In this document: positions 1 through 32,000 of the stretch, piece after piece
How the letters are laid out: each line of letters opens with the position of its first letter
Position numbering within the stretch: position 1 is the stretch's first letter
Origin: Breznakia blatticola
GTDB taxonomy: Bacteria; Bacillota_I; Bacilli_A; Erysipelotrichales; Erysipelotrichaceae
Direction: 5' to 3'
Assembly (NCBI RefSeq): GCF_004365815.1
Contig: NZ_SODD01000016.1
Coordinates: 1-32,000 of the forward strand
Length of the DNA stretch: 32,000 nt
The notes under the pieces: model-generated
What the model was told of the DNA's origin: nothing
Databases searched by the model: none
The model's input: the letters and a program-made list of their open reading frames with translations, nothing else
Translations under genes and position numbers: made by a program

Positions 1-103
1 AACCATAATCAACCATGGTTTAAATACGGTTGATAGAAAGGAAAGGTATGCTGTAGATGACTGTTACATGAGTCATTTATAATATACCAGGAGAGAATCG
101 TAT

Positions 104-496
104 ATGAGAAATTTTTTAAAGGATTTTAAAGCGTTTGCGATGCGTGGAAATATGATCGATATGGCTGTTGGGGTTGTTATTGGGGGTGCTTTTAGTACCA
201 TCATCAATTCCATTGTTAATGATTTGATTATGCCATTCATTGCATTGTTAACAGATTCAAGTGAACTTGCAGCAGCATCACTTAAAATCGGTGAACGTGG
301 AGGAGAACCAGTATTATTAAATTACGGAGCATTTATTCAAAATGTAATTAACTTTTTGATTATTGCATTCTGTATCTTTGTGGTGATTCGTATTATCGGA
401 CGTTTCCAAAAGAAAGAAGAAGCTGCAGTTACAAAAAGTGATGAAGTGGTATTGCTTGAACAAATCCGTGATGCTCTTGTACAAAAAGAAAGTTAA
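104..496 (+). CDS. mscL: Large-conductance mechanosensitive channel MscL
   Basis: 130 aa. N-terminal FKAFAMRGNMIDMAVGVVIGGAF signature and two hydrophobic helices are typical of MscL. A hairpin terminator follows. Confidence 0.95.
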   Translation: MRNFLKDFKAFAMRGNMIDMAVGVVIGGAFSTIINSIVNDLIMPFIALLTDSSELAAASLKIGERGGEPVLLNYGAFIQNVINFLIIAFCIFVVIRIIGRFQKKEEAAVTKSDEVVLLEQIRDALVQKES

Positions 497-500
497 GCTA

Positions 501-527
501 AATGGTGAAATACTCACCATTTTTTTT
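501..527 (+). terminator. Rho-independent terminator of mscL
   Basis: AATGGTGA / TCACCATT stem followed by T7 run. Confidence 0.7.
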
Positions 528-798
528 GTGGGTTTATGTAAAATAAGGCAAGATGCTATATCATATACTACCTAATTTATATATACGAAACAGGAAATTA
601 TACCAATTTCACTAAAAATGCCCGAAAATCGTGTTTATTTCCTAATTACTTTATGTTATATAACTAATATTTTTTCTTTGTAAGTGTCAAAAACCCTTTA
701 TTCATGGGCTTTTAGATAAATTTGTGAAACTTTGGGATACGCTTATTTTTAGGTTGCCTTATGTTATTATTACAAAGACGAAAACGAGAGGTGACTCA

Positions 799-2157
799 AT
801 GGATTTACAGAAAACACTTATTAAGATTAAAGAATTAGAAAACAAGGGTCTTGAGAATTTAAAACTTGGGATCACATATATAAAAGAAGAAGGGATTCCA
901 ACATTTGTTGCATTTGCAAAAAACATGGCAGCAAAGTTCAATCGCTTAAGTGGTACAGAAATTGCGAAAGTAAAATCGTTATTTCAAGAACATGTACACT
1001 TTAACTTCAAACACTTTGTAGGAACAACAGCTACAGCAACAGTTGTATTCGCATTAACATTTACCGTAACAGGATTCAGTCGTGTAAAAGTAAATGCAGA
1101 AGTATTAGCAAAACCAACAGAAGCTATTGCTTACAACAACAAAGTAGTTAGCGTAAACTATGGTGATGATTCAGCAATCCTAGATATGGTAAAAGATATC
1201 GTTGCTGATGAAAACGAAACTGTGTATGGTGTAAAACCAATTACAGTGGAACCAACAAAATCAACTTACGAGATTGGTAACTTTATTGTTGATATCAACA
1301 AGCCACAAGCAAGAGAGTTAAAAGAAACACAAATTGAAGTAAAAGTTGAACCTAAAGAAGTATATGCAACAGATTTACAAGGTATTGAAGTTGCTTCAGA
1401 TAAAGATACTGATTTAAAAAATGCTAATGTAGCACGTACGTACACATTTGATGTAGATATGGTTGATACACAAGCACCAACAATTGCACTTACGACAACG
1501 CATGTTGATGTATTAGATACAGACAACTTTGATCCTAAGGAATATGTTGCTAGAGTGTATGACAACTATGATGAAACAGTAAACTACACAGTAACTGGAT
1601 CAATTGATGCAAATGATGAAGATCTTTACATTGATGGGGATTACACATTTACATACACTGCTGTAGATACACACGGAAATAAAACAGAATCAAAATTAGT
1701 TGCAACAGTAACTGAAGATGAAGAAGCTGCAGAAGCTAGACGTGAAGCTGAATTAGAAGAAGAACGTCAAGCAGCAATCGAAAGCGGAGACTACAACCGT
1801 GCTTCTGAAATTGCACAAAGTGCACCTTCATATGCTGGGGGAAGCGCAATTGCATCAGCTGCACTTGCTCAACTAGGTGTTGCACAAGACTGTACAGCAC
1901 TTGCATCTAACGCGCTTGCAGCAGTAGGGATTTACTTCCACGGTTGGCCAGCAGAATACATGAGTTTAGGAACGATTGTATCAGCTAGTGAAGCACAACC
2001 AGGTGACTTAATTTACTACGATAACGCTGGAGCTGGAGTACCACATATCGCTGTTTACATCGGAAACGGACAAGCTGTTCACGGTGGATACATGGGAAGT
2101 ACAGTAATTGCTAGTGCATACATGGGGTCAGGACCTGTATTCATTCGCATCGGATAA
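799..2157 (+). CDS. Membrane-anchored cell-wall hydrolase with Ig-like domain and C-terminal NlpC/P60-like domain
   Basis: The ORF track opens at GTG 724, but ATG 799 has a GAGAGG SD. One hydrophobic helix lies at about aa 74-93 from ATG 799. An Ig-like segment follows (DTQAPTI...YTFTYTAVDTHGN), then an E/A-rich linker. The C-terminal Cys/His motifs (DCTALASNAL, GDLIYY, PHIAVYIGNGQAVHGG) are typical of NlpC/P60 papain-like peptidases. Confidence 0.75.
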   Translation: MDLQKTLIKIKELENKGLENLKLGITYIKEEGIPTFVAFAKNMAAKFNRLSGTEIAKVKSLFQEHVHFNFKHFVGTTATATVVFALTFTVTGFSRVKVNAEVLAKPTEAIAYNNKVVSVNYGDDSAILDMVKDIVADENETVYGVKPITVEPTKSTYEIGNFIVDINKPQARELKETQIEVKVEPKEVYATDLQGIEVASDKDTDLKNANVARTYTFDVDMVDTQAPTIALTTTHVDVLDTDNFDPKEYVARVYDNYDETVNYTVTGSIDANDEDLYIDGDYTFTYTAVDTHGNKTESKLVATVTEDEEAAEARREAELEEERQAAIESGDYNRASEIAQSAPSYAGGSAIASAALAQLGVAQDCTALASNALAAVGIYFHGWPAEYMSLGTIVSASEAQPGDLIYYDNAGAGVPHIAVYIGNGQAVHGGYMGSTVIASAYMGSGPVFIRIG

Positions 2158-2164
2158 AAAATCT

Positions 2165-2195
2165 AACAACAGATCTTCGGGTTTGTTGTTTTTTT
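2165..2195 (+). terminator. Rho-independent terminator
   Basis: AACAACAGATC / GGTTTGTTGTT stem (some GU pairs), TTCG loop, T-run. Confidence 0.6.
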
Positions 2196-2262
2196 CTTAT
2201 TGCTTCCCAATTTTTATAAAATGAATTATAATGGTAGGGCGACTAAGGAGTTGAATGTATAA

Positions 2263-3543
2263 ATGAAAGAAATTATTCGAATTGAAGGTGGCCATAACTT
2301 AACTGGTCATGTAAAAATATCAGGCTCAAAAAATGCAACGGTTGCACTGATTCCGGCAGCGATTTTAGCAGATGAACCAGTGACAATTGTAGGTGTTCCA
2401 AATATAAGTGATGTTAAATCACTAAAAATATTATTAGAAGAACTTGGTGTCAATGTTCTTATTAAAGGAGAAAATGGAAATCATTTAATCATTGATCCTT
2501 CAAATATGGAAAATAAACCAATGAATAGCGATACGGTGACAAAACTACGTGCATCGTATTACTTCATGGGAGTTCTACTTGCAAAATACAAACGTGTCGA
2601 AATTAAAATGCCAGGAGGATGTTATTTAGGTCCTCGACCTATCGATTTGCATTTAAAAGGATTTGAAACGCTTGGGGCAAAAGTAAACTATGAAGGTGGA
2701 AGTTACATTATTGAAGCAGATGAACTTGTTGGAGATAAAATCTTCCTTGATGTTTCAAGTGTAGGAGCAACGATCAATATTATGTGTGCTGCTGTATTCG
2801 CAAAAGGAAAAACAACGATTGAGAATGCCGCAAAAGAACCAGAAATTATTGATATTGCAACCTTATTAAATAAGATGGGTGCACAAATTCGTGGAATGGG
2901 AACCAATGTGATCACAATTACAGGAGTTGATACACTGCATGGATGTTTCCACGAAATTATTCCAGACCGCATTGAAGCAGCTACGTACTTAACATTGGCT
3001 GCAACTGCAGGAAATGACATTACAATTGAAAACGTAATTCCACAACATTTAGAAGGACTTATTTCTAAGTTGGATGATATTGGTGTAAATATGGAAGTCA
3101 ACGTGGATTCAATTTTGGTCAAAGGACGTAATGAAGTGCTTAAGCCTGTAGATATTAAGACCGCACCATATCCAGGGTTTGCAACAGATATGCAACAACC
3201 GCTAACGACACTTCTAACGCAATGTGATGGACAAAGTGTTGTTACTGAAACGATTTATACAGAACGTTTCAAACACTGTCATGAATTGAATAAGATGGGT
3301 GCAGACATTGATGTGCGTACGCCAAGCTCATTTATTAATGGACCAACAAAATTATCTGGAACAAGTGTTACTGCAACGGATTTACGTTGTGGAGCAAGTT
3401 TGATTATTGCTGGTTTAATAGCATCAGGAACAACAGAAATCGATGAGATTTATCACATTGAACGTGGTTACGAAAATATTGTAGGTAAGCTAAAAAGCTT
3501 AGGTGCAAAGATTGAAAAAGTAACGATTGATTCAGACAATTAA
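2263..3543 (+). CDS. murA: UDP-N-acetylglucosamine 1-carboxyvinyltransferase
   Basis: 426 aa. KISGSKNA motif and catalytic Cys loop [17 protein letters not shown]. Full-length MurA architecture. Confidence 0.95.
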
Positions 3544-3629
3544 GTATTGCATTCTGGCAAAAATGTGGTAATATAATATAGCAACTTACTTTGAGTTCGC
3601 ATAGAACTTAAGGCGGAAGGAGAGAAGAT

Positions 3630-3833
3630 ATGAAAAAAGGAATTCACCCAGAATACCACAAAATCACTGTTAAATGTTCAACATGTGGAACGGAATATGC
3701 TGTGGGATCTACTGCTAAAGAATTAAAAGTAGATACTTGTTCACACTGTCACCCATTCTACACAGGAAGACAACGTTTCGCTGCTGCGCAAGGACGTATC
3801 GAGAAATTTAACAAGAAATACGGAGTTAAATAG
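3630..3833 (+). CDS. rpmE: 50S ribosomal protein L31 (Zn-binding type A)
   Basis: 67 aa. MKKGIHPEY start, CxxC...CxxC pairs and HPFYTG motif. Strong GGAAGGAG SD. Confidence 0.95.
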
Positions 3834-3834
3834 A

Positions 3835-3860
3835 AAAGCAAAGGAAACTTTGCTTTTTTT
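3835..3860 (+). terminator. Rho-independent terminator of rpmE
   Basis: AAAGCAAAG / CTTTGCTTT stem, GAAA loop, T-run. Confidence 0.75.
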
Positions 3861-3913
3861 CTAGTCTTGATAGCAATATGCTATAATATAAAATGATATA
3901 GGAGAAAAACAAT

Positions 3914-4987
3914 ATGAGTGCAATGACAGAACGTTTAGATGGAATGATCGATCGCTACAATGAACTTAGTGAATTGATGATGAGTCCTGAAGTGCTTGCT
4001 GATAATCGTCGTATGGCTAAACTTGGAAAAGAACAAGCTGCGATGACACAAGCTGTAGAGACTTACCAAGAATATAAAAAAGTCGTACAAGGAATTGAAG
4101 ATGCGACTGCTTTAATGGAAGAACATGATCCTGAAGTTAAAGAAATGGCAAAAATGGAATTAGATGAATTACAACCACGTAAACAAGAATTACTTGATCG
4201 TCTAGAAATTTTATTGATTCCAAAAGATCCTGCAGATCAAAATAATGCAATTATGGAAATTCGTGGAGCTGCTGGAGGAGATGAAGGAAATATCTTTGCT
4301 GGTGATTTATACCGCATGTATTCAAAATATGCAGAAAGCAAAGGTTGGAAAATGGAAGTACTTGAAGCGCAAGAAAGTGAAGCAGGTGGATTTACCCGTA
4401 TCGCTTTTATGGTGAAAGGTGCGGAAGTATATGGACACTTAAAGTTTGAAAGTGGAAGTCACAGGGTACAACGTGTACCAAAGACTGAAACACAAGGGCG
4501 TGTACATACATCAACTGCAACAGTACTAGTTGACCCAGAAATCGAAGAAGATGAAATTGATATTAATCCAAATGATTTGGAAATCGATACAATGCGAGCA
4601 AGTGGAGCCGGAGGACAACACGTCAATAAAACGGATTCCGCAGTTCGTATTACCCACATTCCAACAGGAATTACAGTAAAATGTCAAGATGGTCGTAGTC
4701 AACATGCGAACCGTGAAACTGCATTAACGCAAATTCGTTCAAAAGTATATAGCGAAATGAAACGTCGTGAAGAAGAAGAACGTCATGCAGAAAGAAAAAG
4801 TAAACTTGGTACGGGAGACCGTAGTGAGAAAATCCGTACATATAACTATCCACAAAACCGTGTAACTGATCACCGTATTGGTTTAACACTTCAACAATTG
4901 GATCGTATCATGGAAGGGAAATTGGATGATATTATCGTTGCCTTACTTGAACAAGATCAACAGGATAAACTTGCTGGTAACGCATAA
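3914..4987 (+). CDS. prfA: Peptide chain release factor 1
   Basis: 357 aa. GGQ motif (SGAGGQHVNKT) and RF1-type PxT tripeptide region (QRVPKTETQGRVHTS). Confidence 0.97.
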   Translation: MSAMTERLDGMIDRYNELSELMMSPEVLADNRRMAKLGKEQAAMTQAVETYQEYKKVVQGIEDATALMEEHDPEVKEMAKMELDELQPRKQELLDRLEILLIPKDPADQNNAIMEIRGAAGGDEGNIFAGDLYRMYSKYAESKGWKMEVLEAQESEAGGFTRIAFMVKGAEVYGHLKFESGSHRVQRVPKTETQGRVHTSTATVLVDPEIEEDEIDINPNDLEIDTMRASGAGGQHVNKTDSAVRITHIPTGITVKCQDGRSQHANRETALTQIRSKVYSEMKRREEEERHAERKSKLGTGDRSEKIRTYNYPQNRVTDHRIGLTLQQLDRIMEGKLDDIIVALLEQDQQDKLAGNA

Positions 4988-5835
4988 TGTTGTATCGTGA
5001 AGCCTTACGCAGAGCACAACAACTTTGCATTGATGCAGGTGTTGGTGAACAAGCACCATTATTCTTATTATTAGAACTTGCGAATTTAGAATCGCATAAT
5101 TTATATGCGGAATTTGATCAAGAAATGGATGATGCTCTTGTGGATGCATATTATAAAAAAGTAGACCGTCTACTTGCACATGAACCATTAGATCATATTC
5201 TAGGATATTCTTATTTTTATGGATTCAAGTTTTTAGTAAATGAGGATGTACTTATTCCACGTCCAGAAACTGAAGAATTGGTTGCAAATGTACTAGCAAG
5301 TTATGATGAATTCTTTGCTGGACAAGAAGTGGAGGCTATCGATGTTGGCTGTGGAAGTGGAGCAATTGCAATCGCTGTAGCTCTTGAAGAAAAAAATATC
5401 CACATGCAAGCAAGTGATATTAGTGAACATGCAATTGCTGTGGCAAAAGAAAATGCAAAAAACTTAGAAGCAAATGTTACTTTCAAGGTTGGAGATATGT
5501 TACAACCATTTATTGAAAGCAGCCATAAAGTAGATATCTTAATTAGCAATCCTCCTTATATTCCTCAAGATGAGAAAATGGAAGATAGTGTCGTTGATTT
5601 TGAGCCACATGTTGCTTTATTTGGTGGAAGTGATGGCTTGCATTTCTATAAAGAAATTTTTAAACATGCACATAAAGTCATTAAAGAGAAAAGCTTTTTA
5701 GCTTTTGAGATTGGCTATAACCAAAAAGATGCATTATTAAAAGAAGCTGATATATATTTCCCAAATGATAAAAAAGAAGTACTAAAAGATCTTAACGGAA
5801 AAGATCGTATGTTATTTATTTACCATAACGTATAA
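4987..5835 (+). CDS. prmC: Release-factor glutamine N5-methyltransferase
   Basis: 282 aa. The start overlaps the prfA stop (ATAATG). SAM-binding motif DVGCGSGAIAIA and NPPY catalytic motif. Conserved prfA-prmC synteny. Confidence 0.9.
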   Translation: MLYREALRRAQQLCIDAGVGEQAPLFLLLELANLESHNLYAEFDQEMDDALVDAYYKKVDRLLAHEPLDHILGYSYFYGFKFLVNEDVLIPRPETEELVANVLASYDEFFAGQEVEAIDVGCGSGAIAIAVALEEKNIHMQASDISEHAIAVAKENAKNLEANVTFKVGDMLQPFIESSHKVDILISNPPYIPQDEKMEDSVVDFEPHVALFGGSDGLHFYKEIFKHAHKVIKEKSFLAFEIGYNQKDALLKEADIYFPNDKKEVLKDLNGKDRMLFIYHNV

Positions 5836-5844
5836 GGAGTAGCG

Positions 5845-6273
5845 ATGAAAAAACTACTAGTTATTATTGCGATGTGTCTTATGATGGTCGCATGTGATAG
5901 TGATGAATCAGAAATGGTTTGTACATATAAAAAAGATGATGATAAAGGAAAGATTGTCGTTCGGTATGAAGATGATAAAATCCATTATCTACACTTTTCG
6001 TCTGAGCAATATATCGAAGATGATGTTCTTGATGAAGTTGGTGAGAAAGATTTTGCTGATTACTGGAAGCAAAATGTTGAGTCCTTCCACAAAGAAGGGA
6101 TTAGTGCTGAAGGTACATATGATGGGAAAACACGTATGGGATATATTGAGTTAGAATTAAATTTAGATCAACTTAAGGAACGTAATTATAGTGATTTTTA
6201 TTTAACGGAAAATCTATCATTGAAGAGTTTTAAAAAACGAGTAGAAGATCAACTCGACTATACATGTAAATAA
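5845..6273 (+). CDS. Putative lipoprotein, function unknown
   Basis: 142 aa. Signal peptide with lipobox (LMMVA-C). AAGGAG SD. The remainder is acidic and soluble. Confidence 0.6.
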   Translation: MKKLLVIIAMCLMMVACDSDESEMVCTYKKDDDKGKIVVRYEDDKIHYLHFSSEQYIEDDVLDEVGEKDFADYWKQNVESFHKEGISAEGTYDGKTRMGYIELELNLDQLKERNYSDFYLTENLSLKSFKKRVEDQLDYTCK

Positions 6274-6282
6274 TACTTATAG

Positions 6283-6326
6283 ACACCATGAACTAGGAAA
6301 TCTATCTAGAAAATGGTGTTTTTTTA
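6283..6326 (+). terminator. Rho-independent terminator
   Basis: ACACCAT ... ATGGTGT stem with an inner CTAG/CTAG pairing, then T7. Confidence 0.65.
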
Positions 6327-6425
6327 ATGTCAAAACGCACCGAATTTACACAAATCAAATATTAAGTGAAAAAAATGTAATTAATTCAAGATTTTTTTGA
6401 AGATTTTATATAATGTTCAAGTCTA

Positions 6426-6521
6426 TGAAGGTGAAAGGTTCAACGGAACCTTTTCAACTTCACATACACACACAAAATTGGAGTTGAAAAGCAATCCATC
6501 AATATCCCTGGATTGCTTTTT
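6426..6521 (+). promoter_or_regulatory. Candidate attenuator leader upstream of the adhesin gene
   Basis: A TATAAT at 6409-6414 is followed by a long imperfect hairpin (6426-6462). Next comes a segment (6482-6490, AGTTGAAAA) complementary to the 3' arm of that hairpin (6451-6459). Last is a terminator-like hairpin AAAAGCAATCC / GGATTGCTTTT (6487-6520) with a T-rich tail. Confidence 0.35.
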
Positions 6522-6580
6522 CTTGCCTTTTTATATGTGTATGGAAATAGAATAAATTATGTGTGTTATAAGGAGAAAAA

Positions 6581-9500
6581 ATGAAAAAGATTGCAAAATT
6601 ACTATTAGTTTTTTGCATGTTTCTTGGTGTGCTAGGATTCACTGGAGAAACACTTGCAGCAACTAATAAAGAAATTCCTACGGAAGACTTTGTGACAGGT
6701 GGACAGTTGACAGATTTAAATGGTGTCGTAAAAGAGTGGTTTGGTTATTATGATGCATTGCTTGTGCGTTATGATTTCAACTTTGCTGATGCATATGAAG
6801 TAAACAGTGGAGATACACTAACAATTCAACTACCAAATGAGCTTAGTGTAGGCAATATGACATTTGATTTAAAAGCGACGGATGCTTTAAATGAAGAAGC
6901 AACAATCGGAACCGCAACTGTAAATAAAACAGATAAAACGATTACGATTACCTTCAATGATTACTTTGAAGCAAAAACTGGTCGTAGTGGATACTTTTAC
7001 ATTGGTGCATATTGGGATAGAGATGTCATAGATGAATTGACAAAATATGAACTTCAATTTGTAAAAGATGGCGAAACACAAACCGTAAATGTTGGTAAGA
7101 AAAGTACGGTTGATCGAAATGAAATGCTTGCAAAATGGGGAAGTCAGGATTCTGAAGATCCGACAATTATTAACTGGACTGCAAGAATTAATGTAGCAGG
7201 AGCAGATATTCCTAATGCAGTATTTGTTGATGATATTATGGATAATCATGAATTGATTGCTGGATTAGAAGGAAATACGTATGTACGAGTTGATATTGGA
7301 AAAATTGATTGGGATGAAAAAAATAATCCTACAGAAACAATGCTTGGATACTATACATCTTCTACTACACCTGAAAGATTTACATTTCATGCGAATAATA
7401 AAGGATTTACTGTAGAACTTGGAGATTTAATAAGAGGAGCATCAACTGCGCTTCCTGATTCTGCAATTGCTACAGATGAAAATCGACTAGAAGCAAAGCA
7501 AACTGGATTGAGTTTGTATGTGAGATACAAAACACGTATTACAGAAGAACATCCAGATGGAATGTACCTAAATAAAGGGACATTGCAAGGAACAGGATAT
7601 GAAGATGAATCTCATATCGTATTTGAACCAAAACTAATCCATGGTGGGGCTGGAATTGGAACAGCAACGACAACGGTAAAAGTATTAAAAGAGTGGGAAC
7701 ACTTAGGAAATACAGTACAACCAACATCGATTGAAGTTGAGTTATATCAATCAGTAGATGGTTCACAACCAACGAAAGTTACTGGGAAAAATCCTGTAAC
7801 TTTAAGTGCAACGAATAATTGGTATGGAGAATGGACGAAACTTCCATTAGCCGATACAAACGGAAAAGAAATTACGTATTCTGTAAAAGAAGTGGAAGTA
7901 CCTGCCGGATACACTTCAGAAACCATCACAAATTCATATAATGATTTTACAATTCGAAATACATACATCCCAAAAACTTCAGTACATGTAGAAAAAGTTT
8001 GGGAAGGTGATGCAACGCATAGTGTTTTACGTCCTACATCTGTTGATGTTGTATTGATTAAAACAGTAAATGGACAAAATGAAGAATACAAAACGGTAAC
8101 ATTAACTTCAGATACGAATGGTAAATGGCAACACACTTGGGTAGATTTACCTGTTTATGAAGGAAACGAAACAATTGTATACACAGTTGAAGAGAGAAAT
8201 CTTACAAGTTTATATACCGGTGTAGTAACAAAAAACTCTGAGAATGACTTTACGATCACAAATACATTCGTAATGCCAAAAACTAGTTTTACTGTAAATA
8301 AGGCATGGTTCCAAGATGCTGTGGGAAATAGACCGGCTAGTATCGAAGTAGAATTGTATACAACAGATGGAGCAAAAGAAACTATCATCGATACAGTGAC
8401 ACTATATGCAACATCAGGTTGGACATATACATGGACAGATTTGGACTACTATATAAATGGAAAAGATGCTGCATACTTTGTAAGAGAGAAAACAGTTCCA
8501 ACAAACTATACATCTGAAGTAGTAGAAGACAGTAAAAATAACTGGACGATTAATAATACCTTTGATATGCCTAAGACAAGTGTCAGTGTAAATAAAGAAT
8601 GGGTTGGAGGAGTTGAAGGAAACCGCCCAACAAGTATTGATGTCGAATTAATTGCTACAGTTGGAACGACAAGCACAGTAAAAGATACTGTCACTTTAGA
8701 TAAGAATATAAATTGGGAGTATACATGGACAAATTTAGATGCACTATCAGGTGCTGATGAAATTGTCTATACTGTAAGAGAAAAAACAGTTCCGACAAAC
8801 TATACATCTAAAGTTACAGAAAATAATACAAATGACTTTACGATTACAAATACGTTTGTAATGCCAAAAACAGATGTATCAGTTAATAAACTATGGATAA
8901 ATGACAATGATGCTGTACGTCCATCAAGTGTTCAAGTGCAGTTAATAACAACGATAAATGGACAATCAACATGTTCAATCCCTGAAACATTAGATAAAGA
9001 CAACAATTGGTCATTTACGTGGAGAGATTTACCAATGTTAGATGGAACAGACGAAATTACATATACAGTAGAAGAAGTTGGTGTTCCTGCGCATTATACA
9101 GATGCTGTGATTATAAACGGACCAAATGATTACACAATCACGAACACATTTGAAATGCCAAAAACGGATGTAACAGTAGATAAAGAATGGATAAACGACT
9201 ATGCGGCAATTCGTCCAGATAGTGTAGAAGTAGAATTAGTAGCTACAGTAAATGGAGTAGAAAGTGTAGTTGAAACAGTTGAACTAGATGAAAGTGTAAA
9301 CTGGACAAAAACATGGACAAACTTAGACTTACTTTCAGGAGCAGATGCGATTACATACAGTGTAAGAGAAATCAATATTCCTCAATACTACACAGATGCA
9401 GTAATTACAAACGGACCAAATGATTACACAATCACAAATACATTTGAAATGCCAAAGATAGATGTAACAGTGGATAAAGAATGGCTAAATGACTATGCAG

Positions 9501-10234
9501 CAATTCGTCCAGATAGTGTAGAAGTAGAATTGGTAGCTACAATAAATGGAGTAGAAAGTGTAGTTGAAACAGTTGAACTAGATGAAAGTGTGAACTGGAC
9601 AAAAACATGGACAAACTTAGATTTACTTTCAGGAGCAGATGCAATTACATACAGTGTAAGAGAAATCAATGTTCCTCAGTATTACACAGATGCAGTAATT
9701 ACAAATAAGTCAAATGATTATACGATTACAAATACATTTGAAATGCCAAAAACAAGTGTGACAGTAGATAAAAAATGGTCAAACGATAATGCGTCAGTAC
9801 GTCCAGACAGTGTAAATGTTCGATTAGTGATGAATAAAGATGGAGAGATTACATACTCTGATATCGTAATTTTAAGTGAATCAAACAAATGGACATATAC
9901 ATGGAATAATCTAGACGTATTAGCGTTAGATAAAGAAATTGTATATACAGTAGAAGAAGTAGACGTACCTAAAAACTATACATCTTCCGTAACAACAAAT
10001 GATACAAACGATTACACAATCACAAATACATATGAAACACCTAAAGAAGATCCAAAACCAGAAACACCTGGAACTTCAAATCCTTCAAAGGCTCCGGAAA
10101 AGGAATTGATTATCAATCCAAGTAAATCCGTAGATACAGGTGATACAACATCATCAACACCTTTAGTTGCAATGGTGTACTTAAGTGGAATCGCAATTCT
10201 TTCTTTGTTGTTAAGAAGAAGAAAAAAAGCATAA
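6581..10234 (+). CDS. Cell-surface adhesin with N-terminal adhesin-like region, eight Cna-B-type repeats and C-terminal membrane anchor
   Basis: 1217 aa. Signal peptide MKKIAKLLLVFCMFLGVLGFTGETLA. A ~98-aa unit recurs eight times (V.K.W.D....RP.S(I/V).V.L...G ... W.Y.W..L ... Y.V.E..VP..Y). The C-terminus has a Pro/Lys-rich stalk, an SVDTG motif, a hydrophobic helix and an RRRKKA tail. Confidence 0.85.
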   Translation: MKKIAKLLLVFCMFLGVLGFTGETLAATNKEIPTEDFVTGGQLTDLNGVVKEWFGYYDALLVRYDFNFADAYEVNSGDTLTIQLPNELSVGNMTFDLKATDALNEEATIGTATVNKTDKTITITFNDYFEAKTGRSGYFYIGAYWDRDVIDELTKYELQFVKDGETQTVNVGKKSTVDRNEMLAKWGSQDSEDPTIINWTARINVAGADIPNAVFVDDIMDNHELIAGLEGNTYVRVDIGKIDWDEKNNPTETMLGYYTSSTTPERFTFHANNKGFTVELGDLIRGASTALPDSAIATDENRLEAKQTGLSLYVRYKTRITEEHPDGMYLNKGTLQGTGYEDESHIVFEPKLIHGGAGIGTATTTVKVLKEWEHLGNTVQPTSIEVELYQSVDGSQPTKVTGKNPVTLSATNNWYGEWTKLPLADTNGKEITYSVKEVEVPAGYTSETITNSYNDFTIRNTYIPKTSVHVEKVWEGDATHSVLRPTSVDVVLIKTVNGQNEEYKTVTLTSDTNGKWQHTWVDLPVYEGNETIVYTVEERNLTSLYTGVVTKNSENDFTITNTFVMPKTSFTVNKAWFQDAVGNRPASIEVELYTTDGAKETIIDTVTLYATSGWTYTWTDLDYYINGKDAAYFVREKTVPTNYTSEVVEDSKNNWTINNTFDMPKTSVSVNKEWVGGVEGNRPTSIDVELIATVGTTSTVKDTVTLDKNINWEYTWTNLDALSGADEIVYTVREKTVPTNYTSKVTENNTNDFTITNTFVMPKTDVSVNKLWINDNDAVRPSSVQVQLITTINGQSTCSIPETLDKDNNWSFTWRDLPMLDGTDEITYTVEEVGVPAHYTDAVIINGPNDYTITNTFEMPKTDVTVDKEWINDYAAIRPDSVEVELVATVNGVESVVETVELDESVNWTKTWTNLDLLSGADAITYSVREINIPQYYTDAVITNGPNDYTITNTFEMPKIDVTVDKEWLNDYAAIRPDSVEVELVATINGVESVVETVELDESVNWTKTWTNLDLLSGADAITYSVREINVPQYYTDAVITNKSNDYTITNTFEMPKTSVTVDKKWSNDNASVRPDSVNVRLVMNKDGEITYSDIVILSESNKWTYTWNNLDVLALDKEIVYTVEEVDVPKNYTSSVTTNDTNDYTITNTYETPKEDPKPETPGTSNPSKAPEKELIINPSKSVDTGDTTSSTPLVAMVYLSGIAILSLLLRRRKKA
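7673..10031 (+). repeat. Array of eight Cna-B-like coding repeats (about 294 bp each)
   Basis: Periodicity is visible in the protein and the DNA. The two central copies (9098-9391 and 9392-9685) differ at 20 of 294 positions in my manual alignment. Confidence 0.8.
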
Positions 10235-10242
10235 AGATGTAA

Positions 10243-10275
10243 ACAAATAGGACGATTCACGTCCTATTTGTGTTT
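10243..10275 (+). terminator. Terminator hairpin after the adhesin gene
   Basis: ACAAATAGGACG / CGTCCTATTTGT 12-bp stem. The T tail is short (GTTT). Confidence 0.6.
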
Positions 10276-10303
10276 ATAAGTTCAAATGTATAGGGTGGAG
10301 ATT

Positions 10304-10486
10304 ATGGAAAACGATGATAGGAAGAAGATAGTGCAAAATAGACGAAAAAATGAATTAACAAGAAATGAATTATCTGATGAGATATTGCGTTTTGTGCTGA
10401 AAACTTGGGGGAGTCAAGAAACAATGAATACAACACAAAAAGATGATATGTATAAGCGTATCTGTAAATATCTTTCAGTGAAGTAA
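10304..10486 (+). CDS. Small hypothetical protein (60 aa)
   Basis: The ORF track starts at 10286, but ATG 10304 has a GGTGGAG SD. Charged, no recognisable domain. Confidence 0.3.
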   Translation: MENDDRKKIVQNRRKNELTRNELSDEILRFVLKTWGSQETMNTTQKDDMYKRICKYLSVK

Positions 10487-10550
10487 AGTTGATCAATTCT
10501 TTGTGTTTAAATATGTGTATATAAATGCACAAATTTTTCTATGGAGATAA

Positions 10551-10580
10551 TTGACGAATGATATGAAAATGAAAGATAAT
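10551..10580 (+). promoter_or_regulatory. Candidate sigma-A promoter for the sigma-fusion gene
   Basis: TTGACG (10551-10556), 18-nt spacer, GATAAT (10575-10580). Confidence 0.4.
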
Positions 10581-10616
10581 GGATAAGGTAATTAAGAGAC
10601 ATAGCAAGGTCTATGT

Positions 10617-11933
10617 GTGAAGGTGTGTATGAAAGATAAAGAGAAATTAGTAAATATAATTGATCAAGCAAAACAAGGGAACCAAGAAGCATTTAAACAA
10701 CTCTATGATGAATATGTAGATAATGTATATTTCACAGCATGGAATTATTTACACAATGAAAATAGTGCGCGTGATGTAGTGCAAGATGTTTTTATTCGCG
10801 TGCATAAAAATCTACAAAAACTAGAAAATCCAGCGGCATTTTATACGTGGATTAAGCGAATTACATTAAATGTATGTTACGACTATGATCAAAAAAGAGA
10901 ACCATATGTAGATTTGGGTGATGAAATGACAGTTGAAGATTTCGAAGACATTTCGCAAAAAGATGCAAAAGAAATCATAGAAAATAAAGAACTTCAAAAG
11001 ACAATTTATGATAGTATTCAATCACTAAAGCCTGCACTTCGAACAGTAGGTGTACTTCGTTATTATGACCAACTATCAGTATCTGAGATATCAGAAATAT
11101 TAAGTATTCCAGAAGGAACAGTTCACTCGCGGTTGTATCATATGAAAAATAAGTTGAAAACGATTTTGGAAAATCAAGGAATCTCTGCGAAAACGATTCC
11201 TGGTTTTGTATTAACTCCATCATTATTCAATATTGTGTATGAGACAATGGCTGCAAGTGTACAAACACCAGTAGTTCAAAACGCCAGTATTGGCGTAGGA
11301 AGTGCTGTAGTTGCTGCAAAAGGGGCATCCATGGCTTTCTCGACGAAGGCTGCAATTGCAGCGGTGGTTGGTGTTGCTGGTATTGCAGGTGTAGTTTACT
11401 TAAACCAACAAGAACCAACACCAGTAAAGTTGGAACAAAAAGCTCCTGCTACAGCAATCGAACAAGCGAAAATTGAATCGATTGAATACCCTAAAGATTG
11501 GACAAAAAAAGCATTTGAGCTACATGTTAAAACAACAAATGACGCATATGATGAAATACTAGTTGATGGAGATTCATCATTAATGATTCATGAAAATGGA
11601 GAATATGCAGTAACTTTAATGTTAGATGGAAAACAAATCGATGAGCGTATTGTGAGTATTGACTCATTTGATTTTGAAAGTCCAGATGTAGAAAACTATT
11701 CCATTGCAAATACAACATATACGATTCAATTAAAAGATAATGCATCAAAAGTAAATTATGGAAGTTTACGTTATTATGAAAATGATGAACTTGTACAAAA
11801 GGATATGCAAATTGATTATGAGACAAATACCATTATCGTGAATTGTGATTTTGAGGTAGTCGGAAAACTATATATTCAAGATTATGCAGGTAATGAGTTA
11901 GAATTGATTTTACAAGATAAAGTATCAGAATAG
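10617..11933 (+). CDS. Sigma-70 family (ECF-like) sigma factor fused to a TM helix and an extracytoplasmic beta-rich domain
   Basis: 438 aa. It has region 2 (DVVQDVFIRVHKNL...FYTWIKRITLNVCYDY) and a region 4 HTH (LSVSEISEILSIPEGTVHSRLYHMKNKL). These are followed by a linker, a hydrophobic helix (AAIAAVVGVAGIAGVVYL) and a C-terminal domain of about 175 aa. The start is ambiguous (GTG 10617 or ATG 10629). Confidence 0.8.
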   Translation: MKVCMKDKEKLVNIIDQAKQGNQEAFKQLYDEYVDNVYFTAWNYLHNENSARDVVQDVFIRVHKNLQKLENPAAFYTWIKRITLNVCYDYDQKREPYVDLGDEMTVEDFEDISQKDAKEIIENKELQKTIYDSIQSLKPALRTVGVLRYYDQLSVSEISEILSIPEGTVHSRLYHMKNKLKTILENQGISAKTIPGFVLTPSLFNIVYETMAASVQTPVVQNASIGVGSAVVAAKGASMAFSTKAAIAAVVGVAGIAGVVYLNQQEPTPVKLEQKAPATAIEQAKIESIEYPKDWTKKAFELHVKTTNDAYDEILVDGDSSLMIHENGEYAVTLMLDGKQIDERIVSIDSFDFESPDVENYSIANTTYTIQLKDNASKVNYGSLRYYENDELVQKDMQIDYETNTIIVNCDFEVVGKLYIQDYAGNELELILQDKVSE

Positions 11934-11935
11934 AA

Positions 11936-11960
11936 AAAAGCATGCCATCGCATGCTTTTT
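11936..11960 (+). terminator. Rho-independent terminator
   Basis: AAAAGCATGC / GCATGCTTTTT stem, CATC loop, T-run. Confidence 0.75.
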
Positions 11961-12041
11961 AGTTATGTCTCTTGATTTCTTAAAAGGATCGCATAAGAAA
12001 TAATTGGGTAAGATTGTCATAAAGGAGTCCCAGACATACAA

Positions 12042-12173
12042 GTTAGTCATAACTAACTATCCACATAATACACGATATAAAAGTATGTGTCAACTGATAT
12101 GTTCTAAAAAGTTTTATCTTGAGTTAGAAATAGTTAACAAATCATTGACAAGGAGGTTAACCAGTGCTAACAT
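12042..12173 (+). promoter_or_regulatory. feo promoter with three GTTAG/CTAAC-type candidate metalloregulator sites
   Basis: TTGACA (12145-12150), 17 nt, TAACAT (12168-12173). Three sites are present. The first is GTTAG-N6-CTAAC (12042-12057). The second is GTTAG-N5-GTTAAC (12123-12138). The third is GTTAAC-N5-CTAAC (12156-12171), overlapping the spacer and -10. Confidence 0.4.
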
Positions 12174-12203
12174 TACAATGAAAAATAAGAAAGGATGATA
12201 CAT

Positions 12204-12416
12204 ATGCCATTAATTATCGCACCATTAGGAAAATCAGTAAAAGTATTAAAATACTCTTTAGATGAGGGTTCAGAAAAACGTTTGCGTGATTTAGGTTTAG
12301 TTCCTGGATGTGAAATCGCTGTTGTTCAAGAAAGTGGCGGAGATTTAATCATCCAAGTGAAAGATGCAAGAATTGCATTGAATAAAAGTTTAGCAAGAAA
12401 GATCTTTGTTGCGTAA
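12204..12416 (+). CDS. feoA: Ferrous iron transport protein A
   Basis: Small SH3-like FeoA pattern (VKVLKYSLDEGSEKRLRDLGLVPGCEIAVV). ATG 12204 has better SD spacing (AAAGGA N8) than the track start at 12195. Confidence 0.85.
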   Translation: MPLIIAPLGKSVKVLKYSLDEGSEKRLRDLGLVPGCEIAVVQESGGDLIIQVKDARIALNKSLARKIFVA

Positions 12417-12433
12417 GCTGTGGGAGGAATACT

Positions 12434-12652
12434 ATGAATTTAAAAGATGTAAAACCTGGAGAAACAGTCACTGTCACTAAGGTAAATGGAGCAGGACCGA
12501 TTCGCCGTCGTATATTTGATATGGGAATCACCCCAAATACAGAAATTTATGTACGTAAAGTTGCACCATTAGGAGACCCTATTGAAATAACATTACGTGG
12601 ATATGAATTATCATTACGTAAAGCAGAAGCTCAAGAAATCGAGGTTAAGTAG
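12434..12652 (+). CDS. feoA: Ferrous iron transport protein A (second copy)
   Basis: 72 aa. FeoA pattern (GETVTVTKVNGAGPIRRRIFDMGITPNTEIYV). GGGAGG SD. Confidence 0.85.
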   Translation: MNLKDVKPGETVTVTKVNGAGPIRRRIFDMGITPNTEIYVRKVAPLGDPIEITLRGYELSLRKAEAQEIEVK

Positions 12653-12655
12653 GAT

Positions 12656-14710
12656 ATGAAGATTGCATTAGTTGGAAATCCAAACAGTGGGAAAACAACA
12701 CTATTTAACGAATTAACTGGTTCAACTGCCAAAGTTGGAAACTGGGCAGGAGTTACGGTTGATAAAAAAGAAGGAACCTATAAAAAAGCGAAAACACCGA
12801 TGGACATTATTGACCTTCCAGGTGTTTATTCTTTGTCTCCATATACATTAGAGGAAGTAATTGCACGTGATTATATTGTAAATGAGCAACCAGATGCAAT
12901 TATCAATATTGTTGATGCAACAAACTTAGAAAGAAACTTGTATTTAACAACACAAATCTTAGAAACCGATATCCCTGTAGTTATCGCTCTAAACATGATG
13001 GATGTTGTAAAAAAGACAAAAGATGAAATCAACACGAAAGCAATTGAACAAAAACTGGGTGTGCCTGTTATTGAAATCAGTGCACTTCGTGGAGAAAATA
13101 TTCATGAGCTGATGAATGTAGTTGCTGCACTAGCAAAAAAACGTGAACCACTTGATATTTTTAGTGGAACACAACTAGAAAGTTCATATCGTTCACTTGT
13201 TGATTTATTTACAAAACACAATGTAAAACAACCATGTTTTACGGCAAGCAAAGTGTTAGAAAATGATGAGAAGATTTTATCGTTTGATGAAGTAAAAGCT
13301 TTGCAAGCTGAAATTGAAAAGATTACAACATTAACTGAAGATAACGAAGCATTAATGGCAGATATTCGTTATGGGTATATTGATGAACAATTACGTAGTG
13401 CGATTAAAAAATCAAAAGTACTTGGAGAAATGAGCACATCCGATAAAATTGATAAGGTACTAACAAACCGTATTGTGGGACTTCCAATATTTGCACTAAT
13501 TATGTTTTTGATTTTCCACTGTACGTTTTCAGAAAACTTCTTAGGACTTGGTATTGCTTCACCTGGGGTATATATTCAAGGGCTAACTGAAATTCCAATT
13601 GAATGGATATCTGATGGACTAACTGGATTACTTGATTCACTAGGTGCATCTGCATGGGTATATGGATTAGTCATTCAAGGGATTGTTGCTGGAGTTGGTG
13701 GTGTATTATCGTTTATTCCACAAATTCTATTAATCTTCTTATTCCTATCATTCTTAGAAGATAGTGGATATATGGCACGTGTCGTATTTATTATGGACCG
13801 AATTCTACGTCGCTTTGGTTTATCAGGAAAAGCATTCTTACCATTATTAACTGGGTTTGGATGTTCTGTGCCAGCAATTATGGGTGCTCGTACATTAGAA
13901 GGTGAAAAGGAACGAAAACTTACGATGTTACTAGTTCCATATATGTCTTGTGGGGCAAAGGCACCAATTTGGGCAATCTTTGCAGCTGCAGTATTTCCGA
14001 ATCATGCAGATATTATGACTTTTGGAATATATTTCTTAGGAATCTTTGTTGCTGTGATTTCTGCAGTTCTACTTAAACGTCTTGTATTTAAAGGAGAAAC
14101 AACACCGTTTGTTATGGAAATGCCAACCTATCATTGGCCACGGTTTAAAAACTTAATGCTACGTTTGTGGGATAAATTAAAAGGATATATTACACGTGCA
14201 GGAACCGTAATTCTTGCAAGTACAATTGTTCTTTGGTTTTTAGGTAACTTTGATTTCTCCTTACAAATGGTGGAAGCAAACTCAGATACAAGTATCTTAG
14301 GAGTAGTTGCTGATTCTATTACATTTATCTTTAGACCATTAGGATTTGCAAGTGGAAGTGCTGGATGGAAAGCAGTAGTTGCCATTCTAACAGGACTTGT
14401 TGCTAAAGAAGCGGTCGTTTCAACAATGGGAGTTCTTTACACAGGAATGGAAAGTGAAGAAGAATTCTTGGGAGAAGATGAAGCAACAACATCTCTTGTC
14501 GCAACAATTGGACAAACCTTTACGCCACTTGCTGCCATCTCATTTATGGCATTTAACTTATTAAGTATTCCATGTATGGCTGCAGTTGCTGCTTTACGTG
14601 CAGAAATGAATGATCGTAAGTTATTTATATTTACGATGACATATTGGGTTGTGATTGCTTGGATTGTTTCATTCTTAATCTACAACGTGGGAAGCCTACT
14701 GGGGTTCTAG
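12656..14710 (+). CDS. feoB: Ferrous iron transporter B
   Basis: 684 aa. N-terminal G-domain (GNPNSGKTTLFN, DLPG, NMMD) and a polytopic gate domain. Confidence 0.97.
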   Translation: MKIALVGNPNSGKTTLFNELTGSTAKVGNWAGVTVDKKEGTYKKAKTPMDIIDLPGVYSLSPYTLEEVIARDYIVNEQPDAIINIVDATNLERNLYLTTQILETDIPVVIALNMMDVVKKTKDEINTKAIEQKLGVPVIEISALRGENIHELMNVVAALAKKREPLDIFSGTQLESSYRSLVDLFTKHNVKQPCFTASKVLENDEKILSFDEVKALQAEIEKITTLTEDNEALMADIRYGYIDEQLRSAIKKSKVLGEMSTSDKIDKVLTNRIVGLPIFALIMFLIFHCTFSENFLGLGIASPGVYIQGLTEIPIEWISDGLTGLLDSLGASAWVYGLVIQGIVAGVGGVLSFIPQILLIFLFLSFLEDSGYMARVVFIMDRILRRFGLSGKAFLPLLTGFGCSVPAIMGARTLEGEKERKLTMLLVPYMSCGAKAPIWAIFAAAVFPNHADIMTFGIYFLGIFVAVISAVLLKRLVFKGETTPFVMEMPTYHWPRFKNLMLRLWDKLKGYITRAGTVILASTIVLWFLGNFDFSLQMVEANSDTSILGVVADSITFIFRPLGFASGSAGWKAVVAILTGLVAKEAVVSTMGVLYTGMESEEEFLGEDEATTSLVATIGQTFTPLAAISFMAFNLLSIPCMAAVAALRAEMNDRKLFIFTMTYWVVIAWIVSFLIYNVGSLLGF

Positions 14711-14714
14711 AACT

Positions 14715-14921
14715 ATGAAACCTGTAGACATTGTAGTCCTTGTACTAGCTATTGGCTTTGTGGGGTTCATCGTCTATACGCAATACAAAAAACACCAAGC
14801 AAGAAAAGCAAGTGGTATTATAGGGTGTGGAGGAAGTTGCACAGGCTGTTCAGATAAAGCAGCATGTGAAACCATCCGTAACATCAAAGAAATAATCAAA
14901 GAGGATGAAGCCAAGAAATAA
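14715..14921 (+). CDS. FeoB-associated Cys-rich small membrane protein
   Basis: 68 aa. N-terminal TM helix, then CGGSCTGCSDKAAC. Sits immediately after feoB, as in the FeoB-associated Cys-rich family. Confidence 0.7.
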   Translation: MKPVDIVVLVLAIGFVGFIVYTQYKKHQARKASGIIGCGGSCTGCSDKAACETIRNIKEIIKEDEAKK

Positions 14922-14940
14922 TGGCAACATCCTCTTTTTT
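14901..14940 (+). terminator. Terminator of the feo operon
   Basis: GAGGATG ... CATCCTC stem (20-nt loop) followed by T6. It overlaps the end of the CDS. Confidence 0.5.
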
Positions 14941-14967
14941 GGTAAATAAAAAATAGCGTATGACTCG

Positions 14968-15342
14968 CTATTTCTTATACTCATTAATCATTCGTTCAAT
15001 ACTCTCGAATGTTTCGTTTGATATGATGTGTTCAATTCGACACGCATCTTTTTCTGCTATTTCTTCTGAAACTTTCAATACCTCAATCAAAAAGCTTCGG
15101 ATGGTTGTGTGACGATGAAAAATCATCGCTCCCATTTCTTTTCCAGACTTTGTAAGTGTGATGCCACCGTAAACTTCTTGGGTGATGAGACCGCGATCCT
15201 TTAAGTTGTTAACAGCTTTATTTACACTTGGTTTAGAGACACCCATCATTTTTGCTACGTCAATCGAACGCACTTTATCGCTTTGTTCAGACAGAACCAT
15301 GATGGTTTCTAGGTAGTCTTCTAATGATTCGCCTAAAAGCAT
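14968..15342 (-). CDS. DtxR/MntR-family metal-dependent transcriptional regulator (short form, no SH3-like tail)
   Basis: 124 aa. Winged HTH (SIDVAKMMGVSKPSVNKAVNNLKDRGL) and a dimerisation/metal-site region (HRHTTIRSFL...DACRIEH). Confidence 0.85.
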   Translation of the reverse strand: MLLGESLEDYLETIMVLSEQSDKVRSIDVAKMMGVSKPSVNKAVNNLKDRGLITQEVYGGITLTKSGKEMGAMIFHRHTTIRSFLIEVLKVSEEIAEKDACRIEHIISNETFESIERMINEYKK

Positions 15343-15394
15343 ATTATCACCTCGCTTATCGCTATTATATCATATGATGTCTAATTTTTTCACA

Positions 15395-15754
15395 TTATGC
15401 CTGGCGAATCATATCTAGGTAGGTTGCTTCTTTGAAGCCAACAGTAACTTGATCGTTCACCATTAAGATTGGTCGTTTTACTAACATTCCATTGCTAGCT
15501 AATAATTTGATTTGTTCATCTTCACTCATAGAATGAATCGTATCTTTGATTCGCATTTGGCGATACACGCCTCCAGAGGTATTCCAGAAACTTTGAAGTG
15601 ATACATTACTCATTTCATAAAGCTTTCTCAGTTCTTCTTCAGTCAGTTTCTCTGCTACGATATCTCTTGTTTTAAACTGCACATTATTCATTTCCAAAAA
15701 GCGTTTTGCTTTTTGACATGTGCTACATCTTTGGTAACCCATTAGTAGTATCAT
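15395..15754 (-). CDS. ArsC/Spx-superfamily (YffB-like) thioredoxin-fold protein
   Basis: 119 aa. N-terminal CSTC redox motif in the context YQRCSTCQKAKRFL, and a C-terminal KRPIL motif. Confidence 0.8.
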   Translation of the reverse strand: MILLMGYQRCSTCQKAKRFLEMNNVQFKTRDIVAEKLTEEELRKLYEMSNVSLQSFWNTSGGVYRQMRIKDTIHSMSEDEQIKLLASNGMLVKRPILMVNDQVTVGFKEATYLDMIRQA

Positions 15755-15834
15755 ATATGTTCTCCTCGAGATTTACCTACATATTATAACGTGATAACGC
15801 TTTCTTTTCTACCCTTTTGTTAGTGATGTAAATC

Positions 15835-15843
15835 TGGTATAAT
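15835..15843 (+). promoter_or_regulatory. Extended -10 element (TGgTATAAT) upstream of the S-box leader
   Basis: TG at 15835-15836 and TATAAT at 15838-15843. The -35 is weak. Confidence 0.45.
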
Positions 15844-15898
15844 TTCAAGGTGAAAATACTTGCTTTACTTGTACCTTTATGGTTAAATAACCATACAT

Positions 15899-16035
15899 CA
15901 ATTATCAAGAGATGGGGTAGAGAGTTAGCTCGTTAGATCCCACGCCAACCTCACTATATGTGAAAGGTGGTACTGCTAACAACGATAAGAGAAGAATACT
16001 TGAAAAAGCAATGCCTTCTCGTGAGGCATTTTTTA
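15899..16035 (+). promoter_or_regulatory. SAM-I (S-box) riboswitch with terminator/antiterminator expression platform
   Basis: P1 UUAUCAAGAG ... GAUAAGAG. Core elements are also present (GGGGUAGAGAG, GCUCGUUAGAUCCC, GCCAACC, P3 hairpin UCAC/GUGA, AAGGUGG). GAGAAG (15989-15994) can pair with CUUCUC (16015-16020) as an antiterminator. The terminator is ATGCCT/AGGCAT plus T6. It lies upstream of metK. Confidence 0.8.
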
Positions 16036-16057
16036 ATTGCCAGAAAGGAATTTATTG

Positions 16058-17158
16058 ATGAAAGATTACATTTTTACCAGTGAAAGTATCACTGAAGGGC
16101 ACTCAGATAAAATCTGTGACCAAATTGCTGATGCGATTTTAGATGCTGCATTACGTGAAGATCCAAATAGTAAAATGGCGGTGGAAGCGACAATTAAAGA
16201 TGATTTTGTGTTAATTTATGGAGAAGCAAACACGAAAGCAGTAATTGATTATCCAGCAATCGCGAAAGCAGTAATTAAGAAAATTGGCTATGAAGAAGAC
16301 TATAATGTACTTGTGAAAGTAAACCGTCAAAGTGCAGAAATCTATGCTGCTGTAGAAGAAAATGATGGAGAAGTTGGTGCTGGTGACCAAGGGTTGATGT
16401 TTGGTTATGCATGTGATGAATCTGATGAATACATGCCTGCTCCAATTTATTATGCACACAAACTGGCACGTAAACTTACAGAAGTACGTCGTCAACATGC
16501 AGATATTTTAAAACCAGATGGAAAAACACAAGTATCTGTTGAATACAAAGATGATAAAGTAAGTCGTATTGATACAGTTGTTGTTTCTACACAACATGCT
16601 GAAGGTGTAAGCCAAGAAGAAATCAAAGAACTTATTATGAATGAAGTCGTACGTCCTTCATTAGAAGTAGAACTTGTTGATGAAAATACAAAATACATTA
16701 TCAACCCAAGTGGAAGTTTCATTGTAGGTGGATCCTTTGGTGATTCAGGAACAACTGGACGTAAAATCGTCGTAGATACATACGGTGGAATGGGACGTAT
16801 TGGAGGAGGATGTTTATCAAGTAAAGATCCAACTAAAGTGGACCGTTCTGCAGCATATTATGCACGTTATGTTGCCAAAAGTGTAGTAGCTAATAAACTT
16901 GCACGTCGTTGTGAAGTTCAAGTTGCTTATGCAATTGGTAAAGGAGAACCTGTATCGTTATTAGTAGATACATTTGGTACAGGAGTTACAAGTGATGAGC
17001 AACTACTTGAAATCATTAAAAAGAACTTTGATTTCTCAGTACGTAACATTCTTGAAGAACTTGATCTGAAAAAACCAGTATATGCAAAAACTGCATGTTA
17101 TGGACATTTCGGAGATCCTCAATTCAGTTGGGAAAAAATTAAAAAAATCGAAAAATAG
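16058..17158 (+). CDS. metK: S-adenosylmethionine synthase
   Basis: The track starts at TTG 16037, but ATG 16058 has an AGAAAGGAA SD. Motifs: FTSESITEGHSDKICDQIADAILDA, GAGDQGLMFGYA, GGGCLSSKDPTKVDRSAAY. Confidence 0.95.
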   Translation: MKDYIFTSESITEGHSDKICDQIADAILDAALREDPNSKMAVEATIKDDFVLIYGEANTKAVIDYPAIAKAVIKKIGYEEDYNVLVKVNRQSAEIYAAVEENDGEVGAGDQGLMFGYACDESDEYMPAPIYYAHKLARKLTEVRRQHADILKPDGKTQVSVEYKDDKVSRIDTVVVSTQHAEGVSQEEIKELIMNEVVRPSLEVELVDENTKYIINPSGSFIVGGSFGDSGTTGRKIVVDTYGGMGRIGGGCLSSKDPTKVDRSAAYYARYVAKSVVANKLARRCEVQVAYAIGKGEPVSLLVDTFGTGVTSDEQLLEIIKKNFDFSVRNILEELDLKKPVYAKTACYGHFGDPQFSWEKIKKIEK

Positions 17159-17165
17159 AGAATTT

Positions 17166-17202
17166 AAAGATAGTTTCACTTATGAGACTATCTTTTCTTT
17201 TC
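17166..17202 (+). terminator. Rho-independent terminator of metK
   Basis: AAAGATAGT / ACTATCTTT stem followed by a T-rich tail. Confidence 0.65.
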
Positions 17203-17265
17203 AAATACAGGTATTTGCATATTCTCTTTAATTATTGGACAAAGTATATTATAATAGGTTGGAAT

Positions 17266-17480
17266 AAGCGATGAGAAAAAGAGTAAGTATGAAACGTTCT
17301 CTAGAGAGCAAATGGTTGGTGTAAATTTGCGAATGCGTCATAGTGAAGATGGTTTTTGAGCTTTCATATCGATATGTAGGTATGAACGTATGCGGCGTTA
17401 ACGCACTTAAGGTATGTATAAGCATACAAAATAAGGTGGTAACACGGTAGTCTCGTCCTTTGGGTGGGATTTTTTATTTT
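17266..17480 (+). promoter_or_regulatory. T-box leader, Met specifier
   Basis: Stem I has a GA/K-turn (GCGAUGAG), AGUA, and the distal AGAGAG...GGUUGGUG. The specifier loop is GAAG-AUG-G, with AUG at 17349-17351 followed by a purine. The T-box sequence AAUAAGGUGGUAACACGG lies at 17430-17447. A weak GU-rich terminator stem is followed by a T-run (17452-17480). Confidence 0.8.
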
Positions 17481-17493
17481 ATATGGAGGTAAC

Positions 17494-19413
17494 ATGGAAA
17501 AGAAAAAGTATTATCTAACAACCCCAATTTATTATCCAAGTGATAATTTTCATATTGGGCACTGTTATACAACAGTAATTGCAGATACATTAGCACGTTA
17601 TAAACGTGCCAAAGGTTTTGATGTATTCTTTTTAACAGGTACAGATGAACATGGACAAAAAATTGAAGAACGTGCAAAACTTGCTGGAACAGATCCAAAG
17701 AGTTTCGTGGATAAAATTGTCGCTAATGCGCAAGACTTATGGTCATCATTAGGAATTACATACGATAAGTTTATTCGTACAACAGATGAATATCATGTCA
17801 AAGCTGTTCAAAAGATGTTCCGTGATTTATATGAAAAAGGGGATATCTATAAAGGTGAGTATGAAGGTTGGTACTGTACACCAGATGAGTCATTTTGGAC
17901 AGATTCACAACTTGTCGATGGAAAATGTCCAGAGTGTGGACGTGAAGTAAAAAAAGTAAAAGAAGAATCGTATTTCTTACGCTTAAGTAATTATCAAAAA
18001 CAATTAGAAGAATACTTGGAAAGTCATCCGGAATTGATGCAACCAGAATCTCGTTATAAAGAAATGTTAAATAACTTCTTAAAACCAGGTCTTCAAGATT
18101 TATCGGTTTCAAGAACAAGTTTCAAATGGGGAATTCCTGTTGATTTTGATCCAGACCATGTAATCTATGTATGGATGGATGCACTTTCAAACTATATTAC
18201 AGCACTTGGATATAACAGTGATGATGATTCTTTGTTTCAAAAATACTGGCCAGCTGAACTGCACCTAGTTGGAAAAGAAATCTTTAGATTCCACACATTA
18301 ATTTGGCCAATTATGTTGATGGCACTTGATTTGCCATTACCAAAACAAGTGTATGGACATGGATGGCTAGTTGTTGATGGAGGAAAAATTTCTAAATCAT
18401 TAGGTAACTATAAAGATCCACGTGTATATATTAATGACTATGGCGTAGACGCTGTACGTTATTACTTGTTAAGTGAAGTACCATTTGGAAATGATGGAAA
18501 CTTCTCAGAAAAACTACTCGTGGAAAGAAGTAATTCAGATTTAGCCAATGTATTAGGAAATTTAGTAAACCGTACAGTAAGTATGACAAACAAATACTTT
18601 GGTGGAACTGTAACAAATACGAAAGTACATGAAACCGTAGATGAAGATTTAATTCGTACAGTAAATGAATTAAATGCAAAAGTAGAAGCGAAAATGGATA
18701 CATTACATGTGGATGCAGCGATTGCTGAAATCTTCAATGTATTAAAACGTACCAACCGTTATGTTGATGAAACAACACCTTGGGTGTTAGGAAAAGATGA
18801 AAGTAAACAAGATCGTCTACAAACTGTCTTATTTAACTTGCTTGAAGCAATACGTGTTTGTACAATCCAATTAGAAGCATTCATTCCAAAAAGTGCACAA
18901 GCGATTTTTGATCAACTACAAACAGATGCACGTACATTTGATACTGTTGCCTTTGGTAGTGTGGATAGCTACACGGTCGTAGAAAAACCTTCCATTCTAT
19001 TTGCGCGTATTGATGAAAAAGAATTAGAAGAAAAATGGGCAAAAGAAGCTGCTGCAGTTGAAGAAACTACAGAAGAAGTACAAGAAACAAAACCAGAAAT
19101 TACATTTGATGATTTCATGAAAACGGAAATGAAAGTTGGTTTAATCGAAGCGTGTGAAAAGCATCCAAAAGCAGATAAACTACTTGTTTCACAAATCAAC
19201 ATTGGAACGGAAACACGTCAAGTGGTGAGTGGAATTGCACCAGACTATACACCTGAAGATATGATTGGTAAAAAAGTTATCGTCGTGACAAACTTAAAAC
19301 CAGCAAAAATTCGTGGTGTGGAAAGCCAAGGTATGATTCTTGTTGGTGAAGATGCAAATGGAATTGAGGTCGTAAATCTTAAGAGTATGGAACCAGGAGC
19401 AACTGTTCGCTAA
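17494..19413 (+). CDS. metG: Methionine--tRNA ligase with C-terminal tRNA-binding domain
   Basis: The track start at 17464 lies inside the T-box terminator. ATG 17494 has a GGAGG SD. Motifs: HIGH (NFHIGH), KMSKS variant (KISKS), CPECG knuckle, and a C-terminal EMAP/Trbp111-like domain. Confidence 0.95.
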   Translation: MEKKKYYLTTPIYYPSDNFHIGHCYTTVIADTLARYKRAKGFDVFFLTGTDEHGQKIEERAKLAGTDPKSFVDKIVANAQDLWSSLGITYDKFIRTTDEYHVKAVQKMFRDLYEKGDIYKGEYEGWYCTPDESFWTDSQLVDGKCPECGREVKKVKEESYFLRLSNYQKQLEEYLESHPELMQPESRYKEMLNNFLKPGLQDLSVSRTSFKWGIPVDFDPDHVIYVWMDALSNYITALGYNSDDDSLFQKYWPAELHLVGKEIFRFHTLIWPIMLMALDLPLPKQVYGHGWLVVDGGKISKSLGNYKDPRVYINDYGVDAVRYYLLSEVPFGNDGNFSEKLLVERSNSDLANVLGNLVNRTVSMTNKYFGGTVTNTKVHETVDEDLIRTVNELNAKVEAKMDTLHVDAAIAEIFNVLKRTNRYVDETTPWVLGKDESKQDRLQTVLFNLLEAIRVCTIQLEAFIPKSAQAIFDQLQTDARTFDTVAFGSVDSYTVVEKPSILFARIDEKELEEKWAKEAAAVEETTEEVQETKPEITFDDFMKTEMKVGLIEACEKHPKADKLLVSQINIGTETRQVVSGIAPDYTPEDMIGKKVIVVTNLKPAKIRGVESQGMILVGEDANGIEVVNLKSMEPGATVR

Positions 19414-20333
19414 TGAAACAACATAAACGATATCAAACCAGTATAATTTTATTACTGGTTTGTTTCGCATTTATATACAAAGGAATTCGTGATGCGCAAA
19501 CGCCAATGATTGTCATCGGTGTGTTTTTAGCAATATATGCGACGATACGAATCGTCTTATTACTCACCTTATCAAATGTAGCGCAACAAGAAATTGTGGA
19601 AGATAGTGATATGACAAGCGCTTACTTGCGTACAAATTATGAGCGTTACATCGAAATGTATATTCTTTATAAAAAAGGTGAATGCGAAGTTCTATATGAA
19701 GAAAATGATGGCTTGTTGCTGCTAAGTCATGCAGATGATATGTATTATGCAAGTGCTAAAAATAAACAAGCAGCGATGGATATTTTACAACTCATTCCAC
19801 AGGATTATCATGGCTTGTGTGTTTGCGATGATATTTTTATAGAATGCATAGATTCGTATATTACGTATGGGACAAAGTTCAACTCATACAATTTGGTATA
19901 TGAAAAACAAGAGAAAGCAGTGCTGACAAATACAACAATTCGTATTCAACCATTAACTGAAAAAGATATTGAGATTGTAAAGCAAACGTACAGTAATCCA
20001 ATTTATGATCAGCCTGGGTATATTGCATCATGTATTAAAAATGGAATGCTTGGTGCATATGTGGATGATAAACTTGCTGGATATATAGGTTTACATAACA
20101 GTGGAGCAATTGGACTTTTAGAAGTGTTTGAAGACTATCGTCAACAAGGGATTGCCAAAACACTTGTAGCAAGTATGATTAATCACTGCCTTGAGACAAA
20201 ACAAATTGCATATACGCAAGTTCAACAAAAAAATGAAACTTCATTGCAGTTACAAGAAAAGTTAGGATTTACAAAAGCAGATAAACCGTGTGTGTGGATA
20301 TTTAAAAAAGAGATGGAGACATTACATGAATAA
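19413..20333 (+). CDS. Membrane-associated protein with C-terminal GNAT acetyltransferase domain
   Basis: 306 aa. The start overlaps the metG stop (TAATG). Two N-terminal hydrophobic helices. GNAT acetyl-CoA motif (LLEVFEDYRQQGIAKTLV). Confidence 0.65.
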   Translation: MKQHKRYQTSIILLLVCFAFIYKGIRDAQTPMIVIGVFLAIYATIRIVLLLTLSNVAQQEIVEDSDMTSAYLRTNYERYIEMYILYKKGECEVLYEENDGLLLLSHADDMYYASAKNKQAAMDILQLIPQDYHGLCVCDDIFIECIDSYITYGTKFNSYNLVYEKQEKAVLTNTTIRIQPLTEKDIEIVKQTYSNPIYDQPGYIASCIKNGMLGAYVDDKLAGYIGLHNSGAIGLLEVFEDYRQQGIAKTLVASMINHCLETKQIAYTQVQQKNETSLQLQEKLGFTKADKPCVWIFKKEMETLHE

Positions 20334-20841
20334 AGATGCATTAGACTTACTTTATAAACGACGAAGTATTCGTTCGTTTAAAGACACACAAATTCAAAAA
20401 GAAGAATTAGATGCAGTATTAAAAGCTGGTGTTCTTGCACCATGTGCAATGAATCGACAAACGACTTTGATGGTGGTCGTGCAAAGTCAAATTTATCGCG
20501 ATGCATTAGTTGAATTAAAAAATGCTGGAACTGATAAAGATCCATTTTATGGAGCACCTACAATTATTGTGCTTTTTGCACCTGCAAATCACTATACAGC
20601 AATTGAAAATGCGTCGGCAGTACAAATGAATTTGATGCATGCAGCAAATGCGGTAGGACTGGCTTCATGTTGGGTACATATGCCAAAGGAAGTTTTCCAA
20701 CAAGTAGAAGGAAAACAATTGATGTATGCATGGGGATTACCTGATGATGTGATTAGTATTGCAGCATTAGCTATAGGTTATCAAGATGGAGAAACACCTG
20801 AAGTCCCAGATAAAGAACAACATATTGTAATAAGTGTATAA
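20326..20841 (+). CDS. Nitroreductase-family protein
   Basis: ATG 20326 (GGAGA SD) overlaps the upstream stop. N-terminal LLYKRRSIRSFKD motif typical of the FMN nitroreductase fold. Confidence 0.85.
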   Translation: MNKDALDLLYKRRSIRSFKDTQIQKEELDAVLKAGVLAPCAMNRQTTLMVVVQSQIYRDALVELKNAGTDKDPFYGAPTIIVLFAPANHYTAIENASAVQMNLMHAANAVGLASCWVHMPKEVFQQVEGKQLMYAWGLPDDVISIAALAIGYQDGETPEVPDKEQHIVISV

Positions 20842-20963
20842 ACGTGGAGGAATCTGCGTTTTTATTTTGAAACGAAGAGAGAAAAACATGGATTACACTT
20901 TTTTTGAAAAATGCTTGCGTGTATAGTTGGTATATAGTGTACAAAAAAGGTAGGAGGTACATT

Positions 20964-21944
20964 ATGAAAATAAGTGATGTTGAAAAGAAGGTCAAAGTAA
21001 GTAAACAAACGATTATATACTATGAAAAGGAAGGTTTACTTCAACCAAAACGAGATGAAAATGACTTTCGTATATTTGATGATGAAGACATACGCCAACT
21101 GGAAACAATCATTCAATTGCGAAGTTTTGATATTTCAATCGATGATATTCGTTTAATCTTACAAGGGAAAGTTTCGCTTCAAGAGATTCTAGATATTACA
21201 TCTATCCAATTGGAAGAAGAAATGGAAATTATGAAAAGACGTGTAGACCTAATTCAAGTAATCAAAGAAAAAGAATTACCTGTACTTAAAAATTATAAGC
21301 ATCTTTCAAAACAAACAGATGGTTTAAAACTTGGTTATTTCAAAACCAATAAAACACCATCACTAGGAAGAAGGATGACAAGAAAACTAGCGTGGCGACG
21401 TTTACTTAATGTGTTGCTTTTTTATCTCTTATTTGGTGTGTTTCTTAGTGCAATTGTAAGTATGATTGATGTTACACTTCCACCGATTGTGGGAATGTTG
21501 ATAATTGGTGCACAAATACTTTGCAATATGATCTTAATTGGGTATACGAGATTTAGTAGTGATATTTATAATCGAAATAATTATATAGAGTTCTTAGAGG
21601 ATGGTGTAAGGTATTATAAAAGCAATTCATTTTTTAAGGATGTACGATACTGGATATCTGCACTTTTTAAAACCAATGCATCACTACTAACATTTTGCGC
21701 GTATACAGATATACAAGAAGTAGAAATACAAATGCAACGAAAGATATTGTACTTTGGCTTTGGACCCGCCGGTTTTCCGTATGAGCAATATAACTTTACC
21801 TTTACATTAGCTGGAAATAAACTACAATTACGAAATCCATTTACTGCTGCAGATGATCGAATGCTTATTGCTAATATACTAAAACGATATGTATCAAATG
21901 TTACTGATGCAGGACAATTTATCGAGAAGTATACTACGTGCTAA
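20964..21944 (+). CDS. MerR-family HTH protein with central TM segments and an uncharacterised C-terminal domain
   Basis: ATG 20964 has a GGTAGGAGG SD; the track start is 20904. MerR N-terminus (VSKQTIIYYEKEGLLQPKRDENDFRIFDDEDI) plus a coiled coil. Two hydrophobic helices (LLNVLLFYLLFGVFLSAIV, IVGMLIIGAQILCNMILIGY). About 130 aa of C-terminus is unassigned. Confidence 0.75.
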   Translation: MKISDVEKKVKVSKQTIIYYEKEGLLQPKRDENDFRIFDDEDIRQLETIIQLRSFDISIDDIRLILQGKVSLQEILDITSIQLEEEMEIMKRRVDLIQVIKEKELPVLKNYKHLSKQTDGLKLGYFKTNKTPSLGRRMTRKLAWRRLLNVLLFYLLFGVFLSAIVSMIDVTLPPIVGMLIIGAQILCNMILIGYTRFSSDIYNRNNYIEFLEDGVRYYKSNSFFKDVRYWISALFKTNASLLTFCAYTDIQEVEIQMQRKILYFGFGPAGFPYEQYNFTFTLAGNKLQLRNPFTAADDRMLIANILKRYVSNVTDAGQFIEKYTTC

Positions 21945-22030
21945 AAATGTAGAATCGCAAGTCATATCAAGTAAAGCTTGTATAAACTTGGTATAATACA
22001 TATATTGTAAGTTACAGAAAGGATATGCAT

Positions 22031-22369
22031 ATGCCAGTACAAGTAAAACAATTTATGGTAGATTGGGTGAAACAACATGTAGCATCAACACCAACCTTGG
22101 ATGAGATGGCTCATGCAGTAGGGTACTCAACCTATTACTGTTCACGACACTTTAAAGAACTTACGGGTATGACATATAAAGTCTATGTATCGAAGTGTAA
22201 ACTAGAAGCAATTGCAAGCGAACTTATTATGACAAATGAAACAATTACCGTGATTGCACAACGGTATGGGTATGCATCAAGTGATGTGCTAAGTCGTGCA
22301 TTTTACAAGCAATACCAAAAATCACCAAGTGCGTATCGTAAGCAGTATATGGATATAAAAGGAGCGTAA
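22031..22369 (+). CDS. Small AraC/XylS-type HTH protein (DNA-binding domain only)
   Basis: About 112 aa. Two HTH units (TLDEMAHAVGYSTYYCSRHFK; ITVIAQRYGYASSDVLSRAFYKQYQKSPSAYR). ATG 22031 has better SD spacing than 22025. Confidence 0.75.
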   Translation: MPVQVKQFMVDWVKQHVASTPTLDEMAHAVGYSTYYCSRHFKELTGMTYKVYVSKCKLEAIASELIMTNETITVIAQRYGYASSDVLSRAFYKQYQKSPSAYRKQYMDIKGA

Positions 22370-22370
22370 A

Positions 22371-23186
22371 ATGAATAGAGATGAAATACAAGCAAAAATT
22401 GAAGCTTATAAAAAACAAGGATGTAAAGTTCCAACCATGGATCTAATTAAAACGGAAGAACAAATTCAAGGAATTAAAAAAAGTAGTGAAATCAATATTG
22501 CACTACTAGATTATATTGGAGCTTTTATAAAGCCAGGTGTTTCTACTGCATATGTAGATGAATTGATTCACGAAAAGACATTATCTTATGGAGCAATTCC
22601 AGCACCATTAAATTATGAAGGGTTTCCAAAAAGTAGTTGTATTTCAATTGATGATCAAGTATGTCATGGAATTCCGTCCACAAAAGAAATATTGATGGAA
22701 GGCGATATTGTGAATATTGATGTCTCTACAATCTATGATGGATATTTTTCAGATTCATCAAGAATGTTTTGCGTTGGTAAAGTAAGTAAAGATAAACAGA
22801 AACTGGTTGATGTTGCTAGAAAATCAATGCTTGAAGGTATCAAACAAATCAAACCATGGGAACCACTGGGAAATGTTGGTGCTGCAGTAAATGCATATGC
22901 GAAAAAACACGGATATTCAGTTGTTCGTGAAATTGGTGGACATGGCGTTGGCTTGGAGTTTCATGAAGAGCCATGGGTTGGTTTTACAACGAAGAAAAAC
23001 ACGGGAATGCTAATGGTTCCAGGTATGGTATTTACTGTTGAACCGATGATTAATGAAGGAACTGCAGAGATCTTCCAAGATGCGGATAATGGATGGACAA
23101 TTTATACAATGGACCAAAAACCATCCGCGCAATGGGAAAATACGATTCTTGTTACAGAAGACGGATATGAAATTATTACCTACTAG
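22371..23186 (+). CDS. map: Type I methionine aminopeptidase
   Basis: 271 aa. Metal-ligand contexts VNIDVSTIYDGYFSDSSRMF, GHGVGLEFHEEP, FTVEPMI and QWENTILVT. AAAGGAG SD. Confidence 0.93.
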   Translation: MNRDEIQAKIEAYKKQGCKVPTMDLIKTEEQIQGIKKSSEINIALLDYIGAFIKPGVSTAYVDELIHEKTLSYGAIPAPLNYEGFPKSSCISIDDQVCHGIPSTKEILMEGDIVNIDVSTIYDGYFSDSSRMFCVGKVSKDKQKLVDVARKSMLEGIKQIKPWEPLGNVGAAVNAYAKKHGYSVVREIGGHGVGLEFHEEPWVGFTTKKNTGMLMVPGMVFTVEPMINEGTAEIFQDADNGWTIYTMDQKPSAQWENTILVTEDGYEIITY

Positions 23187-23204
23187 AAATAGTAGGTATT
23201 TTTT
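23177..23204 (+). terminator. Rho-independent terminator of map
   Basis: TACCTACT / AGTAGGTA 8-bp stem followed by T6. Confidence 0.75.
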
Positions 23205-23215
23205 AGGTCAAATGA

Positions 23216-23335
23216 TTTAAAAGTTTATTTGATAGGAAGGAAAGTGATTCAACAAATGTATCGATACTTATGCTAATGCTTGTACTTGGTATTGGTAGTT
23301 TAGGTATCTTATTGGCTAGAAGAAAAGTGAAATAA
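23216..23335 (+). pseudogene. Possible orphan 3' end of a surface-anchored protein gene
   Basis: This open frame has no SD or plausible start. It ends ...SDSTNVSILMLMLVLGIGSLGILLARRKVK*, that is, a hydrophobic helix plus a basic tail like a sorting-signal C-terminus. An in-frame stop lies at 23213 and a small hairpin follows. Confidence 0.3.
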
Positions 23336-23363
23336 AGATAAGAGCGTAATACGCTTTTTAAAC

Positions 23364-23393
23364 AAATAAAAAAGCACTGACATAATCAGTGCT
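23364..23393 (-). terminator. Terminator of tRNA-Asn (minus strand)
   Basis: On the minus strand: AGCACTGA / TCAGTGCT stem followed by T-run. Confidence 0.6.
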
Positions 23394-23405
23394 TATCACG
23401 CTTCA

Positions 23406-23481
23406 TGGCGCCTGAAACAGGACTTGAACCTGTGACCGTTCGGTTAACAGCCGAGTGCTCTACCAACTGAGCTATTCAGGC
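23406..23481 (-). tRNA. tRNA-Asn (anticodon GTT)
   Basis: The reverse complement GCCTGAATAGCTCAGTTGGTAGAGCACTCGGCTGTTAACCGAACGGTCACAGGTTCAAGTCCTGTTTCAGGCGCCA folds as a cloverleaf. The anticodon loop is CTGTTAA and CCA is encoded. Confidence 0.9.
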
Positions 23482-23551
23482 ATTGCTTTGTTATTATAGC
23501 AAAGAAAAAGTACTCTGACAAGTACCTTTCTTTAAAAAATTATAAATTTTA

Positions 23552-24322
23552 TTAACGTTTTGTTGCTTCCTTTAAGAAGGTGAAATTACTTGCATTACCG
23601 GCAATCATTCCAATTGGTTTTTCATAACTCCAAGTCTCCGGTGCAATTGGCTCAATTAGTCCGCCAGCTTCTTCGATAATGATTCGTCCAGCCGAGAAAT
23701 CCCATGCGCTAAGTGAAGCTTCAAAGAAACCATCAAAGCGTCCACACGCAACATAACATAAGTCCAATACTGCACTACCACAACGTCGTATGTCACGACC
23801 AGTTAGCAATAACTTGCGAAATGTATCAAAAGTATAATCGATAAGTCGCTCTTTTGAATATGGGGCAGTCCCCACCGCAAATAAACTATGTGCTTCATCA
23901 GCAGTACTTACATGAATTGGTTCTCCATTTAGAAAACTACCCTCGCCTTCAGTTGCATAAAACAATTCATTAAGGTAAGGATTGTACACAACACCTAGAA
24001 TGCTTTTTTGTTTGTAAAGTAAAGCAATAGACACACAACTCATTTTTATATCGTAGAAAAAGTTGGTTGTTCCATCGATGGGGTCAATTACCCAAACATA
24101 TCCATCATCATAATCCTTAACATCATTTTCCTCAGCTATAATTTTCGCATCAGGCATAATCGCGCGTAAACGTTCAATTACAAATTCCTGTGTTTTTACA
24201 TCGGTACTTGTAACAATATTGCTTGCACCATCTTTTTCATTTGTTTGAAAATCTCTATGTTCTTTAAAAAAACGACCTGCCTCCACTGCGATTGTTTTTA
24301 CTTGATTCAATACTTCTAACAT
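23552..24322 (-). CDS. Inositol monophosphatase family protein
   Basis: IMPase motifs (WVIDPIDGTTNF, SAWDFSAG). ATG at 24322 has a GGAGGG SD; the track start is 24334. Confidence 0.85.
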   Translation of the reverse strand: MLEVLNQVKTIAVEAGRFFKEHRDFQTNEKDGASNIVTSTDVKTQEFVIERLRAIMPDAKIIAEENDVKDYDDGYVWVIDPIDGTTNFFYDIKMSCVSIALLYKQKSILGVVYNPYLNELFYATEGEGSFLNGEPIHVSTADEAHSLFAVGTAPYSKERLIDYTFDTFRKLLLTGRDIRRCGSAVLDLCYVACGRFDGFFEASLSAWDFSAGRIIIEEAGGLIEPIAPETWSYEKPIGMIAGNASNFTFLKEATKR

Positions 24323-24462
24323 AACACCCTCCATGATTATCCTATCGTATCATAATTTGTGATAATAATCTTATTGAATCACAAATAATTCATGACAAAA
24401 TGTGTCGAAAAAGATGCGAAAATACTAGCGTGAAATATTTTGATTTTTTTACATTTTTGATA

Positions 24463-24490
24463 TTGCAATTTGTTTTGACTATGCTATAAT
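24463..24490 (+). promoter_or_regulatory. Promoter of the tRNA cluster
   Basis: TTGCAA (24463-24468), 16-nt spacer, extended -10 TGcTATAAT (24482-24490). Confidence 0.5.
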
Positions 24491-24502
24491 ATAAAAGCAC
24501 TT

Positions 24503-24585
24503 GCGCGTGTGGCGAAATTGGCAGACGCACCAGACTTAGGATCTGGCGGGCAACCGTGGGGGTTCGAGTCCCTTCACGCGCACCA
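24503..24585 (+). tRNA. tRNA-Leu (anticodon TAG)
   Basis: Acceptor GCGCGTG/CACGCGC, anticodon arm CCAGA-CTTAGGA-TCTGG, long variable arm, CCA encoded. Confidence 0.9.
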
Positions 24586-24596
24586 TTTGTATTTGG

Positions 24597-24670
24597 GGTT
24601 CCTTAGCCAAGTGGTAAGGCAATAGACTGCAACTCTGTGATCACCAGTTCAAATCTGGTAGGAACCTCCA
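24597..24670 (+). tRNA. tRNA-Cys (anticodon GCA)
   Basis: Acceptor GGTTCCT/AGGAACC, anticodon arm ATAGA-CTGCAAC-TCTGT, T-arm ACCAG-TTCAAAT-CTGGT, CCA encoded. Confidence 0.9.
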
Positions 24671-24704
24671 TTTTTGAAAAGTGACGAAGTGTGCAAATAA
24701 ATAT

Positions 24705-24791
24705 CGGGCCGTGGCGGAATAGGCAGACGCAACGGACTTAAAATCCGTTGAGGGCAACCTCGTGGGGGTTCAAGTCCCCCCGGCCCGACCA
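24705..24791 (+). tRNA. tRNA-Leu (anticodon TAA)
   Basis: Anticodon arm ACGGA-CTTAAAA-TCCGT, long variable arm, T-arm GGGGG-TTCAAGT-CCCCC, CCA encoded. The best acceptor pairing, CGGGCCG/CGGCCCG, implies a C1:G72 pair, so the 5' end is uncertain by about 1 nt. Confidence 0.88.
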
Positions 24792-24803
24792 TTTTTAATG
24801 CTT

Positions 24804-24858
24804 CGGCATATAGGTTAATCTATTTATATTTATAGATTGACTTGTATGCCGTTTTTTT
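24804..24858 (+). terminator. Terminator of the tRNA cluster
   Basis: Long imperfect hairpin CGGCATATAGGTTAATCTAT ... ATAGATTGACTTGTATGCCG followed by T7. Confidence 0.55.
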
Positions 24859-24882
24859 GTTTTACCAGGAAGGAGTGATTCG

Positions 24883-25128
24883 GTGGAGGATAGACAATGC
24901 TTAAAAGACTTACATGGAATTATTATTCACAACGTTCGTTCTGAGCTTGAAAAAAAAGAAATGTCTTTGTATAAGCTTGCAAAAGATGCGAATATTGGAT
25001 ACTCAATACTGTGGAAAATGTTAGATCCTAAAAAGGACGCTACCTTCTCAGTTAAAACTCTGCATAGGGTTGCAAGTACACTGGATATGACGGTAGCAGA
25101 AATTACAAAGCAAAAACAAAATCAGTAA
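24883..25128 (+). CDS. XRE/Cro-like HTH protein
   Basis: 81 aa. GTG start with a GGAAGGAG SD. HTH: MSLYKLAKDANIGYSILWKML...VKTLHRVASTLDMTVAEI. Confidence 0.75.
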   Translation: MEDRQCLKDLHGIIIHNVRSELEKKEMSLYKLAKDANIGYSILWKMLDPKKDATFSVKTLHRVASTLDMTVAEITKQKQNQ

Positions 25129-25132
25129 GAGC

Positions 25133-25255
25133 AAAAAAAAACTAACTTCTATGTTTGGCGACGTTCAAGTTAGTTCAAGTATTTGCCTTCAAAAATTTTC
25201 TTCGCTATTTCCGGCACGTTTTTAGTGTACTCATAAAGCCACAAGGCCCCTGTAC
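25133..25255 (-). ncRNA. Candidate small RNA (alternatively the 3' part of a 57-aa SD-less ORF, 25170-25343)
   Basis: The minus strand carries TTGCGA (25285-25290), a 17-nt spacer, and TGgTATATT (-10 at 25262-25267). About 120 nt downstream is a 9-bp hairpin (25140-25148 / 25167-25175) followed by T9 on the minus strand. Confidence 0.3.
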
Positions 25256-25406
25256 GTCTATAATATACCATTTTAGAAAATAATTCGCAAGACATAGAAC
25301 AAGAAAAAAAGGCCTTATTTATAAAAATGAACATAAACAACATTTGGCATTGTTACTTTATCGAGAAAAATAACTGAAACATGTAAGTCCAATACATATA
25401 ACGGTA

Positions 25407-25919
25407 GGATTTCCTAATATCCTTACAATTATTAGGCTCTCCGAAAAATACGACCAAAGGTCGTTTATATAAACAAAAGAAAGGAAATTAAAATGAACAT
25501 ATTAATTACGATCGTACTACTAAGTACATTAGCTGCAGCAAGCTACTCAATCTACAATTATATTCTTGTTCGATGCAAATTGAATAATAGACGTTCCTAA
25601 AAAAGACACGTCTTGAACTACAGAAATATTTGGGATTGCCTAATAACCCATTGCCCATTCTATCCTTGAAACACACACTACACACATAGATATGATTACT
25701 TCATACTAATTAAAGCAAAGGCGTAACAATTATTAGGCATTATTGTGAAATGCGACCATGGTCGTTTAAATAAACGAAAAAAGTAAGAATAATACATGGG
25801 ATTGCCTAATAACCCAAAATTCTTCCACCTCACAAAAACATAGACATAAATAAGACAAACACAAAATATGAGGTACTAATTATTAGGTTCTGCTTTTGCA
25901 GAAGAAAGGAAATTATCTT
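25407..25919 (+). repeat. Three tandem copies of a composite module with four parts
   Basis: The four parts are an L box containing CCTAATA, a CA-rich spacer, an R box CAATTATTAGG, and a short hairpin leading into AGAAAGGAAATT RBS. CCTAATA occurs at 25413, 25639 and 25805. TATTAGG occurs at 25430, 25731 and 25881. L2 and L3 are the identical 18-mer GGGATTGCCTAATAACCC. The hairpins are CGACCAAAGGTCG (25451), CGACCATGGTCG (25753) and CTGCTTTTGCAG (25890). Confidence 0.7.
25493..25600 (+). CDS. 35-aa hydrophobic peptide with basic tail (type I toxin-like); not in the ORF track
   Basis: MNILITIVLLSTLAAASYSIYNYILVRCKLNNRRS. AGAAAGGA SD 7 nt upstream. It sits behind module 1 of the repeat. Confidence 0.4.
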   Translation: MNILITIVLLSTLAAASYSIYNYILVRCKLNNRRS

Positions 25920-26147
25920 ATGAAAAAATTAATGGTAGGAATGGGAGAAGTAATGATGTTAGTACTAATGATCATTAATATGTCTTTAAATGAAGCATAC
26001 CTTCCACTTGCTTATTTAGGTTCATTACTAGTTCCAGTAGCGTGTTTATTAGTAAACATTCTTCGCGAACTAAGAAATACAAATGAAAAGCTAGATGCAA
26101 TTCATACTGAACAAATTACTGATAGAGTTTGCGGTGATAAAGAATGA
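25920..26147 (+). CDS. Small two-TM membrane protein with charged C-terminal tail
   Basis: 75 aa from ATG 25920 (AGAAAGGAAATT SD shared with the 25493 ORF; the track start TTG 25896 is unlikely). Hydrophobic segments GEVMMLVLMIINMSL and LAYLGSLLVPVACLLVNIL. Confidence 0.55.
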   Translation: MKKLMVGMGEVMMLVLMIINMSLNEAYLPLAYLGSLLVPVACLLVNILRELRNTNEKLDAIHTEQITDRVCGDKE

Positions 26148-27136
26148 ATTTGAGTGAAGTTGGAAAGCTTGACGAAATAATAGTGACGCATTTTTTACTA
26201 TTCATCGTTTTTCTTTATCTGTCGCTGGTGTATTACTTTGAGATGCACGAGAAAATTAAAAAAGACAAGAAAAGTAAAAAGTACTTACTTAGTAGTGGTT
26301 ACTTTTTAGCATTACGTTTGTTCAGTGGTTTGAACTTGCTATTTGGAATAGTAGGAATATTTATATCACGATTGATTTTAGATGGTCGTTTGCGTGTGGA
26401 ACCTATATATAGTTTCTTTACATTTGGAAGGAATGAAGAAATTCTATCCAATATATATATCATTCAGGCAATGTTTATGATAGTAACGCTTATTTATACT
26501 GAACATCCAAAATTGAGAAAAATGAGAACAGCAATTTTGATATTTATTATTGCCACGGTATGTACTGCAGGAGTGATATATGGGATGGAGCAAATTGTGA
26601 AAGAGAACACAGAAATAAAGTCAGCAAAAAGAACAGAAGTTCAGATAACAGTTCTTGATGAAAATGGAAACACTGACAAGGATTTGAAGGTAAATTGCTT
26701 GTTGTTATCTTGTGATGAAGTCGATGAAAAATACTTTGAAGAACTACACTTAACTTTTAATGAAGATGCAATGGAAATCGAACCCAATACAACTGGTTTC
26801 ATATTTGAAAAAGTAAATTCGGACAAAGAATATTCCAATAATCTGTACTTGAACGAATCAGTAAAAAATAATGCATATAAAGTGATTCAATTATCTGCAT
26901 ATGCTGCATTGAATGGTGAAAAGTTCAACTACACTGTAAAGAGAACGTGTAAGGATCCAGTAAATAATAAATATATTACAAAAGGTGATACTGAATGGTT
27001 GTTGATCAAAAAGAATCTCTACGAACTTTCCCAAGCGGGGACTGTTTTTGAGATTAAACATAAAACATTGACTTTAGAAGTAATGCAGCTATATGAAAGT
27101 ATCGAAAGTAACTTTGATAACTTAAAAGTAGAATAG
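26144..27136 (+). CDS. Polytopic membrane protein with C-terminal soluble domain of about 180 aa, function unknown
   Basis: 330 aa. ATGA overlap with the upstream gene. At least four hydrophobic segments in the first 150 aa. No recognisable motif. Confidence 0.65.
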   Translation: MNLSEVGKLDEIIVTHFLLFIVFLYLSLVYYFEMHEKIKKDKKSKKYLLSSGYFLALRLFSGLNLLFGIVGIFISRLILDGRLRVEPIYSFFTFGRNEEILSNIYIIQAMFMIVTLIYTEHPKLRKMRTAILIFIIATVCTAGVIYGMEQIVKENTEIKSAKRTEVQITVLDENGNTDKDLKVNCLLLSCDEVDEKYFEELHLTFNEDAMEIEPNTTGFIFEKVNSDKEYSNNLYLNESVKNNAYKVIQLSAYAALNGEKFNYTVKRTCKDPVNNKYITKGDTEWLLIKKNLYELSQAGTVFEIKHKTLTLEVMQLYESIESNFDNLKVE

Positions 27137-27165
27137 AATATGGATTAACATGGAGGAACTAAAAG

Positions 27166-27399
27166 ATGAATTTGAGTGAGTTTTTAGAGTTTATTAAAAA
27201 TGAACAGCAAATAGAAGTTTGTTGGCTAAATGAAAAAGGTGGATACTCAGGAGATCAAATTATTGGCTTATGTAAAGAAGTTAGGACAAGAATACCTAAT
27301 CATATTGCAGGAAAGAGAGTAGACGAATGTTTCCTGTTGCTTAAATGTGCATATGATGGTCACTTAATTATTGCAGAGAGAATGAGGTATAAGAAATGA
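27166..27399 (+). CDS. Hypothetical 77-aa protein
   Basis: GGAGGAA SD. Its first 14 nt (ATGAATTTGAGTGA) are identical to the start of the 26144 gene. Confidence 0.55.
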   Translation: MNLSEFLEFIKNEQQIEVCWLNEKGGYSGDQIIGLCKEVRTRIPNHIAGKRVDECFLLLKCAYDGHLIIAERMRYKK

Positions 27400-27629
27400 A
27401 TGAAAAACAAAAGCAAACGTTCGTTGATGGAGTTATTACTGCATGTGGGATTATAGCAAGAAGAAATTTGTATACATGTTCTTGTGATAGTGATATTAAA
27501 GAAATTTTGCAAGGTGCTGCATTTACTGGAGAACAGTGGAATTCATCAAATTGCAAACAGGAGAAGGAAGATATATTACTGGCAATGAATGAAGAAGAAC
27601 TTAGCGAAGTGTTAAAAACATGGGATTGA
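27396..27629 (+). CDS. Hypothetical 77-aa protein
   Basis: ATGA overlap with the upstream gene. Contains Cys residues including a CSC triplet, and an acidic C-terminus. Confidence 0.55.
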   Translation: MNEKQKQTFVDGVITACGIIARRNLYTCSCDSDIKEILQGAAFTGEQWNSSNCKQEKEDILLAMNEEELSEVLKTWD

Positions 27630-27632
27630 TAA

Positions 27633-27658
27633 ATAAAAAAAACAAGGTGGTTACCTTG
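27633..27658 (-). terminator. Intrinsic terminator oriented for the minus strand
   Basis: The minus strand reads CAAGGT-AACC-ACCTTG followed by T8. On the plus strand the hairpin is preceded by A8 and has no T-run after it. Confidence 0.45.
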
Positions 27659-27707
27659 CTCAATTGTGTTTAATGGACTTAAGACGTTTGAAAAGGAGGT
27701 GTCAGTC

Positions 27708-27914
27708 ATGTTTGAAGTAATTGCAATTATTATAATGCTTTTCATGACATTTGTGGCGCTATCACCAATATTGATATTGTTTGGAGTCTTATTTGAAAAT
27801 ATGTTTAGAGAACTTGACTCAATCGTATGCAAGACAATCTTAAGTGCTATTTTTATTCTCGTCATTATTATAGTTTGCTCATTACCTGTTATTTATTTTA
27901 TGCAAAACAAGTAA
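27708..27914 (+). CDS. Small two-TM membrane protein
   Basis: 68 aa from ATG 27708 (AAAGGAGG SD; the track start is 27666). Hydrophobic segments VIAIIIMLFMTFVALSPILILFGVLF and ILSAIFILVIIIVCSLPVIYF. Confidence 0.5.
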   Translation: MFEVIAIIIMLFMTFVALSPILILFGVLFENMFRELDSIVCKTILSAIFILVIIIVCSLPVIYFMQNK

Positions 27915-28005
27915 TGACGATTACTGCTTCTTAGTTTTGAAGCATCTATATTCACTCTCAATAAGTTTAGTAGATTTTATATATTTAGAAGGGAAAGATA
28001 ACATT

Positions 28006-28428
28006 ATGACTTTAATACAATTATTTAAACGTTTAAAGAAGGACCAGCAATCCGAGTCTCAAATTTTTGAATTAGAGAAGACAGTTACTTTTTTAGAACC
28101 AATAAACTATGAATTGTTTACTCAGAAAGACTTAAGATTTGTTCTAAGAGCTTATCTAGAGTCAAGAAACAATGGAGAACGATATAAAACCATTAAAACT
28201 AATGATTTGCTTTGTACTCTTAAATTAATGCATCTAAACAAAATAAAGAAGGAGTATATGATAGAAGACTCTAGTGGAATACGAAAAAAAAGAAGACAGA
28301 TTCTTGTTAAAGAAATTCGTCAACTTTTTGAGGAAGATGCATTTGATGCATGGTTCACAGTTATAGGAACTTTCGAATCACGGCAATCAATGAGGGAATG
28401 GCTTGACCAAGGTCAACAATCTTTGTAG
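28006..28428 (+). CDS. Hypothetical protein (140 aa)
   Basis: ATG 28006 has a GAAGGGAAAG SD; the track start is 27937. Basic, probably helical. The 3' end overlaps the convergent gene by 68 nt. Confidence 0.5.
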   Translation: MTLIQLFKRLKKDQQSESQIFELEKTVTFLEPINYELFTQKDLRFVLRAYLESRNNGERYKTIKTNDLLCTLKLMHLNKIKKEYMIEDSSGIRKKRRQILVKEIRQLFEEDAFDAWFTVIGTFESRQSMREWLDQGQQSL

Positions 28429-29047
28429 TGATATCAATAAAATCTTTCGCACTTTTCTTAGATATTTTGCTTTTATTGTTTAGCGTATCTATAACCTCTA
28501 ACAAAAACTCGCGGTCAGTATCATCTATTCCAGAATGATTTTCAACTATTGATCTTTCACTGGAGAAGTCTCCAGCTATGTTCGAATTAACTTCAACACC
28601 TTGCGAATTTTTAATAAATACACCAGTGAAGTTTCCGAAGTTATCGCCCGATGACTTAGAATTATCTTCACGATATGGTTCAAAGTAGTATAGTTTTACT
28701 CTTTTGTGATTAAAAAGTTTACCAGGGTGTAGATCAAGTGTCTGTACACTAGTTATTTCAATAGGATAGCTATATGTCTTTAAGTTAATAATCTTACCTA
28801 ATTCATACCTATCTTTCATTATTTGAAGTTTGTGCTTTTCGTAAGTACTATATTCGACTGAGAAATAATCTTTATATGGCGTATACGTTATTCCTGATTT
28901 ATAAGGTTTGAGGTTATCCAATTTTGATAGAACAATATACTTGAGGACCTGATAACCAAGATATCCAAGAACAAAAATTATAACTAGGATAATTCCTGGA
29001 ATAACTAAGTTATCGATTAATGGTTGTGTGTTACTTGAGTTGTTCAT
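28361..29047 (-). CDS. N-terminally TM-anchored protein, function unknown
   Basis: 228 aa. GGAGG SD on the minus strand (29055-29059). Single helix IPGIILVIIFVLGYLGYQVL, then a Tyr/Lys-rich domain. Divergent from an XRE gene. Confidence 0.6.
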   Translation of the reverse strand: MNNSSNTQPLIDNLVIPGIILVIIFVLGYLGYQVLKYIVLSKLDNLKPYKSGITYTPYKDYFSVEYSTYEKHKLQIMKDRYELGKIINLKTYSYPIEITSVQTLDLHPGKLFNHKRVKLYYFEPYREDNSKSSGDNFGNFTGVFIKNSQGVEVNSNIAGDFSSERSIVENHSGIDDTDREFLLEVIDTLNNKSKISKKSAKDFIDITTKIVDLGQAIPSLIAVIRKFL

Positions 29048-29129
29048 ATCTATACCTCCATAAAATACCTACAATATATCGGCGGTAACGCCTATTTGTC
29101 ATTATATCAAATATAGAAAGGAATTCAAA

Positions 29130-29357
29130 ATGTATATAAACAACAACTTTAAATACTTATTACAAAATAACAATACGAATACGTTTCGCTTATCAAAAGA
29201 AGTAAATATTGATGAATCAACTCTTAGACGAATAAGAAATGGACAAGTAAATAATCCTTCAATTGAGACAGTGGTCATGATCTGCAGCTATTTCAAAGTT
29301 TCATTGGATGATTTCGTCCATATGGATTTAAGTCAGGACAAACATCGTCAACAGTGA
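29130..29357 (+). CDS. XRE/Cro-like HTH protein
   Basis: 75 aa. HTH: FRLSKEVNIDESTLRRIRNGQVNNPSIETVVMICSYFKVSLDDF. Confidence 0.75.
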   Translation: MYINNNFKYLLQNNNTNTFRLSKEVNIDESTLRRIRNGQVNNPSIETVVMICSYFKVSLDDFVHMDLSQDKHRQQ

Positions 29358-29605
29358 TTAGTAATATGCTGTGAGTCAAATCGGGAATTAAAAAGAAGGG
29401 GAGACACCCAGTCGATTGTATTGAGAGCCTCTGACAGATCAACAAAGATATAACACATCATGCAGGAGTCGATACATGGACAGATTATGACGTTTAGGAA
29501 TATTACTTATGATAAATAATTTTTCATTTTTCAAGGGGAAAAAAGCACTACGTGTAACGGCGGTGCGTATTTATACGGCATGTGCCGTAGAAGGGATGTT
29601 AATTA

Positions 29606-30784
29606 ATGAATACATTGAATTATAGTTACTTATTGGAATCAGCATTAACAAACAAGAAATACTCACAATTGGATTTATTTAAATCGTTAGATGTGATTAG
29701 TGATGGAAAAAAATCTAATGTTTATTTGAGATGTGAACCTATACATGAGGAGTCATTTGATGGATATTTTGAAGATAAGACAGAAAATTCATTCTTTATA
29801 TACAAGTTTAATGGTGGATTACTCACTTTTAAGAACCAATATAAAGAGTTTATTGATAACTATAAACAAAAGAATAAGAAAGCAGTTTATGCAACACAAC
29901 TGAAAATGCTTTATCCAAGATCGATGAAAACTGTGAAAGAACGAAAGCAATTCATCTATGAATTCATGCACAATATAGTGAATTCAAATACAAAGGAAAT
30001 TAATGATAAAGGGAAGTTAGTTAATAAAACTACACATGTGCCATATGTTGTAGAAAATATTGAAAATGAATATGCGCAAACAACATACGCTTTGATAACA
30101 GTGATAGATCGAGTGTATTTAGGTAATTATAAGCATAAACGATATCGACAAACACAATACATTGATAGTCGAACAAAGAAGTTTGCTAAGGATACTTGCC
30201 CAGAAGAATATAAAGAGCTTTCGTATAAAGCCGGAGACTTCATGTTAGACAAAAAAGGTAGAAAGATAAAGAATGATGTGTTATTTGGAAAGCGTGAAAG
30301 ATTCTTTGCTTACCCCAAAAATGGATGGCTTAATTTCATCAATCGATTAAAGCGATGTGTAATAGCTGCATTCTGGAAACTTCGTAGTAACGGTTTTACT
30401 GAAGGTAAAGTATTACGTAAAAGTCAAAACTTGCGTCATTATCCAAAAGTCATAAGAAGAAGAATCGGTGCAATAAATCATGCAAAAATAATAGTTCAAT
30501 ACACAATTAACTATTTGTTGAAGTGGGAATACGAAATGAACTTGGTTAGAAAGGATAAAGACTGGAAGTTGGAGAAATTGAATAGTACAGTTGCCTACCA
30601 GCAATTAGAAAAGATATTTGAACATTATAAAGCTAGATTTAAAAATCAATACTTCCATGATAAAGACGGAAAGAAAAGGTATATTCAGTATTACAAACAA
30701 CGAGTAAATGACTTAGAGAACAATATTGAGATCCTGATCAGAATGTTCTTTGAAGAAATTGAGAATGTGCAACTTACGTTATAA
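29606..30784 (+). CDS. Large basic ORFan (392 aa), function unknown
   Basis: GAAGGGA SD. Lys/Arg/Tyr-rich. I see no HUH, YxDD, Walker or CxxC motifs. Preceded by about 250 nt of non-coding sequence. Confidence 0.65.
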   Translation: MNTLNYSYLLESALTNKKYSQLDLFKSLDVISDGKKSNVYLRCEPIHEESFDGYFEDKTENSFFIYKFNGGLLTFKNQYKEFIDNYKQKNKKAVYATQLKMLYPRSMKTVKERKQFIYEFMHNIVNSNTKEINDKGKLVNKTTHVPYVVENIENEYAQTTYALITVIDRVYLGNYKHKRYRQTQYIDSRTKKFAKDTCPEEYKELSYKAGDFMLDKKGRKIKNDVLFGKRERFFAYPKNGWLNFINRLKRCVIAAFWKLRSNGFTEGKVLRKSQNLRHYPKVIRRRIGAINHAKIIVQYTINYLLKWEYEMNLVRKDKDWKLEKLNSTVAYQQLEKIFEHYKARFKNQYFHDKDGKKRYIQYYKQRVNDLENNIEILIRMFFEEIENVQLTL

Positions 30785-30796
30785 AGGAGAAAAGTT

Positions 30797-31228
30797 ATGG
30801 ATTTATTTCAAGAGATTAATACGTTTACGATCACTATATTAATTGTAGCTGTTATATGTATTGGAGTTATTATTTTTGCTAATTCTGTAAAGGTAAAGTC
30901 ATATATGAACAACAAAAAAAGCATACTGCATGAAATTAATCGAATTATCTCAAATCATGAGGTTGTTGAAGCGCATGTAGGGATTGAAGAGATAACCAAA
31001 GTAAGTAAAAGAAGAGTTATAAGGAAACGCAATTTGTATGTTACTTTCAAAAACTCCCAGACGCAGCAGGTATTTAAAAAGATTTTTTCATTAAATGGAA
31101 TAAAAGTTAATTATATTGACGGTCTTGGTCGCTTTTTAGATGTTGATATCGAGAATGAAGTTATTGTATTACATGCAAAAGCAATTGCAACTCATGATCG
31201 TATTGTGGATAGACGAATTCACAGATAA
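30797..31228 (+). CDS. N-terminally TM-anchored hypothetical protein
   Basis: 143 aa. AAAGGAGAAAAG SD. Helix FTITILIVAVICIGVIIFA. Confidence 0.6.
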   Translation: MDLFQEINTFTITILIVAVICIGVIIFANSVKVKSYMNNKKSILHEINRIISNHEVVEAHVGIEEITKVSKRRVIRKRNLYVTFKNSQTQQVFKKIFSLNGIKVNYIDGLGRFLDVDIENEVIVLHAKAIATHDRIVDRRIHR

Positions 31229-31236
31229 GAAAGGGT

Positions 31237-31665
31237 GTGTTTATATGCCAAAGTCATAAAGCATCAAGAACAATAATTCATCTTGGTGATCACGATCCTT
31301 CAGGAATTGATATGACGAGAGATATCCAGGAGCGTCTTAACCTATTCGAAGCAGATGTAAATGTAAAACGAGTAGCTTTAACGAAAAGACAAATCACTAA
31401 ATATGGGCCACCACCAAACCCTGCTAAACTTACGGATTCACGCGTTGATAAATACATCGATAAATATGGAACTAGTAGTTGGGAACTTGATGCATTAGAA
31501 CCACAGGTGATTGAAGACATTATTAAACAAGAAGTAAACAAGCTTGTAGATAAGTCTCTTCTTAAAGAGGTCGAAATGAAAGAAAACAACGACAAAGAGA
31601 TCTTATTGAAGATTGAAAACAATTATGATCAAGTAAAACATTTTATAGAGAGTGAACAATTATGA
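31237..31665 (+). CDS. Toprim-like (DxDxxG motif) protein; start uncertain, possibly frameshifted
   Basis: IIHLGDHDPSGIDM lies about 17 aa from the GTG start of the track. WELDAL lies about 75 aa downstream of that motif. The only good SD (GAAAGGG) serves ATG 31245, which is +1 out of frame and gives MPKS*. Confidence 0.45.
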   Translation: MFICQSHKASRTIIHLGDHDPSGIDMTRDIQERLNLFEADVNVKRVALTKRQITKYGPPPNPAKLTDSRVDKYIDKYGTSSWELDALEPQVIEDIIKQEVNKLVDKSLLKEVEMKENNDKEILLKIENNYDQVKHFIESEQL

Positions 31666-31784
31666 AAAAACGTATAACAAAGATGAATAAGCAAAAGATT
31701 GTTGTGATTGTAAAATCGGTCTTGGTCATTTTATTGATTCTTGGGTATCTGCTAGTCAAGTACCTGGAAGAGAGACCATTTTAG
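31662..31784 (+). CDS. Small membrane peptide (40 aa); not in the ORF track
   Basis: ATGA overlap with the upstream stop. MKKRITKMNKQKIVVIVKSVLVILLILGYLLVKYLEERPF. Confidence 0.35.
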   Translation: MKKRITKMNKQKIVVIVKSVLVILLILGYLLVKYLEERPF

Positions 31785-31799
31785 AGAGGGGGAATAGAA

Positions 31800-32000
31800 G
31801 TGATAGCAATTGGATTCACTCTTACTTTACTGATATTAGTAATTGTTGAATATGTTACTCGCTATGATAAATGTCTAGCTCATTGTCATCGATTGAATAA
31901 AGATCAATTGGCAAAGCTTAATCTGATAAAGATTGATGAATATCATGATAGAACAACTCGCGTCTATGTATATCAGTTCAAGGATGTAGAGTTTGTTGTA
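31800..32000 (+). CDS. Partial ORF (runs off the window), N-terminal TM helix
   Basis: GTG 31800 with a GAGGGGG SD 7 nt upstream. (M)IAIGFTLTLLILVIVEYV... is open to the window end. Confidence 0.35.
   Translation, partial: MIAIGFTLTLLILVIVEYVTRYDKCLAHCHRLNKDQLAKLNLIKIDEYHDRTTRVYVYQFKDVEFVV

Follow-up and report, generated by a model that had tools for sequence, protein, structure and literature searches.

In Gram-positive bacteria, mRNA leaders can carry elements that shield the downstream message from decay by RNase J1, such as the stem-loops of the ermC and aprE leaders and the STAB-SD of cryIIIA. These stabilisers, each a simple hairpin at the 5' end or a bound ribosome, are neither conserved pseudoknot-hairpin units nor elements that viruses share. 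The coremin-type xrRNAs (PMC6546385, PMC10520033, PMC10321173) are built from a short hairpin (hp1) whose loop contacts a spacer of about 10 nt, followed by an obligatory second hairpin (hp2) that is kept only as structure. They are located about 8 nt past an ORF stop or in intergenic regions, can be repeated in tandem and are found in Picornavirales including marnaviruses, traits which, like the layout, are shared by the unit described here. They have a Watson-Crick variant (of xrRNA-C) and are not known from bacteria. The xrRNAs of flaviviruses and plant viruses also depend on a pseudoknot, often occur in tandem just past a stop codon and stop bacterial RNase J1 through their fold alone, without any protein (PMC5760640); they form larger three-way-junction or ring folds encircling the 5' end, none of which is evident here.

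Two other groups have to be considered. In the type I toxin systems hok/sok and aapA1/IsoA1 (PMC9841398, PMC5416894), as at the present locus, a small hydrophobic ORF is accompanied by complementary UTR boxes and possibly by an antisense RNA. The preQ1-I and SAM-II riboswitches, together with frameshift and readthrough pseudoknots, belong to the same fold class as our unit, with a 5-bp stem 1, a stem 2 formed between the loop and the 3' tail, and an A/U-rich linker.

The locus was found in a 32,000-nt window of the Breznakia blatticola genome ("the window" being the whole stretch of DNA analysed). There, one structured RNA unit is repeated three times in tandem on the sense (+) strand, and two of the repeats are partly rearranged. 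Each unit comprises a hairpin, L or hp1, with a 5-bp stem and an 8-nt loop, an R box AAUUAUUAGRN and a second hairpin; the AUUAG(R) of the R box is complementary to CUAAU in the L loop, giving a compact H-type pseudoknot. The unit has no bacterial precedent and no Rfam family.

The array in B. blatticola and its counterpart in B. pachnodae

The window contains seven copies of the heptamer CCTAATA/TATTAGG, when 3.9 are expected in 32 kb, and six of these lie within 475 bp (25413-25887) in strictly alternating orientation, with CCTAATA at 25413, 25639 and 25805 on the + strand and at 25430, 25731 and 25881 on the - strand. An earlier note on this DNA had described this alternation of three copies of each heptamer, which is confirmed, but had seen no exact copy elsewhere in the window, where a seventh is located outside the array at 18551 (- strand). 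The heptamers are embedded in larger conserved boxes, L of 18 nt and R of about 13 nt. L2 (25632-25649) and L3 (25798-25815) are the identical 18-mer GGGATTGCCTAATAACCC, from which L1, AGGATTTCCTAATATCCT (25406-25423), differs by 4 mismatches, while ACAATTATTAGGC is common to R1 and R2, and R3 reads CTAATTATTAGGT. Two hairpins, ACGACCaaaGGTCGT (25450-25464) and GCGACCatGGTCGT (25752-25765), each have GTTTAnATAAAC directly 3', and the same SD context, AGAAAGGAAATTA, precedes both ORF35 (25493-25600) and ORF75 (25920-26147). As the earlier note had it, L2 and L3 are thus identical, R1 and R2 share box, hairpin and tail, modules 1 and 3 lead into small hydrophobic ORFs (ORF35 and ORF75) and module 2 is a copy without an ORF.

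The window, a further 4.4 kb outside it and 8 kb at the locus in B. pachnodae (see below) contained no other L- or R-like site of comparable score, and 36 kb of B. blatticola contained no additional copies at other gene junctions. When the L-to-R spacers of modules 2 and 3 and of B. pachnodae were compared, their similarity did not exceed that of shuffled sequence. Since the boxes are identical or nearly so amid spacers that cannot be aligned, the repeat exceeds both chance and recent neutral duplication, and both L and R boxes are under constraint.

Unit 1 is the compact form (all features given here are on the + strand). Its hp1, AGGAU-UUCCUAAU-AUCCU (25406..25423; 5-bp stem, 8-nt loop), is separated by a 4-nt linker from the R box ACAAUUAUUAGGCU (25425..25438), in which AAUU is the final, conserved portion of the linker and AUUAGG faces the loop CCUAAU in an H-type pseudoknot supported by viral covariation. 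The closing pair of hp1 is A-U in this unit and in two viral units, and G-C in the remaining bacterial units. The hp2, ACGACC-aaa-GGUCGU (25450..25464), matches the viral hp2 (CGCU-7 nt-AGCG) in position and is followed by a tail, the palindromic 12-mer GUUUAUAUAAAC (25463..25474), to which the viral tail CUAUAUGUAAAU is similar. Read on the minus strand, this hp2 is terminator-like. The SD AGAAAGGAAAUU (25479-25490) and ORF35 come next (together 25479..25600), the latter encoding MNILITIVLLSTLAAASYSIYNYILVRCKLNNRRS, a hydrophobic peptide with a basic C-terminus.

In unit 2, the L box GGGAUUGCCUAAUAACCC (25632..25649) carries an A.A stem mismatch that also occurs in one viral unit (v194). The 76-nt insert that separates it from its R box contains a decayed tail-like segment, AUAGAUAUGAUUACU (25686..25700), which model R1 (a search model described below, not the R1 box) aligns with the viral tail and which is also common to unit 3. 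The R box itself, ACAAUUAUUAGGCA (25726..25739), has perfect 10-bp complementarity to L2 and likewise to L3; it is followed by the hp2 GCGACC-au-GGUCGU and the tail GUUUAAAUAAAC (25752..25775), with no ORF downstream. In unit 3, hp1 (25798..25815) is the same as L2, and the 62-nt insert again includes a decayed tail-like segment, AUAGACAUAAAUAAG (25840..25854), in the model R1 alignment. A CUUCC...CCUCA stretch 5' of this segment resembles, by reading, the viral hp2 loop. The R box CUAAUUAUUAGGUU (25876..25889) pairs with L3 via G.U, as in B. pachnodae and viral units. An hp2-like hairpin, UUCUGC-uuuu-GCAGAA (25888..25903), is predicted by RNAfold at the same place with another sequence, in line with hp2 being kept across units in position and not in sequence. 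The SD GAAAGGAAAUU and ORF75 (25904..26147; EDD63_11632), a small membrane protein that opens an operon of ORFans, follow. RNAfold predicted the L:R helix and hp2 in units 1 to 3.

Two candidate promoters could serve the array, by consensus match: a sigma-70-like TTGGCA-16-AAAAAT (25344..25371, +) about 35 nt 5' of unit 1, and TTTAAA-17-AATAAT (25765..25793, +), with a putative start near L3, whose AATAAT is also kept 5' of the L box in B. pachnodae. Reading the L and R boxes themselves as sigma-70 promoters gave mutually inconsistent results. An upstream ORF starting from the (A/T)TG 5' of L (MGLPN..) was also discarded: most copies have no SD, unit 1 has no start codon and the changes are non-synonymous. 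The TG 5' of L is better explained by an extension of the stem.

One further module was found in B. pachnodae, in an unrelated island of ORFans, where the L box begins 6 nt past the stop of ORF115, an insert of 45 nt precedes the R box and the only hp2 candidate, picked out by eye, is weak and has 4 bp. All four bacterial L boxes, three in the window and that of B. pachnodae, fit an RGGAU/AUCCY stem with the 8-nt loop UNYCUAAU, and the bacterial modules carry the downstream box AAUUAUUAG(R)(N) able to form 6-7 bp with the hp1 loop; AATTATTAGG occurs in 4/4 modules and 83% of L:R cells are paired. In three of the four units the putative pseudoknot partner is 45-76 nt distant. When the L pattern was scanned against one genome per species (185,579 species), the B. 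pachnodae copy was the only match among the representatives, so that two bacterial genomes are known to carry the unit. A metagenome scan with the L..R pattern returned chance matches only. One of these, recurrent in human-gut phages, falls inside a 92-aa ORF; DNA-phage matches to GGGATTNNCTAATANCCC have no R box.

Several features could suggest that the boxes act as DNA, either as an operator array for the XRE protein encoded 300 bp upstream or as sites of recombination (an inverton, a shufflon or the attC-like boundaries of cassettes): the boxes strictly alternate in orientation, L is dyad-symmetric, hp2 is followed by a palindrome of 12 bp, GTTTAnnTAAAC, and the modules are flanked by ORFan genes as integron cassettes are. 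We consider this extremely unlikely, and the three DNA-level alternatives raised in the earlier note (XRE operators, MITE-like and inverton-like repeats) all meet contrary evidence. For an operator array, none of the 10 ORFs scanned in about 3.7 kb round the B. pachnodae module is an HTH gene, the XRE protein has no relatives (see below) and the palindrome, tried as a repeated operator, has no further copies in the island. A MITE-like element is difficult to reconcile with one copy in the set of 185,579 species and none extra in 36 kb of B. blatticola. As to inversion, L-R distances are 10-85 bp, those of 10-50 bp being too short, the NCBI and Logan assemblies of B. blatticola are identical across 7,143 nt and a scan of 11.5 kb of the island for recombinase domains was negative. 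The integron attC-like reading was rejected as AAC/GTT triplets, an array and an integrase are missing, as are further copies at other junctions. Finally, the identical unit is found in RNA genomes, where it displays covariation of the RNA type including G.U pairs.

The unit in marnavirus-like RNA viruses

Some 20 contigs from marnavirus-like +ssRNA viruses (IMG/VR contigs L149 and L171-L200 among them) carry the same unit, and their RdRP_1, RNA helicase and picornavirus-type capsid domains identify them as RNA viruses. The unit is located in the intergenic region between the two genes of these picornavirus-like viruses, sometimes in tandem, and starts 9 nt past the ORF1 stop in 9 of 11 contigs, with distances of 8 nt and 16 nt in the remaining ones. 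Its order is a GGGAU-UKYCUAAU-AUCCC hairpin, a linker of about 4 nt, AAUUAUUAGRN and a second hairpin. In L149 and L154 the boxes are 4-5 nt apart and identical to those of B. pachnodae over 18/18 nt for L and 13/13 nt for R; searches of the viral contigs with the exact 18-mer and with R-plus-hairpin patterns gave 0 matches. The viral hp1 GGGAUUGCCUAAUAUCCC is that of B. pachnodae and the partner box AAUUAUUAGG(U) is shared with the bacteria, as is the succession of hp1, pseudoknot partner, hp2 and tail, in the compact form of unit 1 of the window. Viral and bacterial units vary at the same positions and both have undergone tandem duplication. They differ in hp2 sequence (CGACC/GGUCG in bacteria, CGCU/AGCG in viruses) and in setting, the viral units belonging to the RNA genomes of eukaryote-type viruses and the bacterial ones being DNA-encoded, in 5' leaders or between small ORFs. 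Beyond the unit, no likeness of the islands to viruses was found. Rfam gave nothing relevant in 24800-26300 (gathering thresholds; E up to 10) and nothing in the viral intergenic region (E up to 1), and neither Rfam 15 nor the papers searched describe the unit.

In the viruses, the L loop covaries with R (C-G / U-A / U-G and G-U / A-U / U-A). In a set of 11 viral units, pairing in the pseudoknot helix is 100%, two pairs have changed on both sides and the covariation score lies above all 500 shuffles. When 13 viral units and bacterial unit 1 are taken together, 95.8% of cells are paired and three pairs covary, including the closing pair of hp1 (A-U in 3 units, the bacterial one included, and G-C in the other 11). 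Such compensatory changes establish both helices in the viruses, and hence an H-type pseudoknot formed in the sense RNA between each L and the R box that follows it in its unit. The claim of the earlier note that L and R act by pairing in the sense-strand RNA is therefore sustained, and the test that it had set, covariation among homologues, came out positive in the viral homologues and not among the four bacterial modules alone, which show no L:R covariation.

Model R1, which does not include the pseudoknot pairs, failed to separate units from L-like decoys, chance L-like sites in ORFs scoring as high as real units, and was replaced by model R2, a virus-only model with the pseudoknot. Searched with R2, 690 kb of sequence that contained 86 decoy loci, chosen beforehand for having an L-like 18-mer, gave unit 1 as the best match (23.5 bits, E 0.006), followed by the B. 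pachnodae unit (22.1 bits). Overall, the structure of the unit and its kinship with the viral unit appear highly probable.

The array could be a functionless relic, that is a virus-like piece acquired horizontally, duplicated and now decaying in fast-evolving ORFan islands. Just two bacterial genomes are known to carry the unit, units 2 and 3 are rearranged and the islands otherwise have no virus likeness, all of which would fit. Such a scenario is nevertheless very unlikely since both boxes are kept across two species and three paralogues whose surroundings have diverged beyond alignment, they keep the same orientation to the SD and ORF that follow, and the variable positions are those that vary, with compensation, in viruses.

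The unpaired U6 and the AAUU linker are invariant across viruses and bacteria and, in a compact H-type pseudoknot that occurs in the 5' leaders of small membrane proteins, might bind a ubiquitous small molecule or a universal protein, as in an aptamer of the preQ1-I or SAM-II kind, or belong to a ribozyme. We give little credence to this. Rfam is silent in both settings at the E values given above, the insert length ranges from 4 to 76 nt and, in a further difference from pseudoknot riboswitches, the SD is not part of the pseudoknot. To our knowledge, riboswitches are not known in such RNA viruses, which also counts against a ligand.

The nearly fixed 9-nt gap to the viral stop could point instead to a termination-linked ribosomal function. 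As a ribosome terminates, its mRNA entry channel would then face the pseudoknot, which would pause the ribosome, insulate the cistrons, or aid retention or re-initiation downstream, a reading that we regard as unlikely; its bacterial counterpart, in which the unit would tune translation of the small ORFs and not RNA decay, seems improbable to the same degree. A 9-nt spacing is typical of recoding pseudoknots, the viral ORF1 stop codon sits inside the loop of a covarying hairpin and the B. pachnodae L box also closely follows a stop codon. Coremin motifs, furthermore, also stop scanning ribosomes (PMC10520033). However, an in-frame UAA within the viral L loop makes readthrough pointless, ruling out the productive readthrough of recoding pseudoknots. 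In addition, units 1 and 3 follow no ORF, unit 2 is 31 nt past the stop of ORF35, and the SDs of ORF35 and ORF75 are unpaired in the predicted folds.

Small ORFs and their islands

The host island of the array is mobile-element-like, with ORFan genes and with ParA/ParB-like genes beside tRNAs; BLAST comparison of the island to phages and plasmids gave no match. Among 5.8 billion proteins there is no relative of the 330-aa protein, the 75-aa protein (ORF75) or the XRE protein, and among 1.84 billion representatives there is none of ORF35; as a result a protein-guided search for homologous islands yielded nothing. Comparison of ORF35, ORF75 and ORF27, the latter from the B. pachnodae island, to Pfam, PHROGs and NCBIfam was also negative. 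ORF35 and ORF27 are 27-35 aa long and hydrophobic with a charged C-terminus, and both display the generic traits of Gram-positive type I toxins, namely a small hydrophobic peptide, a charged C-terminus and a mobile or prophage-like region (PMC6563280). In B. pachnodae, an antisense promoter match occurs inside ORF27 together with a convergent sRNA candidate (z -4.3). A minus-strand sRNA candidate of the window (25255-25131), considered as an antitoxin, has no special complementarity to the modules.

On this basis the units could be leaders of type I toxin mRNAs in which each R pairs with the following L, closing the mRNA round the ORF in the hok or aapA1 style, with an antisense RNA as antitoxin. 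This closure was proposed in the earlier note. Besides the toxin-like peptides, it could draw on the R1:L2 pairing, which is the strongest duplex between boxes (-16.6 kcal/mol) and reaches a probability of 0.99 if the RNA ends right after L2, on a perfect antisense TATAAT in ORF35 together with the terminator-like minus strand of unit 1 hp2, and on the antisense promoter, sRNA candidate and 10-nt flanking inverted repeat of ORF27. It nonetheless has a low probability. The covarying, conserved partner of L is the R box of its own unit, 4-5 nt away in the viruses and in module 1. Folding gives R1-L2 only when the transcript stops after L2 and short of R2, an interval in which no terminator was seen; with R2 added, L1:R1 and L2:R2 form instead. 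ORF27 of B. pachnodae has no L box 3' of it, and its flanking inverted repeat is not significant (p about 0.13). No match to hok, Fst or any other toxin family was obtained, the toxin candidate has no overlapping frame of the mok type that accompanies the Hok-family peptide, and the unit is present in viruses that have no such ORF. The SD-sequestering 5'-3' closure of hok/sok and aapA1 is thus not conserved here, the boxes pairing locally 5' of a free SD.

A putative roadblock to exoribonucleases

The layout of the unit, with hp1, a spacer forming a pseudoknot and an hp2, agrees with that of coremin-type xrRNAs, in which hp2 is obligatory (PMC10520033, PMC10321173). By analogy, the unit may be a mechanical roadblock of the xrRNA kind, a reading that we put forward as quite possible while falling short of calling it probable. 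A fold of this type would stall a 5'-to-3' exoribonuclease, and possibly ribosomes, at its 5' edge without the help of any protein; the putative enzymes are RNase J in the Gram-positive lineage and Xrn1 for the viruses. Stalling would stabilise and insulate whatever RNA lies 3' of the fold, namely the message of ORF35 and the operon of ORF75 in B. blatticola and the IRES-plus-capsid part in the viruses. The tandem copies would have arisen by duplication and deletion, the 62-76-nt inserts of units 2 and 3 holding remnants of a former hp2 and tail. As a separate point, ORF35 and ORF27 may be type I toxins, which would need an mRNA of such longevity. To work in a bacterium as well as in a eukaryote-type virus, a unit must rest on an intrinsic property of the RNA or on universal machinery.

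In sequence, the unit departs from the coremin-type xrRNAs. It does not match GUCCGAAGACGUUAAACUAC and has a 5-bp stem, an 8-nt loop and a canonical pseudoknot of 6-7 bp. The GUC-YGAD-GAC hp1 (or its longer YG..AD loops) and the spacer GUUAAACUAC of the coremin consensus (PMC10520033) are not found here, nor is its GUCC..GAC stem. The G of YGAD is fixed, whereas position 2 of the present loop is G, U or A and covaries, and the spacer differs as well. Moreover, a simple H-type pseudoknot is insufficient to stop Xrn1, and frameshift pseudoknots do not stop it (PMC10321173), which counts against a roadblock.

More doubtful is the fuller proposal that the array includes a working bacterial xrRNA aimed at RNase J, of the type that eukaryote-infecting RNA viruses use and the first natural one in bacteria, and that the bacterial and viral units are nearly identical because an RNA module of about 70 nt has moved horizontally between RNA-virus genomes and bacterial DNA. 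For comparison, the s2m element moves among virus families.

If RNase J is blocked, the unit would be the first natural bacterial element of the xrRNA type and would provide a compact, protein-free stabiliser of chosen Gram-positive mRNAs, of use as a part for synthetic biology. On the viral side, a new sequence class of pseudoknot-hairpin element outside Rfam would be defined. Even if the function proves to be another one, the pseudoknot, established by covariation, is a concrete model for experiments in both systems. If true, these findings would represent a rare sharing of one structured RNA module by eukaryotic RNA viruses and bacterial chromosomes, and they raise the testable question of whether it was transferred across replicon type and domain or whether viruses and bacteria converged on one fold.

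The repeated units of the window and of Breznakia pachnodae

Re-reading of the region bore out the triplicated module anatomy described in the earlier note. CCTAATA occurs at 25413, 25639 and 25805 on the plus strand and at 25430, 25731 and 25881 on the minus strand; the earlier note had seen no others in the window by eye, but a seventh copy lies at 18551 (CCTAATA/TATTAGG total in the window: 7 observed versus 3.9 expected). The heptamers are the cores of longer L boxes (25406-25423, 25632-25649 and 25798-25815, plus strand), the second and third of which are identical 18-mers, and R boxes (25425-25438, 25726-25739 and 25876-25889, plus strand), with AATTATTAGG in all three. A GC-rich hairpin followed by GTTTAnATAAAC is found downstream of R1 and of R2, and modules 1 and 3 end in a common SD context that precedes, respectively, ORF35 (25493-25600, plus strand), a small hydrophobic ORF, and ORF75 (25920-26147, plus strand), a small membrane protein ORF which is the first of an ORFan operon. 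A position-weight scan of the whole window, the next 4.4 kb and the B. pachnodae locus detected no further L or R site of similar quality, and an Rfam search of the stretch matched no family.

When a degenerate L pattern was scanned over one genome per species (185,579 species), 87 single hits were obtained, only one of which, in Breznakia pachnodae, had a downstream TATTAGG. At this locus (L034, minus strand), the L box GGGATTGCCTAATATCCC begins 6 nt past the stop of a 115-aa ORF and is followed, after a 45-nt spacer, by the R box ATAATTATTAGGT, then by ca. 60 nt, an SD and a 27-aa hydrophobic ORF (ORF27). The two Breznakia islands display no protein similarity, and their DNA matches over just 39 nt around the L box. 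Between L and R, the sequences of module 2, module 3 and the B. pachnodae module show no more similarity than shuffled controls do, yet the boxes stay identical, which argues that both boxes are constrained. Within bacteria, the L:R helix has invariant pairs and one G-C to G.U change, and the L stem one compensatory pair; covariation was not significant in either.

The genome and metagenome scan patterns predate recognition of viral variants (GUCUAAU..AUUAGAU and others), so more than two bacterial species may carry the unit. A site in an uncultured Bacteroidetes MAG (L035 956-1046, minus strand: GGGGATTGCCTAATAACCCC, 3 nt, then ATTATGATTTAGGT), to which the pseudoknot model gives 17.8 bits, could be either a divergent unit or a chance match. 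A recurrent L..R match in human-gut metagenome and phage contigs (L105-L122) was rejected as chance, lying inside a conserved 92-aa ORF (…WGLPNKP…); it shows that coding sequence, too, can contain the L 18-mer.

Surrounding island and candidate small RNAs

The modules sit inside a low-GC ORFan island starting after the tRNA cluster and its terminator. Its genes (24858-32000, and 7144-11517 of L123, the DNA continuing beyond the window) are almost all ORFans; two XRE-type HTH genes are present, with a pair of ParA/ParB-like genes past the window end, and the 330-aa ORF of the window corresponds to EDD63_11633 of B. blatticola. The island proteins tested had no relatives in large protein collections (billions of proteins), no phage or plasmid record resembling the island was found, and 11.5 kb of island yielded no recognisable integrase, relaxase or Rep. 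Directly after tRNA-Leu(taa), and 30 nt ahead of the start codon of the XRE gene, lies a 48-nt hairpin (20-bp arms plus T7, 24804-24851); it interrupts the Logan assembly of SRR8436184, in which contigs end at 24805 and resume at 24858. The SAM riboswitch upstream of a metK-like gene (15899-15991) and the T-box leader upstream of a methionyl-tRNA-synthetase-like gene (17262-17463) are ordinary housekeeping leaders.

The minus strand at 25131-25290, between unit 1 and the XRE gene, holds a candidate small RNA without an ORF to serve. Its extended -10 promoter (TTGCGA-17-TG-TATATT) spans 25290..25262, and a 10-bp stem with U9 behind it occupies 25175-25131; the fold z-score is about 0 and complementarity to the modules is unremarkable. 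A convergent candidate of ca. 50 nt in B. pachnodae (L034 4687-4772, plus strand) ends at the stop codon of ORF27; it has a promoter (TTTACA-17-TAATAT with TG), two hairpins, a U-tail terminator and a fold z-score of -4.3, and a segment of the ORF27 leader repeats its first 10 nt exactly.

Viral units and the pseudoknot fold

Scanning IMG/VR with GGATTKCCTAATAWCC gave 47 hits, reduced by filtering for a downstream R core to two contigs (L149 and L154) that carry CATGGGATTGCCTAATATCCC, 4-5 nt and then (T/C)AATTATTAGGT. Their L box is identical to that of B. pachnodae at 18/18 positions, as is the R box of L149 at 13/13; we estimate that ca. 0.01 L and R co-occurrences are expected by chance among 45 background hits. 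L149 is an RNA virus, with 3C-protease and RdRp motifs on a 1035-aa ORF and relatives having RdRP_1, RNA-helicase and picornavirus capsid domains. The closest solved structures to the capsid are 6shl and 8b38, which we take to be diatom marnaviruses, and next cricket paralysis virus. Protein-guided and pattern-guided scans recovered ca. 20 contigs, of 80-98% identity and beyond, in which the viral unit opens with the L box as hp1 and continues with 4 nt of linker, the R box AAUUAUUAGRN, a further 9 nt, an hp2 of 4 bp and the tail CUAGAUGUAAAU. It starts 9 nt past the ORF1 stop in all contigs with a locatable stop save two (8 and 16 nt), and the stop codon lies in the loop of a covarying 6-bp hairpin (L149 3096-3119, same place in L171-L197; variants CUUGAA..UUCAAG, CUUGAC..GUCAAG and CUCGAG..CUCGAG). 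The 71-nt unit is single in close relatives of three contigs in which it occurs as a tandem duplicate (L172 4009-4151, L173 and L175), mirroring the tandem array of the bacterium.

In 11 distinct viral units, the helix between the hp1 loop and R is paired in 100% of cells with two two-sided pair changes (G.U / A-U / U-A and U-A / C-G / U.G), and none of the 500 shuffles or of the slid controls reaches its covariation score. When bacterial unit 1 is added to 13 viral units, pairing holds in 95.8% of cells and three pairs covary, among them the hp1 closing pair (G-C in 11 units, A-U in 3). On these comparative grounds, loop:R pairing and covariation establish that the unit folds as an H-type pseudoknot, with a stem 1 of 5 bp, a stem 2 of 6-7 bp, a first loop of 1 nt and a linker ending with an invariant AAUU. 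The positions varying in bacteria are those varying in viruses, namely the closing pair, loop position 2 and an A.A or A.C mismatch at the fourth stem pair.

Covariation in the viral units thus upholds the L:R pairing on sense RNA that had been proposed, with a different partner: each L pairs with its own downstream R and not with the preceding one. The hok-like model, in which an R box pairs with the next L box and closes the mRNA around the small ORF, draws on a thermodynamically strong R1:L2 duplex (-16.6 kcal/mol), but closure is predicted only for a transcript ending between L2 and R2, L1:R1 and L2:R2 forming once R2 is included. Nor is it supported in B. pachnodae, where no L box occurs downstream of ORF27 and a 10-nt inverted repeat around this ORF is not significant. 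ORF35 and ORF27 do resemble Gram-positive type I toxins by published criteria (PMC6563280) and antisense promoter and terminator matches are present, so a toxin-antitoxin role of the ORFs alongside the RNA unit is possible from sequence.

Readings at the DNA level (operators, MITE, inverton, attC-like sites) are contradicted by several results taken together. The unit is conserved in RNA genomes and has few copies; a search of the second locus turned up neither a regulator nor a recombinase (HTH domain in 0/10 ORFs scanned over ca. 3.7 kb near the B. pachnodae module); and the two assemblies compared are identical.

A covariance model of viral units only, with the pseudoknot helix as base pairs, was searched against 690 kb including 86 loci preselected for an L-like 18-mer; the best hit was window unit 1 (23.5 bits, E 0.006), with the B. 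pachnodae unit next at 22.1 bits. An earlier model without pseudoknot pairs recovered all four bacterial units, a test that is weak alone since a few L-like sites within long ORFs score equally high. In unit 1 the elements follow one another as in the viruses (hp1, R, hp2, tail). Units 2 and 3 contain inserts of 76 and 62 nt, in which a degenerate version of the hp2 loop and tail of the viruses can be made out, and look as though two tandem units had fused. No other virus-like sequence was found in the islands. The relationship between bacterial and viral units is very probably real, transfer and convergence both being possible origins.

A putative roadblock on RNA

Since a bacterium as well as a eukaryote-type RNA virus has retained the unit, we infer that it acts via an intrinsic RNA property or universal machinery. 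Coremin-type Xrn1-resistant RNAs (xrRNAs) possess a small hp1 whose loop pairs to the following spacer and an obligatory second hairpin conserved as structure alone, occur in tandem copies in intergenic position or just past an ORF stop, also stall scanning ribosomes, and are present in Picornavirales (PMC10520033, PMC10321173). The unit resembles them in its hp1-loop pairing, second hairpin, post-stop or intergenic position and tandem copies, whereas its sequence falls outside the coremin consensus; we file it as a putative functional analogue of xrRNAs, as distinct from a member of the family. The main rival, a ribosome-directed function, stays alive because the spacing to the viral stop codon hardly departs from 9 nt. 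The coremin-like layout, together with the finding that the fold of flaviviral xrRNAs alone stops bacterial RNase J1 (PMC5760640), suggests a mechanical roadblock as the best explanation. In Breznakia, such a roadblock would halt 5'-to-3' decay, and perhaps ribosomes too, at the 5' edge of each unit, which would stabilise the ORF35 message and the ORF75 operon.
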